Source of the DNA: Pelagibacteraceae bacterium
GTDB lineage: Bacteria; Pseudomonadota; Alphaproteobacteria; HIMB59; GCA-002718135
Assembly: GCA_002717485.1 (NCBI GenBank)
Contig: PBDW01000003.1
Coordinates: 5,315 to 69,314, forward strand
Length of the DNA stretch: 64,000 bases
Reading direction: 5' to 3'
Each line of letters opens with the position of its first letter. Position 1 is the stretch's first letter. The position numbers and the translations under genes were made by a program. This document shows positions 1-64,000 of this stretch, piece after piece. The notes below the pieces were generated by a model that saw only the letters and a program-made list of their open reading frames with translations, was not told where the DNA came from and did not search any database.

Positions 1-1311
1 TTTATAATCTAACAAAACGGAATCCTCTACACGTCCATTAGAGACATCTTCAATTGCTTTATCTAATATTTCTAAACCTTCTTTTGCTTGATTCTCTGTT
101 AAAATCAATGGTGGAGTAAGTTCTAAAACGTTAGATTTCATACCGACATAAAATATTATTAAACCTAATTGATAAGCTCTATAAGCAATTTTAGCAGTTT
201 CAATTTTCGCTTCCTTTTTTGTTTTAAACCTATCTGTTACTATTTCTACTCCCATAGCTAAACCTTTACCTCGTATATCACCAATTAAATTATGCTTATT
301 TGAAAGTTGTTGAAACCCTTCAGTTAGAACCTTGCCAACCTTCATAGAATTATAAATTAAATTATCATTATATATAGTTTTAAGAACAGCTCTGCCGGCA
401 GAAATAGATACTGGGTTTCCTGAAGCTGTCATTATTGAGAAGGCTGGTGCGAAATCCATAATTTCTGTAGGTCCTACAATTGCTGATAACGGCAAGCCTC
501 CCCCTAAAGCTTTTCCAAAACAAACAATATCTGGCTCAAGATTTTCATGTTCAAATGCATTCATTAAACCAGTCCTACCAAGACCAACTTTAACCTCATC
601 TACTACAACAAGTATTCCATATTTTTTACATCTCATTTCTATAGACTTTAAAAAACCCTCTGGTGGCACTATAACACCTCCATCAGATTGAATAGGTTCG
701 ATAAAAATAGCTGCGACTTCATTTGGTGGACAAGTTGTAGAAAAAATTTCGTCAAGCATTTTTAAAATATTTTCACTTAAGTTTTCTTCAAATTGAGGTC
801 TATAAGGATTAGGATAAGGTAGATACACAACTCCATCCCTTTTGGGATTGTGTTGTTGGGAGCTGTGGCCAGATACTGACATAGAACCACTTACACCACC
901 ATGATAAGCTCCGTGAAATGTTATGAATCTTTTTCTTCCAGTATATGCCTCAGCTAAACGAACTATTGTATCGTTGGCATCTGAACCGGAATGACCAAAC
1001 CAAACTTTTCTAGAGGTATTTCCTGGAACTATATTTAATAATTCCTCTGCAAATAATATTGCAGGTTCTGAGGCATAGGAAAGCAGACTTGATGAAGCCA
1101 TACTCTGAGAAGCGTTTGAAATAGATTCTTGTATTGCAGGATGACTATATCCCAAACCCGCTGCTCCCCAAGAACCAGCAAAATCTAATAGACGTCTTCT
1201 GTTTTCATCAATAATGTAGCAACCTTCTCCCCCGATTGGGGCTATTGGAAAAAATCTTATTTTTTCAATATCGGCTATGACTTTTTTGTCTCTTTCAATT
1301 AGATTTTTCAT
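1..1311 (-). CDS. Class-III PLP-dependent aminotransferase; C-terminal end runs off the window (437 codons, no stop seen)
   Basis: Not in the ORF track. Manual translation from ATG at 1311..1309 gives MKNLIERDKKVIADIEKIRFFPIAPIGGEGCYIIDENRRRLLDFAGSWGAAGLGYSHP..., open to base 1. Class-III motifs: GHSGSDAND, IEPIQSDGG, VVDEVKVGLGRTG, and CFGKALGGG (PLP-lysine context). Start lies 1 nt after the stop of the upstream dehydrogenase gene. Confidence 0.8.
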   Translation of the reverse strand, partial: MKNLIERDKKVIADIEKIRFFPIAPIGGEGCYIIDENRRRLLDFAGSWGAAGLGYSHPAIQESISNASQSMASSSLLSYASEPAILFAEELLNIVPGNTSRKVWFGHSGSDANDTIVRLAEAYTGRKRFITFHGAYHGGVSGSMSVSGHSSQQHNPKRDGVVYLPYPNPYRPQFEENLSENILKMLDEIFSTTCPPNEVAAIFIEPIQSDGGVIVPPEGFLKSIEMRCKKYGILVVVDEVKVGLGRTGLMNAFEHENLEPDIVCFGKALGGGLPLSAIVGPTEIMDFAPAFSIMTASGNPVSISAGRAVLKTIYNDNLIYNSMKVGKVLTEGFQQLSNKHNLIGDIRGKGLAMGVEIVTDRFKTKKEAKIETAKIAYRAYQLGLIIFYVGMKSNVLELTPPLILTENQAKEGLEILDKAIEDVSNGRVEDSVLLDYK

Positions 1312-1312
1312 T

Positions 1313-3730
1313 TTAGCTCCTCATTTTACCGCCTAAAGGATCATACAAAATTTTATTCGTTACATATGCTGAATAATTTTTTCCATTAATTTCGATTTCT
1401 AAATTTGTTCCATCTTTAGCACATTCTATAGAAACATAGCCAAATGCAATGCTTTTTTTGATATAATGAGCATACCCTCCAGAAGTTACATATCCTACAC
1501 AATTATTATTTTTTATTATGGCTTCATCACTAATTACATCAATATCTTTTGTTGAAACGACCATAGTAACAAGTTTTTTATTGGGACCATTATCTTTTTC
1601 TTTTATTGCCTCTTTTTTTCCAATAAAGTCTTTATTCCAATCAATAAACTTATCCAAACCTGACTCGTGAGCTGTAAAATCTGGCCTGTATTCTAACGTC
1701 CATGCTCCCCAATTTTTTTCTAACCTCAGCGACATTAGTGCCCTGCTACCATATAGCTTTAATCCTAAATCTTCTCCATTTGCTTCTATTGTTTCAAATA
1801 ATTTTAAAAGAAAATGGGGAGCCACATATATTTCATAACCTAGCTCTCCTGAAAAAGATAAGCGATTTAAAATTGCAGGAACACCTGCAATAAATGTTTC
1901 TTTTGTTTTTTTAAATTGAAAAGAATTATTTGAAACATCTTCTCTTGAAATCCTTGAAAGTAATTTTCTTGAATTAGGTCCTGATATTGCTATTCCATGA
2001 TAATCATCAGATTTATTTTTATATACAACATCATACTCCATAATAAAATTCTCAAACCATCTTCTGTGCATTTCTTGCGCAACTCCCGACCCATAAAGAA
2101 TAAAATTTTCTTCATTCATACATGCGACCGTTAAATCTCCAATTAATTTTCCTTTTTTTGATAACATTGGACTTAACGATATACTTCCAGGCAAAGGAAT
2201 CTTACCTGCTAAAATATAATTGAGAAATTTTCTTGAGTCTTCACCGGTAATCTCATGTTTAGCAAAATTTGCGATTTCAGTAAAACCAACAGCGTTTCTT
2301 ACTGCATTAACTTCATCGGCTACATATGCATGAGAACGAGATCTTCTGAATGTTGGTTCTTCATATGCATCTTCTGTGTTCTTTGCAAACCACATTACAT
2401 TTTCTAAACCGAAATTATCTCCCATTACTGCTCCCTTAGAAATTAAACGATCATAAATAGATGTAGTTTTTTGTTTTCTCCCTTTAGGGAGAGTTTCGTT
2501 AGGAAATGTCATTATGAATCTTCGTTCATAGTTTTCAGAAGATTTTATTGTTCCATATTCTGGAGTAGCATAATTCCCAAAACGTGCAACATCCATAGCC
2601 CAAACGTCTATCGAAGGTTCTCCATCAATAATCCATTCAGCAATACATTTCCCACCCCCTCCAGCTTGACAAAACCCAGCCATAATCGCAACAGCAGCCC
2701 AATAATTTTTTTTACCTGGCACAGGACCAATTAATGGATTTCCATCAGGACCAAAAGTAAATGGCCCATTAATTATATTTTTAATGCCGACTTTTTCTAA
2801 AGCTGGAATTCTTTTAAATCCAATTGCCAATCTGTCTTGAATATTTTCTAATTTTGGATCCAGTAGTTCATGGCCAAAATTCATTGGTGTACCTCTAATC
2901 TGCCAAGGGGTTGATATTGCTTCATATGTTCCAAGCAACATACCATTTCCTTCTTGTCTAAAATATATGTTCCCGTCAAAGTCAGTGCCAATTGGAAGTC
3001 TTTTATTTTTTTCTAGAGACTCAATTTCTGGAATTGATTCAGTTATTAAATAATGATGCTCCATTGGTTGAATAGGAAAATTAATACCTGCTAACTTTGC
3101 TACTTCGCGTGCCCACAAGCCTGCAGCATTAATTAGTATTTCTGTATGAACATTTCCTTTTTCCGTAATAACGTCCCAAGTACCATCGTTTCTCTGATTA
3201 GTCTCTAATACTGGAGTATGAGTATAGTATTTTCCTCCATAAACTTTTGCAGATTTTGCATACGCATAAGTCACTCCTGTCGGATCAACTTCTGCATCTA
3301 TTGGATCCCACAAAGCGGCAATGTAATGTTGTGGATCTATTAAAGGATTTTTTTTTGCAACTTCTTTTAAAGAAATAAACTCTTGATCAAGTCCCATATA
3401 GCGAGCCTTTGATCTCTCTCTTTTAAGGTAGTCATACCAAGTATTGTTTGAAGCTAAATAAAAACCTCCGTTTTGTTTCATACCTACTGAATGTCCTGAA
3501 GTTTCTTCAATTTCTTTATACAAATTAATAGTATATGCCATTAATTTAGAGATATTCGGATCAGAAGAAATGACATGAACGTTCCCTGCAGCATGCCAAG
3601 AAGAACCTGATGTTAATTCATTTCTTTCTAATAAAATACAATCTTTTAACCCAAATTTAGATAGATGGAATAAAATAGAACATCCAACAACACCACCGCC
3701 AATAATTACAACTTTCGCGTTGTTTTCCAT
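1313..3730 (-). CDS. dmgdh: Dimethylglycine/sarcosine dehydrogenase family (N-terminal FAD oxidoreductase fused to C-terminal GcvT-like folate-binding domain)
   Basis: 805 aa. N-terminal dinucleotide fold VVIIGGGVVGCS. SGSSWHAAG motif, the covalent-flavin His context of DMGDH/SARDH. C-terminal aminomethyltransferase-like region (SFSGELGYEIY). Sits directly downstream of bhmt. Confidence 0.85.
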   Translation of the reverse strand: MENNAKVVIIGGGVVGCSILFHLSKFGLKDCILLERNELTSGSSWHAAGNVHVISSDPNISKLMAYTINLYKEIEETSGHSVGMKQNGGFYLASNNTWYDYLKRERSKARYMGLDQEFISLKEVAKKNPLIDPQHYIAALWDPIDAEVDPTGVTYAYAKSAKVYGGKYYTHTPVLETNQRNDGTWDVITEKGNVHTEILINAAGLWAREVAKLAGINFPIQPMEHHYLITESIPEIESLEKNKRLPIGTDFDGNIYFRQEGNGMLLGTYEAISTPWQIRGTPMNFGHELLDPKLENIQDRLAIGFKRIPALEKVGIKNIINGPFTFGPDGNPLIGPVPGKKNYWAAVAIMAGFCQAGGGGKCIAEWIIDGEPSIDVWAMDVARFGNYATPEYGTIKSSENYERRFIMTFPNETLPKGRKQKTTSIYDRLISKGAVMGDNFGLENVMWFAKNTEDAYEEPTFRRSRSHAYVADEVNAVRNAVGFTEIANFAKHEITGEDSRKFLNYILAGKIPLPGSISLSPMLSKKGKLIGDLTVACMNEENFILYGSGVAQEMHRRWFENFIMEYDVVYKNKSDDYHGIAISGPNSRKLLSRISREDVSNNSFQFKKTKETFIAGVPAILNRLSFSGELGYEIYVAPHFLLKLFETIEANGEDLGLKLYGSRALMSLRLEKNWGAWTLEYRPDFTAHESGLDKFIDWNKDFIGKKEAIKEKDNGPNKKLVTMVVSTKDIDVISDEAIIKNNNCVGYVTSGGYAHYIKKSIAFGYVSIECAKDGTNLEIEINGKNYSAYVTNKILYDPLGGKMRS

Positions 3731-3739
3731 ATCGTAAAG

Positions 3740-4798
3740 TTAGTATTCTTTACTGAGATCAGTATTAATTTTTAAAAAGGACCTATCTTCTCCATGCAAC
3801 CAATGTCTGCTTATATCTGGATAATATTTGTATGAAATAGGTTTTCTTCCTAAAGCTACGGACATTTCTCTTACATGATGTGGTTCAGCTCCACAACAAA
3901 TTCCAATAAAATTAATTTTTTTCTCTTTGCATTCTCTAGCAAACTCTCCCATTTCAAATCTATTGCAATACAAATGATCTAAAGCTACTGGAAAAGCATT
4001 ATCTCCAGGAATACACGTACATTCACTATCAACAATTTGCTTAGGTTGATTTAAAAAGCCAGGATATTCTTCTGATGTCCTGTATGGAACAGGAAGTGCA
4101 GCAACATGACAAGAAACTTTTTCTCTTATTTTGGGCAATAATTTCATTGTCATTTTTGGTCCTCTGTAACAATTAAGACCAACAACATCGGCACCTTGGT
4201 CTTCCATCATTTTACAAGCGTCTTCAGGTTTTATTCCTTCTCTGGTTAAGTCACCTTTAGGAATAGCAAAGTTTGTAACAGCTATAAGCCCTTCATCCTT
4301 AATTGCCTTTAATGCGATTTTCATTTCTCCAACAAAATTTATCGTCTCAGCTACAATAAAGTCTACTCCTGATTCTTTTGCCCAACGAACTTGCTCCTCA
4401 TACATTTTTTGACATTCAATATGACTTTGCTTATCATCAGGATCGTAAATATTAGTGTTTGCTACGTCTCCGCAGACCATTAAATTATTATCAGGAAATT
4501 CTTTTGCAACATTTTGAGCAATTTTTAATGCATTTTTTTGCAGAGGTTCAAGAAGTTCTTCCTTTCCAATTAATCTCATTTTTTCTCTATGACCATAATA
4601 TGTAAAAGCTTGAACTACCTCTGAACCAGCTCTTATAAATTCTCTATGCAGCTGTATCAAAACCTCAGGATGCTCTAAAACTACTTCGGGAACAAAGGCT
4701 CCGGCTGACAGGTAACCCCTTCGTTCCATCGCGAACAGGTATCCCTCTGCGCATAAAACAGGGCCCTGATCTAATCTTATTAATAAATCTTTTTTCAT
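3740..4798 (-). CDS. bhmt: Betaine-homocysteine S-methyltransferase-like (homocysteine S-methyltransferase domain)
   Basis: 352 aa. Hcy-binding fold with the three zinc-cysteine contexts VGLNCYRGP and IGICCGAEPHH. First gene of the bhmt-dmgdh-aminotransferase string. Confidence 0.8.
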   Translation of the reverse strand: MKKDLLIRLDQGPVLCAEGYLFAMERRGYLSAGAFVPEVVLEHPEVLIQLHREFIRAGSEVVQAFTYYGHREKMRLIGKEELLEPLQKNALKIAQNVAKEFPDNNLMVCGDVANTNIYDPDDKQSHIECQKMYEEQVRWAKESGVDFIVAETINFVGEMKIALKAIKDEGLIAVTNFAIPKGDLTREGIKPEDACKMMEDQGADVVGLNCYRGPKMTMKLLPKIREKVSCHVAALPVPYRTSEEYPGFLNQPKQIVDSECTCIPGDNAFPVALDHLYCNRFEMGEFARECKEKKINFIGICCGAEPHHVREMSVALGRKPISYKYYPDISRHWLHGEDRSFLKINTDLSKEY

Positions 4799-4878
4799 TC
4801 AGTTTCTTATATATATATTTTTAATCATATTTTTATTGAATTGAAAAGGGATTTGTTTATGAGGCATAAGGTAAAACT

Positions 4879-5505
4879 ATGACAAAAAAAGATGTAGATA
4901 ATAAACTGCCAATATATAAACTGAATTCAAAAGAAAAGGTTATAGAATACTATAAAAATTGGACCAGTAATTTCAAATATAATCAAGATATGATTGATTG
5001 GGATTATACAGGTCCGCAAAATGCCGCCAAAATGTTTAGTAAGTATGCTTCAAATAAATCAATTAGTATTTTAGATGCAGGATGTGGAACAGGATTAGTT
5101 GCTAAAGAACTATTAAAACAGGGTTATAGTAATTTCATTGGCGTTGATTTTTCAAAAAATATGTTAGAACTTGTGCCAAAAGATCTATATCAAAAGCTCG
5201 AATTAATAGATCTAAACAATCCGTTAAAATATATTGATAATTATTTTGATGCAATAATTTGTGTTGGTACATTTACTTACGGACATGTCAAATCTCACGC
5301 ACTAGATGAATTTATTCGTATTCTTAAAAAAAATGGATTAATTTGTTTTTCTGTTAACGAAGGTATTTATAAGAAATATAAATTTGATAAAAAAATTCAA
5401 GAATTAGAAAGTAAAAATAAGTTAAAAATATTAGAATTAAAAAAATTAACTTATATTGTTAATAAAGATGTAGAAGCTTGGTTCTGTGTAGCACGAAAAC
5501 TTTAA
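4879..5505 (+). CDS. Class I SAM-dependent methyltransferase (small, substrate unknown)
   Basis: 208 aa. SAM motif I ILDAGCGTGL, acidic post-I residue (GVDFS), motif FDAIICVGTF. Divergent from bhmt across 80 nt. Confidence 0.75.
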   Translation: MTKKDVDNKLPIYKLNSKEKVIEYYKNWTSNFKYNQDMIDWDYTGPQNAAKMFSKYASNKSISILDAGCGTGLVAKELLKQGYSNFIGVDFSKNMLELVPKDLYQKLELIDLNNPLKYIDNYFDAIICVGTFTYGHVKSHALDEFIRILKKNGLICFSVNEGIYKKYKFDKKIQELESKNKLKILELKKLTYIVNKDVEAWFCVARKL

Positions 5506-5510
5506 ATAAT

Positions 5511-6788
5511 TTAAATTTTATCTAAAGGAATGGACGAGAGCAATTCTAAACCTTCCTTTGTAACCAAATATTGATCTTCTAACTTTGCCCCCTCACTACC
5601 TCCCTCTTCTCCAATATAACTTTCAACACAAACCACCATATTTTCCTCAAATTTACCACTATAATCGCCATTACTATAATCTTTATCTGGATAAGGAATA
5701 AAAGGCCACTCGTCACTCATCCCAACACCATGTATCTGGCAAGGGTAATGGTTATCAAAACAATTATCAGGAAGTTGCCAGGCTTTTTCTGCAAACTCTC
5801 GGAAGGATACCTCAGGTTTAATTAATTGCTCATTATATTTTACATTTTCATATGCCAAACTATGAATCTTTTTTTGATAATCACCTAATTTTCTTCCCTC
5901 AACAAATGTTCTAGAAATGTCAGCGCAATACCCATAAGGACCAACCATATCAGTATCGAAAGCAACAATTTCACCTTTTTGAATAATTTTGTTGCTACAT
6001 TCCTGAAACCATGGATTTGTTTTTGGTCCTGAATTAAGCAATCTTGTCTCAAACCATTCGCCTCCATTTTCTATGTTGGTTTTGTGAAGAATTGACCATA
6101 ACTCCTCTTCAGTCATGCCTGCTTCTAAATTTTCATACATAAGTAAAATGCCCTTTTCAGCTGTTTTCACTGAAGCCTTCATGCATATTATTTCATCTTC
6201 TGATTTTATTGATCTGGCAATTTCTAAAAATTTTTGAGCATTAGTTATTTTGTAATTATAATTATTGTTTAAAGCATTAATTCCTGCGGGATCACAAACA
6301 TCAATAGCAAGATTATTATTTCCAGAACTATATTGCTTCATTAAATCATCAATAATTTTAGACCATTCAAGAGCCTTATCATAAACATTGTTACCCCAAG
6401 AAAAATGATCCCAGCTTATAACTTCTCTTACTTGATCTATTGTACAATTATTTTTATGTATGTGTTCGCAGTTGGGGTATTCAAACAATATTACCGGTCC
6501 ATTTGCAGCAATAAAAACATAGCGGGTCATTAGGTGGAAAGAAAATATAGACATATTTCTAGTATCAGTAGCATAACGGATGTTGATTGGATCAAATAGA
6601 ATGCATGCTCCGATATCATTTTTTAATAATTGATCTTTGACTCTATTTAATCGATACATTTTCATACGATTAAAATTAATTCTATCTTCATATAATTTTG
6701 GTTTAAAATTATTTTGATTAGTTGATGTAATATTCTCTTTACCAACCTTGGGGCCGATTCTTCGCTCGTTATTGTTAAATAAATTCAT
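5511..6788 (-). CDS. M24 (creatinase/prolidase-fold) metalloenzyme, DddP-like (candidate DMSP lyase)
   Basis: 425 aa. Full set of M24 metal-ligand contexts: FDTDMVGPYGYCADISR (D278, D280, D290), IHGVG (H353), CVES (E389), KLED (E404). The blocks FDPINIRYATD, GGEWFETRLLNSGPKTNPWFQEC and DEWPFIPYPD match what I recall of DddP. Ligand spacing also matches recalled DddP numbering. Memory only, unverified. Confidence 0.6.
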   Translation of the reverse strand: MNLFNNNERRIGPKVGKENITSTNQNNFKPKLYEDRINFNRMKMYRLNRVKDQLLKNDIGACILFDPINIRYATDTRNMSIFSFHLMTRYVFIAANGPVILFEYPNCEHIHKNNCTIDQVREVISWDHFSWGNNVYDKALEWSKIIDDLMKQYSSGNNNLAIDVCDPAGINALNNNYNYKITNAQKFLEIARSIKSEDEIICMKASVKTAEKGILLMYENLEAGMTEEELWSILHKTNIENGGEWFETRLLNSGPKTNPWFQECSNKIIQKGEIVAFDTDMVGPYGYCADISRTFVEGRKLGDYQKKIHSLAYENVKYNEQLIKPEVSFREFAEKAWQLPDNCFDNHYPCQIHGVGMSDEWPFIPYPDKDYSNGDYSGKFEENMVVCVESYIGEEGGSEGAKLEDQYLVTKEGLELLSSIPLDKI

Positions 6789-6851
6789 ACTATTTATTTC
6801 TTAAATTTCTTGAATAATTTCATTTTAAATGATTAACTAATTTTTAGATAA

Positions 6852-8027
6852 ATGAAAAGTATTTATGATGTAATTTCAAAAGAAAAGCTAAATGCTGTCT
6901 CACAACCCATTGAGAAAGCACACGGACTTCCAAATGAATGTTATCTTAATGAGGAATATTTAACTATTGAAAGAAAAAAACTTTTTGAAGACAAGTGGGT
7001 TGTAATTGGTGTTGCAAGTTCGATACCTAATATAGGAGACGCAAAACCCTTTGAATTACTTGGGATTCCGTTGATTATTCTAAGAGATAAAAATAATAAT
7101 ATTAGGGTTTTTCATAATGTGTGCAGTCACAGAGGGTATAAGCTTCTCCAAAAAAAATGTAATATTAAGAATGTTATTAGGTGTCCATATCACTCATGGA
7201 GTTATGGTTTGGATGGCAATTTAAGTGCTACTCCACATCTAGGTGGCATGAATAAACATGATGCTGACGGATTTGACAAGTCTAAAAGTAATCTTAAAGA
7301 AGTAAGAACTTATGTATGGCTTGATATGATTATGGTTAACATATCAGGTAATGCAGAAGATTTTAAAACATACATTAAACCTTTAAGCGATAGATGGGAA
7401 AAATTTTGGCCAGAAAAAGATCGTAATTTAATTAGTTATTCAAAAGATTATAGTTACTTTCTGCTAAAAGCCAGATGCAATTGGAAATTTGCTATAGAGA
7501 ACTATTGTGAAAGTTATCATTTACCATGGGTTCATCCAGGATTAAACTCTTATTCAAGAATTGATGATCATTACCACATTCAAGGTCTTCCTAATAGATT
7601 TGCGGGACAAGGAACAGTTGTTTATAATCCAAAATTTAAAGGCGGTAAATTATTTCCATGTTTTCCAAATTGGCCAAGGGATAAAGAAAAAATAGCTGAA
7701 TATGTTGCTCTTTTTCCAAATGTCATGTTAGGCATTCATAAGGATCATTACTATGCATATTGGCTTGAACCAATCAGCTTAACTTACACATTGGAACATA
7801 TGGAGATTTATTATGTAGGAAATGAGGCTGCAAATTCTAAAGAATATAAATCCTTAAGGGAACAAAATTTTAAACAGTGGCATAGTGTTCAATCAGAAGA
7901 TCTAAATATTATTGAGGGTATGCAAGATGGAAGAAAATCTCCCATATATAATGGGGGAAATTTTTCACCTATTATGGATAATCCCACACATCATTTTCAC
8001 AAATGGGTGGTTGAAAATATCACCTAA
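6852..8027 (+). CDS. Rieske [2Fe-2S] non-haem-iron oxygenase, alpha (catalytic) subunit (GbcA/CntA-like quaternary-amine oxygenase family candidate)
   Basis: 391 aa. Rieske motif CSHRGYKL...(17)...CPYHSWSY. Mononuclear iron motif ENYCESYHLPWVHP (E-x-Y-H-x4-H). Confidence 0.85.
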   Translation: MKSIYDVISKEKLNAVSQPIEKAHGLPNECYLNEEYLTIERKKLFEDKWVVIGVASSIPNIGDAKPFELLGIPLIILRDKNNNIRVFHNVCSHRGYKLLQKKCNIKNVIRCPYHSWSYGLDGNLSATPHLGGMNKHDADGFDKSKSNLKEVRTYVWLDMIMVNISGNAEDFKTYIKPLSDRWEKFWPEKDRNLISYSKDYSYFLLKARCNWKFAIENYCESYHLPWVHPGLNSYSRIDDHYHIQGLPNRFAGQGTVVYNPKFKGGKLFPCFPNWPRDKEKIAEYVALFPNVMLGIHKDHYYAYWLEPISLTYTLEHMEIYYVGNEAANSKEYKSLREQNFKQWHSVQSEDLNIIEGMQDGRKSPIYNGGNFSPIMDNPTHHFHKWVVENIT

Positions 8028-8044
8028 AAATATAAATATAAACA

Positions 8045-9421
8045 ATGTTTCAAACAATTACACCTATTGATAATTCAGTATTATTAGAAAGAAAATATAG
8101 TAATAACAAAATTGAACATACAATTGATAATTCATTAAAAGCCCAAAAAGAATGGGAAAATTTATCAATAAAAGAGAGAGTATATCTTTTAAATGAATTT
8201 GTAAGTAATTTTTTATCTAAAGAAGATCAGATTGTAGAAGAAATTACAAGGCAAATTGGAAGACCTATAAGTCAGGCATATAGTGAGTTAAAAGGATTTA
8301 AAGAGCGCGCAGATTATATGCTGTCAATAGCAGAAGATAAATTAGCTCCAATTGTTTTACCTGAAAGGGAAAATTTTAAAACTTATATAAAAAGGATTCC
8401 GGCTGGCGTAGCTTTTATTATAGCTCCCTGGAACTACCCTTATCTTACTTCTGTAAATTCTATAATACCATCTTTGGCTGCAGGAAATGCAATAATTCTT
8501 AAACATTCTGCACAAACTCCTCTTTGCTCTGAACAGCTATTTGAAAGTGCAAACAAAACATTACCAAATAATGTTTTCAATTACTTGCATTTAAATCATG
8601 AAGATAGTTTAAAGATTGTAAGTGACAAAAGGATAGGATTTGTATCGTTAACAGGATCCGTTAAAGCTGGATATGAAGTTCAAAGGGCAACGAATAATAA
8701 ATTTATTAATGTTGCACTTGAATTAGGAGGAAAAGATCCTGCTTACGTAAGAAATGATGCTGATCTTGAAAAAACTGTAGAGAATCTTGTTGACGGATCT
8801 TTTTTTAATTCAGGTCAATCATGCTGCGGTATAGAAAGGATTTATGTTGACCAAAAAATTTATGATAAATTTTTAGAATTATTTGTCTCACTAACATATG
8901 ATTATACATTAGGGAATCCATTAGATAAAAAAACAAATCTTGGTCCAGTAGTTAAGCTTTCATCTGCTGAATTTATAAAAAAACAAATAGATTCAGCAGT
9001 GAATGATGGGGCAAAAAAATTAATAAATGAATCTAGATTTAATTTTCCAAGGGAGCACAATAATTATTTAGTTCCTCAGGTATTAATAAATGTTAATCAT
9101 ACTATGAAATTTATGAAAGAAGAAACGTTTGGTCCGGCAGTTGGGATTATGCCAGTAGACAATGAAGAGGATGCTATAAAACTAATGAACGATAGTCCTT
9201 ATGGATTAACTGCATCGATATGGACAGGTGATATGGAGATCGCTGAAAAAATTGGAAATCGCATAGAAACTGGCACTTTTTTTATGAATAGATGCGATTA
9301 TTTAGATCCTGGGCTTTCATGGACTGGAGTCAAGGAAACCGGAAAAGGTTGCTCATTATCTGAGATAAGTTATGAACATTTAACTAAACCAAAAAGTTTT
9401 CACTTAAGAAAAGCTTTATAA
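8045..9421 (+). CDS. Aldehyde dehydrogenase family protein
   Basis: 458 aa. Catalytic Glu context LELGGKDP, catalytic Cys context GQSCCGIER, EETFGP motif. 17 nt after the Rieske gene. Confidence 0.85.
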   Translation: MFQTITPIDNSVLLERKYSNNKIEHTIDNSLKAQKEWENLSIKERVYLLNEFVSNFLSKEDQIVEEITRQIGRPISQAYSELKGFKERADYMLSIAEDKLAPIVLPERENFKTYIKRIPAGVAFIIAPWNYPYLTSVNSIIPSLAAGNAIILKHSAQTPLCSEQLFESANKTLPNNVFNYLHLNHEDSLKIVSDKRIGFVSLTGSVKAGYEVQRATNNKFINVALELGGKDPAYVRNDADLEKTVENLVDGSFFNSGQSCCGIERIYVDQKIYDKFLELFVSLTYDYTLGNPLDKKTNLGPVVKLSSAEFIKKQIDSAVNDGAKKLINESRFNFPREHNNYLVPQVLINVNHTMKFMKEETFGPAVGIMPVDNEEDAIKLMNDSPYGLTASIWTGDMEIAEKIGNRIETGTFFMNRCDYLDPGLSWTGVKETGKGCSLSEISYEHLTKPKSFHLRKAL

Positions 9422-9429
9422 AATAATAA

Positions 9430-10185
9430 ATGAAATTAAACTTTAAAGGAAAAAATGCAATTGTGAGTGGAGCATGTGGCGGCATGGGGTTGCAGATTAC
9501 AAAAAAACTTATAAAAAATAAAATTAATACCCTTATGTTAGATTTAAAAGAACCTCCAAAAGAATTACTAAAAACAAATAAATATGCAAGTTATAAAAAA
9601 ATAGATTTAACAAATTTTAAAGATTTAAAAAATATAATTAATCAATTTTATAAAAAACATTCTTCTATTGATTATTTAATAAATACAACAGGTGTTTTAT
9701 GGTTTGAAAAAGACATTTCAGTTGTTGATATTGATTTTCAAACCTGGGACAGAGTATTTGAAATAAATCTTAAAACAATGCTCTATCTATCTAAATTAAT
9801 AATACCTAAAATGAAAAAAGGGAAGTTTGGTTCGCTGGTACATATTTCTTCCGTAGATGCGCTATCTGGAGATAGTAAACCACAAGATGCATATGGTTCA
9901 TCAAAAGCTGCAATGATAAGATTATCAAAATCTATAGCAGTTCAATTTGCTTCATCTAACATTAGATCAAATGTTATTTTACCAGGATCGATAGATACCC
10001 CAATGCAAGAAAGATGGAAAAAAAATCCAAAAGCAAAAAAACAACTTGAGGCAATAATACCTCTAAAAAGGATTGGGAATGCCGATGATATTGCTAACGT
10101 AGTCTTATTTACCTTAAGTGAAGAATCTAATTATATTACTGGAACAGAAATTGTTGTTGACGGTGGAATAACGGCTAGACCGTAA
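9430..10185 (+). CDS. Short-chain dehydrogenase/reductase (SDR)
   Basis: 251 aa. Glycine-rich SGACGGMG, catalytic YGSSKAA (YxxxK), PGSIDTPM. 8 nt after the ALDH gene. Confidence 0.85.
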   Translation: MKLNFKGKNAIVSGACGGMGLQITKKLIKNKINTLMLDLKEPPKELLKTNKYASYKKIDLTNFKDLKNIINQFYKKHSSIDYLINTTGVLWFEKDISVVDIDFQTWDRVFEINLKTMLYLSKLIIPKMKKGKFGSLVHISSVDALSGDSKPQDAYGSSKAAMIRLSKSIAVQFASSNIRSNVILPGSIDTPMQERWKKNPKAKKQLEAIIPLKRIGNADDIANVVLFTLSEESNYITGTEIVVDGGITARP

Positions 10186-10210
10186 GATTAAATACTAAAT
10201 TTTGAATAAA

Positions 10211-10246
10211 CTCTGGCACTAAGTTGAGTGCCAGAGTTTTATATTT
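10211..10246. terminator. Bidirectional intrinsic terminator between the convergent SDR and TRAP genes
   Basis: Perfect 10-bp stem CTCTGGCACT / AGTGCCAGAG with 6-nt loop AAGTTG (10211-10236). Followed by TTTTATATTTT and preceded by AATAAA (a U-run on the other strand). Confidence 0.6.
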
Positions 10247-10253
10247 TAATTAA

Positions 10254-11339
10254 TTACCTATATGGATAACCTGCTTTTTCCATTGTAGATGCATAAAGTT
10301 TAAATGCATCAACAACTTTTGCACTTCTAGGACTTTGACTTGCAACATCATCCCAGAATTTTCCAGCATCTTGTACTACTCCAGACCATTCATCAGCCGG
10401 TAAACTTGTTAATTCCATTTTTTCACCATTTACACGAAGATCCGCTTCACCGCCCCAATACCAAACTTGACGATAGTAGTGTGATTGATCAATAGACATT
10501 TTGAATAACTCTTGAAGTTTTGGAGATAGTTTTTCCCAACTTTTAGTGTTAGAAAAATAAGAACCAAACCATGCTCCTGTAACTGAATTAGTTAATGCAT
10601 AACTACAGATATCTGCCCATCCAACTTCATAAGCTTCTGTAAATCCGCACCAACAAACACCGTCTAACTCACCAGTTTGCATTGCAACTTCAACATCGTC
10701 CCAAGGCACTATCACAGGAATTAAACCGTACTGAGCCATAAATCGGCCAGCTGTCGGAACTCCAAATACTCTTAAACCCTTCATATCTGCTAGAGATCTG
10801 ATTGGTTTTTTAACTGTAAATAAATGACATGGGTCCCACGCGCTAGTGCTCAACCATGTGACGTTCTTTACTTCTCCATATGCTTCAGCCCAGATTTCAT
10901 CAAGACCGTAATATTTAAACATTGCAGGCACATCTAAACTAAATCGAGTTGCAAATGGAAAGTATCCTCCAAAAACTGATATATCTACGGGTGAGCCCAT
11001 AGTAGCATCATCACTTTGCACAGCATCGATTGTACCTGCTTGCATAGCTCTAAATAATTCATCAGTTGGAACTAGTTGGTCTGCAAAATATAATTCAATT
11101 TCCATCTCTCCATGAGCTGCTTTATTAAAAGCTTCGATTTGTGGAGCCACCACATGTGCTCCTAATGGCGCTCCTGAGTATGTTTGAAGCCTCCATTTAA
11201 TTGGATTAGTTGCAGCATAACCATAGGGTGCGCTTAATGTGCTAGCACCTACTGCACCGGCAGTAACTAAACCTGCTTTTTTTAAAAAATCACGACGTTT
11301 AGTCAATTTAGGATTATTTTTCATTTTATTTTCCTCCAA
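10254..11339 (-). CDS. TRAP transporter substrate-binding protein (DctP type) with twin-arginine signal
   Basis: 361 aa. N-terminus KRRDFLKKAGLVTAGAVGASTLSAP (Tat-like RR motif plus hydrophobic region). Adjacent to TRAP membrane components. Confidence 0.85.
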   Translation of the reverse strand: MEENKMKNNPKLTKRRDFLKKAGLVTAGAVGASTLSAPYGYAATNPIKWRLQTYSGAPLGAHVVAPQIEAFNKAAHGEMEIELYFADQLVPTDELFRAMQAGTIDAVQSDDATMGSPVDISVFGGYFPFATRFSLDVPAMFKYYGLDEIWAEAYGEVKNVTWLSTSAWDPCHLFTVKKPIRSLADMKGLRVFGVPTAGRFMAQYGLIPVIVPWDDVEVAMQTGELDGVCWCGFTEAYEVGWADICSYALTNSVTGAWFGSYFSNTKSWEKLSPKLQELFKMSIDQSHYYRQVWYWGGEADLRVNGEKMELTSLPADEWSGVVQDAGKFWDDVASQSPRSAKVVDAFKLYASTMEKAGYPYR

Positions 11340-11438
11340 AAAATAAACAATTTATAAAATACTAGCTCTAAATTGATGGAATGTCTATCCAATTAAATTT
11401 TAATTTTTATTAATAAAAAATGATAATATATCCTTATA

Positions 11439-12767
11439 TTAAAGTTGACTTGGTAGCCAGGTAGCTATTTCTGGAAATATCATAACTATTGATAGCCCTA
11501 ATACCATAACCAATACAAATGGAAATATAGATCTATAAATATCTGCAAGAGTGATTTCTTTGGGAGCCATAGCTCTCATTAAAAATAAATTATATCCAAA
11601 TGGTGGAGTCATATAAGCTATTTGACATGTGATAGTATAAAGCACGCCGTACCATATTGGATCAAACCCTAATGCAATAATTAATGGAACGTATAATGGG
11701 GCAACAATAACCAACATAGCTGTATCGTCTAAAAACATTCCCATTAAAATATATGATAGCTGCATCATAATTAAAACACCCCATGGGCTAAGCTCCCAAC
11801 GTTCAATGAATAAAGTTTCAATAGCTTTCACTGCTCCAATTCCATCAAAAACTGCACCAAAACATAAAGCTGCTAAAATAATCCACATAAACATACAAGA
11901 TACTCCTAAAGTTTTTCTAAGAGTATTGTCGATAACTTTTCTATTTAATTTTTTCCTAAAAGCAGCGGCAATTGTAGCGCATAATGCCCCTACGGCAGAA
12001 CATTCAACTAAACTAGCTATACCCATCAAAAATAATCCAGTCATTGCAAAAAATATAACGAAAGGAACTATACCAGCTCTTAAAAGTTTAATTTTTTGAG
12101 CAAATGGCATTTCTCTTTCTTCTTTAGGTAAAGCCGGTCCAAGTTCAGGCTGTAATTTACAACGAATGTAAATATATAATATAAACAAAGTAGCCATCAT
12201 CAAACCAGGAAACACCCCAGCAAGCCACAATTTACTTACTGGTTGCCTAGCAATCATTCCATATAAAACAAGTACAACACTTGGAGGGACCAGAATTCCT
12301 AAAGAGCTTCCGGCTTGCACTACACCAGTGATCATTCTTTTGTCATAATTTCTTCGAAGCATTTCAGGTAAAGCTATCGTTGCACCAATAGCCATTCCTG
12401 CAACACTTAAACCATTCATTGCCGAAATAGCTACCATCATACCCATTGTTCCAATTGCCAAACCTCCTTTAATTCCACCAAAATATACGTGGAACATTTT
12501 GTATAGATCATTTGCAATACCAGATTCGGATATCATATAGCCCATGTAAATAAATAATGGCAAAGTAAGCATCGGGTACCATTTAAATAATTTCCACGCT
12601 GCAGTGTATGGCATTTCAATTGCTCCATCTCCCCATAAAAGCAAAGCTGCTGCTGCAGATACGAAGCCAATTGCACCAAAAACCCTCTGACCTGTCAGCA
12701 ACATTAAAAGCATTGTTGTAAACATAAAGATAGCTATAAATTCATAACTGAAATAATCTGCTATCAT
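11439..12767 (-). CDS. TRAP transporter large permease (DctM type)
   Basis: 442 aa, polytopic and hydrophobic throughout. 1 nt after the small permease gene. Confidence 0.9.
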   Translation of the reverse strand: MIADYFSYEFIAIFMFTTMLLMLLTGQRVFGAIGFVSAAAALLLWGDGAIEMPYTAAWKLFKWYPMLTLPLFIYMGYMISESGIANDLYKMFHVYFGGIKGGLAIGTMGMMVAISAMNGLSVAGMAIGATIALPEMLRRNYDKRMITGVVQAGSSLGILVPPSVVLVLYGMIARQPVSKLWLAGVFPGLMMATLFILYIYIRCKLQPELGPALPKEEREMPFAQKIKLLRAGIVPFVIFFAMTGLFLMGIASLVECSAVGALCATIAAAFRKKLNRKVIDNTLRKTLGVSCMFMWIILAALCFGAVFDGIGAVKAIETLFIERWELSPWGVLIMMQLSYILMGMFLDDTAMLVIVAPLYVPLIIALGFDPIWYGVLYTITCQIAYMTPPFGYNLFLMRAMAPKEITLADIYRSIFPFVLVMVLGLSIVMIFPEIATWLPSQL

Positions 12768-12768
12768 C

Positions 12769-13278
12769 CTATATTGTCCGTCCAGTTACCTTTGCCAAAT
12801 CTTTGAAAAACATTGATACTGATTGAAGCAGCATTAATAAAATACCAAATAGCATAATTGATTTTATAGGCCATACATACGGAGCCCAAGCTGTAAATAG
12901 TCTTTGGTTTGTGTCAATAGTGTAAATTAAACTGCTTATTGAACCAAATAGCAAAGTTATTAAATAAAAAACCAAAAATATACTAGTGAACATATCCATT
13001 CTTGCCTTATTTACCTCTGATAGCTTGCTATAAAATAGATCCATTCGAACGTGATCTCCTGTGATCATCGAGTATCCGCCGCCAAGTAGGTAATAACCTG
13101 TGATGATAAACTGTGCCATCTCAATAATCCATATTAGAGGAATATTGATAATATTTCTTGTTACAAAGGAGAGGACCAGTATGAACATCATTAGGAAAAC
13201 AATATACATTGTAAAACGTCCAACCTTAATGCATAACCAGTCTATAAAATTAACATATGAACGAATAATACTTGGCAT
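12769..13278 (-). CDS. TRAP transporter small permease (DctQ type)
   Basis: 169 aa with four predicted TM segments. Immediately upstream of the DctM-type gene. Confidence 0.8.
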   Translation of the reverse strand: MPSIIRSYVNFIDWLCIKVGRFTMYIVFLMMFILVLSFVTRNIINIPLIWIIEMAQFIITGYYLLGGGYSMITGDHVRMDLFYSKLSEVNKARMDMFTSIFLVFYLITLLFGSISSLIYTIDTNQRLFTAWAPYVWPIKSIMLFGILLMLLQSVSMFFKDLAKVTGRTI

Positions 13279-13397
13279 AAATTTATTGATTTTCTATATT
13301 ATGAATATGGACAATATGTTATGATAATAATAAAAACAACCTTTAAAACTAATTAAATTTATAGTAGAAATTTATATTGAGGAAAGCATAATCAAAT

Positions 13398-14831
13398 ATG
13401 AAAAAATATCAAAGTTATATTAATGGTAAGTGGTTAGACAGCATTTCAGGAAAAACTATAACTGTTGATAATCCCGCGACAGAAGAAGTCATAGGTGAAG
13501 TTTCTTGCGCCAATAACTCAGATGTTGATCTTGCAGTAGAGGCGGCAAAGACTTCATTTTTAAAAAGAACTTTAGTTGATATGAATCCTATGGATCGAGC
13601 AAAATTAATGAGAAAGATAGCAGAGGAGCTAAGAAAGGTTTCCAAAGAAGCGGGAAAGCTTTTGTGTTACGAAAATGGAAAATTACTTGATGGTGCAGAA
13701 TATGAATTTATTGATGCGGCAAATTATTTTGATTATTACGGTGGTCTAACTGACAAGCTAGAGGGTCAATCAATTCCTGTATCAAAGAGTGTCGTAGATT
13801 ACACAATTTTAGAACCATATGGTGTATCGGCACATGTTATTCCTTGGAACTATCCTATTTCTATGATTGGAAGATCCTTGGCATGTGCAGTAGCTACTGG
13901 AAATTCAACTATAATTAAAACTCCTGAACTTACACCACTTGCTGCTGCCTCTTTTTTTGCTCAAGCAATAGATAAAGCAGGTGTGCCAAAAGGAACTATT
14001 AATATTATTTGTGGATACGGAGATGAAGCAGGCGCTTATCTTGTATCTCACCCTGATGTAAATCATATTGCCTTTACTGGATCTGTCCCAACAGGCAAAA
14101 AAATATTACATGCAGCTGCTGATAAGGCTATACCTGCAGTGGTAGAATTAGGTGGGAAATCAGCAGGAATTGTATATCCTGATGCAGATCTTGATAAAGT
14201 AGTCAATAGCGCTAAAACTGCAGTTTTTGGGGTTGCGGGACAAATTTGTTCTGCAATGTCAAGATTGGTAGTTCACAAATCAGTAAAAGATGAATTAGTA
14301 GAAAAATTAGTAAACTTGACAAAATCATTAAAAGTTGGACCCGGTTATGAAGAAGGAGTTGACTGCACTCCCGTAATATCAAAAAATCAATTGGAAAAAG
14401 TTGAAGGTTATGCGCGCTCAGGCATTCAGGCTGGTGCCGAAGCGGTTGCAGGTGGAAAAGCATATGATAGAAAAGGTTATTTTTTTGAATCAACTGTTTT
14501 GGACAAGGTAACTCAAGATATGACAGTTGCAAGAGAGGAAATTTTTGGACCAGTATTATCAATTATAGAATATGAAGAACATGAAGAGGCTATAAAAATT
14601 GCAAATGACACCGATTACGGTCTAGCTGCTGGAGTATTCACTAACAGTATTGATCAGGCAACTAGAGCATCGAACCAGCTAGAAGCAGGACAAATATATG
14701 TTAATAGTTGGTTTACTGGAAGCATTGCAACTCCATTTGGTGGATACAAACAATCTGGATATAGCAGAGAAAAAGGTCAACAAGCTCTAAAGAGTTACTT
14801 ACAAGTAAAAAATGTAGGTATACAACTATAA
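13398..14831 (+). CDS. NAD(P)-dependent aldehyde dehydrogenase (betaine-aldehyde/aminoaldehyde dehydrogenase-like)
   Basis: 477 aa. ELGGKSA, GQICSAMSR (catalytic Cys), EEIFGPV. Starts MKKYQSYINGKW. Divergent from the TRAP operon. Confidence 0.85.
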   Translation: MKKYQSYINGKWLDSISGKTITVDNPATEEVIGEVSCANNSDVDLAVEAAKTSFLKRTLVDMNPMDRAKLMRKIAEELRKVSKEAGKLLCYENGKLLDGAEYEFIDAANYFDYYGGLTDKLEGQSIPVSKSVVDYTILEPYGVSAHVIPWNYPISMIGRSLACAVATGNSTIIKTPELTPLAAASFFAQAIDKAGVPKGTINIICGYGDEAGAYLVSHPDVNHIAFTGSVPTGKKILHAAADKAIPAVVELGGKSAGIVYPDADLDKVVNSAKTAVFGVAGQICSAMSRLVVHKSVKDELVEKLVNLTKSLKVGPGYEEGVDCTPVISKNQLEKVEGYARSGIQAGAEAVAGGKAYDRKGYFFESTVLDKVTQDMTVAREEIFGPVLSIIEYEEHEEAIKIANDTDYGLAAGVFTNSIDQATRASNQLEAGQIYVNSWFTGSIATPFGGYKQSGYSREKGQQALKSYLQVKNVGIQL

Positions 14832-14841
14832 AATATTTATT

Positions 14842-15732
14842 TTATCTTGGTTTGATACCGCGAAGTCTCTCTGATCTTCTACGAAGTACTTCAACAGTAG
14901 TTAATAACATAATTGAAAGAATAACTAAACAAGTTGCCATACACAGTATAACTGGGCTTATTTCTTGCCTAATACCTGCCCACATTTGTTTAGGAATTGT
15001 TAACTGGTCAAGACTAGCCATAAACATAACAATCACAACTTCGTCAAAAGATGTTATAAATGCAAACAGTGCACCTGATATCACGCCTGGAAGAATAAGC
15101 GGCATTATTACTTTAAAAAAAGTTTTAACTGGTCTAGCGCCTAAACTTTGAGAAGCTTTAATCATATTTGTATCAAAACCCACTAATGTAGCAGTAACTG
15201 TTATTACGACAAAAGGTGTTGCTAGTGCAATATGCGCCATTATGATTCCTGTAAAAGTGTATACGAGATTAAATCTTGCGTAGAAAAAAAACATACCAGC
15301 AGCTGTAATTATCAATGGAACTATCATAGGAGATATAAGAATTGACATTATTATACCTTTGTATGGCATATTAGGCCTACTTAGCCCCAAGGCTGCAAGC
15401 GTTCCCAGTGCAGTAGCAAAAAAAGTTGAAGTAAAGCCAACAAAAAAACTGTTAACTGTGGCATACATCCATTTAGTGCTACACGGGGTAGTAAGAGTTT
15501 TATCAGTACATATCCCCACCATATAACGATACCATCTTAATGACCAAGCATCTGGGTCTGGTGGAAACGTCATCATTCCTTCTGTAAAAACCATAAAAGG
15601 CGACTTGCTAAAGGATATAGGTACTATTGCTATTAAAGGAGCAATAAGAAAAAAGAAAACAAACCCGCAAAAAAATAAATAGAAGTAATAAATTGATCTT
15701 TGTCCTGGTGTTGCGTAACTTGGTAGAGCCAT
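14842..15732 (-). CDS. ABC transporter permease (PotC-like)
   Basis: 296 aa, 6 TM. EAA-type loop SQSLGARPVKTFFKVIMP. Last gene of the ATPase-SBP-permease-permease string. Confidence 0.85.
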   Translation of the reverse strand: MALPSYATPGQRSIYYFYLFFCGFVFFFLIAPLIAIVPISFSKSPFMVFTEGMMTFPPDPDAWSLRWYRYMVGICTDKTLTTPCSTKWMYATVNSFFVGFTSTFFATALGTLAALGLSRPNMPYKGIIMSILISPMIVPLIITAAGMFFFYARFNLVYTFTGIIMAHIALATPFVVITVTATLVGFDTNMIKASQSLGARPVKTFFKVIMPLILPGVISGALFAFITSFDEVVIVMFMASLDQLTIPKQMWAGIRQEISPVILCMATCLVILSIMLLTTVEVLRRRSERLRGIKPR

Positions 15733-15734
15733 AA

Positions 15735-17009
15735 TTATCCTAACTTTATATTATCTATTCCAACAATTTTGTTATACAGCCAATACAACACTAGCATTAC
15801 TGCCAGAAGAATACTTCCTAGCGCTGAGCACAAACCCCAATTTAAAGTTGTTTTTAAATGATAAGCAATCCAGTGACCAATTAACTGACCATCCTTACCT
15901 CCAACTAATTCGGGAGTAATAAAATACCCTATAGCCAGAACAAAAACTAAAAGTCCCCCTGCGCTCATTCCGGGAACAGTCTGTGGTAAATAGACTTTAA
16001 AAAAAGCTGTTGCTGGTTTTGCGCCCAAATTTTGCGCAGCTCTCATATGACTCTTGGGGATAACCTTCATAACACTATAAAGAGGTAAAATCATAAATGG
16101 CAGAAGTATTTGCGTCATTGCAATAATTGTTCCAGTCATATTATAAACCATTTGTATACGTTGATCGTCGCCAAGTATACCGAGCCAAACTAATACGCCA
16201 TTAATAACACCCTTTTGTTGAAGCATAACTATCCATGCTGTTGTTCGCACTAGCAAGGAAGTCCAAAAAGGCAGCAGAACAAAAATCATCAATAAATTAC
16301 TATATCTTAATGGCAAATTGGCTAATAAATGTGCAACCGGAAATCCTAGGACTAAGCAAAAAAATGTCACATAAATACTTACTTTGAAAGTTCTCCACCA
16401 CGTTTTAACATACATCCTTCTTTCTTCATTTTGCATTATAACTTTTTGATCTATGTCATAAGTTCTATCAATTGCATTCCAATAATAAATTAGCGTAGTT
16501 TCATTTAGCATTTGAGCCATCGCTATCCAAAAAGTAGGATCTGCCCAACCTTTATTAATTTCTATCATTGTTTGTTTGTAGGACGAAGGCTCTTCGCCAC
16601 TTTTGTATATTTTTTTAACCTGTCTTCTTGTTTTTTTAATAAGACTCTTCCAGCCAGATTTAGAATAATTCATTCTTGTTAGTGCTTTGCCTACTTGGAT
16701 CCCCTCTCCAGTTGCTAGCTCAAGAAAAAGAGATTTGTAAACTGCTTCAGGAGGTAAATCCTCCCTATCCCATTTGGCATATTCTTCAAAGGTATTAGGA
16801 AAAACAGTATTGATATGGCTATCATCAACACTTCTAAAAAGCATATCTGCTATAGGTACTACAAAGGTTACGACTATGAAAAGAAGTAAAGGGAAAACTA
16901 ACAAGAATGCCCTTATTTTATTTTTCCTTTCAGTCTTTCTTAGACTAACCTTTAAAGGAATACCGTCGGTGGTTAATATTTGTGTTCCGTTAGAAATTGT
17001 ACCCTCCAA
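15735..17009 (-). CDS. ABC transporter permease (PotB-like) with a large extra domain between TM1 and TM2
   Basis: 424 aa. EAA-type loop AAQNLGAKPATAFFKVYLP. About 150 hydrophilic residues (about 58-205) lie between the first two hydrophobic segments. The start codon read from the sequence is TTG (17009..17007). Confidence 0.85.
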   Translation of the reverse strand: MEGTISNGTQILTTDGIPLKVSLRKTERKNKIRAFLLVFPLLLFIVVTFVVPIADMLFRSVDDSHINTVFPNTFEEYAKWDREDLPPEAVYKSLFLELATGEGIQVGKALTRMNYSKSGWKSLIKKTRRQVKKIYKSGEEPSSYKQTMIEINKGWADPTFWIAMAQMLNETTLIYYWNAIDRTYDIDQKVIMQNEERRMYVKTWWRTFKVSIYVTFFCLVLGFPVAHLLANLPLRYSNLLMIFVLLPFWTSLLVRTTAWIVMLQQKGVINGVLVWLGILGDDQRIQMVYNMTGTIIAMTQILLPFMILPLYSVMKVIPKSHMRAAQNLGAKPATAFFKVYLPQTVPGMSAGGLLVFVLAIGYFITPELVGGKDGQLIGHWIAYHLKTTLNWGLCSALGSILLAVMLVLYWLYNKIVGIDNIKLG

Positions 17010-17014
17010 ATAAT

Positions 17015-17040
17015 AAAGGCGAGATATATATCTCGCCTTT
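17015..17040 (-). promoter_or_regulatory. Intra-operon hairpin (attenuator / mRNA-stability element) between the SBP and permease genes
   Basis: Perfect 26-nt palindrome AAAGGCGAGATAT|ATATCTCGCCTTT. On the mRNA strand it is followed by ATTAT and then the TTG start of the permease gene. Confidence 0.5.
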
Positions 17041-17071
17041 AAATTAAATCAACTTTAGCTTTAAATCAAGC

Positions 17072-18178
17072 TTAGTTACCCATCCAAGCTGCATATCGCT
17101 CGTCAATTTCAGCTCCATTATCAGACCACCATTCCGGATCACCCATAACTGAAATTTTTAATCTTTCAGGAGTGTTCGGCATATGAGGCATAACATCAAT
17201 ACCTGTGTGGAACCATGGCTCACCAGCTTTAATTATGTCAATACCTGATGCTCTCATTGGACCATAAGTGATGTATTTTGCTTGTTCAGCTTGTGAAGCA
17301 GGAGAAGTAGCATGAATTAAGAAATCCATAGCTTGATCTCTATTTGGAGCACCTGTCATTAAACATAGATATTCTTGTTCAAGTAACTGTCCTTCCCAAA
17401 TATATTCAAAATTTTCACCTTCACTTAGTACTGCTGCGCCAACACGACCATTGTAAGCGATTGACATAGAAACCTCTCCACTTTTTACTAATTCTAGTGG
17501 TTTGGCTCCAGCAGACCAATGTACTATACTATCTTTGATTGTATCCATTTTAGCAAATGCTCTATCTACTGCACCTGATTGGTTCTTTAACACTGTATAA
17601 ACAGCGTCTGGAGCCACACCATCTGCAACCATTGCCATTTGGATAAATCCGTTTGCCCAAGTATGAACGCCTCTTTTACCAGGATAGTTTGCTACATCAA
17701 AAAAATCTGCAATTCTTGATGGCTGTGCATCTTCTGGAAATGCTGTCGGATCAAAAAATACTACGTAAGTCCAAAAAATCTGAGGACCACAACAGTCTGA
17801 AAGATTTGTAACTCCGTTAGCTTCCATATCTGCAATTAGTCCGTCACCGTTATCAGCAGCTATGAAGTTATCATATTCACCTGATATGTCTTCGAAAAGA
17901 CCTTCGTCACAGCCTGTGATAGCTTGATCAGGAAGAACGTCAACTAAATCCCAAGCAACGTTTCCACTTTCTACTTGTGTACGTACTTCACCAAGACCGC
18001 CATTATAATTTTCAAATTTAATTGCGCTTGGATCGCTATACGTATCTGCGTATGCCTTAATTTGACTTTCTGTGTAAGCTCCACCCCATGATGCTACTGT
18101 AACAGCATTCGATGAAAATGAAAAAATAACGCAGAAAGATGCAAATAAGAAGGCTTTAATGAATTTTAACATAATCAT
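17072..18178 (-). CDS. ABC transporter periplasmic substrate-binding protein (PotD/PotF-like, family 1)
   Basis: 368 aa. Sec signal peptide MIMLKFIKAFLFASFCVIFSFSSNA. SD AGGAGGA upstream. Located between the ATPase and permease genes. Confidence 0.85.
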   Translation of the reverse strand: MIMLKFIKAFLFASFCVIFSFSSNAVTVASWGGAYTESQIKAYADTYSDPSAIKFENYNGGLGEVRTQVESGNVAWDLVDVLPDQAITGCDEGLFEDISGEYDNFIAADNGDGLIADMEANGVTNLSDCCGPQIFWTYVVFFDPTAFPEDAQPSRIADFFDVANYPGKRGVHTWANGFIQMAMVADGVAPDAVYTVLKNQSGAVDRAFAKMDTIKDSIVHWSAGAKPLELVKSGEVSMSIAYNGRVGAAVLSEGENFEYIWEGQLLEQEYLCLMTGAPNRDQAMDFLIHATSPASQAEQAKYITYGPMRASGIDIIKAGEPWFHTGIDVMPHMPNTPERLKISVMGDPEWWSDNGAEIDERYAAWMGN

Positions 18179-18312
18179 TTCCTCCTATATTATTATTTGT
18201 TTGATTAAGTACTTATTCAAAGTCGTTCCTTATAACACGAATGGAAATGAAAAAAAGGTTTAATTTGTTATAAAATTGGCTGTTTATCCAGATATTTCAA
18301 GGATTTTGCTAT

Positions 18313-19404
18313 TTATTTAGGAAAGTCTAAAGCCCTTATATCTTCAGCTAACCAGCTTACATTTATTGTATCGTTCTTGGAAAAGTTCACTGATCCTTCG
18401 TTGCTAACTTTAACAATAAATTCTTCGTTTCCACATACATTAAGTCTTACTCTTATATGATCTCCTAAATATATCAGTTCTCGAACCTGACCTTTAAAAT
18501 TATTTTGAAATGTTGAATCTTTGGCATTTATAACTACCCTTTCTGGTCTAACAGAAAGTTGTGTTTTTTGACCCTGGTTCTCAACATTAACCTTTAGAGC
18601 TTGCAGTTTTTCACCATTATCTAAATCTACATGACATATCGATCCTTCAATTTTATTTATAACACCATTAAATCTGTTATTTTCTCCTATAAATTGTGCA
18701 ACGAACGCATTCTCAGGTTTTTCGTATAAAATATCAGGAGTAGATAATTGTTGAACAACGCCATCATCAAAAACAGCTATTCGATTAGACATTGTTAATG
18801 CTTCACTTTGATCGTGGGTTACGTAGACAACTGTAATGTTAATACGTTCATGAATGTGCTTTATTTCGTATTGCATCTGCTCACGTAAATTTTTATCAAG
18901 AGCTCCAAGCGGTTCGTCCATTAAAACTAATCGTGGCTCAAAAACTAAAGCTCTTGCTAAAGCTACACGTTGTTGCTGACCTCCTGAAAGTTGCGCGGGG
19001 AATCTTGTTCCAAAATTTCCTAACTCAACCATATCCAGTGCTTTATTTACTTTGTCTTTAATTTCTGACTTTGGTATTTTTCTTACCTCTAAAGGAAAAG
19101 CTAAGTTTTCTTGAACTGTCATATGTGGAAATAATGCATAGTTTTGAAACACCATACCTATCTCTCTTTCATATGGAGGAATTTTACTGATTGGTTTTCC
19201 TTCTAGGAATATTTCTCCATTAGTAGGAGTTTCAAAACCTGCTAACATCATTAAAGTTGTTGTTTTACCAGACCCTGAAGGCCCAAGCATAGTAACAAAT
19301 TCCCCTTTTTGAATATTAAGATTTAGATTTTTTACAACTAATACTTCTCCATCATAGCTTTTGTCAATTTTATCAAACCTTACAAAACCATTTTCTAATT
19401 CCAA
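18313..19404 (-). CDS. ABC transporter ATP-binding protein (PotA-like)
   Basis: Walker A GPSGSGKTT, signature LSGGQQQRV, Walker B LVLMDEPLGALD. The ORF track extends to 19449, which is itself a TTG. I prefer the TTG at 19404..19402 because GGGAGG (19416..19411) lies 6 nt upstream, and the extra 15 residues (MKNKVKCLFFFGRIN) are not ABC-like. Confidence 0.85.
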   Translation of the reverse strand: MELENGFVRFDKIDKSYDGEVLVVKNLNLNIQKGEFVTMLGPSGSGKTTTLMMLAGFETPTNGEIFLEGKPISKIPPYEREIGMVFQNYALFPHMTVQENLAFPLEVRKIPKSEIKDKVNKALDMVELGNFGTRFPAQLSGGQQQRVALARALVFEPRLVLMDEPLGALDKNLREQMQYEIKHIHERINITVVYVTHDQSEALTMSNRIAVFDDGVVQQLSTPDILYEKPENAFVAQFIGENNRFNGVINKIEGSICHVDLDNGEKLQALKVNVENQGQKTQLSVRPERVVINAKDSTFQNNFKGQVRELIYLGDHIRVRLNVCGNEEFIVKVSNEGSVNFSKNDTINVSWLAEDIRALDFPK

Positions 19405-19497
19405 ATTAATCCTCCCAAAAAAAAATAGACATTTGACTTTATTTTTCAAAATGTCTAGTTGGTTATTGTTTTATATATCTATTGTTTTTGGTGATCA

Positions 19498-20355
19498 ATG
19501 AATTTTAATGGAATTATTTTTGCCTTAATAGCAGCCACTTTATTTGGATTGATCCCAAGTACTACAAAAATATCATACTTATTGGGGGCAAATCCACCTT
19601 TAGCCATTATTTTTCGATACCTCTTGGCCATATTAATCATTATACTTCCACTTATATCGATCAAAAATCAATTTAAACAAATTAGTGGGAATCTCAAAGG
19701 ATTGGTATCAATTTCAATAGGCTCGATCCTTCTGACTCTTGGCCTCTTGACCTCGGTTATATATATACCTGTTAGCTTAGTTGCACTAATATTTTATACC
19801 TATCCTTTAATAGTGTTGGTATGGTCTTTTATAAATGGATCCCAGTTAAGCAAGTTCCAATCAATAGGTTTTTTTAGTGCATTCATAGGCCTAGGAATCG
19901 CATTAGGTCCAAGTTTTAATAATTTAAATTTCATTGGAATTTCTTTAGCCTTTTTGGCAGCTATCGGAGCCTCAACAGTCTTAATAGTGAATGAAAAATT
20001 AGCACAATCTCTTCATCCAATAGTAATTAATGCTTTTGTAAATTTTTTCTGTTTATTTATTAGTAGCATATTAATTTTTATTTATTTTGATATTAATTTG
20101 CCTAAAGATTTTAACGGTTGGTATTATATTTTATTTGCTTCATTTTGTTACTGTGCAGCTTTTTATTCTCAATTACTAGCCGTAAAAAGCATAGGTTCAA
20201 CACGTACTTCGTTATTATTATATGGAGAGCCAATAATAGCAATAATTTCAGCAATAATATTATTAGACGAATCCTTGACTGGAGTTCAGTTGTTTGGAGC
20301 AGCTATTGTAATATTCTCATTAGTTATAACTTCAAGAAAATATAATTTAGTTTAA
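19498..20355 (+). CDS. DMT-superfamily (EamA-like) transporter
   Basis: 285 aa, about 10 TM segments in two EamA-like halves. Confidence 0.8.
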   Translation: MNFNGIIFALIAATLFGLIPSTTKISYLLGANPPLAIIFRYLLAILIIILPLISIKNQFKQISGNLKGLVSISIGSILLTLGLLTSVIYIPVSLVALIFYTYPLIVLVWSFINGSQLSKFQSIGFFSAFIGLGIALGPSFNNLNFIGISLAFLAAIGASTVLIVNEKLAQSLHPIVINAFVNFFCLFISSILIFIYFDINLPKDFNGWYYILFASFCYCAAFYSQLLAVKSIGSTRTSLLLYGEPIIAIISAIILLDESLTGVQLFGAAIVIFSLVITSRKYNLV

Positions 20356-21341
20356 CTAAAATTTTTTTGCATAAAATTAAACCAATTTAAACCTAAAATT
20401 TTAAATATGTCCTTTTCACTCAAACCAATCTTATCAAGACCATGATAAATATTAACAATATCGCTGCTTTTCTTAAACCAAGGAGGTTGTTTTGGCCAAC
20501 TTGAATTTTTATTGCTAGATTCTCCATAATTTATTTCTTTAGTCCACTTTCCATTCCGCATCCACATTACAACATCATCACTCCAATTCTTACAGAGATC
20601 ACTACCTATGCCAATATGATCAATGCCTATCAGATTTATTAAATCCTTTATCATTTCACAAAAATCTTCTAATTTACAATTACTGTGATCCTTTAAATGA
20701 TAAGGGTATAAGCTTAATCCTATAAATCCGTCTTTGCTTGCAAGTTCTTTGAGAATGACATCTTCGATATTTCTTTTTGATTTATGAAAAAAAGTTGGAT
20801 TGGCATGAGAAATTGCTACAGGCTTTGAAGACAATGCAATGGCATCTAAACATGTTTTTTTTCCAGCATGACTCAAATCAATTATCATTCCTAAACGATT
20901 CATTTCCTTAATAACTTCTTTACCAAATCTGCTAACACCAGAATCATTTTCTTCAAAACATCCTCCGCCTAAAGCAGTTTGATTATTATAAGTTAATTGC
21001 ATAAATCTTAATCCTTTTAAAAAGAAATCTTCAACTAAAAAAATATTATTAGCTATTGGTGCCGAATTCTGGAATCCAAATATTATTGCTAGTTTATTTT
21101 CTTTTTTTGCCTTTAAAATATCGCTAGTACAAGTTGCATGGCACAAAATATCATTATTATTATTAATTATTTTATGCCAATCTTGAATTTTTTGAAAAGA
21201 TTCTTCGGTATTTTCCCAATATACCAATGTAGCATGTATAGCAGTTAAGCCACCATTTAAAGCATCTTCGAATAAATCCCTGTTCCAATTGCAATATTGC
21301 AATCCATCAATAATTATTTGATTTTTAAAAGGATTATTCAT
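20352..21341 (-). CDS. M19 (renal/membrane dipeptidase) family homologue with substituted zinc ligands
   Basis: 329 aa. Collinear with recalled DPEP1 blocks: IIDGLQYCNW (vs IDGHNDLPW), IIFGFQNS (vs LIGVEGGH), FGKEVIKEMNRLGMIIDLSHAG, PVAISHANP, IGIGSDL. Confidence 0.8.
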   Translation of the reverse strand: MNNPFKNQIIIDGLQYCNWNRDLFEDALNGGLTAIHATLVYWENTEESFQKIQDWHKIINNNNDILCHATCTSDILKAKKENKLAIIFGFQNSAPIANNIFLVEDFFLKGLRFMQLTYNNQTALGGGCFEENDSGVSRFGKEVIKEMNRLGMIIDLSHAGKKTCLDAIALSSKPVAISHANPTFFHKSKRNIEDVILKELASKDGFIGLSLYPYHLKDHSNCKLEDFCEMIKDLINLIGIDHIGIGSDLCKNWSDDVVMWMRNGKWTKEINYGESSNKNSSWPKQPPWFKKSSDIVNIYHGLDKIGLSEKDIFKILGLNWFNFMQKNFS

Positions 21342-21376
21342 TTTTTTTTTTTGAAATAATATTATTACATATATAT

Positions 21377-23095
21377 ATGTTTTATAATACTATGATGAAA
21401 AAAACATCTCATATTAATAAAAAAACAACATTAAAGGATATAATGACCTTGGAGAGAATGGGGGCAAGATATCCATCTCGCTTAAGTTTTTCAAGAAGTA
21501 TGTTAAGGGCTATGGTAAGGGAAAAATGGCGTATCAAAACAGTTATATTTGATTTAGACAAAGAGGGTTATGGTAGTGTCGTATATGAGGTAACAACACC
21601 AAAGCAAATCTATTCCTTATTATGTTTTTCACAATATCTTGATGATAAAGAAAGAAGTGATAGAGTTATTGCTGATAAATGGGATACAGCTTATACCTTA
21701 CACATTGGAAAGATATCTAAGTTAGAATTTAAAAGACTTAAGAAAAACATACCTCTCCAAGAAGCAGGAAGAAATTCGCCCAAAGAACTAATATTAAGCA
21801 GAGCAAATAAAAGTGTTAGACTTTTTGAAAAAGTAGTTGATTGCTTATCAAAAGGTAATCAGCCAGATATCAATGATTTCAATAAAGTTGGATACCTATT
21901 GAGAACAACGGCAGTTTACGGTAGTGGAAAATTTGGACTTTCTGACTTTTCAAGAACTAAAGTTGTAACTAATTTTAATCAGCCCTTTAGGGCTGAAATG
22001 CTAGCTGTATATATAATTCGTGAATTTAGCATACATCTTGTTGAACACATAGCTTACAACAGAAACCCAAAGAAGGCTGTAAAAATTAAAAACAAGATAA
22101 AGCAACACCTTGGTATAGGGAACTCTACGGGATTAGGTATGGCTCCCTTTATAATTAAGCATCCAAAACTTATCCATAAATGGATTAGACAATTTGAAAA
22201 AACATTAATGAAAATTAAAATTATTAAATCAATTAAAAATTCTTCATTTAATAAATTTATTATATTGCTAGAAAAATCTAAAACCTATTTAAGCGAAGTA
22301 GATACAAATGATAAAATTCAAAAAATTAAAAATAAGAAAACATTAGAAGATTTAATATTGATAATTAAACACTGTAAAAAAATTAGAAAAAATTCTTTAA
22401 ATAATTTTAATTGGGCAAAATTAATCAAATATGCTGAAAAAAATTATTGCTACGATCTTCAAGAAATAGTAAAAGTTCAAATAATTGAATTATATCCTAA
22501 TATTGCTGACAAACTTGCGGAGGATATGTCAATGGGCGATGATCAATATATCAAGCATAATATGCTGGTATCTGATTTATTGAATATAATTAGAAAAAAT
22601 TATGATTGGGCCTTAAAAACAAATTTTAAAACCAAAATAAACACTTACTTATTTTGGTATGTGTCTAAGGAAAAATTGGAACCCAGACTGGGCGAAAGAT
22701 ATAATGAAAAAGGCTCCGAATTAGAGCAGCCACTTGGGATTGGTAGGATGGTTAATGAATTATATGAATTTATTAATAAGAAAAATAAAAAAATACTCAA
22801 ATTAAATATTATTAAATTTCTAATTTTATATCCCCAATTTAGAGGAATTATTAGACGTATTCAAACCCTAAGTGATTATAAATATGGAGAAGTAAAAGAC
22901 AATATCCTCCACAAAAATGTTCTCCCAATTGATATGTTAAGATTTAAATTATCATTTTTTGGCGCATCGCGCTATGACCCCAAATCAGATAGGTGGCTAA
23001 GAGTCAGTTTTTTTGCAGGCGCGCCTTATTATCAAAACCTTAACAAAAAAAATGTTGAACAATGGGGTTTTTCAACAATGAATTCTTATAAATAA
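21377..23095 (+). CDS. Hypothetical protein, 572 aa, no family recognised
   Basis: Long uninterrupted ORF in a gene-dense region. No TM segment, signal peptide or cofactor motif found. Alternative starts at 21392 and 21395. 35 nt divergent from the M19 gene. Confidence 0.6.
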   Translation: MFYNTMMKKTSHINKKTTLKDIMTLERMGARYPSRLSFSRSMLRAMVREKWRIKTVIFDLDKEGYGSVVYEVTTPKQIYSLLCFSQYLDDKERSDRVIADKWDTAYTLHIGKISKLEFKRLKKNIPLQEAGRNSPKELILSRANKSVRLFEKVVDCLSKGNQPDINDFNKVGYLLRTTAVYGSGKFGLSDFSRTKVVTNFNQPFRAEMLAVYIIREFSIHLVEHIAYNRNPKKAVKIKNKIKQHLGIGNSTGLGMAPFIIKHPKLIHKWIRQFEKTLMKIKIIKSIKNSSFNKFIILLEKSKTYLSEVDTNDKIQKIKNKKTLEDLILIIKHCKKIRKNSLNNFNWAKLIKYAEKNYCYDLQEIVKVQIIELYPNIADKLAEDMSMGDDQYIKHNMLVSDLLNIIRKNYDWALKTNFKTKINTYLFWYVSKEKLEPRLGERYNEKGSELEQPLGIGRMVNELYEFINKKNKKILKLNIIKFLILYPQFRGIIRRIQTLSDYKYGEVKDNILHKNVLPIDMLRFKLSFFGASRYDPKSDRWLRVSFFAGAPYYQNLNKKNVEQWGFSTMNSYK

Positions 23096-23102
23096 AATTA
23101 AA

Positions 23103-23810
23103 GTGTCATTTTCTTATTACGAAATTTATACAACATGTTTAAGAGCGTTATCAGCAATTGGGTTTCCTTATGGAGCTGATGAGGACGCTGCTTTTATAGT
23201 TTCGTGGCTAGAGCTTAATAGATTGAATGGTTTAAAAAATTTAGTTAGCTTATTAAGAAAAAAAAATAGAAAATATAATGGAACGCTTAATACGAAAAAT
23301 CTTTTTATTAAAAATAAGATTAATATTAAAAAATCATCATTATTAATGAAGGGACCAGGTCTTTTTGACTTATTAGGTCAAAGATTTATAAAAAAAAATA
23401 ATGATCAATATATAATTGAGAATTGCATAGATCCAATATTTGTAATCCCATTAGCAGAAAGACTTTGTAAAAATAATATATATCTTAATTCATATTGGTT
23501 AGAACAAAATTTTTTAATTGAAGCAAGAAGTAGCGTAGATAATACTATTATAAAAAGAAGCAAAAGAATTTCTGGTATAAAGAAAAATCAAATAATATTG
23601 GAATTATCAAAAAAAAGATTGCTCTCTAAACTAAATACAAAAATATATTCAATGATTAATAAAAGAAGTACTCAAAAAAGACTTGGTGAGGCAATAAGCC
23701 CAAACATCAAAAATTGGAAGATTGTATCATCTTTTGCAGATAAAAGCTTTGTTCCAGAATCAAAAGAATCTAGGAAAAAAGGTGCAGGAGGTGGTGATGA
23801 TAATGATTAA
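23103..23810 (+). CDS. Hypothetical protein, 235 aa (possibly DUF3726-like; memory only)
   Basis: GTG start 7 nt after the previous stop, with no in-frame ATG nearby. N-terminus SFSYYEIYTTCLRALSAIGFPYGADEDAAFIVSWLELNRLNGL. Basic K/N-rich remainder and an acidic tail GAGGGDDND. Confidence 0.5.
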   Translation: MSFSYYEIYTTCLRALSAIGFPYGADEDAAFIVSWLELNRLNGLKNLVSLLRKKNRKYNGTLNTKNLFIKNKINIKKSSLLMKGPGLFDLLGQRFIKKNNDQYIIENCIDPIFVIPLAERLCKNNIYLNSYWLEQNFLIEARSSVDNTIIKRSKRISGIKKNQIILELSKKRLLSKLNTKIYSMINKRSTQKRLGEAISPNIKNWKIVSSFADKSFVPESKESRKKGAGGGDDND

Positions 23811-23815
23811 ATTTA

Positions 23816-24940
23816 TTATTTATTCCTTAAAAAAGGCAACTTACAAATCCTAACTTCAAGAGATTGATTATTGATTTTTAAATTATAACCTTTAACAATA
23901 TCTTGTTTTCTTCGTTCTATTAAAGCAAGGCCGATATTTTTCTTTAACCTAGGAGAATAAACACTTGAGGTTATTTTTCCAATAGACTTTTGATCAAAAT
24001 ACATTGGAAGGTGATCTCCTACATAATCTAAGAATGGATCTCCGAGTATTTCTATACCTACCAGTTCTTTTTTTGCACCATTTTTATTTATTTTAATTAA
24101 AGCATTTTTTGCTAAAAATTCATGTTTTTTTTCTAAATTAACAAATTTATCAAAATTTAAATCATATGGATTTTCTTCTAAAGTCATATCACTGCCATAA
24201 GACAACATACCGCATTCAATTCTACAAATTTGGTTAGGTGCAGCTGGGGCTATTTTAAATTCCTTACCGGCATCCATAAAAATTTCCCATAATTTATTTC
24301 CCAATTTTCCATCTCTTAAATAAACTTCATACCCCGCTTCTCCACTCCAACCACTTCTTGCAAGAACTACAGGAATTTTATTAATTTCTATCTCCTTAAA
24401 ATAAAAGAACTTTAAATCTTTAGCCCAGCTTCCAACTATTTTCTCCATTACTTGGGGCGCTTTTGGACCTTGAAGTGCCAAAGGAGAAACATCCGGCTCT
24501 ATAATTTTAACATCAAAGTCTTTTGAAGATGCTATGCCCTTACACCAAAGTAAAACATCGCTATCAGCTATTGATAACCAATAATGATTATTTGCTAACT
24601 TTAAGAGTACTGGATCATTTACCACACCGCCATTTTTTTCTGTAAGCAAAATATACATACACTGTCCTACTTTGCATTGTGAAATATCTCTTGGTGTAAT
24701 GTATTCAATGAATATTTCGGCATCCTTACCAGTAATTTCAACTTGACGCTCTCCCCCAACATCCCAGATTGTAACATCATTTGCAAGTGATAAATAATCA
24801 TCCAAATATGATTTATAATATGTCGGCATAAACATTTTATTGTAAACGGTAAATCCTTTAACGCCCCACTTCATTGTTGATTCAAAAAAAGGCGACTTTC
24901 TTATTCTTGTTCCAAAAGTGATTTCAGGATTTGTATTCAT
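23816..24940 (-). CDS. GcvT-family aminomethyltransferase (tetrahydrofolate-dependent demethylase), DmdA-like
   Basis: 374 aa. Blocks: RIRKSPFFE, FTVYNKMFMPTYY, IWDVGGERQVEITGKDA, NDPVLLKL..HYWLSIADSDVLLW, EPDVSPLALQGPKA, ARSGWSGEAGYEVY, IECGMLSYGSDM. The family call is firm. DMSP specificity is inference. Confidence 0.8.
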   Translation of the reverse strand: MNTNPEITFGTRIRKSPFFESTMKWGVKGFTVYNKMFMPTYYKSYLDDYLSLANDVTIWDVGGERQVEITGKDAEIFIEYITPRDISQCKVGQCMYILLTEKNGGVVNDPVLLKLANNHYWLSIADSDVLLWCKGIASSKDFDVKIIEPDVSPLALQGPKAPQVMEKIVGSWAKDLKFFYFKEIEINKIPVVLARSGWSGEAGYEVYLRDGKLGNKLWEIFMDAGKEFKIAPAAPNQICRIECGMLSYGSDMTLEENPYDLNFDKFVNLEKKHEFLAKNALIKINKNGAKKELVGIEILGDPFLDYVGDHLPMYFDQKSIGKITSSVYSPRLKKNIGLALIERRKQDIVKGYNLKINNQSLEVRICKLPFLRNK

Positions 24941-24954
24941 AATTTATATTATAT

Positions 24955-26127
24955 TTAAACTATATAGAGTCCGCGAGAAAAATTACAAAAAAGTTCGCAT
25001 CCCTTTTCAGTTACACGAATTGATTCGCTTATTTCAATACCCCACTTGTCCATCCACATACCGGCCATAAGATGAAATGTCACATTGGGTTTTAATTCTG
25101 TCATATCATTTTTTCTTATACTTAGAGTATGCTCTCCCCAATCAGGGGGATATCCAACACCAATTGAATATCCCGCTCTAGATTCTTTTTCTAATCCATA
25201 TTTACTTAACACATCCCAAAATGCCACTGCGACGTCATGTGCTGTATTCCCTGGTTTTGTATTTTTAATTGCATTTTCAATACTTTCATTAGTAATTTTC
25301 ATTGTATCCTGAATCTTTTCATCTGGCTTTCCAATAAATACCGTCCGAGCCATTGGACAATGATAACGATTTTTAACCCCACCTAATTCAATAATCGTAC
25401 CTTCATTGTTGGAAAATTTCTTATCTGATGGTGTTAAGTGAGCCGCAGATGCCGCGCTACCACTAGCTAGAATTATTGTTAATCCAGAATACTCACCGCC
25501 CATATTTTTATCACCAGAAATTAAAGTTTGGTGTATATTTCCAGATACTTCGCTCTGCCTAATCCCTGGTTTTATGGAATCATACGCCCTTTGCATACCA
25601 AGTTCGACCAATTTTCCTGCTTGTTTCATATATAGAATTTCTTTTTCAGATTTTACTAGGCGTATCCAATTTACTAATAGATAAGCATTGTGAAAATTTG
25701 CATTAGGGCACTGACTGACTAATCTATTATGTGATTCGGCTGTATAATAATAACTATCCATTTCTACACCAATGTTTTTATTATCTAAATTTTTTTTCTG
25801 CAAAAAACTTGTTAAATCGTCAAACGGATGACTTGGTGGGGACTGAATTAACTTTTCAGCATAACCTATAATGTTATTATTTTCTAAATAAGTAGTAATT
25901 CTAGCTCCATTAGCGTCTTGTTTTCTACCAAACCAAATAGGACTATCATCACTAAGACTTACAATTAGGGCTTGCGGTACATAAAAGGACCAAGCATCAT
26001 AACCTGTTAGATAATACATATTTGATGGATCACATAAAATAAGAACATCTAGGCCCCTATTTGACATTTCTAATTTTGTTTTATTAACTCTTTCTTTGAA
26101 TTCTTCTTGGCTAAAATTCATAATCAT
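24955..26127 (-). CDS. M24-fold hydrolase of the creatinase / ectoine-hydrolase (DoeA)-like subgroup (canonical di-metal ligands mostly substituted)
   Basis: 390 aa. Creatinase/prolidase N-domain plus pita-bread C-domain. IIELGGVKNRYHCPMARTVF aligns to FDTDMVGPYGYCADISRTF of the other M24 paralogue, but without the Asp ligands. Contains GYSIGVGYPPDWGEH. Confidence 0.75.
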   Translation of the reverse strand: MIMNFSQEEFKERVNKTKLEMSNRGLDVLILCDPSNMYYLTGYDAWSFYVPQALIVSLSDDSPIWFGRKQDANGARITTYLENNNIIGYAEKLIQSPPSHPFDDLTSFLQKKNLDNKNIGVEMDSYYYTAESHNRLVSQCPNANFHNAYLLVNWIRLVKSEKEILYMKQAGKLVELGMQRAYDSIKPGIRQSEVSGNIHQTLISGDKNMGGEYSGLTIILASGSAASAAHLTPSDKKFSNNEGTIIELGGVKNRYHCPMARTVFIGKPDEKIQDTMKITNESIENAIKNTKPGNTAHDVAVAFWDVLSKYGLEKESRAGYSIGVGYPPDWGEHTLSIRKNDMTELKPNVTFHLMAGMWMDKWGIEISESIRVTEKGCELFCNFSRGLYIV

Positions 26128-26146
26128 ACTTGCTAGTGATCAGTTG

Positions 26147-27262
26147 TTAAAGCTGTTTAGAAAAATAATCTTCACAGTTTCCTTCTCTGTATACATCTGC
26201 AGTTGCGCAATGAAGTGCTCCGCCAAAAGGATAAGCATCTCTAAAGGGAACAGGAATAACCTCCATACCAAATTTATCAATCTGTTCTGCCTGATAAACT
26301 TCGCTTTCTTCAACGCAAACAGTTTTGGGATCCAATACCAATACGTTCATACTCAACCATACACTTGAGTAACATAAAGGTGGCGATTCATTATGGGCTG
26401 GCGGTGCAGCATCAACAATTTGCCAATCATTTTTATAAAATATCTTTTTTTGCTCTTCTGGTAATTTTCTGCTTGCATTATTTAGTACTAACCCAGGTTT
26501 TAGAGGTGTAAAAGTAGCATCTATGTGAATTGGATATGGATCACCAGGAAAGTTAAGAATGTGAATTCGGTGTTCTGGAAAATGTCTCTGAATCCAATTT
26601 GCTCCCTTTAAATTAGTAGTAAATCCGTTTTGAATAAAAAGATCCTTACCCATTCTAAGTACATCCGCTGCATCAAATAATGGTTCCTCCTCGGTTGTAA
26701 CAAACTTTCTATTCCTAACCATTTCCAATCTCTGTTCAATTGTAATGCCTTCACTTAAATAATTTTCTCTATATGATCTATGAGTTAAACGAGGTTTTGG
26801 AGCAGATTCCCATTTCATATTTCTATCCTCATTAAAATACTTTTGCAAAAGGGGCCTATAACATAAATATTCAAACCATCGAGATCTATAAGACATTGTT
26901 GCTTCAAGCATTTCATTTCCAAGAGTAAAGATCACATCCCTTGGAGGCATACATCCAAACATTGATTCTATTTCCCAATCCGGAGTGGCAGCTTTTTGAT
27001 TAAAGTTAATGGCTGTTGGCCTATCAACTTTAATGCCTCTTTTTTCTAATATGGATGCTAATCCGTCAAGTTGTAAATTTCCCTTGTCTATTGATTCTTG
27101 AGATCTTGGACCATGCATTCCTTTCATATCACTATCTTCTGGTATTTTTGGATCAGTGGCAGGTTCGGCAGGGGGTATACAACATCCGTCAGCTCTGCCT
27201 ACAATTACATGCTTTAAAGGGTCCCATTCATTCCAAGAATTTACAACTGTATTATTTGTCAT
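26147..27262 (-). CDS. Amidinotransferase of the L-arginine:glycine amidinotransferase (AGAT/StrB) family
   Basis: 371 aa. Collinear with recalled human GATM: SWNEWDPLKHVIVGR, MPPRDV, SYRSRWFEY, KFVTTEEEPLFDAADV (Asp), PIHIDATF (His), WLSMNVLVLD, GGALHCATADV (catalytic Cys). Confidence 0.85.
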   Translation of the reverse strand: MTNNTVVNSWNEWDPLKHVIVGRADGCCIPPAEPATDPKIPEDSDMKGMHGPRSQESIDKGNLQLDGLASILEKRGIKVDRPTAINFNQKAATPDWEIESMFGCMPPRDVIFTLGNEMLEATMSYRSRWFEYLCYRPLLQKYFNEDRNMKWESAPKPRLTHRSYRENYLSEGITIEQRLEMVRNRKFVTTEEEPLFDAADVLRMGKDLFIQNGFTTNLKGANWIQRHFPEHRIHILNFPGDPYPIHIDATFTPLKPGLVLNNASRKLPEEQKKIFYKNDWQIVDAAPPAHNESPPLCYSSVWLSMNVLVLDPKTVCVEESEVYQAEQIDKFGMEVIPVPFRDAYPFGGALHCATADVYREGNCEDYFSKQL

Positions 27263-27314
27263 TATTTTATTTATGGATTTTTAAGCTGTATTCATTATCA
27301 ATACAAGTAGCCAA

Positions 27315-27342
27315 TTGCAATTTCAAAATACAATGATAATAT
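27315..27342 (+). promoter_or_regulatory. Candidate sigma70-type promoter for gabD
   Basis: TTGCAA (27315-27320), 16-nt spacer, TAATAT (27337-27342) with an upstream TG (extended -10). The -10 ends 8 nt before the gabD ATG and there is no SD. Confidence 0.3.
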
Positions 27343-27350
27343 AGAAATTA

Positions 27351-28802
27351 ATGGATATTAAGAATAAAGATCTTTTTAGGCAACAATCCTTTATCAATGG
27401 TGAATGGGTGGATGCTATAAATAGTAAGACTATTAATGTGAATAATCCTGCAACTCAGGAAATTATTGGAAATGTACCAAATTGTGGAAAAGATGAAACT
27501 ATAAGTGCTATTAGATCTGCTAAAAATTCCTGGAAGGACTGGAGTTCAAAAACCTCAAAGGAAAGATCAAATATTCTAAAAAAGTGGTTTAATTTGATTG
27601 AAGAAAATCAAGAAGATCTTGCTAGAATCATGACTATTGAACAAGGCAAACCGATAACAGAGTCAAGAGGAGAAATCACATATGGCGCTTCTTTTGTTGA
27701 ATGGTTCGCAGAAGAGGGAAAAAGAGTTTATGGTGATACTATCCCTGATGTTTTTCAAGATAGAAGAATATTAGTTATAAAGCAGCCAGTAGGTGTGGTA
27801 GCGGCTATTACTCCATGGAATTTTCCAAGTTCGATGATTACTAGAAAATGCGCTCCCGCATTAGCTGTTGGCTGTCCAGTAGTAATTAAACCCGCTAGTC
27901 AAACTCCCTTCTCTGCTTTGGCGCTTGGAGTACTCGCAGAAAAAGCAGGTTTTCCAAAGGGGACCATAAACATTATAACAGGGTCAGCAAAAGAAATAGG
28001 TGAGGAGCTTTCAACAAACCCAATTGTTAGAAAATTATCATTTACTGGATCGACAGAAGTTGGAAAAATACTTTTAAGACAATGCTCATCAACAGTTAAA
28101 AAAGTTTCTATGGAATTAGGAGGCCATGCTCCATTTATAGCGTTTGAAGATGCTGATATAGATGAAGCTGTTGAAGGAGCTTTTTTAAGTAAGTTTAGAA
28201 ATACTGGACAAACCTGCGTATGTTCTAACAGGTTATTTATTCATGAAAAAATCCACGATGAATTTGTAGAAAAATTTACAATAAAAGTCAGAAATATGAA
28301 AGTAGGCAATGGATTAGAAGAAGGTGTTATATCGGGACCTTTAATTGATCAATTTTCTTTTAGAAAAGTTGAAGAGCATGTTCATGATGCTGTTAACGTT
28401 GGTGCAAAAATAGCAATAGGTGGAAAGAAGCATAAGTTAGGAGGCACCTTCTATGAACCAACAGTACTTTTTAATGTTACAAATAAAGCAAGAATTACTT
28501 ATGAAGAAACATTTGGACCAGTGGCGCCAATTTATAAGTTCAATAATGAGGATGAAGTTATAAATATGGCAAACGATAGTCCTTATGGTCTTGCTTCATA
28601 CTTTTATTCTAGAGATATTGGAAAGATATGGAGAGTAGCTGAAGCACTTGAATATGGTATGGTTGGAGTTAACACAGGTATAATGTCAAAAGCAGAAGCT
28701 CCATTCGGCGGAATAAAAGAATCTGGTCTCGGGAGAGAAGGATCAAAATATGGCTTAGATGACTTTTTAGAGGTAAAGTATATAAATATTGCAGGAATAT
28801 AG
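27351..28802 (+). CDS. gabD: Succinate-semialdehyde dehydrogenase [NAD(P)+]
   Basis: 483 aa. Near-continuous similarity to recalled E. coli GabD: LFRQQSFINGEW, ARIMTIEQGKP, ASFVEWFAEEGKRVYGDTIP, ITPWNFP, KPASQTPFSALAL, MELGGHAP, FRNTGQTCVCSNR, EETFGP, GGIKESGLGREGSKYG. Confidence 0.9.
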   Translation: MDIKNKDLFRQQSFINGEWVDAINSKTINVNNPATQEIIGNVPNCGKDETISAIRSAKNSWKDWSSKTSKERSNILKKWFNLIEENQEDLARIMTIEQGKPITESRGEITYGASFVEWFAEEGKRVYGDTIPDVFQDRRILVIKQPVGVVAAITPWNFPSSMITRKCAPALAVGCPVVIKPASQTPFSALALGVLAEKAGFPKGTINIITGSAKEIGEELSTNPIVRKLSFTGSTEVGKILLRQCSSTVKKVSMELGGHAPFIAFEDADIDEAVEGAFLSKFRNTGQTCVCSNRLFIHEKIHDEFVEKFTIKVRNMKVGNGLEEGVISGPLIDQFSFRKVEEHVHDAVNVGAKIAIGGKKHKLGGTFYEPTVLFNVTNKARITYEETFGPVAPIYKFNNEDEVINMANDSPYGLASYFYSRDIGKIWRVAEALEYGMVGVNTGIMSKAEAPFGGIKESGLGREGSKYGLDDFLEVKYINIAGI

Positions 28803-28814
28803 ATTATGTTTTCT

Positions 28815-29702
28815 TTATAACCAAGCGGCCCCTCTTACTCCACCTGAGTCTCCATGCACATTCTTTAAAACTTTCGTGTAACCTTCGTTGCTGAAAACAT
28901 ATTTTTGTAAAACTTTGTTAATGTTTTTATATATATAGTCTATATTTGACATTCCGCCACCTAAGACAACAATATCTGGATCAAGTATATTAATTACATC
29001 AGAAAGAGATCTTGCTAGTCTGTCTACATAGCTTTCAAGAGCTTGCAATGCTTTTTCATCATTTTTTTTTGAAAGCTCAACTATTTCTACTGTACTTAGA
29101 GATGTGCTATGAGTTTTGTTATAAATATATGTAAAACCCGGACCAGAAAGAAATGATTCGATGCATCCGTTTAATCCACAATAACATTGCTTTGCTAGTT
29201 TAATTTCGTTATCATTACTTCTTGGCAAGCTATTATGTCCGAATTCTCCAGCGCTTAAGCTTTTACCTTTGTGAATTTTTTTATTTATTACTATTCCTCC
29301 TCCAGTACCAGTTCCGATAATCACTCCAAAAACAACTTGAAAATCCTTGCCGGCACCATCTACAGCTTCTGATAATGCAAAGCAGTTTGCATCATTTTCA
29401 AGACTTATAGATCTTTTAAGTTTTGATTCTAAATCCGAGCGAAAGGGTTTTCCATTGATCCAGGTTGAATTAGCACCCTTAATTAAAGATGTTTCTGGAG
29501 AAACGGCTCCTGGCATTCCTATGCCTACAGACTTAACTTTTGAAAATTTATTTTCTATTTCGTTTACTAAATTTGCTATATCATTAATTGCGCCTTGATA
29601 ACTTTGTTCAGATGGAATTCTTTTAGAAAATAATTCATTTCCTTTATCATCTATTAGTAATGCTTCGGTTTTTGTGCCACCAAGATCTATTCCTATTCTC
29701 AT
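28815..29702 (-). CDS. ROK-family sugar kinase (Mak/fructokinase- or NagK-like)
   Basis: 295 aa. MRIGIDLGGTKTE, NDANCFALSEA, GTGTGGG, GEFGH, zinc motif CYCGLNGCIE, HGDSGGVRGAAWL. Confidence 0.85.
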   Translation of the reverse strand: MRIGIDLGGTKTEALLIDDKGNELFSKRIPSEQSYQGAINDIANLVNEIENKFSKVKSVGIGMPGAVSPETSLIKGANSTWINGKPFRSDLESKLKRSISLENDANCFALSEAVDGAGKDFQVVFGVIIGTGTGGGIVINKKIHKGKSLSAGEFGHNSLPRSNDNEIKLAKQCYCGLNGCIESFLSGPGFTYIYNKTHSTSLSTVEIVELSKKNDEKALQALESYVDRLARSLSDVINILDPDIVVLGGGMSNIDYIYKNINKVLQKYVFSNEGYTKVLKNVHGDSGGVRGAAWL

Positions 29703-29717
29703 TAATAAATTGATTAG

Positions 29718-30317
29718 CTATTTGTTTTTTATATACTTTACAACCTTCCAAGCATAAGGCATTAGTATAGCAGCTAGAATTATCTTTATAGATTCGCTTA
29801 AAATAAAAGGTTTTAACCCTAACTGAATTGACTTTTCCCATCCCATAGAAAATGACATATACGTTAAACCAAAGAAAAATATTATAAATGCACCTAAAAT
29901 TATGGGAAGTAAGGTTCTGAAAATACTTACGAAGGGAATAATGCTAGGCTTGGAAGAATTAAAGTCTTTTTCTGCCAGTATCCCTATTACTAATGTTGCA
30001 GCTAACATTCCATATAAAAACCCTACTGTTGGGCTTGTGATAAAATAACTGACACCACCACCAAATGCAAAGACTGGCCATTTTAGTCCTTGCAAAAGAT
30101 AAAGTAAAAAAGTGCTTGATGCTAATTTCCAACCATAAGTTATTGACAATAGATATACAACAAAGGTTTGCATTGTCATTGGAATTGGCCAGCCAACTTC
30201 TATTTTTGCAGATAATATTAATATTAAGCTCCCAAAAAAAACAAGTGTTAGATTTCTAATTAGGTTTGAGGCTTTTCCCAATGGCCAAATTAAACTTATA
30301 AATGCTTCGTTATTCAT
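29718..30317 (-). CDS. bioY: BioY-family biotin transporter component
   Basis: 199 aa, 6 TM. PMTMQTF and GGGVSYFITSPTVGFLYGM match BioY-like motifs. Confidence 0.7.
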   Translation of the reverse strand: MNNEAFISLIWPLGKASNLIRNLTLVFFGSLILILSAKIEVGWPIPMTMQTFVVYLLSITYGWKLASSTFLLYLLQGLKWPVFAFGGGVSYFITSPTVGFLYGMLAATLVIGILAEKDFNSSKPSIIPFVSIFRTLLPIILGAFIIFFFGLTYMSFSMGWEKSIQLGLKPFILSESIKIILAAILMPYAWKVVKYIKNK

Positions 30318-30381
30318 TTTTTATAATCGTATTAATTAATACTATAAAAATACTTATTTCAATAGTTAAAGTGTGTCTAAT

Positions 30382-31761
30382 TTAAATAAGTAATATTGAT
30401 GCTAGCCCTAAAAAAGACAAAAATCCTATGACATCTGTAATAGTAGTTAATATGACTCCAGACGCCAAGGCAGGATCGATTCTAAGTTTATTTAGTGTAA
30501 TTGGGATAAGTGTGCCGGCAAGACCAGCAATTATTAAATTAATAATCATTGCTAAAGCAATGATTATTCCTAACATTTTATCATTAAACCAAAAACCTGA
30601 TACTGTTCCTAGTATTAAAGCAAAAATAAACCCATTAACTCCACCAACAAATGTTTCTTTTCCAACAATTTTTAGTGCATTTGACGCAGTTAACTCTTTT
30701 GTTGCTAAGGCCCTTACCGCAATTGTTAAAGTCTGAGTTCCTGCATTGCCACCCATTGATGCAACAATTGGCATTAAGACCGCCAAAGCTACAACTTTTT
30801 CTATTGAAGCTTGAAAGAATCCTATTACGATAGATGCGACTATTGCTGTTAATAAATTTACAAGCAACCAGGAAAATCTTGACTTAGTAGTGCTAGTAAT
30901 TGCACTAAATAAATCTGCCTGTCCTACGCCACCTAATTTTAAAATATCTTCTTCTCTTTCTTCTTCTATTACATCCACAACATCATCAACTGTTATAGAT
31001 CCAATTAGTTCTTTGTCTTGATTAACGACTGGAGCACTCACAAGACCATATTTATTAAATATATATGCCACCTCTTCTTGGTCGGTGTTTGCTAATATAA
31101 CTCTATTTTCTTTATTTTTAATATTTTTAAGGAGAATCTCTCTTTTTGATGACATTAATCTACCTAGAGGGACAGTTCCTTTTATTATATTTTGATCATT
31201 TTTTAGATAGATATCATAAAAATCTGTCGGTAAGTTTGTATTTGATCTGAGATAATCAATTGTTTGACCAACGGTCCATTCGGTGTCTATTGAAACAAAA
31301 TTTCTTTGCATCAACCTACCAGCACTATCTTCAGGGTAATTTAGCCCTTCTTCGATAAGCTTCCTTTCATCAATTGGCAAGGAATTAAGAACTGTTTCCT
31401 GATCAGACTTTTCTAGGTCTTCGACTACATCAACCGCATCATCAACATCTAGTTGCTTAACGTTGGGGGCTAATGTTTCTATTCCTAAAAACTCAATTAT
31501 TTCATCTTTTATATTTTCGTCAAGATATGTTAAAATTTCTAAATCAAATTTTTCCCTTAAAATTTCAAGAAGTTTATTCCTATGAATATCCTCAAGATTC
31601 TGGATTAATTCGGCAATATCAGCAGCGTGATTATCGTTTAGAATTTTTTTAATTTCTATGATATTATTTTTTTGTAATAAAGATTTTATTAATTGATAAG
31701 GTTCTTTTGAAACATCCTGATCGGTATTTTCTTTGTTAACGGTGATATTTGAATTATCCAA
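30382..31761 (-). CDS. mgtE: Magnesium transporter MgtE
   Basis: 459 aa. MgtE N-domain, tandem CBS region and a C-terminal 5-TM domain (PIVASMGGNAGTQ, DVIGFLSFLG). Start codon read as TTG (31761..31759) with GAGG 7-10 nt upstream. Confidence 0.9.
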   Translation of the reverse strand: MDNSNITVNKENTDQDVSKEPYQLIKSLLQKNNIIEIKKILNDNHAADIAELIQNLEDIHRNKLLEILREKFDLEILTYLDENIKDEIIEFLGIETLAPNVKQLDVDDAVDVVEDLEKSDQETVLNSLPIDERKLIEEGLNYPEDSAGRLMQRNFVSIDTEWTVGQTIDYLRSNTNLPTDFYDIYLKNDQNIIKGTVPLGRLMSSKREILLKNIKNKENRVILANTDQEEVAYIFNKYGLVSAPVVNQDKELIGSITVDDVVDVIEEEREEDILKLGGVGQADLFSAITSTTKSRFSWLLVNLLTAIVASIVIGFFQASIEKVVALAVLMPIVASMGGNAGTQTLTIAVRALATKELTASNALKIVGKETFVGGVNGFIFALILGTVSGFWFNDKMLGIIIALAMIINLIIAGLAGTLIPITLNKLRIDPALASGVILTTITDVIGFLSFLGLASILLI

Positions 31762-31778
31762 TATATACCTCTATTATT

Positions 31779-31865
31779 TGGTGCGGCCGAGAAGAGTCGA
31801 ACTTCCACAGGATAAATCCTACAGCGACCTCAACGCTGCGCGTCTACCGGTTCCGCCACAGCCGC
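31779..31865 (-). tRNA. tRNA-Leu (anticodon GAG)
   Basis: 87 nt. GCGGCTG acceptor pairs with CGGCCGC. Anticodon stem-loop CAGCG-TTGAGGT-CGCTG. Long variable arm, TTCGACT T-loop, encoded CCA. Confidence 0.9.
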
Positions 31866-31912
31866 TGAACTTTATTCTTGCAATTATCAGATACTTTCAT
31901 AAGTATCAATAT

Positions 31913-32584
31913 ATGCTTAAAACAAATTATAAGAATATTGAAAAATCTATCGAAACAATCATATCAAATGAGATTATAGATTACGAAACAGCAATTAATT
32001 TTATGGAAAAAAGAGTTAATTCAGTGATTAATAATGAAAATTCAGATTTATTATGGTTATTGTTTCATCCAAGTATTTATACTTATGGATCAACTTCAAA
32101 CAAAAATGATTTCCTCAAAACCCCTGAAATTCCTGTCATTAAAACAAATAGAGGTGGACAGATAACATATCATGGCCCCGGTCAAAGGGTAGCATACTTC
32201 ATTATAAATTTAAAACATCAAAGAAAAGATATAAAATACTTTATAAGCAAAATAGAAGATATAGCTATTGAAACATTGCTTGAATTCGATGTGAATTGTA
32301 AATCTAATAGTGATAGAATCGGGATATGGGCTACTGCAATTAATAATATAAAACTTAAAAAAGAAAAAAAAATTGGTTCAATAGGTATTAGAATAAGAAA
32401 ATGGGTTTCATATCATGGGCTGAGCATTAACATAAATCCAGATTTAGATTTCTTTAAAAAAATTAATCCATGTGGGATAAAAGATTATGAAGCTACATCT
32501 CTCAAAGAATTAGGAGTAGATATTAAAGTAAGTGAATTTGATAAAGTTTTTATTAAAAAATTTGTTCAAAAATTTAAATATTAA
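31913..32584 (+). CDS. lipB: Octanoyltransferase (lipoyl(octanoyl) transferase)
   Basis: The ORF track starts at 31733 (TTG) and reads through the tRNA-Leu gene. The real start is taken as ATG 31913 (MLKTNYKN...). LipB motifs: HPSIYTYG, NRGGQITYHGPGQ, KIGSIGIRIRKWVSYHG. Confidence 0.9.
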   Translation: MLKTNYKNIEKSIETIISNEIIDYETAINFMEKRVNSVINNENSDLLWLLFHPSIYTYGSTSNKNDFLKTPEIPVIKTNRGGQITYHGPGQRVAYFIINLKHQRKDIKYFISKIEDIAIETLLEFDVNCKSNSDRIGIWATAINNIKLKKEKKIGSIGIRIRKWVSYHGLSININPDLDFFKKINPCGIKDYEATSLKELGVDIKVSEFDKVFIKKFVQKFKY

Positions 32585-33521
32585 TCATTTTTTCTATATG
32601 GTTTTTGTCTACAATCTTTAATCCTAAAGAATTTGCTTCTTTTTCAATCTCTGCAGGAAATTTTGCATAATATTCTCTTTCTTGGTTATTATAATTAAAA
32701 CTAAGATAATAGGAATGTAACATTAAGCATTTTTTATTTTTAATAATAAAGTTTTTCTTATTGTATTTTCTATCCCCTACAATTGAACAGCCTAAATATT
32801 CTGCTACTCTTCTTATTTGATGCATCCTGCCAGTTATAGGGGAGAAAAGAATTGAGCTAAAACCCTTATTAAATGAAATTACCCGGTACCTTGTAACACT
32901 TAAATAAGATTCTTTATGGGATTTCTTATTATCATCGTTGGACTCATTTTTCCTATTATTCATTTTTACAACACCAAATTTCTTTAATGGTCGATTATTA
33001 CAAATAGCAAAATAAACTTTTTTTACTTTTCTTTCTTTAAACAACGAACCAAAAATTCTTGAAGCTAAATAATTTTTAGAAATTATTATTGCACCACTAG
33101 TATCCTTATCCAATCTATGAACAAGGTTCATATTTTCTGATATTGATTTTAGAATATCATTAAGAGATAATTTAATTTTGCTACCACCTTGAGTTGCAAT
33201 GTTTTTCCATTTATTTAATATCAAATATTCATTATTTTGGAAAATAATAGAAGAATTAAATATTTCTATTTGATTTTTAGAAACTGCAATAGCTATATTT
33301 TTTGTTTTTATTGCATATACTGTCTTATCAAAATCTTTAATTTTAATGAGATCATTTTCTTTGATTAAAGTATTTGATCTTACAATTTTATTATTTAACC
33401 TGATTATACCTTTTCGGAGTTTTTTTTCAAAAAAACTTTGAGGAAGATTCTTAAACTTTCTTCTAAGCCATCTATCAATTCTAATCTTGTTTTCCTGAAA
33501 TGATACTTTAAAGACTTCCAA
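32574..33521 (-). CDS. RluA-family 23S rRNA pseudouridine synthase (RluC/RluD-like) with N-terminal S4 domain
   Basis: 315 aa. S4-like IRIDRWLRRKF, catalytic motif HRLDKDTSGAIII, and HQIR. Start codon read as TTG. The 3' end overlaps lipB convergently by 11 nt. Confidence 0.85.
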   Translation of the reverse strand: MEVFKVSFQENKIRIDRWLRRKFKNLPQSFFEKKLRKGIIRLNNKIVRSNTLIKENDLIKIKDFDKTVYAIKTKNIAIAVSKNQIEIFNSSIIFQNNEYLILNKWKNIATQGGSKIKLSLNDILKSISENMNLVHRLDKDTSGAIIISKNYLASRIFGSLFKERKVKKVYFAICNNRPLKKFGVVKMNNRKNESNDDNKKSHKESYLSVTRYRVISFNKGFSSILFSPITGRMHQIRRVAEYLGCSIVGDRKYNKKNFIIKNKKCLMLHSYYLSFNYNNQEREYYAKFPAEIEKEANSLGLKIVDKNHIEKMINI

Positions 33522-33545
33522 TTTGATAAAAAATATTAGATGAAT

Positions 33546-33983
33546 CTATGAACTAGGAACAGCTTCAGATTCTTCGTCTTTTTTCTTTACCTGAACTGGT
33601 CCGCTATCTTTTCCTTTGGCTTCAATGTCCCTATCGACAAGCTCAATGATAGCAGATTCAGCACTGTCTCCATATCTATATCCAATTTTAACTATTCTTG
33701 TATAACCACCATTTCTTTTTTGATAACGATCTGCAAAAACCTTAAATAACTTATCGACAGTTTTTTTTTCATTTAAAATTGAAATTGCCTTCTTTCTTGA
33801 GCTTAAATCACCTTTTTTCCCGAGAGTGATTAGTTTTTCTACAAATGGTTTTAGCTCTTTGGCTTTTTGAAGTGTGGTTTTAATTTGTTCATGTTTAATA
33901 AGCGCATTAGACAAATTCATCAATAGGGCCTTCCTGTGTGAAGAAGTTCTGTTTAATTTTCTACCTGCTAAATTATGTCTCAT
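33546..33983 (-). CDS. rplQ: 50S ribosomal protein L17
   Basis: [20 protein letters not shown]. Follows rpoA. Confidence 0.95.
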
Positions 33984-33991
33984 AAATTTTA

Positions 33992-35023
33992 TTATCCGTT
34001 AAATGGATCCTCAAATTTTTTTGACAGCTCTTGTATATTCTCTGGTGGCCAATCTGGAACTGTCATGCCTAAATTTAAATTCATCTGCATTAAGACCTCT
34101 TTTATTTCATTTAATGACTTTCTTCCAAAATTTGGTGTTCTTAGCATTTCATTCTCTGTTTTTTGGACCAAGTCTCCAATATATATAATGTTATCATTCT
34201 TCAAACAATTGGCAGATCTTACAGATAATTCAAGCTCTTCAACTTTTTTTAATAATCCTTTATTGTAAGGCAATGCATCTTCTGTGGCAGTTTCTTTTAC
34301 TGCCTCAGGTTCATCAAAGTTTATGAAAGGTTGAAATTGTTCTTGTACAATTCTTGAAGCTAGAGCAACAGCGTCTTCAGGACTTACCGCCCCATTTGTT
34401 TCAACATTAATAATTAATTTATCATAATCTGTTACCTGACCTACTCTACTATTCTCAACTTTAAAAGATACTTTTTTAATCGGGCTAAAAAGTGCATCAA
34501 TTGGAATTTCCCCAATAATTTTCTCCTCATTATTGCCTACTGCAGCTGATACATATCCTTTTCCATTTTCAACTTTAGCTTCCAGCTCAACATCAGCATT
34601 GTCATCAAGTGTAAAAATTATATTTTCAGGATTCATAATTTCTATATCAGGATCGGCTTCAAAATCACCTGCGGTTATTTCTCCTGGTCCCTTAGCCTTT
34701 AAGATCAATTTCTTTGGAGTTTGGCTATGCATTTTTAATGCAATATTCTTTAAATTAAGAATTATATCTGTAACATCTTCTTTTACACCTGGTATTGTAG
34801 AAAATTCATGCATTACACCTTTAACTTTTATTGATGTTATTGCAGAACCCTGGAGAGATGACAATAAAACTCTCCTTAAGGCATTTCCGATAGTTAGACC
34901 AAAACCTCTTTCCAATGGCTCGGCTATTATCGAAGCAGTTCTAAAATTTTCCTGCGCCTTGTCATTATTTTCTAATTGAATTTTGTTAGGCTTTATTAAT
35001 TCTGTCCAATTTTTTTGTAACAA
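33992..35023 (-). CDS. rpoA: DNA-directed RNA polymerase subunit alpha
   Basis: 343 aa. [24 protein letters not shown], and a C-terminal domain with [14 protein letters not shown] start with GGGAGA upstream. Confidence 0.95.
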
Positions 35024-35040
35024 TTTTATCTCCCTGCTTT

Positions 35041-35445
35041 TTAAACTCTTCTTTGTTTTTTCGGCCTACAACCATTATGAGGTATTGGTGTAATATCTTT
35101 TATCGAAGAAATATTATATCCAATTGACTGCAATGATCTTAGTGCAGATTCTCTACCTGAACCAGGTCCAGAAACTTCAATTTTAAGATTTTTTAATCCA
35201 AAGTCTTTAGCCTTTGTTCCAGCATCTTCCGCTGCAACCTGTGCAGCAAAAGGTGTAGACTTTCTTGAACCCTTAAAACCTTTTGTACCCGCTGATGACC
35301 AAGCTAAAGTGTTCCCCTGTTCGTCACTTATTGTAATAATAGTGTTATTAAATGATGAAACTATATGGGCTATTCCATTAATAACTTTTCTTTTTTCCTT
35401 CTTTTTTTTTAAAACTTTCTTTTTTTGATCTTTTTTTTCTTCCAT
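35041..35445 (-). CDS. rpsK: 30S ribosomal protein S11
   Basis: [31 protein letters not shown]. Confidence 0.95.
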
Positions 35446-35447
35446 AT

Positions 35448-35828
35448 TTAACCTTTTGGAGCCTTTTTCTTACCAGCAATGGCCACAGCTTTACCTTTTC
35501 TTGTTCTAGCATTGGTGTGAGTTCTCTGTCCCCTAACAGGCAAACCTTTTCTATGCCTTAAACCCCTATATGATCCAAGGTCAGTAAGTCTTTTGATATT
35601 CATCGAGATATCTCTTCTTAAGTTTCCCTCGACAACAAAGTCTGCGTCAATCGCTTCTCTTATTTTAGAAATTTCATCATCATTTAACTCGCTAACTCTT
35701 TTTGATATAGGCAACTTAACTTTATTACAAATATTCTTAGCAGTTTTAGGACCAATGCCATATATATAGGTCAAGGCTATGACAACCCTCTTATTGCTTG
35801 GTATGTTAACACCAGAAATACGAGCCAA
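35448..35828 (-). CDS. rpsM: 30S ribosomal protein S13
   Basis: [35 protein letters not shown] start with GGAG upstream. Confidence 0.95.
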
Positions 35829-35861
35829 AATATATACTCCGTTTTTATGAAATGATGGGTG

Positions 35862-35889
35862 ACTATATGAATTAGAACAATGAAGTCAA
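35862..35889 (-). promoter_or_regulatory. Candidate promoter of the alpha operon (rpsM-rpsK-rpoA-rplQ)
   Basis: Minus strand reads TTGACT (35889..35884), 16-nt spacer, TATAGT (35867..35862), in the 98-nt adk-rpsM spacer. Confidence 0.4.
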
Positions 35890-35926
35890 GTGAAGAAATA
35901 ACAAAAAAAGGGCTGATTTTAGCCGA

Positions 35927-36586
35927 TTAATAAATTACATTAATAAAATCAATAATTTTTTTACTAATTTTCTCTGCCGATCCAGATCCGTCAAATTTTT
36001 TAAGAAGATTTTTACTTTTGTAGTAATCAATTAATGGGAAGGTTTCATTATAGTATTTTTTTAGACGCACTTGTTTAAAAGCCTCTTCTTCGTCATCACT
36101 TCTGACCATTATGTTTTCTTTGCTACAATCTTTTCTCCCACAACCATTTTCTGGGAATGGATTAGAATATTTGTTATAAATTTTTGAGCATTTATTACAA
36201 AGCAGTCTTCCAGTTATTCTTTTTAGGAGTTCATCCTCTGGAACATCAACCAAAATAACACTACTAATTTTTAAATTTTCTTCACTCATAATACTTTCTA
36301 AACTATTTGCTTGAGGCAGGGTTCTTGGAAATCCGTCAAGTATAAAACCTTTATTACAATCTTGCATTAAAATTCTTTTTTTAACAACGCTTGTTATCAT
36401 ATCGTCAGAAACAAGCATTCCTTTAGACATAATATTTTTTAATTCTTTACCAATGTAATCATTATTTTCAGACATATCTCTTAAAATTTCCCCAGTAGAT
36501 AAATGGGGTATATTTAGAACATTTGATATAATTTTTGACTGTGTACCCTTGCCTGCACCCGGAGGTCCAAGAAATACAAGTCTCAT
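35927..36586 (-). CDS. adk: Adenylate kinase
   Basis: MRLVFLGPPGAGKGTQ P-loop. Zinc-lid-like CNKC...CGRKDC. Overlaps the secY stop by 4 nt. Confidence 0.95.
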   Translation of the reverse strand: MRLVFLGPPGAGKGTQSKIISNVLNIPHLSTGEILRDMSENNDYIGKELKNIMSKGMLVSDDMITSVVKKRILMQDCNKGFILDGFPRTLPQANSLESIMSEENLKISSVILVDVPEDELLKRITGRLLCNKCSKIYNKYSNPFPENGCGRKDCSKENIMVRSDDEEEAFKQVRLKKYYNETFPLIDYYKSKNLLKKFDGSGSAEKISKKIIDFINVIY

Positions 36587-37926
36587 CTATTTCTACCTTT
36601 TAATTTTGTTTTATTTAAAATACCTGCGTATTGATGAGAAAATAAATGGGATTGAACCTGGATCATAAAATCCATCATTACAACGACAGTTATTAAGAGA
36701 CTTGTTCCTCCTAAATAAAACGGTATTGAGTATCTTGAAATTAATAGTTCAGGCAATAATGCTACAAAGGCAAGGTATATTGAACCTATGACTGTTAATC
36801 TAGTTAAAACATAATCTATATACTTAGATGTATTTTCTCCCGGTCTATAACCTGGGATGAAACCACCGTATTTTCTTAAATTTTCTGCTTGCTCTTCAGG
36901 ATTAAAAACTATTGCTGTATAAAAAAATGCAAAAAATACAACCATAGCGCCAAACATTAGTAAATAAAGTGGCTGACCCCTTCCTAAATAACTTGATATA
37001 AATGCAAAAGCACCACTTTCAGATCCGGCCCCAAAACCAGTTAATGTCGTTGGAAGAAGTAAAACTGAAGAAGCAAAAATTACTGGTATTACACCTGCAG
37101 TATTAATTTTTAAAGGTAGGTGCGAACTTTGCCCTCCAAACATTTTATTTCCTACTTGTCTTTTTGGATACTGAACGACTAACCTTCTTTGACCTTTTTC
37201 AATAAAAACTATGAAAATAATTAATGAAATAACCAATATGATAAGTAATAGGATAAATACTGAGCTGATTGCCCCAGTTCTCCCCAATTCAAGAGTACTA
37301 ACTACCGCACGGGGTAGATTAGCAACAATCCCTGCTGTTATTATTAAAGAGATACCGTTTCCAACACCTCTTGAGGTTATTTGCTCGCCTAACCACATTA
37401 AAAAAATTGTTCCTCCTGTTAGAGTAACGACAGTAGTAAATCTAAAAAATAGTCCTGGTTCAATTACAACCTGTCCTCCGGTATTCTGCAATGATTCTAA
37501 ACCAACCGCAACCCCATAACCCTGGATTGCTGCTATTAAAACTGTTGCATATCTTGTAATTTGAATTCTCTTTCTTGCTCCCTGGCTTCCTTGCTCCTTT
37601 AAGTTTTTTAAACTAGGAATACTACTTTGTAACAATGTCATTATTATCGAAGCAGAGATATAAGGCATAACACCTAATGCAAAGAGTCCCATTCGACCTA
37701 ATGCTCCTCCTGAGAATGTATCGAAAATTCCTAATATTCCCCCTGCTTGTTGTGTAAAAAAAGCTTGAAGAGAGTTAGGGTCAATTCCAGGTATTGGCAG
37801 GAAAGTTCCTATTCTAAAAACAATTAAAGCACCTAAAGTAAACCACAATCTTTTTTTGAGCTCAGTCGCTTGCGAAAATGCTCCCATATTTAAATTTGAA
37901 GCTAGTCTTTCAGCTGCTGATGGCAT
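36583..37926 (-). CDS. secY: Preprotein translocase subunit SecY
   Basis: 447 aa, 10 TM. Conserved position after rplO. Confidence 0.95.
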   Translation of the reverse strand: MPSAAERLASNLNMGAFSQATELKKRLWFTLGALIVFRIGTFLPIPGIDPNSLQAFFTQQAGGILGIFDTFSGGALGRMGLFALGVMPYISASIIMTLLQSSIPSLKNLKEQGSQGARKRIQITRYATVLIAAIQGYGVAVGLESLQNTGGQVVIEPGLFFRFTTVVTLTGGTIFLMWLGEQITSRGVGNGISLIITAGIVANLPRAVVSTLELGRTGAISSVFILLLIILVISLIIFIVFIEKGQRRLVVQYPKRQVGNKMFGGQSSHLPLKINTAGVIPVIFASSVLLLPTTLTGFGAGSESGAFAFISSYLGRGQPLYLLMFGAMVVFFAFFYTAIVFNPEEQAENLRKYGGFIPGYRPGENTSKYIDYVLTRLTVIGSIYLAFVALLPELLISRYSIPFYLGGTSLLITVVVMMDFMIQVQSHLFSHQYAGILNKTKLKGRNR

Positions 37927-38397
37927 TTATTTTGCTCCACTTTTTATAGTTAGATTAACTGAACCGCCAAGATCATCAATTTTTTTAATGGCTGATTTTG
38001 ATGCATAACTTACAGATAATTTAATAGCTTTTTTTAAATTTCCGTTACCAAGAATTTTGCACTTTCCTTTTGATTTTTTCAATATTTTTGCCTTTATTAA
38101 GTCTTCTTCAGTGATAGCTTCACTATCTAATTTTTTTCTGTCAATTGCACTTTGTAAATTTGACAGATTTAAAGTTTGAATTTTATTTGAAAATATATTT
38201 CTAAAACCTCTTTTTGGCAATCTTCTGTAAATTGGCATCTGCCCACCTTCAAAACCATTAATAGATACACCTGATCTTGATTTTTGGCCCTTAAATCCTC
38301 TTCCAGCTGTTCTACCTAAACCCGAACCTGATCCTCTACCAACTCTTTTGATTTTTTTTCTTGATCCGTATGAAGGTTTAATTTCATTTAATTTCAT
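37927..38397 (-). CDS. rplO: 50S ribosomal protein L15
   Basis: VGRGSGSGLGRTAGRGFKGQKSRSG. Confidence 0.95.
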   Translation of the reverse strand: MKLNEIKPSYGSRKKIKRVGRGSGSGLGRTAGRGFKGQKSRSGVSINGFEGGQMPIYRRLPKRGFRNIFSNKIQTLNLSNLQSAIDRKKLDSEAITEEDLIKAKILKKSKGKCKILGNGNLKKAIKLSVSYASKSAIKKIDDLGGSVNLTIKSGAK

Positions 38398-38417
38398 TTT
38401 CTAAATTCTCCTAAAAT

Positions 38418-38930
38418 CTAAGCCTTTTTAGTATTTACGATAATATCTGAAACTTTTTTTGATCTCCTGCCAGCAACACTTTTAGGCGACGCAATATTAT
38501 TAAATGCATTAAATGTAGCCTTAATAACATTGTGCGGATTGGCTGATCCAACTGATTTTGCAACAACATCTTTTATGCCCAGTGAATCAAAAATTGCCCT
38601 CATCGCACCACCAGCTATTACTCCGGTTCCAGGAGGCGCAGATCTTACTATAACCCTGCCAGCACCAAACCTTCCTACAGCGTCATGGTAAACTGTTCTC
38701 TCTTCTTTAAGATTAACTCTAAAAAGATTTTTTTTAGCTTCATTGGCAGCCTTTTTTATTGCATTTGGAACTTCCTTGGCCTTTCCTGTTCCATACCCTA
38801 CTTTACCATGAGTATCACCTGCTACAACTATAGCAGCAAATCCAAATCTTCGCCCTCCTTTAACCACTTTTGCTACTCTATTTACGGCCACTAAGTGCTC
38901 AACAATATCAGAATTTTCTTTATCTTTCAC
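38418..38930 (-). CDS. rpsE: 30S ribosomal protein S5
   Basis: [26 protein letters not shown]. Confidence 0.95.
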
Positions 38931-38944
38931 TGGATTAATCCTTT

Positions 38945-39298
38945 CTAAAATTCTAAACCAGATTTTCTAGCTGATTCAGCTAATGCTTTAATTCTACCAT
39001 GATAAGTATACGAACCCTTATCAAACACTACTTTTTTTAAACCTTTTTTTAATGATCTTTCTGCAATTAATGTTCCTACTTTTTCCTCAATATTAAAATC
39101 TTTGTTAGACTCAACAGTTGTTATCTCTTTTTCCATTGAAGATGCACTTACTATGGTTTTTCCTGTTTTATCATCAATAATTTGTGCATAAATATTTTTG
39201 TTAGATCTAAATACCGACAATCTATTCCTATCAGAATATTTTCTTATTTTTTTTCTGTTTCTTAATTTTCTTCTAGTTTTTAGATTAATTTTTTTCAC
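38945..39298 (-). CDS. rplR: 50S ribosomal protein L18
   Basis: [34 protein letters not shown]. Confidence 0.95.
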
Positions 39299-39831
39299 TA
39301 TTTTTTCTTACCCTCTTTTCTGAAGATATATTCGTTTAAATATTTTATTCCTTTACCTTTAAAGGGTTCTGGCTTTCTATAACTTCTTATTTCAGCCGCA
39401 ACTCTTCCTAACAATTCTTTATCATGACTTGAAATTTTAATGAGATTTTGCTTAGAACATTCAATCTTTACCCCATCAGGAATATTATAATTTACATCAT
39501 GGCTGTATCCTAATTGCAATTTTAATATTTTTCCTGACAAACTTGCTCTAAATCCGGTTCCAGTTAATTCAAGGGTCTTTTCAAAACCTTCTGAAACGCC
39601 CTTAACAGCATTTGCTACTAATGACCTTAATGTCCCCCATACAGGATTATTTCTTAAAATCTCATTCTTTAAATCAACATTTAATAAGTTATTATCCTGA
39701 ATAACTTTAAAACCACTTGGAATCGGTACGATAATTTCACCAAGATGACCTTTTATTTTAAATTCATTTTCTGAAATAGTTACGTCAGTTTTTTCAGGAA
39801 TTTGAATTGGATTTTTTGCTACTCTTGACAT
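39298..39831 (-). CDS. rplF: 50S ribosomal protein L6
   Basis: The track start (39861) would overlap rpsH by 26 nt. ATG at 39831 gives [12 protein letters not shown], a typical L6 N-terminus, and a 177-aa product 4 nt after the rpsH stop. Confidence 0.93.
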
Positions 39832-39835
39832 TTTA

Positions 39836-40234
39836 TTAAAATACCTGACATAAAACTTCACCGCCTACATTTTGATTCCTAGCCGCACTATCGGACATTA
39901 CACCTTTTGGCGTTGATAATATTGAAATTCCTAAACCCCCGTATGATTTTGGTAATTCTTTAATTTTACTATAAACTCTAATGCCCGGTTTAGAAATTCT
40001 TTTAATTTTTTTGATTACGGGCTCACCCTGATCATATTTTAATTCAATCTTAATCTGCACCATACCACCTTCAATATTTTCAGAACTAAAATCTCTAATA
40101 TATCCTTCATCTTTTAAAACTTGAAGTACGTTAAGATTTAATTTTGAAAGTATGCAGTATGTAAAATCTTTTTTAACTTTATGAGCATTTCTTATTCTTG
40201 CCAACATATCAGATAAAGTATCATTTAATGACAT
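39836..40234 (-). CDS. rpsH: 30S ribosomal protein S8
   Basis: DTLSDMLARIRNA, GGEVLCQVF. Confidence 0.95.
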   Translation of the reverse strand: MSLNDTLSDMLARIRNAHKVKKDFTYCILSKLNLNVLQVLKDEGYIRDFSSENIEGGMVQIKIELKYDQGEPVIKKIKRISKPGIRVYSKIKELPKSYGGLGISILSTPKGVMSDSAARNQNVGGEVLCQVF

Positions 40235-40245
40235 ATCTTACCTCC

Positions 40246-40551
40246 TTACCAACTCGATTTTATTACTCCAGGCAATTTGCCTGAAAGTGATAACTCTCTT
40301 ATTTTAATTCTAGACAGTCCAAATTTTCTATAAACTCCCCTTGCTCTACCAGTTAATTCACATCTATTTCTGTAGCGTATTCTGGAACTTGATCTAGGCA
40401 AATCTTGTAATTTTGACTGTATTCCAAGTCTTGAATCCATAGTTAATTTTTTGTCCTTTAATAACATTTTTAACTTTTTTCTCTTAGCCTGATATTTTTT
40501 AATAAGATTTTTACGTTTTAAATTTTTTTCAATTAAAATTAATCTTGCCAT
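40246..40551 (-). CDS. rpsN: 30S ribosomal protein S14 (long form)
   Basis: 101 aa. [22 protein letters not shown], ending KSSW. Confidence 0.95.
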
Positions 40552-40561
40552 TTCCTACTCT

Positions 40562-41110
40562 TTAATTTGTTGTGTCAACAAAGGGCATATTAAATCCTTT
40601 TAATAATTCCAATGCTTCCTCGTTACTTTTTGCGTTGGTACAGATAATAATATCTATACCCCTTATTTTATCAACTTTGTCATACTCAATTTCATGAAAG
40701 ATAATTTGTTCTTTTATCCCCATTGAAAAATTTCCCATACCATCAAAACTCTTTGGATTCAGTCCTCTAAAATCTCTCACCCTTGGAAGTGCAAGGTTTA
40801 CTAATCTATCTAAAAATTCATACATCTTTTTTCTTCTAAGGGTCACTTTAACTCCGATTTTTATTCCCTCTCTGATTTTAAAACCAGCGATTGCTTTTTT
40901 TGTTTTTGTAAAAGTAGCGCTTTGACCTGCGATTAATGAAAGTTCATTCTTTGCTTTATCAAGTATCTTTGAATCATCTTTTGCCTCTCCTATTCCCATA
41001 TTTAATACTATTTTTTCTAATTTAGGAGCGGCAAATTTATTTTTATATTTAAATCTAGATATTAGAGATGGAGAAATAGTTTCAGTATAAAGTTTTTGCA
41101 ATCTAGTCAT
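40562..41110 (-). CDS. rplE: 50S ribosomal protein L5
   Basis: [19 protein letters not shown]. Confidence 0.95.
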
Positions 41111-41418
41111 TATATAAGCTCTTTCTTTGATTTTTTATTAATTCTGACCTTAGAGCCATCTTTCAAAAAAGAATATCCAATTCTAACTCCTTTTTTTAAC
41201 TCTTTATCATAGTAGCTAATATTGGAGATGCTAATTGGCATTTCTTTATCTATAATTCCGCCTGCTTGCTTATCGCTAGGTTTGGTATGTTTTTTCACAA
41301 CATTAACACCTGAAACTATAGCTTTATTTATACTTGGAATAACTTTTAAAATTTTTCCTGTTTTTCCTTTATTTTTTCCAACCATAACGATTACTTCATC
41401 ATCTTTTTTTAATTTCAT
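41110..41418 (-). CDS. rplX: 50S ribosomal protein L24
   Basis: [23 protein letters not shown] (KOW motif). Confidence 0.95.
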
Positions 41419-41435
41419 TGCGCTTCTCTCATTAA

Positions 41436-41804
41436 TTATAGAACCTCTGGTGCCAAACTAATTATTTTCATAAATTTTTTACTTCTTAATTCTCTTGTAA
41501 CAGGCCCGAATACTCTTGTTCCTATGGGTTCCTCTTGTTTATCTAAAAGAATAACTGCGTTTTTATCAAACCTTATTGTAGTCCCATCAATTCTAGAAAA
41601 ATCTTTCTTTGTTCTAACAATAAGTGCCTTGTATACATCGCCTTTCTTTACCTTTCCTCTTGGGATAGCATCTTTAACTGAAACAACAATAATTTCACCA
41701 ATGCTAGCAAATCTTTTCTTTGACCCTCCGAGAACCTTTACACACTGAACTTTTCTAGCGCCTGAATTGTCTGCGACTTCTATTTTTGTTTGCATCTGTA
41801 TCAT
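41436..41804 (-). CDS. rplN: 50S ribosomal protein L14
   Basis: [27 protein letters not shown]. Confidence 0.95.
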
Positions 41805-42067
41805 GTCTTATTCACTCTTTGCTTTTCATTAAGATTTTCTTCAGTAATAACGTTCCACGTTTTATTTTTAGAAATGGGTCTGCATTCTTGTATTTTGACA
41901 TTATCACCAATTTTAAATTCATTTAATTCATCGTGAACTGAATATTTTTTTGATTTTTTTATTATCTTTTTATAAAAAGAATGCCTGACTCGTCTTGTAA
42001 CTTTTACAACAATAGTTTTGTTAGATTTATCTGAGACAACTACACCGGATAATATTCTTTTAGGCAT
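41801..42067 (-). CDS. rpsQ: 30S ribosomal protein S17
   Basis: [39 protein letters not shown]. Confidence 0.95.
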
Positions 42068-42263
42068 TATCGCCTCCCTGTTTTTGACTTAATTTTGTGT
42101 TCATTGAAGCAATTAATCTTCTGGTTTTTTTGATTTGTGAGGTATTCTCAAGCTGACCGCTACTCTTTTTAAATCTAAAATTTAACATCTCTTTTTTTAA
42201 ATCAGATAATTTTGATTTAATTTCTTGTATAGAAAGATTTGTATTTTTTTTCTTTGCCATCAA
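42060..42263 (-). CDS. rpmC: 50S ribosomal protein L29
   Basis: 67 aa. [19 protein letters not shown]. Positioned between rplP and rpsQ. Confidence 0.9.
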
Positions 42264-42676
42264 ATGTCCCTACTTACAAATTTACATTTTATCGGAAGTT
42301 TAGCCGCAGCTAATTCCATCGCTCTTTTTGCATCTTGATGAGGAATACCATCTACTTCAAACATTATTCTACCAGGTTTAACTCTACATACCCAAAATTC
42401 AACTGAGCCCTTGCCTTTACCCATTCTAACTTCAGCAGGTTTTTTTGTAACTGGAACATCCGGAAATATCCTAATCCACAATCTGCCAGCTCTTTTTAAA
42501 TACCTTGTTATAGTTTTTCTAGCTGCTTCAATTTGTCGAGACGTAATTCTTTCAGGTTCAAGTGCCTTAAGTCCATAATTTCCAAAATTCAACATTGCAT
42601 TACCCTTAGTATGACCATGAATTCTGCCTTTGTGTTGCTTTCTATATTTTGTTTTTTTTGGCGACAGCATATTCAT
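42260..42676 (-). CDS. rplP: 50S ribosomal protein L16
   Basis: [16 protein letters not shown]. The start could be the third codon (ATG 42670). Confidence 0.95.
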
Positions 42677-42679
42677 TTT

Positions 42680-43357
42680 TTACCTAATACTTCCTCCCTC
42701 TATAAGCTTTTTTTCACTTCCCATTGGATCGTGTTCTAGAATTTCTCCTTTATTAATCCATACTTTTATACCGCATATACCATAAGTAGTTTCAGCTTCA
42801 GCAGTTGCATAATCAATATCTGCTCTTAAGGTATGCAGTGGAACGCTTCCTTCATTATAAGATTCAGATCTTGCTATATCTGTTCCACCTAGTCTTCCAC
42901 CAATAACTACTTTTACTCCTCTAGCACCAAGACGCATTGAGGATTGGACCGCCCTTTTCATTGCTCTTCTAAATGATACTCTTTTTTCTAATTGAGTAGC
43001 AATGTTATCCGCTACTAAACTTGCCTCAATTTCTGGCTTTCTTATCTCTTTTATGTCAAGAGCAACACTTACAGAAGAAATTTTGGATAAATCGCTTCTG
43101 AGCTTTTCAATATCCGCACCCTTTTTTCCAATAATGATTCCAGGTCTTGCACTGTAAATAGTTATTCTTAATTTCTTTGCAGCTCTTTCAATTATAACCT
43201 TAGAAACACTTGCTCCACTAAGTTTTTTATAAACATGGGATCTTAATTTAAAATCTTCATGCAAGAATCTTTGGTAATCTTTTTTTGAAAACCATCTAGA
43301 ATCCCAAGTTTTGTTAACACCCAATCTTAGTCCATTTGGATTAATTTTTTGACCCAT
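42680..43357 (-). CDS. rpsC: 30S ribosomal protein S3
   Basis: [15 protein letters not shown] domain GIIIGKKG. Confidence 0.95.
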
Positions 43358-43358
43358 A

Positions 43359-43742
43359 CTATTTTACTTCCTTTTTCTTAGTTTTTTTAAGTTCAACTTT
43401 TTTTTCTTCTAGTACTATTGTTAATCTACTAAATGGTTTCATAATTGGAGAAGCTCTCCCCTTTGCACGAGGCCTCCATCTTTTCATTGTGAGAGATTTT
43501 CCAACAAAAGCTTCTTTTACAAAAAGATTATCAATATCAAGTTGTTTATTATTTTCTGCATTCGCTATTGCAGAGTTTAAAACCTTTAAAACATTATTTG
43601 ATATTCTTTTTTTATTAAACTTTAACTGATTAACAGCAGCGTTAACACCTAACTTTACAATGCTTTGAGCGACAATGTTAAGTTTTCTCTGACTAACCCT
43701 AATCGTATTGTCTTTTGCTATTGATATATTATCTGCGCTCAT
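43359..43742 (-). CDS. rplV: 50S ribosomal protein L22
   Basis: [27 protein letters not shown]. Confidence 0.95.
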
Positions 43743-43746
43743 ATTA

Positions 43747-44046
43747 TTATTTTTTATCCTTAACTGGTGAAGTGGTTACTTTTTTGTCAGCTTCTGTATG
43801 ACCCTTAAATTGTCTGGTTGGTGAAAACTCGCCAAGCTTATGACCCACCATATTTTCATTTACTGTGACAGGTACAAATTTTTGGCCATTATAAACTCCA
43901 AATGTTAATCCTACAAAATCTGGCATAATTGTTGAGCTTCTAGACCATGTTTTAATCACTTCACGTCTACCAGACTTTTTTACATTATTAGCTTTTTTAA
44001 TCAGCGTATTATCTATAAATGGTCCTTTCCACGTTGCCCTGCTCAA
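43747..44046 (-). CDS. rpsS: 30S ribosomal protein S19
   Basis: [29 protein letters not shown]. Confidence 0.95.
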
Positions 44047-44047
44047 T

Positions 44048-44869
44048 TTATTTTCTCCTCTTAATTATCATTTTATTTGTTTTTTTATTTTTCCTAGTTT
44101 TTTTTCCTTTTGTTGGAACGCCGGTTGGTGATACAGGATGCCTGCCCCCAGAAGTTCTTCCTTCTCCACCTCCATGCGGGTGATCAACAGGATTCATTAC
44201 TACTCCCCTAACCTTAGGTCTGTATCCAAGATGCCTTTTTCTGCCTGCCTTACCAAGTTTAATATTTTTATTATCTGGATTTGAAACAGTTCCAATTGTA
44301 GCCAAACAATCTGCATTAACCAATCTGACTTCTCCTGAAGCAAGTTTAACCTGAACATCAAAAACGCTTTTAGAAGATATTTGAGCATAAGTACCTGCCG
44401 ATCTCGCAAGTTGCCCTCCTTTTCCTTTTTTCATTTCAATATTGTGTATATTTGTTCCTAAAGGGATATTCTTGAGAGGTAGACAATTACCAATTTTAAT
44501 CTCTGCTTTTTCTGCTGAAATAATTTCGTTGCCAGCACTTATATTCTGGGGTGCTATAATGTATCTAAATTCACCATCATTATATTTTACTAGCGCAATA
44601 AACGCAGAACGATAAGGGTCATATTCTATTCTTTCAATTTTTCCAACAATATCAAATTTATTTCTCTTAAAGTCTATTGTACGAAAATTCCTCTTAACAC
44701 CTGAACCCATCCTTCTAGAAGTTATTTTTCCTTGATTATTTCTTCCAGAAGAAGATTTTAATCCTTTTACAAGAGGTTTATAGGGTTTGCCTTTCCACAA
44801 CTCTCTTCTATCAATTAAAACTGTTCCTCTTTGTGAAGTTGTTGAAGGTTTTAAAAATTTTAAAGCCAT
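44048..44869 (-). CDS. rplB: 50S ribosomal protein L2
   Basis: [27 protein letters not shown]. Confidence 0.95.
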
Positions 44870-45193
44870 CTATATACCTGCCGAAATATCTATTGAATTA
44901 TCTTGCTCTAAGGTAACTATTGCCTTTTTTATATCACTTCTTTTACCTATCTGCCCCCTAAAAGACTTAATTTTACCTCGACTTATTAGAGTATTAACTT
45001 TTTTAACCTTAACCTTAAATAATTTTTCAATAGCACTTTTAATTTCTCGTGCGTTAGCGTTTCGTGCAACCTTAAACTCTATCTGATTGTATTGACTGAG
45101 CATAGTAGACTTCTCTGTGACAATAGGTTTAAGAATTATAGACTTTGCCTTACTTAAAGATATTTCAAATTTCTTGCTTACTTTTTCTATCAT
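44870..45193 (-). CDS. rplW: 50S ribosomal protein L23
   Basis: ILKPIVTEKS. Positioned between rplD and rplB. Confidence 0.92.
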   Translation of the reverse strand: MIEKVSKKFEISLSKAKSIILKPIVTEKSTMLSQYNQIEFKVARNANAREIKSAIEKLFKVKVKKVNTLISRGKIKSFRGQIGKRSDIKKAIVTLEQDNSIDISAGI

Positions 45194-45813
45194 AATAATC
45201 TTTCTTCAATAGAATTAATTGCATTTTTAAAAATAAATAATTTTTCATATTTTAAAATATCTTTAACATTCAGAGCTTCAACGGTTAAGTAACTTACTTT
45301 TGGAATATTAGATGAAGCCAAAGAAAAATTCTTATCTATTGCACTATTATTTGAAATAAAAATTGCGGAGTTAAACTTGAAATTGCTAATTTTATTATTT
45401 AAATCTTTAGTTTTATGATTTTCTAGTTTTTGATCGCTAAGAAAAACAACCTCATTTCTTTTAAATTTTTCTGAAAGAACACACTTAAGCGCTAGCTTTT
45501 TTTGTTTTTTATTAAGTTTTATTGAGTGATCTCTAACTACTGGTCCAAATGCAATACCCCCACCTCTAAAATGCGGCGCCTTACTACTACCTTGTCTTGC
45601 ATTACCAGTTCCTTTTTGACTAAATGGCTTTTTAGATTTTCCCCTGACCTCATTCCTGGTTTTAGTTTTGTGATTTCCTTCTCTTTTTTTTGCAGTTTGA
45701 AATCTTAAATACGAGTGAATTATGTCTGGAAAGATATGTGATGTAAAAACTGAATCCTTGACATCTATTTCCTCAATTAATTTATTATTTAAATCAAAAA
45801 CTTTACACTTCAT
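45190..45813 (-). CDS. rplD: 50S ribosomal protein L4
   Basis: KPFSQKGTGNARQGS, HFRGGGIAFGP. Confidence 0.95.
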   Translation of the reverse strand: MKCKVFDLNNKLIEEIDVKDSVFTSHIFPDIIHSYLRFQTAKKREGNHKTKTRNEVRGKSKKPFSQKGTGNARQGSSKAPHFRGGGIAFGPVVRDHSIKLNKKQKKLALKCVLSEKFKRNEVVFLSDQKLENHKTKDLNNKISNFKFNSAIFISNNSAIDKNFSLASSNIPKVSYLTVEALNVKDILKYEKLFIFKNAINSIEERLL

Positions 45814-45814
45814 T

Positions 45815-46453
45815 TTATTTACTCTTTTTTACCGAATCACAAATATAAACTACTGATTTTTTTGCACCTGGGACAGATCCCATAATTATTATTAAACTAT
45901 TTTTAATATCAACATCTACTATCTTTAAATTTTGTATAGTGACTTTTTTTGATCCCATATGTCCTGCCATTTTTTTTCCTTTAAATACCCTTCCTGGATC
46001 CTGACAATTACCAGTCGAACCGTGTGCCCTATGGGAAACTGAAACTCCATGAGATGCCCTGCCGCCGCCAAAATTATGTCTTTTCATAGAACCTGCGAAA
46101 CCTTTTCCCTTGCTAACAGAAGTTACATCAACAAATTGACCTTTAGTGAAATGGTCAACATTTATTTTCGTTCCAATTTCTAGCATATTATCTTTTGTGA
46201 TTCTGAATTCTTTTAAATGTTTTTTTGGAGTAGATTTTAATTTTGAAAATGAATTTTTTTGAGGCTTGTTAATTTTATTATTTTTCTTATTTTCAATACC
46301 TATTTGCAAAGCTTCATATCCATTCTTATCCAATGATCTGATATTTGTAACTTCGCAATCATTCACACTTAATAAAGTTGCGGGAATTCTAGTTCCATCA
46401 TCATTAAAAATGGAAGTTATGCCTACTTTTCTTGCAACAATTCCTGTTCTCAT
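45815..46453 (-). CDS. rplC: 50S ribosomal protein L3
   Basis: [33 protein letters not shown]. Confidence 0.95.
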
Positions 46454-46758
46454 ATTTTTATATCTACCTCCACTCCAGCTGATAAATCTAATTTCATAAG
46501 AGCGTCAACAGTTTGGGGTGTAGGATCGACAATATCTAGCAATCTATTATGCGTTCTTATTTCAAACTGCTCTCTACTTTTTTTATCAATATGAGGTGAT
46601 TTATTAACTGTAAATTTTTCTATTCTAGTTGGTAATGGAATAGGACCACGAACCTTTGCTCCTGTTCTTTTAGCCGTATTAATTATATTAGATGTGCTAG
46701 TGTCTAGAATTTTACTATCAAATGCTCTTAATCTAATTCTAATATCTTTATTTTCCAT
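46450..46758 (-). CDS. rpsJ: 30S ribosomal protein S10
   Basis: [29 protein letters not shown]. Confidence 0.95.
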
Positions 46759-46767
46759 AACCTCTCC

Positions 46768-48843
46768 TTAAGCCAACTTTGCCTTTACTTCTTCTGCAAC
46801 ATTTGATGGAACTTCTTCATAATGTGCAAATTGCATTGTGTAATTTGCTCTACCCTGCGACAAAGATCTAAGATTATTAACATAACCGAACATATTTGCT
46901 AACGGGACTGTTGCATCAACAATGTTAGCATTACCTCTTGTCGTCATATTATGAACCTGGCCTCTTCTGCTATTTAAGTCCCCAATAACATCACCCATAT
47001 ATTCCTCTGGAGTTACCACCTCAACTTTCATTACTGGTTCTAAGAGGACTGGAGAAGCTTTAGCTATACCTTCTCTAAAAGCAGCACGTGCGGCTATTTC
47101 AAAAGCAAGAACACTTGAATCGACATCGTGAAATGCGCCATCGTGCAAAGTTGCTTTAAAATCAATTACAGGAAATCCTGCGATTACGCCTGTTTGCCTT
47201 TGTGCTTGAAGTCCCTTTTCTACTCCCGGTATATATTCTTTTGGAATATCCCCTCCAGTAATCTTATTTTCAAAAATAAAACCTTCTCCGGGCTTGCATG
47301 GTTCAAAGTTAATTTCTACTCTTGCAAATTGACCTGCGCCACCTGATTGTTTCTTATGTGTATAATCAACGTCATAAGAATTTGAAATTGTTTCTCTGTA
47401 CGCAACTTGTGGTGCACCTACGTTTGCTTCCACTTTAAACTCTCTTTTCATCCTATCAACAATAATTTCTAAGTGAAGCTCGCCCATACCCTTAATTATA
47501 GTTTGACCAGATTCTTCATCTGAGCTTACTCTAAAACTTGGGTCTTCTTGCGCAAGTCGACCAAGCGCAGTTCCCATTTTCTCATGATCAGCTTTAGTTT
47601 TTGGTTCAACAGCAACCTCAATGACCGGATCTGGGAAATCCATTTTTTCAAGTATTATTGGCTTCGATGCATCGCATAATGTTTCTCCAGTTGTTACATT
47701 TTTTAAACCTACAAGTGCAACGATATCGCCAGCATATGCCTCTTTAATCTCTTCCCTGTTATTGGCATGCATTAACAGCATTCTTCCTATATTTTCCTTA
47801 TTATCTTTTGTAGAATTTAAGACGCCATCCTTAGTTTTAACTGTACCTGAGTAGATTCTTGCAAATGTAAGGGTACCAACATATGGATCTGTCATTATTT
47901 TAAATGCCAGAGCACTGAATGGTTCTTCGTCCGAGCATTTTCTAAATATTTCACTACCTTTGTTAGTGTCATGGCCTTTTACACTATCAACATCCAATGG
48001 TGATGGTAAATAACTAATTATTGCATCTAAAAGGGGTTGCACTCCCTTATTTTTAAAAGCTGTTCCAGTCAGGACTGGAACAAACTTGCCTGCAATAGTG
48101 CCTTTTCTAATGCAACTTTTTATTTCATCAGTGCTGGGTTCTTTGCCATCCAAATATGATTCCATAATTGCGTCATCTTCTTCGACTACTTTTTCAATTA
48201 ATTTTTCTCTGTACTCTTTTGCTTGATCTTTTAATTCTTCAGGAATTTCGGATATTTCAAATTCTGCGCCGAGCGTTTCTTCTTTCCAGATTATTGACTG
48301 ATTAGCAACCAAATCAATTACCCCAACAAAATTACTTTCATTTCCAATTGGTAACTGTATTACTAGTGGATATGCGCCTAATCTATCCTTTATCATATCA
48401 ACTGTCATAAAAAAATTTGCGCCTGTACGATCTAATTTATTTACAAAACACATTCTAGGCACTCCATATTTATCAGCCTGTCGCCAAACTGTTTCGGATT
48501 GTGGTTCTACTCCAGCTACACCGTCAAAAACTGCTATAGCGCCATCTAAAACTTTTAATGATCTTTCAACCTCTATGGTAAAATCAACATGTCCTGGTGT
48601 ATCAATTATATTAACTCTATGGTCTTCCCAAAAACAAGTAGTTGCTGCTGACGTAATAGTAATTCCTCGCTCTTGCTCCTGCTCCATCCAATCCATTGTT
48701 GCAGCCCCATCGTGGACTTCGCCAATTTTGTGAGATTTTCCTGTATAATATAAAATTCTTTCTGTTGTAGTTGTCTTTCCGGCATCTATGTGAGCCATAA
48801 TCCCAATGTTTCGATATTTATTTAATGGATGAGATCTGGACAT
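46768..48843 (-). CDS. fusA: Elongation factor G
   Basis: 691 aa. [33 protein letters not shown]. Confidence 0.97.
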
Positions 48844-48849
48844 AAAGAA

Positions 48850-49320
48850 TTACCATCTAAAATGTGAAAATGCTCTGTTCGCCTCAGCCATCTTGTGAGT
48901 TTCTTCTCTTTTTTTAACAGAACTACCTTTGCTGTTGTAAGCATCCATAAGCTCACCAGCTACTCTTTCTTTCATTGTGCTTTCACTTCTTTTTGTTGCG
49001 CTTTCAATAAGCCATTTCATTGCAAGTGCTTGAGCTCTTACTGGCCTAACTTCTACTGGAACTTGATAAGTAGCTCCGCCAACTCTTCTAGATCTAACTT
49101 CTAGGTTTGGGCGTATTTTATCTAATGCGTCATGAAAAAAGATAAGCGGATCGTTTTTAGTTTTCTTATTGATAATATCAAATGCACCATAAACAATTTT
49201 TTCAGCTGTTGATTTTTTCCCATTAAGCATAATTCTATTCATAAATTTCGTTATTATGACATCTTTAAATTTTGCATCAGGTAAAACGGATCTTTTTGTA
49301 GCTGCTCTTCTTCTAGACAT
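48850..49320 (-). CDS. rpsG: 30S ribosomal protein S7
   Basis: [10 protein letters not shown], ending NRAFSHFRW. Confidence 0.95.
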
Positions 49321-49326
49321 AATAAA

Positions 49327-49698
49327 TTACTTTGGTTTTTTAGCCCCATACAATGATCTTCTTTGCTTACGTGCTGAAACACCCTGACTATCAAGTGGGC
49401 CTCTAATTACATGATACCTGACACCTGGTAAGTCTTTGACTCTTCCCCCTCTGATAAGAACAACTGAGTGTTCTTGAAGGTTATGCCCCTCTCCCGGTAT
49501 ATAAGTTGATACTTCATGGCCATTTGTCAATCTTACACGAGCAACTTTTCTTAGAGCTGAGTTAGGTTTTTTTGGAGTTGTTGTATAAACTCTTGTGCAC
49601 ACACCTCTTTTTTGAGGAGAAGACTCCAGTGCGGGCACTTTGTTAATTCTAGGCACTTTCTTTCTGCCTTTTCTAACTAATTGGTTTACCGTAGGCAT
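49327..49698 (-). CDS. rpsL: 30S ribosomal protein S12
   Basis: [29 protein letters not shown]. Confidence 0.95.
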
Positions 49699-49782
49699 AT
49701 TTCCTTAATTTGTTTTAATTTATTTAGCGTAATCTGCGTTTGAGTTGTCTTACTCACCACCAGACCCAATAAAAGTGCGACG

Positions 49783-49811
49783 TATATATGTATCCTATGA
49801 GGAAACGTCAA
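49783..49811 (-). promoter_or_regulatory. Candidate promoter of the str operon (rpsL-rpsG-fusA...)
   Basis: Minus strand reads TTGACG (49811..49806), 17-nt spacer, TATATA (49788..49783). Leaves a 5' UTR of about 80 nt before the rpsL ATG. Confidence 0.45.
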
Positions 49812-49871
49812 GGAAAATAAGCAATAAAGTGGCTGTTTTCTTTAAAATAGTGGCGATTTATCAGTCGAAAA

Positions 49872-52800
49872 TCAATTTTGACTGGATGGTTTTTCTTCTT
49901 CCTTCGCTTTTAATAAGGCTAAATGCTCCTTGTCTCTTTCTTTAGAAATTCTATTATATTCCATATTAGCTCTTCCAGTTCCTGCAGGTATCAATCTACC
50001 AACAATTATATTTTCTTTTAAACCTGCAAGCCTGTCTATTTTTCCATGAACAGCAGCATCTGTTAAAACTCTTGTCGTTTCTTGGAATGACGCAGCAGAA
50101 ATAAATGAATTTGTTTGAAGACTCGCTTTGGTTATTCCTAATAATATCGGTTCAACTTTTATTGTTTCTTTGTTTTGACTTTCAAGTTCTTCATTAATAT
50201 TATTTACTTGAATCTTATCTAATTGTTCTCCTGGAAGAAAAGAAGAGTCGCCAGGTTCAATGACCTCAACTTTCTGAAGCATCTGTCTTGCTATAACTTC
50301 AATATGTTTATCATTAATAACCACACCTTGAAGTCTATAAACATCTTGCACCTCTTTAACTAAATATCTTGCCAATTCTTCTACACCCATTAATCTTAAA
50401 ATATCATGGGGAACTAAAGTGCCTTCAACTATAATCTCTCCCTTTTTAACTATATCACCCTCCTGAACATTAAGATGCTTTCCCTTAGGAATTAAAATAA
50501 CCACCGATTTTTCAGGATCGTCAACCGGGGAAATAATTAATTTTCTTTTATTTTTATAATCTTTTCCAAAACTAATTTTGCCATCAATGTCACTCATAAT
50601 TGCCGGATCTTTAGGCTTTCTTGCTTCAAATAACTCAGCAACCCTGGGCAACCCACCTGTAATGTCTTTTGTTTTTGATGACTCTTTAGGAATTCTAGCA
50701 ATAACATTTCCTGGTTTTACGGAATCACCATCTTCATAACTTAAAATTACATCTATTGACATAAAGTATCTAGCCTCATTGCCATTTTCTAATTTTACAA
50801 CCTCATCGTTATTATTAACAATAGCTACTTGTGGTTTAAGGTCTTTAGATTTAGCAATTTGTCTCCAGTCACTAACAACTTTGTTTGAAAGACCTGTAGT
50901 TTCGTCAAAAACTTCTTTAACTGAAATGCCTTCTTCTAAGTCAATAAATTTAATCTTTCCAGCTTTTTCAGCTATTATAGGTACTGTATATGGATCCCAT
51001 TCTGCAAGAACTTGAAATTTTTCAACTTTATCTTTTTCTTTGATTTTTAATTTTGCCCCAAATGGCACCTTGTATTCTATTTTTATATTTCCACCGTCAT
51101 CAGATATTTTAATCTTTCCATTTCTAGAAACTATTATCGCTTGTTTTTCATCATTATAAATTAATCTTATGTTTTCAAATGATGCTAATCCACCTACACT
51201 ACTCTCTATTGAAGACTGTTCAACAGCTGCGCTTGCTGCACCTCCAATATGAAAGGTTCTCATTGTAAGCTGTGTGCCGGGTTCTCCTATGGATTGTGCC
51301 GCTATTATTCCTACTGCTTCTCCCATATTCACTGGAGTACCTCTAGCTAAATCTCTACCATAACATATTGAACAAACACCTTGCTTAGACTCACATGTTA
51401 AAACAGAACGAATTTTAAGACTTTTAAATTCTCTTTTAACTATTTTATCAATATGAGATTCATCGATAATTGTTCCTGATTTAACAATAACTTCTCCATT
51501 TAAATCGGCAATGTCTTCACAAGGACATCTTCCAAGTATCCTTTCTGCCAAAGATACTGTTTCGTTTCCAGAATCAAAAACTGATTCTGCAACAACTCCA
51601 TTGCTAGTTCCGCAATCAATTTCTTTAATTACTGCGTCTTGGGCCACATCAACTAATCTTCTTGTTAAGTATCCTGAACTAGCTGTTTTTAAAGCTGTAT
51701 CAGCTAACCCTTTTCTAGCACCGTGTGTTGAGGTAAAAAACTCAATTACTGATAAACCTTCTTTAAAATTTGATTTAATTGGATTTTCAATAATCTCGCC
51801 AGATGGTTTGGCCATTAAGCCTCGCATACCAGCCAATTGTTTTAATTGTGCTGCTGAACCTCTGGCTCCAGAATGAGCCATTATATAAACTGAGTTAAGC
51901 GGGTCGCCTTCTTTTGGATTTGCTATAGTTTCAAGCATTCTATCTGAAATATCATCTGTACATTCAGCCCATGCATCCACAACCTTATTATATTTCTCTC
52001 CCTGAGTAATTAATCCTTCTTGATATTGGTGTACATATTCTTGGACCTTCTTTTGGGTTTTATCAATTAAGGAATCTTTTTGAGCTGGTATTACTAAATC
52101 ATCTTTTCCAAAAGAAATTCCTGCCTTAGCAGCATATTTAAACCCTAGTGCCATAATACTATCTGCAAAAATCACTGTGTCTTTTTGTCCGCAAAATCGA
52201 TAGACTATATCTATAACGTTGCTTACTTCTCTTTTTGTCAAAACTTTATTTATTAAATCAAAATCCAAATTTTTATCCTCTGGAAACACGCTATGGAGTA
52301 TCATTCTTCCCGGTGTGGTATTTACTCTTATTAATTTATTTTCTTTATGTGAAAATACCCTCGTAATAATTTTTGCATGTAAGCTAATTTCTTTATTTTG
52401 CAGAGCTTTTTCTACTTCAGACAAATCCATAAATGCTCTACCCTCACCTCTTTCTCCATCTCTTTCAACTGATAAATAATATAACCCCAATACTATATCT
52501 TGTGAGGGAACAATTATTGGCTTTCCGCTAGAAGGTGAAAGAATATTGTTAGTACTCATCATCAACACTCTTGCTTCAAGTTGAGATTCTAGACTTAAAG
52601 GAACATGAACGGCCATTTGATCTCCATCAAAATCAGCATTAAAAGCTGTGCAAACTAGTGGATGTAAATTTATAGCCTTTCCCTCAATAAGAATAGGTTC
52701 AAAAGCCTGGATTCCTAACCTATGTAAGGTCGGGGCTCTGTTCAATAGAACTGGATGTTCTCTAATTACTTCTTCAAGAATATCCCATACCCTTGCGTCT

Positions 52801-54017
52801 TCCTTTTCTACCATTTTTTTTGCAGACTTTATTGTGCTGGCCCAACCATATATTTCTAATTTATGAAATATAAAGGGCTTAAATAATTCAAGCGCCATCC
52901 TTTTTGGGATACCGCACTGGTGAAGTTTTAAATTTGGTCCAACAACTATTACAGATCTACCAGAATAATCCACTCGTTTTCCTAACAAGTTTTGTCTAAA
53001 TCTTCCTTGTTTTCCTTTAAGCATATCCGCGAGTGATTTAAGAGGTCTTTTATTTGTAGCTGTTATAACTCTACCCCTTCTTCCATTGTCAAATAAAGCA
53101 TCAACGGACTCCTGAAGCATTCTTTTTTCATTTCTAATAATAATATCTGGAGCTCTAAGGTCTAACAATCTCTTTAATCTATTATTCCTATTAATAACTC
53201 TACGATAAAGATCATTTAAATCAGAAGTTGCGAATCGTCCACCATCCAGTGGTACAAGGGGTCTTAATTCTGGAGGAATGACTGGTAAAACTTTTAATAT
53301 CATCCATTCGGGTTTTGACTTTGATTGAATAAAGGCTTCAACCAATTTAAGTCTCTTAATTAACTTTTGTTTTTTTAATTCTGATTTAGAGTTTAAAAGT
53401 AAATCTTTTAATTTTATTTTTTCTTCAGGCATATCAATTGAAGCAAGCATACTCTGAATTGCTTCTGCACCAATTGAAGCAGAAAATGAATCTTCACCAT
53501 ACTTCTCTTGAAGTTCAACATACTCATCTTCAGTAATTAGTTGTCCTATTTTTAAGTCAGTAAGACCGGGCTCGGTAATAATAAACTGTTCAAAATAGAG
53601 AACTTTATCTAAACTTTTAAGAGTCATATCCAGTAACAATGCTATTCTACTTGGTAGAGATTTCATAAACCATATGTGAGAAACTGGACTTGCTAGTTCT
53701 ATATGGCCCATCCTATCTCTTCTAACCTTTGACAAAGTAACTTCAACACCACATTTTTCGCAAACAACTCCTCTAAATTTCATCCTTTTATATTTTCCGC
53801 ACAAGCATTCATAATCCTTAATCGGACCAAAGATTTTAGAACAAAACAGGCCATCTTTTTCAGGTTTAAAAGTTCTATAATTTATTGTTTCAGGTTTCTT
53901 GATTTCTCCAAATGACCATGATCTAATTTGATCAGGGTTTGCTATTGAAATTTTAATATAATCAAAACTTTTTATTCCCTGACTTTGCTTAAAAATATTT
54001 ACAAGCTGCTTGTTCAT
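49872..54017 (-). CDS. rpoC: DNA-directed RNA polymerase subunit beta'
   Basis: 1381 aa. Zinc motif [20 protein letters not shown], catalytic NADFDGDQM. Confidence 0.97.
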
Positions 54018-57000
54018 TCTGCACCCCTTAAATCTTCTACCTGTTCATCTTCTGTAGATTTCATATCAATATTTAATCCAAGTGATTTTAATTCTTTTAC
54101 CATAACATTAAATGATTCTGGTATCCCTGACTCAAAATTTTGATCTCCTTTTATTATTGATTCATAAACTTTAGTTCTACCAGCAACATCATCCGATTTG
54201 ATTGTCAGCATTTCTTGTAAAATATGTGATGCGCCGTATGCTTCCAATGCCCATACTTCCATTTCTCCGAACCTTTGTCCACCGAACTGCGCTTTTCCAC
54301 CTAATGGTTGTTGTGTTACCAAGCTATATGGTCCGATTGATCTAGCATGTATTTTTTCATCTACAAGATGATGGAGTTTAAGCATATATATATAACCAAC
54401 TGTAACTGGTCTTTCGAATTTTTCACCGGTTATCCCGTCATACAAAATCTCTTGACCTGATTCGTTTAACCCTGATTTTTTTAACATTTCAGTGATATTT
54501 TCTTCCTTGGCCCCATCAAAAACAGGCGTGGAAATAGGCAAGCCGTTTTTAAGATTTTTTGACAATTCAATAAGATCATCGTCGTTTAAATTTTTAACTA
54601 TATTTTTTTGCTTATCGTCATCCAAAAATTCTAAAATATTTTTCTTAAGTTTTGAAGATTCTCCTTCAATATGCATAATTTTTAACATATCACTTATTTG
54701 CTTACCAATTGCCGCTGATGCCCAACCTAAATGTGTCTCAAAGATTTGTCCTATATTCATTCTACTTGGAACACCAAGAGGGTTAAGAAGTATGTCAACA
54801 GGAGTTCCGTCGCTGAGCATTGGCATATCTTCTATTGGTGCTATTTTTGATATGACACCTTTATTTCCATGCCTACCTGCCATTTTATCACCAGGTTGGA
54901 GCTTTCTTTTAACTGCAACAAAGACTTTAATCATTTTTAAAACTCCTGGTAATAGCTCATCACCACTTTGAATTTTATCAACCTTAGCTTCAAATTTTTG
55001 ATTAATATTGCCTAAAAAATTATTAAATTCTTTTGTAAGTTCATCTATCTCTTTGCGAATATTATCTTTTTTAACATTAATTTTTAAGAGATCTTCCTTG
55101 GTTAATTGCTCCAAATCTTCATGCTTGAGTTTTTGATTTGTAGTAAAATTTTTATTACCAGATTCATAAATTTCATCTATAAACAAATCTTTTAGTTGAT
55201 TAGAAAAAGTTTTTTCAATAATACTAATTTCATCATCCCTGTCCTGCGCCAATCTTTCGATTTGTGCTCTTTCAATTGACAATGATCTTTCGTCTTTATC
55301 TATACCTCTTCTAGAAAAAACCCTAATTTCTACAACAGTACCATTTACGCCTGGAGGAACTTTTAAACTTGTATCTTTAACGTCTAATGCCTTTTCTCCA
55401 AATATTGATCTTAAAAGTTTTTCTTCTGGTGTCATAGGGGTCTCACCTTTCGGTGTTACTTTTCCTACTAATATATCTCCGGACTTTATTTCTGCTCCAA
55501 TATATATCATACCAGTTTCATCCAAGTTTCTAAGACTGTCCTCGCTAGCATTAGGAATATCCCTAGTTATTTCTTCGGGACCTAATTTAGTATCTCTGGC
55601 CATAACTTCAAATTCCTCAACATGAATTGAAGAAAAGACATCATCTCTAACTATTCTTTCAGAAATAATTATGGAATCCTCAAAATTATAACCATTCCAG
55701 GGCATAAAACCTACCAATACGTTTCTACCTAGAGCCAGTTCTCCTAAGTCAGTAGCAGGACCGTCAGCAATTACGTCACCTTTATTAACAAATTCACCTA
55801 CATTAACTAAAGGTTTTTGATTGATACATGTATTTTGATTTGATCTTTGATATTTTAATAAATTGTAAATATCTACTCTTGAAGTATTAGAATTGCTCTT
55901 TTCATTTACCCTTATTACTATTCTGTTTGCATCAACTTGATCAACATATCCAGATCTATGGGCAATAACAGTAGAGCCGCTATCTTGTGCAACAATTTTT
56001 TCCATACCCGTTCCAACTAATGGAGCCTCAGGCTTTATCAGCGGTACAGCTTGTCTCATCATATTTGAACCCATTAAGGCTCTATTAGCATCATCATTTT
56101 CTAAAAAAGGTATCATTGAAGATGCCACTGAGACTAACTGCTGAGGAGAAACGTCCATTAAATCAATAGAATCCATATCAGTAAGTATGAAGTCACCGTT
56201 CTTCCTGCAACTAACTAATTCATTTATAAATTTATCATTTGCATCTATAGGTTCATTAGCTTGCGCAATTACATAATCTTCTTCTTCAATAGCACTTAAA
56301 TACAAAACTTTATTTGTTACCTTTGCATTTTTCACTATTCTATAGGGCGTTTCTATAAAGCCGTACTGGTTAATTCTTGAGTATGAGGCTAGGCTATTAA
56401 TTAAACCAATGTTTGGTCCTTCAGGTGTTTCAACTGGGCAAATCCTTCCATAATGAGTTTGATGAACATCTCTAACTTCAAATCCTGCCCTTTCCCTGCT
56501 TAGTCCACCCGGACCTAGAGCTGAAACTCTTCTTTTATGTGTAATTTCACTCAATGGATTAGTTTGATCCATGAACTGACTTAATTGGCTAGTTCCAAAA
56601 AACTCTTTTATTGAGGCTGCAACTGTTTTTGCGACTATTATATCTTGAGGCATAATTGTATCTACTTCTAAAGAACTCATTCTTTCTTTAATAGCCCTTT
56701 CCATACGAAGTAATCCAATTCTAAATTGATTTTCGAGAAGCTCTCCCACCGATCTAACCCTTCTATTACCTAGATGGTCAATATCATCAACTTCACCTCT
56801 GCCATCTCTTAAGTCAAGTAATACTCTTATGATTTCTAAAATATCCTGTTTTCTTAATACTCTTTCATCTGTATTAGAATCTATTTTTAATCTAGAATTA
56901 ATCTTTACCCTACCAACTGATGATATATCATACCTGTCATTTTGGAAAAAAAGTTTATTAAATAATATTTCAGCTGTTTCTAAAGTTGGAGGTTCGCCGG

Positions 57001-58213
57001 GTCTTAATATTTTATATATCTCAAATAAAGACTCCTCCCTTGATCGTGATTTATCAAGTACAAGTGTGTTTCTTAAGTAAGGACCTACTTCAACATTATC
57101 AATAAGTAGTGTTGAAAGAACAGTAATATTTTTATCTTTAAAATATGCGAAATGTTCTTGGGTTATTTCTGTACCTGCCTCAACATATATCTGCCCAGTT
57201 TTTTCATTAACAATATCTTCGCTTATAAACATCCCGACCAAAGATTCATTAGTTACGCTTACTTCTTTAATTTTTTTTGCTTGAAGTTCCTTAACAATTC
57301 TTCCTGTTAATTTTGAAGCTTTTTTTATTATAATTCTACCTGTTTTACTATTAACTATATCAAAAGGTATAACTTTGCCTTGATAAAACTCATAATTGAA
57401 ATTGAAGTTCCATCCATATTTATTTTGATTAAATTTTACTGATTTATAATAATAATTAAGTATTTCCTCACCACTCATACCTTGAATTTTGTTAGAATCT
57501 GGAATAGTTTTATTTTTTTTACATTCTTCTAAATACTTTTCAGACTCTTTGCTTGGCAAACATTGTAAAAAGGTTGTAATATGAAATTTTCTTTTACGAT
57601 CTATTCTAGAAAATAAAAGATCTTTAGCATCAAATTCAAAATCTAACCAGGAACCTCTATAGGGAATTACCCTTGAAGAAAATAAATATTTCCCACTGAT
57701 ATGAGATTTTCCTGAGTCATGATCAAAAAATACTCCGGGTGACCTATGCATTTGACTCACCACAACTCTTTCAACGCCATTAATAATGAATGTTCCATTT
57801 TTTGTCATTAATGGAATATCACACATATAAACTTCTTGTTCCTTAATATCCCTTACAGATTTTGTTCCAAGTTCTTCATTAAGATCCCATACAGTTAACC
57901 TGAATGTCGCCTTTAATGGTACTCCAAATGTCATACCCCTATGAGAACATTCAGTTACATCATATTTGGGCTGTCCAAAATCATATGAGATATAATCAAC
58001 TGTAGCTCTTTCCGTATAATCATTTACTGGAAATACAGTTTTAAAAACATCATGAAGTCCATGGTCTAGACGCTCTGTTGGCTCAACTCCTAATTGAAGG
58101 AAGTTATCAAAAGATCTTTTTTGAACTTCAATAAGGTTTGGTAATGTAGTTACATTTTTAATTTTACCGAAAGATCTTCTTATTCTTTTTTTATCTACAA
58201 TTGATGGTTCCAT
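54014..58213 (-). CDS. rpoB: DNA-directed RNA polymerase subunit beta
   Basis: 1399 aa. Rif-region [34 protein letters not shown], plus GRHGNKGV. Its TGA stop overlaps the rpoC ATG (ATGA). Confidence 0.97.
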
Positions 58214-58239
58214 TTTTAACTAATACCAATTTTAATACA

Positions 58240-58263
58240 TTGCCCCTAAATACATAGGGGCAA
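58240..58263 (-). promoter_or_regulatory. Hairpin in the rplL-rpoB spacer (candidate attenuator / processing site)
   Basis: 9-bp stem TTGCCCCTA / TAGGGGCAA with a 6-nt loop. Lies 5 nt after the rplL stop and 26 nt before the rpoB ATG. No clean U-run follows. Confidence 0.5.
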
Positions 58264-58268
58264 CAAGT

Positions 58269-58643
58269 TTATTTTAATTCTACTTTTGCGCCCGCTGCTT
58301 CCAGCTTAGATTTTATTTCTTCTGCTTCTGCCTTAGGCACTCCCTGCTTTAAAGGTTTTGGCGCGCCTTCAACTAAATCTTTCGCTTCCTTTAACCCTAA
58401 AGCTGTAACTGTTCTAACTTCCTTGATCACAGCAATCTTATTTCCTCCAGCTTCTGAAAGAATAATATCGAAATCTGTTTTTTCATCTTTTGCTGCTTCA
58501 CCAGCTGCCGCAGGTGCTGCTGCAGCTGCAACAGGAACTGCTGCTGTAACTCCCCACTTTTCTTCAAGCAGTTTGCTTAGTTCCGCAGCCTCAGTAACAG
58601 ACAAAGAAGATAATTGATCAACTATTTTTTCTAAATCAGCCAT
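58269..58643 (-). CDS. rplL: 50S ribosomal protein L7/L12
   Basis: The track start (58670) is a TTG. ATG at 58643 gives [14 protein letters not shown], preceded by AAGGAG. Ala/Pro hinge and C-terminus KVELK. Confidence 0.95.
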
Positions 58644-58678
58644 ATACTTCTCCTTAATTTTAATTCCCAAATCGCTAA

Positions 58679-59191
58679 TTAGGCAGTTTTATTTCCAAAA
58701 GCATTAATAATTCTTGCAAGGTTGCCACCAGGAGCCTGAATAGTTTGGACTATTTTTGATGCAGGCGAGTTAATAATACTAATTAATTGTGACTTTAGCT
58801 CATCTAATGATGGTAAAGTTGCTAAATAATTAATTTTTTCTTTATCAACTAACTTGCCCTCAAACGATCCTCCTACTATCTTCAGCTTATTATTATCTTT
58901 TGAAAAATCTACTGCTATCTTAGCTGCTTTAATTGAATCTTCTGAGAAGGCAATCGCAGTTGGACCTTTAAACAATTCTTTAACGTCTTCAAAGGATGTC
59001 CCTGGCAGTGCTAGTTTTGCAAGTCTATTTTTTGCTACCTTAAACTTTACACCTTCTTTTCTCATTTTTGAGCGCAAATCTTCCATTTCAGTAACTTTTA
59101 AACCTAAATTATGAACAACAACCAATAAATTTGAATTGTTAAGATCAGTATTTAAAGATGAAACAAAATTTTCTTTTTCGCTACGTTTCAA
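58679..59191 (-). CDS. rplJ: 50S ribosomal protein L10
   Basis: 170 aa. Positioned between rplA and rplL. TTG start (59191..59189) with GGAG 6 nt upstream. Confidence 0.93.
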
Positions 59192-59378
59192 TTTTAACTC
59201 CAGCTATATATTGGGTTTCCCCGGTTATTAATGTTATAAGACTCATTCTTTTAACACTAGTGTCCAACAGAACACAACCTATTGGCTGATCCTGTCTATG
59301 TAGGAAATTTAAGTCAACAAACCTTGACACCTACAGTCTCGGACAAATCAGAAAAAAACCCTGATTTAAATTAGAAAC
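59192..59378 (-). promoter_or_regulatory. Candidate structured rplJ (L10) leader
   Basis: 187-nt spacer, the largest non-coding stretch in the window. It contains nested inverted repeats (TGTAGG..CCTACA around GTCAA..TTGAC, about 59299-59335) and AAATCAG-N9-CTGATTT (59345-59367). Confidence 0.4.
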
Positions 59379-60077
59379 CTAGCTCTTTTGCAACTTTGCA
59401 AAATCAAGCTTGATTCCTATTCCCATAGTTGACGCTATGGTAACTCCTTTAACAAAAGTACCCTTTAAAGTAGAGGGTTTATTTTTTAATACCGTTTCAA
59501 AAAAAACCTTTACATTTTCTGCAAGCTTGGTTTTTTCGAAGCTAATCTTTCCGATTCCAGCATGAACCGTTCCGCCTTTATCATTTTTAAATTGTATCTG
59601 ACCTTGCTTGGAATCTTTGACAGCTTTTGCAACATCTAAAGTTACAGTTCCAAGTTTAGGGTTTGGCATCAGGCCCTTAGGTCCAAGAACCTTTCCGAGC
59701 TTTCCTACTTCAACCATCATATCTGGTGTGGCAATCAATCTATCAAAGTCAATATTTCCTTTTTCTATAGATTTTAATAAATCTGTATCTCCAACTAAAT
59801 CTGCATTGGATGATTTTGCTTCTTCAGCCTTTTGTCCTTTTGCAATAACAGCAACTTTAATTTTTTTTCCCGAACCATGAGGTAAAAATGCAACACCTCT
59901 AACTGATTGTTCTGATTTGCCTGGATTTAAAGCTAAATTAACTGATATGTCCAATGTCTCATCAAAATTAGCTTTTGAATTATTTTTAATTATATCAATT
60001 GCATCATCTAAAGCATATATTTTTTCAATATCAAAATTATTTAATATATCTTTTCTTTTTTTGGTTAATTTTTTCAT
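59379..60077 (-). CDS. rplA: 50S ribosomal protein L1
   Basis: 232 aa. FDETLDISVNL, PDMMVEVGKLGKVLGPKGLMPNPK. Confidence 0.95.
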   Translation of the reverse strand: MKKLTKKRKDILNNFDIEKIYALDDAIDIIKNNSKANFDETLDISVNLALNPGKSEQSVRGVAFLPHGSGKKIKVAVIAKGQKAEEAKSSNADLVGDTDLLKSIEKGNIDFDRLIATPDMMVEVGKLGKVLGPKGLMPNPKLGTVTLDVAKAVKDSKQGQIQFKNDKGGTVHAGIGKISFEKTKLAENVKVFFETVLKNKPSTLKGTFVKGVTIASTMGIGIKLDFAKLQKS

Positions 60078-60080
60078 TAT

Positions 60081-60509
60081 TTATTTTATTATCTCCATCC
60101 CCATAGATCTTGCTGAGCCTTTAACCATTTCAACAGCTCCTTTTAGATCAACTGCGTTTAGATCTTCCATTTTCTTTTCTGCAATTTCTTCTATCTGCTT
60201 TGAGTTGACTTTTCCTTCAAGCGACCTACCGGGTGTAGAATTTCCTTTTTTTATATTTGCTGCTTTCTTTAGATAAAATGAAACTGGTGGTAATTTTGTA
60301 ATAAAATCAAATTTTTTATCTTTATATGCAGTTATCACTACGGGTATAGGAGATCCCTTTTCAAGATCTTTTGTTTTTTCATTAAAAGCTTTGCAGAAAT
60401 CCATTATATTTAATCCCCTTTGTCCTAATGCAGGACCTACAGGAGGCGAAGGATTTGCTCCTCCAGCGGGAATTTGTAACTTTATATATCCAACAATTTC
60501 TTTTGCCAT
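60081..60509 (-). CDS. rplK: 50S ribosomal protein L11
   Basis: [35 protein letters not shown]. Confidence 0.95.
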
Positions 60510-60517
60510 ATTACTAA

Positions 60518-61051
60518 CTAAGCTTTCTCAACTTGTGAATATTCTAATTCTACCGGGGTAGATCTTCCAAATATTGAAACCGCAACCTTTATTCTAGACT
60601 TTTCCTCATCAATTTGTTCAATCATCCCATCAAATGAAGCAAATGGTCCATCTATAACCTTTATATGCTCACCAACTTCAAATTCAATTGAAGGACGAGG
60701 CTTCTCAATACCTTGAAGCACTTGTTCACTGATTTTATTTGCTTCTGAATTGCTTATAGGAGTTGGTTTGCCTTTTGATCCTAAAAATGTTGAAACTTTT
60801 GGTGTATTTTTTATCATATGCCAAGTTTCATCATTCATAATCATTTTTATTAGAATATATCCTGGAAAAAATTTTCTTTCAGTATTAACCCTGGAACCTC
60901 TTTTAACCTCAACAATTTCTTGTGTTGGTACGGAAATTTCTTCAATCATATCAGAAAGTCCTAAAGTATATGATCTTTCTCTAATGTTATCCGCTACTTT
61001 TTTTTCAAAACCAGAATATGCGTGAATCACGTACCACTTTGCTTCTTCCAT
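60518..61051 (-). CDS. nusG: Transcription termination/antitermination factor NusG
   Basis: 177 aa. [24 protein letters not shown], and a C-terminal KOW. Confidence 0.95.
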
Positions 61052-61260
61052 TAAAGCCCCACTCCAAAATTAATAATATGTTTTATTGAAAAAGATAGAA
61101 CCTGATCTGTTAATAAGAAAAAAAGTGAAAATACAATTATTAAAATACCTACTACTGCTGAAGAAATAAGAGTATCTTTCCTTTCAGGCCAAGTTACTTT
61201 TGACAATTCCTGTCTTACCTGCCTAACAAACAATGCAGGAGAAGTTTTTTTGTCAGTCAT
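61051..61260 (-). CDS. secE: Preprotein translocase subunit SecE
   Basis: 69 aa. FVRQVRQELSKVTWP plus a single TM. Shares 1 nt with the nusG start. Confidence 0.9.
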   Translation of the reverse strand: MTDKKTSPALFVRQVRQELSKVTWPERKDTLISSAVVGILIIVFSLFFLLTDQVLSFSIKHIINFGVGL

Positions 61261-61282
61261 ATATATTCCCTCATTTACACTA

Positions 61283-61358
61283 TGGCAGGAGTGGCAGGAC
61301 TTGAACCTGCAGCCCCCGGTTTTGGAGACCGGTGCTCTACCAATTGAGCTACACTCCT
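61283..61358 (-). tRNA. tRNA-Trp (anticodon CCA)
   Basis: 76 nt. AGGAGTG acceptor pairs with CACTCCT. Anticodon stem-loop CCGGT-CTCCAAA-ACCGG. TTCAAGT T-loop, encoded CCA. Confidence 0.92.
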
Positions 61359-61409
61359 AAAAATAAAAAGAGAGTTTTCAAATGGTATGAGATCCGAACC
61401 CTCTTTAAT

Positions 61410-62600
61410 TTATTCAATCACCTTTGCAACAACCCCGGCACCTACTGTTTTACCACCTTCTCTAATTGCAAATCTTAAACCTTCATCCATTGCTATTGGA
61501 GAAGTTAACTCGACATCCATCGTTATATTGTCACCAGGCATAACCATTTCAGTACCTTCTGGAAGTTTTACAGCACCAGTTACATCAGTTGTTCTAAAAT
61601 AAAATTGAGGTCTATAATTTGAAAAGAATGGAGTATGTCTTCCACCTTCTTCTTTTTTTAATACATATGCCTCAGCTTTAAATTTAGTATGTGGCTTGAT
61701 AGATCCAGGGGCTGCTAAAACTTGTCCCCGCTCAACCTCTTCTCTTTTTGTACCTCTAAGTAATGCACCTATATTATCGCCAGCTTCTCCATTATCAAGA
61801 AGTTTTCTAAACATTTCAACTCCAGTAATTGTAGTTTTTTGAATATCCTTTAAACCTACTATTTCAACTTCGTCTCCTGTTTTGATTACACCTTGCTCTA
61901 TTCTTCCTGTACAAACTGTACCTCTTCCTGAAATAGAAAACACATCTTCAACTGGCATCAAAAATGGCTTGTCTTTTGGTCTATCGGGTTGAGGAATATG
62001 TTCGTCAACGGCTTTCATAAGTTCAAGAATTGAATTTTTTCCAATTTCATCATCCTTTCCTTCTATTGCTGCCAATGCTGAACCTTTAATTATAGGAGTC
62101 TTATCTCCAGGAAATTCATATGAAGTTAAAAGTTCTTTTATTTCTTCCTGAACTAAATCAACTAGCTCTTTATCGTCAACTTGATCTACTTTATTTAAGT
62201 AAACAACAATTGCAGGAACGCCAACTTGTCTAGCCAACAAGATATGTTCTCTTGTTTGGGGCATAGGACCGTCTGCAGCATTTACGACTAGTATTGCTCC
62301 ATCCATCTGCGCTGCTCCAGTTATCATATTTTTCACATAGTCTGCGTGACCAGGACAATCAACGTGTGCATAATGTCTTTTTTCAGTTTCATATTCTACA
62401 TGGGCAGTTGCTATAGTAATTCCTCTTTCTTTTTCTTCAGGAGCCTTATCTATCTGATCATATGCTGTAAATTCTGCTCCGCCCGTTTCTGATAATATTT
62501 TTGTAATTGCCGCTGTTAAAGTTGTTTTCCCATGATCCACATGACCAATGGTCCCAACATTAGCGTGCGGTTTATTTCTTTCAAATTTTGCTTTTGCCAT
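61410..62600 (-). CDS. tuf: Elongation factor Tu
   Basis: 396 aa. [22 protein letters not shown]. Confidence 0.97.
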
Positions 62601-62623
62601 AATTTATACCCCAATATTTTTTT

Positions 62624-62697
62624 TGGAGCGGGTGAAGGGAATCGAACCCTCGTAGCCAGCTTGGAAGGCTGGAGCTTTACCACTAAGCTACACCCGC
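62624..62697 (-). tRNA. tRNA-Gly (anticodon UCC)
   Basis: 74 nt. GCGGGTG acceptor pairs with CACCCGC. Anticodon stem-loop CCAGC-CTTCCAA-GCTGG. TTCGATT T-loop, encoded CCA. Confidence 0.92.
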
Positions 62698-62749
62698 AAC
62701 TGACCCCACTCTAAAATTTCTATGCCTTAATTTATCTACCACCCCGTTG

Positions 62750-62835
62750 TGGTGGAGGGGGTAGGATTCGAACCTACGTACGCTCACGCGGGCGGATTTA
62801 CAGTCCGCTGCCTTTAACCACTCGACCACCCCTCC
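62750..62835 (-). tRNA. tRNA-Tyr (anticodon GUA)
   Basis: 86 nt. GGAGGGG acceptor. Anticodon stem-loop GCGGA-CTGTAAA-TCCGC. Long variable arm, TTCGAAT T-loop, encoded CCA. Confidence 0.92.
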
Positions 62836-62860
62836 ATAAAGAGGAATGAACTTACTAAGT

Positions 62861-62889
62861 ATTATAACTCTTTTGTCAACGGCAAATTG
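62861..62889 (-). promoter_or_regulatory. Candidate promoter for the tRNA-Tyr/tRNA-Gly/tuf transcription unit
   Basis: Perfect TATAAT on the minus strand (62866..62861), 25 nt upstream of the tRNA 5' end. The hexamer at the canonical -35 distance is weak (CAATTT). Confidence 0.35.
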
Positions 62890-63014
62890 AAAATTCCACG
62901 TGCACTAATGTTTGTTCTTAAAGCATAGGTCTTCTAAACAAAAAACTATATTTTGTATAGAGGTGTATTTCAATAATTTACTTTTTTTTATTATAGCTTA
63001 TATTTAATTAATTT

Positions 63015-63785
63015 ATGGCTAAAAACGGTAGATTTTTAAAGAAAAGAAAGGCTGAGATGCTAGTTTATGGGTATCACTCAGTAGTAGCCTCTTTGGAAAA
63101 TCCTAAAAGAAGGGTAAAAAACCTCATTATCAGCGATAATTTGCCTGAATCTCAGATTAAAGATTTTTACAATAAATGCGATAAAATTAAAATTTTACCT
63201 AAAAAAGAGTTTGAAAAAATTTATGGAAAATTTGATAATAATCAAGGTGTAATTTTAGAAACCCTTAATCTTGAAAAAGTAGATTTAAAATCAGAGCTAC
63301 AAAAAACAAAAAAGGGGAATAGTTCTATAATTATTATGCTTGATCATATTCAAGATCCTCAAAATATAGGTTCTATAATTAGATCAGCTTCATTATTTGA
63401 CTGTAAAAATATAATTGTAGCTAAAAAAAACTCTCCTAATTTAAATTCTACAATTTTAAAATCTGCATCAGGTGGTGCTGAAGTAGTAAATTTCATAAGT
63501 GTAGTAAATTTAGTTAGAACAATAAAAGAAATAAAAAGGCACGGTTTTTGGGTTGTAGGTTTAGATGAAAAATCAGACTATAAAATTGATGAATTTGAGA
63601 TGCCAAAAAAATGTTTGTTAGTAATTGGTTCAGAGCATTCTGGGCTAAGAGATTTAACTAAAAAAAGTTGTGATTACCTAGTATCAATAAAGTTTAGGAA
63701 AAATAACAAATTAAAAATTGATAGCCTCAACGTAGCTAATGCAACGAGCATCGCATTATACGAGTACTTTAAAAAAATAAACTGA
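63015..63785 (+). CDS. TrmH/SpoU-family RNA 2'-O-methyltransferase (RlmB-like)
   Basis: 256 aa. SpoU motifs: DHIQDPQNIGSIIRSA, LVIGSEHSGL, SLNVANATSIALYE. N-terminal substrate-binding domain (YGYHSVVASLEN). Confidence 0.85.
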   Translation: MAKNGRFLKKRKAEMLVYGYHSVVASLENPKRRVKNLIISDNLPESQIKDFYNKCDKIKILPKKEFEKIYGKFDNNQGVILETLNLEKVDLKSELQKTKKGNSSIIIMLDHIQDPQNIGSIIRSASLFDCKNIIVAKKNSPNLNSTILKSASGGAEVVNFISVVNLVRTIKEIKRHGFWVVGLDEKSDYKIDEFEMPKKCLLVIGSEHSGLRDLTKKSCDYLVSIKFRKNNKLKIDSLNVANATSIALYEYFKKIN

Positions 63786-63833
63786 TTAAGCTTCAAAAAA
63801 AAAATAATTCTGCTATTAATATCTAAACTAACA

Positions 63834-63909
<76 letters not shown>

Positions 63910-63922
63910 GAAATCAAACTAC

Positions 63923-64000
63923 TTACAGACCAGGTATGTAAGGTATTCCATCGCCTTTAACTCTTTCATTTATATCAGATATAGTTGAACAACTGCTGAT
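63923..64000 (-). CDS. Possible 3' end of an unidentified minus-strand gene (25 codons + TAA), truncated by the window edge
   Basis: The reverse frame is open from 64000 to TAA at 63925..63923 (...ISDINERVKGDGIPYIPGL*). Too short to identify. Confidence 0.25.
   Translation of the reverse strand: MSSCSTISDINERVKGDGIPYIPGL

Follow-up and report, generated by a model that had tools for sequence, protein, structure and literature searches.

What is the function of two adjacent genes, one of 572 and one of 235 codons, that lie in an osmolyte and one-carbon island of a Pelagibacteraceae genome? The initial annotation of the window (the whole stretch of DNA analyzed, 64,000 nucleotides) regarded them as a conserved but biochemically undescribed accessory unit that possibly acts with a degenerate M19 “dipeptidase” encoded beside them. 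Both open reading frames (ORFs) are present as described, with the larger, here termed X, on the same strand as the smaller and 7 nt from it. The X ORF starts 35 nt from the divergent M19-like gene, and the smaller ORF ends 5 nt before a convergent GcvT/DmdA-like gene (Table 1). The peptide motifs quoted previously were all found in the translations.

Table 1. Genes of the module and its surroundings in the window.
Feature	Coordinates	Strand	Remarks
Pot-like ABC importer	15735-19449	-	Permease 15735-17009; membership probable
SBP_bac_8-type binding protein of the Pot-like ABC importer	17072-18178	-	
ATPase with TOBE_2 of the Pot-like ABC importer	18313-19449	-	
EamA-family membrane transporter	19498-20355	+	285 aa; between ABC genes and M19; context
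M19-like TIM-barrel protein	20352-21341	-	329 aa; Pfam PF01244; third module member
Protein X ORF	21377-23095	+	572 aa, ATG start; likely start 21392, giving 567 aa
DUF3726 protein	23103-23810	+	235 aa, GTG start; Pfam PF12525
GcvT-fold DmdA-like aminomethyltransferase	23816-24940	-	NF009133, 399 bits vs cut-off 410; context
M24 hydrolase, creatinase/ectoine-hydrolase type	24955-26127	-	Membership possible
Succinate-semialdehyde dehydrogenase (SSADH)	27351-28802	+	TIGR01780, 715 bits, cut-off 646; membership possible

Translation of X likely starts at the second Met cluster and not at the first ATG, since this is where its homologues and the NCBI model start. The GTG start of the 235-aa protein is supported because its homologues begin at the same residue (MSFSYYE). 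The remark that this ORF has no in-frame ATG holds for the start region; internal Met codons are present (for example in LLMKG and YSMINK), and they fall behind the conserved N-terminal domain. The proposed estimation of dN/dS against three orthologues, for which dS was saturated, gave 0.10–0.16 for X, 0.13–0.17 for the M19-like protein, and about 0.4 for the 235-aa protein. These values are far below 1, showing purifying selection on both ORFs, and X is the most conserved of the three proteins.

X belongs to no described family. Its homologues comprise at least 8000 clusters at 90% identity and 1479 at 50%, and occur in at least 599 species genomes; all database names across 8 clusters and 240 homologues were “hypothetical”. 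In Pfam, X matched only DUF835 (17 bits against a cut-off of 33.1), and a Pfam scan of 67 diverse members revealed no recurrent family. NCBIfam gave no match, searches of PDB sequences by phmmer and by hmmsearch with a 67-sequence profile returned noise only, and hhalign showed no relation to the Ldh_2, DUF3726, or M19 alignments. AF2 gave a poor model from a shallow alignment (pLDDT 66.5) and a confident one from a diverse alignment (pLDDT 93.8, pTM 0.92); Foldseek found no PDB match to the latter (best E 0.32, TM below 0.13). Thus, the profile and structure searches that might have explained both proteins by a characterized family did not do so for X, and did so only in part for the 235-aa protein, which is a truncated relative within the Ldh_2 superfamily. 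A literature search on the module returned nothing. A role in defence was also considered and rejected, as PADLOC gave no matches.

X consists of an N-terminal α/β domain (about residues 24–230), a helical middle region (about 253–410), and a C-terminal α/β region (about 425–550). The middle region carries the variable K/N/I-rich insert that had been placed at about residues 270–345; we found it at that position, poorly conserved in the family alignment and modelled by AF2 as confident helices. The motifs RTTAVYG(N/S)GKFG, G(I/V)GN(S/A)TGLGMAPF..HP, FWYxSxEKxEPRLG, LRxKLxFFGA, DPKSDxWxR, and QGAP are invariant across phyla in our alignments. Among the invariant residues of X are many Arg, Trp, and Tyr; no Cys is conserved. 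No cofactor or catalytic motif was identifiable in X; the alignment and the AF2 model contain two strand/Gly-rich-loop/helix elements, of a kind that often binds anions.

The identity suggested in the initial annotation for the 235-aa protein, DUF3726, proved correct: residues 3–55 match PF12525, a 73-position model of the N-terminal domain, with 40.6 bits, above the gathering score of 22.1 (E 2.3e-10). The Phaeobacter, Pelagibacter, and Halomonas orthologues also match this model, while the Sinorhizobium meliloti copy is too divergent for Pfam, yet aligns in the family alignment. The family comprises 954 homologous clusters. The protein retains the N-terminal helical domain (GFPYGADEDAA..WLE) and ends in an invariant, acidic tail (FVPESxESRxKGAGGGDDND).

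The DUF3726 family resembles the Ldh_2 enzymes, which are NAD(P)H-dependent 2-oxoacid and cyclic-imine reductases such as E. coli YiaK. Its alignment matched Ldh_2 by hhalign (E 4e-5), and its profile matched YiaK in the PDB (E 0.0024) in two collinear segments, 1–116 and 297–333. Roughly 115–130 N-terminal residues and a C-proximal segment of roughly 40 residues of the DUF3726 proteins align collinearly with Ldh_2, the family of YiaK, AllD, ComC, and DpkA. In contrast to those enzymes, they are shorter by about 100 residues, the middle of the fold being absent, and they carry an additional conserved tail, LVPxSExSRxxGAGxGxxDND. The Halomonas orthologue passes the gathering score of Pfam Ldh_2 (PF02615) over profile positions 1–134 only; the window protein has no match to this Pfam family, and the full-length domain of about 333 positions is not present. 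The conserved His of the (S)HG motif, which comes after the first helices, has a catalytic role in Ldh_2. The window protein reads WLELNRLNGL, with Asn at the His of the HGL motif noted by Pfam; many orthologues keep HGL or HGF. These alignments indicate that DUF3726 is a truncated protein of the Ldh_2 superfamily, a relative and not a member of the Ldh_2 family. In three loci (L037, L054, and L086) a genuine Ldh_2 gene comes after the module.

The M19-like protein belongs to the family PF01244 (248.4 bits, E 1.3e-73), matching profile positions 39–318 only. It is similar over its full length to PDB 2I5G (E 2.5e-62), its closest solved relative, and over part of its length to Sco3058 (3ID7; E 9e-23). 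Like the canonical M19 proteins DPEP1, Sco3058, and GliJ, it falls in a TIM-barrel family and retains the two His ligands of the second metal site and the downstream Asp motif. We take the metal-ligand assignments to be those of the published DPEP1 and Sco3058 structures. In contrast to the canonical proteins, IDGLQYxNW replaces IDGHxD in all 24 module-linked copies aligned, so that LQY stands in place of HxD; this N-terminal segment finds no counterpart in the alignment to Sco3058. Moreover, in every module-linked copy Gln replaces the bridging Glu (GFQN, aligned with GAEG of Sco3058), and Tyr replaces the His152 equivalent (LTYNNQ, aligned with LTHND). D(L/M)SH, SHANP, and GSD are kept, and a subfamily-specific GC(Y/F)E is added. 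Four of the seven catalytic residues of true dipeptidases are thus lost, and the binuclear zinc site is not intact. A dipeptidase mechanism with binuclear zinc is unlikely, given the loss of HxD, Glu, and His152 and the partial, weak similarity to solved dipeptidases (E 1e-19 to 1e-23). The module M19 proteins of other phyla score 288–396 bits against the window protein, compared with 214 bits for 2I5G, and they form a distinct, more tightly conserved subfamily.

The genes for X, DUF3726, and the M19-like protein are real, conserved, linked, and in part fused. A DUF3726 gene follows X or is fused to it in 79 of the 82 evaluable loci, and in 67 of 75 an M19-like gene is found no more than 3.5 kb upstream of X. 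The module occurs in Alpha-, Beta-, and Gammaproteobacteria, Chloroflexota, and Actinomycetota; its carriers range from SAR11 to Halomonas and rhizobia. X-DUF3726 fusions account for 44 of the top 149 representatives at 50% identity (about 30%); among these 149, no M19 fusion was found. Start and stop codons overlap by 1–4 nt between Aldedh and M19 and between X and DUF3726 in Phaeobacter, and between X and DUF3726 in S. meliloti. The gene order is X-DUF3726-M19 in S. meliloti and M19-X-DUF3726 elsewhere; the X-DUF3726 pair stays together while M19 moves. These patterns mark DUF3726 as the obligate partner of X, and we infer from synteny that the M19-like protein may be part of the same complex. 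Hence the earlier view of a conserved, biochemically undescribed unit acting with a degenerate M19 protein is supported by synteny, fusions, overlaps, and purifying selection, and the proposed survey of gene neighbourhoods found the three-gene linkage to be near-universal across phyla. Its “accessory” role was an assumption; the module may itself be the catalytic core, since an aldehyde dehydrogenase, a transporter, and a regulator of its own accompany it.

The setting among genes for osmolytes and methylated amines recurs outside the window, with soxBDAG, BHMT, DMGDH, ProWX, BCCT, dmdA, and M24 genes as neighbours. Genes that often accompany the module encode an aldehyde dehydrogenase, RidA, an M24 hydrolase, and a transporter of the BCCT or Pot-like ABC type. 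In the gammaproteobacteria Halomonas, Marinobacter, and Pseudomonas, a LysR gene accompanies the order Aldedh-M19-BCCT-X-DUF3726-RidA, and the alphaproteobacterium Kiloniella shares this arrangement except that Ldh_2 takes the place of RidA. The Aldedh genes immediately before M19 form one orthologous group (56–75% identical), which includes the Phaeobacter gene. On S. meliloti pSymB the order is IclR-X-DUF3726-M19-ABC-aminotransferase-SSADH-RidA. The Pot-like ABC genes of the window, whose second permease is encoded further upstream, adjoin the module in the same order in four other loci (L001–L004); such genes also adjoin it in S. meliloti and adjoin the fused forms. The fused X genes sit with M19, Aldedh, Pot-like ABC, M24, and EamA genes, and in L096 an EamA gene directly follows. 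A single multi-gene pathway conserved throughout was considered and rejected, because the genes surrounding distant fused forms are similar to those of the window at the family level and are not orthologous, their M24 being 21% identical. The operon-type aldehyde dehydrogenase has GucD as its best NCBIfam model (486 against a cut-off of 770). As the aldehyde dehydrogenases, binding proteins, and BCCT transporters score below equivalog cut-offs, they name no substrate. An RNA element in the intergenic regions was rejected, since no Rfam match was found, and promoter and terminator scans there remained at chance level.

The best explanation, to which we give an even chance, is that the module encodes a catabolic enzyme of three subunits, which forms an aldehyde from an amine or osmolyte taken up by the cell. 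X, DUF3726, and the M19-like protein would form one soluble enzyme, most likely as a physical complex. X would be the specificity-determining and probably catalytic component, and DUF3726 its constant, truncated Ldh_2-like, and probably non-catalytic partner, with a conserved acidic tail at the C-terminus that may dock into another subunit. The M19-like TIM barrel, with its binuclear zinc site gone, might perform a different, single-site chemistry or serve as a scaffold. From the gene neighbourhoods we infer that the substrate would be a small nitrogenous solute of the amine, betaine, or amidine type, taken up by the adjacent Pot-like ABC or BCCT transporter. Cleavage or rearrangement of a C–N bond would give an aldehyde, possibly an imine, and the co-operonic aldehyde dehydrogenase and RidA would then process these products. 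Osmolyte catabolic operons such as betIBA/betT, dddR-dddC-dddB-dddT-dddD, and doeABXCD combine a regulator, a transporter, a first-step enzyme, and an aldehyde dehydrogenase. The gammaproteobacterial operon follows the same logic, and the module is likewise placed among sox, BHMT, DMGDH, ProWX, and dmd genes. In contrast, the first-step enzymes of the bet, ddd, and doe operons are unrelated to X. A more specific proposal is tentative, and we hold it somewhat less probable than its converse: X would be the catalytic subunit of a new enzyme class with a fold absent from solved structures, which, together with a pseudo-dipeptidase and a truncated Ldh_2-like subunit, cleaves a C–N bond of a nitrogenous osmolyte abundant in sea and soil, a step as yet unassigned.

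Several observations run against a three-subunit enzyme. The neighbours behind the proposed substrate class differ between lineages, and the window has no orthologue of the operon-type aldehyde dehydrogenase. X offers no recognizable cofactor or catalytic motif, and M19, unlike DUF3726, is tied to X by synteny and not by fusion. DUF3726 evolves faster than its partners, as a non-essential accessory protein might. The aldehyde dehydrogenase of the module itself varies, being like α-ketoglutarate-semialdehyde dehydrogenase, SSADH, or BADH.

The dimethylglycine operons suggest another function. The initial annotation placed DUF3726 together with an M19 gene beside dgcAB; this was not borne out, since in the two dgc operons examined (Ralstonia and Sphaerotilus; glyA-M19-like-DUF5943/V4R-dgcA-dgcB-etfAB) the small partner is DUF5943+V4R. 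No DgcA-type Oxidored_FMN or DgcB-type gene lies within 10 kb of the window module. There is nevertheless a likeness, because dgc operons (pepD_hp_dgcAB_fixAB in Pseudomonas and Vibrio) also contain an M19-like gene followed by a small protein, within methylated-amine catabolic islands; this pair is likewise uncharacterized. The M19-like proteins of the Ralstonia and Sphaerotilus operons are 70% identical to 2I5G, which is probably PA5396, given the identical length of 325 residues. Module M19 proteins and 2I5G share the degenerate motifs IDGL.., GFQN, CYNTQ/TYNNQ, and GCYE. Unlike the module, the two dgc operons have no X, and their catalytic proteins are DgcA and DgcB with EtfAB; nothing but the M19-like protein is therefore common to both. 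The M19-like protein and its partners might, in parallel with the PA5396-type gene preceding dgcAB, process an intermediate of N-demethylation (an iminium, a carbinolamine, or formaldehyde passed to tetrahydrofolate) and not the primary substrate. Beyond the closeness of the window protein to 2I5G, this is consistent with the THF-dependent GcvT/DmdA-like genes that adjoin the module in the window, Pelagibacter, and Phaeobacter, where dmdA is likewise convergent; GcvT-like genes occur in 15 loci. It also agrees with soxBDAG beside the module in 21 loci and with formate-dehydrogenase-like molybdoenzymes beside it in L005 and L048. A transposon insertion in PA5396 phenocopies dgcB (PMC13492115), but this phenotype may be polar on dgcAB. 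In many genomes, moreover, the operon contains no demethylase, and the module comes with a transporter, a regulator, and an aldehyde dehydrogenase of its own. Together with the absence of X from the dgc operons examined, this makes such a role improbable in our estimation.

We regard as similarly unlikely a variant modelled on ectoine degradation, in which the module hydrolyzes a cyclic amidine or N-acyl-diamino-acid osmolyte (ectoine, hydroxyectoine, an ADABA-like compound, or a relative). It would replace or complement deacylation of the DoeB/EutE type, and an aminotransferase and a semialdehyde dehydrogenase would finish the pathway like DoeD and DoeC, following the doe/eut layout of Halomonas elongata and Ruegeria pomeroyi. 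DoeA/EutD-like M24 genes occur in 20 of the 82 loci, directly upstream on the same strand in L025, L054, and L096, and EutA-like Amdase, TRAP transporter, and PALP genes lie nearby in L001, L005, and L096. The last genes of the S. meliloti operon encode a class-III aminotransferase, SSADH, and RidA, and an SSADH gene also adjoins the module in both the window and Halomonas (56% identical to each other). However, the window M24 scores 479.3 bits against the DoeA/EutD model (TIGR02993; cut-off 613) and thus appears to be a paralogue of the creatinase/ectoine-hydrolase type, and the M24 genes of distant loci are not orthologous. The gammaproteobacterial operon has neither M24 nor an aminotransferase, its Aldedh is closest to α-ketoglutarate-semialdehyde dehydrogenase, and a deacylase would be expected to have the metal site that is missing from the M19-like protein.

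X alone might be the enzyme, or a ligand-binding or regulatory protein, with DUF3726 and the M19-like protein as non-catalytic chaperones, sensors, or allosteric pseudo-enzymes. Both partners are degenerate enzyme folds, by the catalytic residues missing from M19, the missing middle of the Ldh_2 fold, and the Asn in the window DUF3726, and X is the best conserved of the three. Yet the degenerate M19 motifs (LQY, GFQN, LTYNNQ, and GC[YF]E) and the DUF3726 tail are invariant across phyla, which argues for a retained specific function, and the fusions imply a 1:1 stoichiometry of DUF3726 with X; we therefore think that this arrangement, too, has little probability. Finally, although G+C reaches its minimum for the window here (0.264) and a K/N/I-rich stretch of low complexity is present, the numerous X homologue clusters conserved across phyla, the low dN/dS, and the confident model of X rule out spurious or decaying ORFs for practical purposes.

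Pelagibacter and its relatives and the roseobacters, which are among the most abundant bacteria of the ocean, carry the module, as do the model organisms S. meliloti and Phaeobacter inhibens; homologues are available in genetically tractable strains. The surrounding islands serve the turnover of glycine betaine, DMSP, sarcosine, ectoine-like, and related compounds, which hold much of the dissolved organic nitrogen, and of the methyl groups, in the sea. Identification of the substrate would add a pathway step and possibly a new enzyme fold and mechanism. If X does represent a new enzyme class, this step is missing from current metabolic models of SAR11, roseobacters, Halomonas, and rhizobia. 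Knowledge of the substrate could further help to explain why dimethylglycine operons carry M19-like genes, long a puzzle.

The genes for the 572-aa protein (X), the 235-aa DUF3726 protein and the 329-aa M19-like protein, a degenerate relative of TIM-barrel dipeptidases, form one module. We fetched 86 related loci from Alpha-, Beta- and Gammaproteobacteria, Chloroflexota and Actinomycetota and called ORFs in each. A DUF3726-like gene directly followed X, or was fused to it, in 79 of the 82 evaluable loci, the other three being ORF-calling or frameshift artefacts, and an M19-like gene lay within 3.5 kb upstream of X in 67 of 75 loci, with two more masked by over-extended ORFs. The linkage suggested in the initial annotation extends across phyla. 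The upstream M19-like gene was on the same strand as X in 52 cases and divergent in 15, the latter being the SAR11-related group that includes the window. Among the best 149 representatives of X at 50% identity, 44 were 690–943 aa long, and in all of these except two (P0272 and P0331, probably frameshifted) a DUF3726-like domain extends X at its C-terminus; no M19 fusion was seen among the 149. Gene overlaps of 1–4 nt occur in annotated genomes, namely aldehyde dehydrogenase (Aldedh)/M19 and X/DUF3726 in Phaeobacter and X/DUF3726 in S. meliloti. Since the gene order in S. meliloti is X-DUF3726-M19, the pair X-DUF3726 forms an unvarying core, with M19 as a constant third member.

Coordinates of the genes and sequence features at the module locus
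Feature	Position	Strand	Remarks
M19-like gene	20352-21341	-	divergent from X, 35 nt between
X ORF	21377-23095	+	572 aa, ATG start (mechanical ORF list)
DUF3726 ORF	23103-23810	+	235 aa, GTG start (mechanical ORF list)
DUF3726 tail	23748-23807	+	last 20 codons of the 235-aa gene, from the cross-phylum DUF3726 alignment
GcvT-fold gene	23816-24940	-	convergent, 5 nt past the end of the DUF3726 gene
M24 hydrolase	24955-26127	-	DoeA (ectoine hydrolase) model: 479 bits, cut-off 613
Small ORF, 90 aa	26096-26368	+	overlaps a longer homology-supported gene on the opposite strand
371-aa protein	26147-27262	-	Pfam ADI/amidinotransferase, sub-threshold, 17 bits
Small ORF, 93 aa	27055-27336	+	overlaps a longer homology-supported gene on the opposite strand

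Profile searches and structure prediction revealed no characterised family that explains X. A Pfam search gave only a sub-threshold DUF835 match, NCBIfam and PADLOC searches gave no match, PDB sequence searches with X alone and with a 67-member profile returned nothing or noise, and a scan of all 67 diverse members found no recurrent Pfam family. X thus lies outside every described family, without a detected structural relative, and its database names are all “hypothetical” or “uncharacterized”, including those in S. meliloti 1021, Phaeobacter inhibens and many roseobacters. The structure model from a shallow alignment was poor (pLDDT 66.5), and that from a 67-sequence alignment reaching down to 26% identity was confident (pLDDT 93.8, pTM 0.92). 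In the latter, an alpha/beta domain at the N-terminus and an alpha/beta region at the C-terminus flank a helical part that holds the variable K/N/I-rich insert. The near-invariant positions, none of them Cys, include one His (H262), several acidic residues and a large number of Arg, Trp and Tyr. The conserved motifs RTTAVYGNGKFG and GIGNSTGLGMAPF form strand/Gly-rich-loop/helix elements in the model, which may be of the type that often binds anions.

The DUF3726 identity proposed for the 235-aa protein in the initial annotation was correct (PF12525, 40.6 bits against a cut-off of 22.1). By three independent tests, DUF3726 proteins belong to the Ldh_2 (malate/L-lactate dehydrogenase-2) superfamily. 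When 72 module-linked DUF3726 proteins were compared by hhalign with the genuine Ldh_2 proteins of those loci, 124 columns aligned at E 4e-5 and the N-termini were in register. The best PDB match of a 31-sequence cross-phylum profile was E. coli YiaK (1NXU/1S20; E 0.0024), with profile stretches 1-111 and 186-222 falling collinearly on YiaK 1-116 and 297-333, and the Halomonas orthologue scored above the Pfam Ldh_2 gathering score (45.4 against 38.8 bits) over profile positions 1-134 of 333. The 235-aa protein is therefore a truncated member of the Ldh_2-like proteins in which the middle of the fold is absent. DUF3726 proteins add a C-terminal tail, W..L...A...LVPxSExSRxxGAGxGxxDND-COOH, which is kept across SAR11 relatives, Halomonas, Chloroflexota and rhizobia, despite only ~20% identity in the remainder of the protein, and in which many X-DUF3726 fusions also end. 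The tail appears suited to docking or to insertion into an active site. In three comparison loci, a genuine full-length Ldh_2 gene (320 bits, PF02615) directly follows the truncated DUF3726 gene (L037 12375-13391, L054 12394-13416 and L086 12360-13382), in the place occupied by RidA in other operons.

The module-linked M19-like proteins form a distinct conserved subfamily, with IDGLQYxNW at the N-terminus in place of the DGHxD of dipeptidases (24 copies, several phyla). In an alignment to Streptomyces Sco3058 (3ID7), the bridging Glu is replaced by Gln (GFQN) and the equivalent of His152 by Tyr (LTYNNQ), with both later His motifs retained; the residue roles follow the published DPEP1 and Sco3058 structures. 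By far the closest solved relative is PDB 2I5G, a 325-aa “amidohydrolase” matched over its full length (E 2.5e-62), which carries the same degenerate motifs. We take 2I5G to be probably PA5396 of P. aeruginosa, as suggested by the 978-nt PA5396 gene, which encodes 325 aa. The subfamily and 2I5G both have an invariant Cys, within GC(Y/F)E, that is absent from canonical M19 dipeptidases, whereas WMRNG(K/R)W is present in the module-linked copies and missing from 2I5G. The Cys and this motif could provide new catalytic or ligand-binding residues.

A tidy operon recurs outside the SAR11 group. In Halomonas, Marinobacter and Pseudomonas sp., a divergent LysR gene is followed by Aldedh-M19-BCCT-X-DUF3726-RidA; Kiloniella has the same arrangement with Ldh_2 replacing RidA, Phaeobacter has LysR-Aldedh-M19-X-DUF3726, and S. 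meliloti pSymB has IclR-X-DUF3726-M19-Pot-like ABC-class III aminotransferase-SSADH-RidA. The Aldedh genes directly upstream of M19 form one orthologous group (56-75% identical), nearest to alpha-ketoglutarate-semialdehyde dehydrogenase yet scoring 486 bits against a cut-off of 770. The fused X-DUF3726 forms neighbour M19, Aldedh, Pot-like ABC, LacI or LysR regulators, M24 and EamA. soxBDAG lies near the module in 21 loci; D-amino-acid-dehydrogenase-like DAO, GcvT/DmdA-like, ProWX, BHMT, DMGDH, Rieske GbcA-like, proline-racemase-family and genuine Ldh_2 genes are also frequent. The window neighbourhood has Pot-like ABC, EamA, M24, DmdA-like and SSADH genes, and no orthologue of the operon-type Aldedh. 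Its likeness to the distant fused-form neighbourhoods is at the family level only, suggesting module subfamilies with different, chemically related substrates. Against the DmdA equivalog, the convergent GcvT-fold gene reaches 399.1 bits, slightly below the cut-off of 410, and in Phaeobacter inhibens (L090 11831-17271) the module is followed by a convergent annotated dmdA and dmdB-, dmdD- and dmdC-like genes; thus, the module abuts DMSP-demethylation genes in unrelated lineages.

We infer that X, DUF3726 and the M19-like protein would together make up a single soluble catabolic enzyme, probably as a complex, that yields an aldehyde from an imported nitrogenous solute, a reading to which we give an even chance. 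X would be the specificity-determining and probably catalytic part, DUF3726 a non-catalytic subunit derived from Ldh_2 whose acidic tail may dock into a partner, and the M19-like barrel a scaffold or the site of non-dipeptidase chemistry. The solute would be imported and then become the substrate; the aldehyde may arise via an imine, and the co-operonic Aldedh and RidA would process the products. We found no description of the three-gene module in the literature searched. The X family is very abundant, including in SAR11, and has homologues in tractable model organisms; elucidating its function would extend the turnover of osmolytes and methylated amines by a step.

An unlikely alternative is that the module is a C1/iminium-handling accessory, a role that the M19-like gene of dimethylglycine demethylase (dgc) operons may share. 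The P. aeruginosa operon PA5396 (putative dipeptidase)-PA5397-dgcA-dgcB was confirmed in 2026, and a Tn insertion in PA5396 acts like one in dgcB (PMC13492115); the same “pepD_hp” pair was described as uncharacterised in Vibrio natriegens in 2025 (PMC12093977). This pair, itself uncharacterised, is the nearest analogue of the module, with the M19-like member alone common to both. A search of plasmids and chromids with the 2I5G sequence retrieved glyA-M19-like-small protein-dgcA-dgcB-etfAB operons in Ralstonia and Sphaerotilus. The initial annotation had placed DUF3726 and M19 beside dgcAB; the M19-like gene is indeed there, but the small protein is DUF5943+V4R in both operons. In these two operons the small “hypothetical” gene between M19-like and dgcA (L092 10093-10626 and L093 9981-10520) is of a kind sometimes annotated “4-vinyl reductase”.

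A hydrolytic role in an ectoine-type pathway seems equally improbable. M24 creatinase/ectoine-hydrolase-like genes lie near the module in 20 of 82 loci, directly upstream on the same strand in three (L025, L054 and L096). The window M24 hydrolase is a paralogue of the creatinase/ectoine-hydrolase type, and the M24 genes of distant loci are non-orthologous (21% identity). The neighbouring 371-aa protein gave no NCBIfam match; its N-terminus, NSWNEWDPLKHVIVGRADG, appears similar to glycine amidinotransferase or StrB1-type enzymes. An Amdase/EutA-like gene separates its orthologue from M24 in three comparison loci (L001-L003) and is missing from the window. We likewise doubt that X acts alone beside two pseudo-enzyme regulators or chaperones.

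Both module ORFs lie where the initial annotation placed them, with spacings of 7, 35 and 5 nt, and its peptide motifs and K/N/I-rich middle stretch were all found in the translations. The source is an alphaproteobacterium related to SAR11, with “MarineAlpha5_Bin10” as the 100% match. X likely starts at 21392 instead of 21377, the second Met cluster being where both the NCBI gene model (567 aa) and the homologues begin. The 235-aa ORF, said to have no in-frame ATG, does contain internal ATG codons, all behind the conserved N-terminal domain; homologues start at the same residue (MSFSYYE), which supports GTG as its start codon. X has homologues in at least 8000 clusters at 90% identity; its profile search gave 1479 clusters at 50% identity, 439 with E <= 1e-30, and a scan of one genome per species gave at least 599 loci. 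The 235-aa protein has 954 clusters. In Nei-Gojobori comparisons with three orthologous loci, X had a dN/dS of 0.10-0.16 and the M19 gene one of 0.13-0.17, and the 235-aa gene reached ~0.4. Saturated dS makes these ratios rough; they point to purifying selection. Both ORFs are real genes, and the idea that they are spurious is refuted by the cluster numbers and the dN/dS ratios. The 90-aa and 93-aa ORFs are probably not genes.

The intergenic regions gave no Rfam family, with promoter and terminator scans at chance level. The AT-rich M19/X intergenic region (21342-21376) has a 12-T run and then alternating AT, with no promoter-like site above chance. The G+C minimum of the entire window (0.264 at 22001-24000) coincides with the part of X that encodes its variable helical insert and with the DUF3726 gene, which evolves fast.
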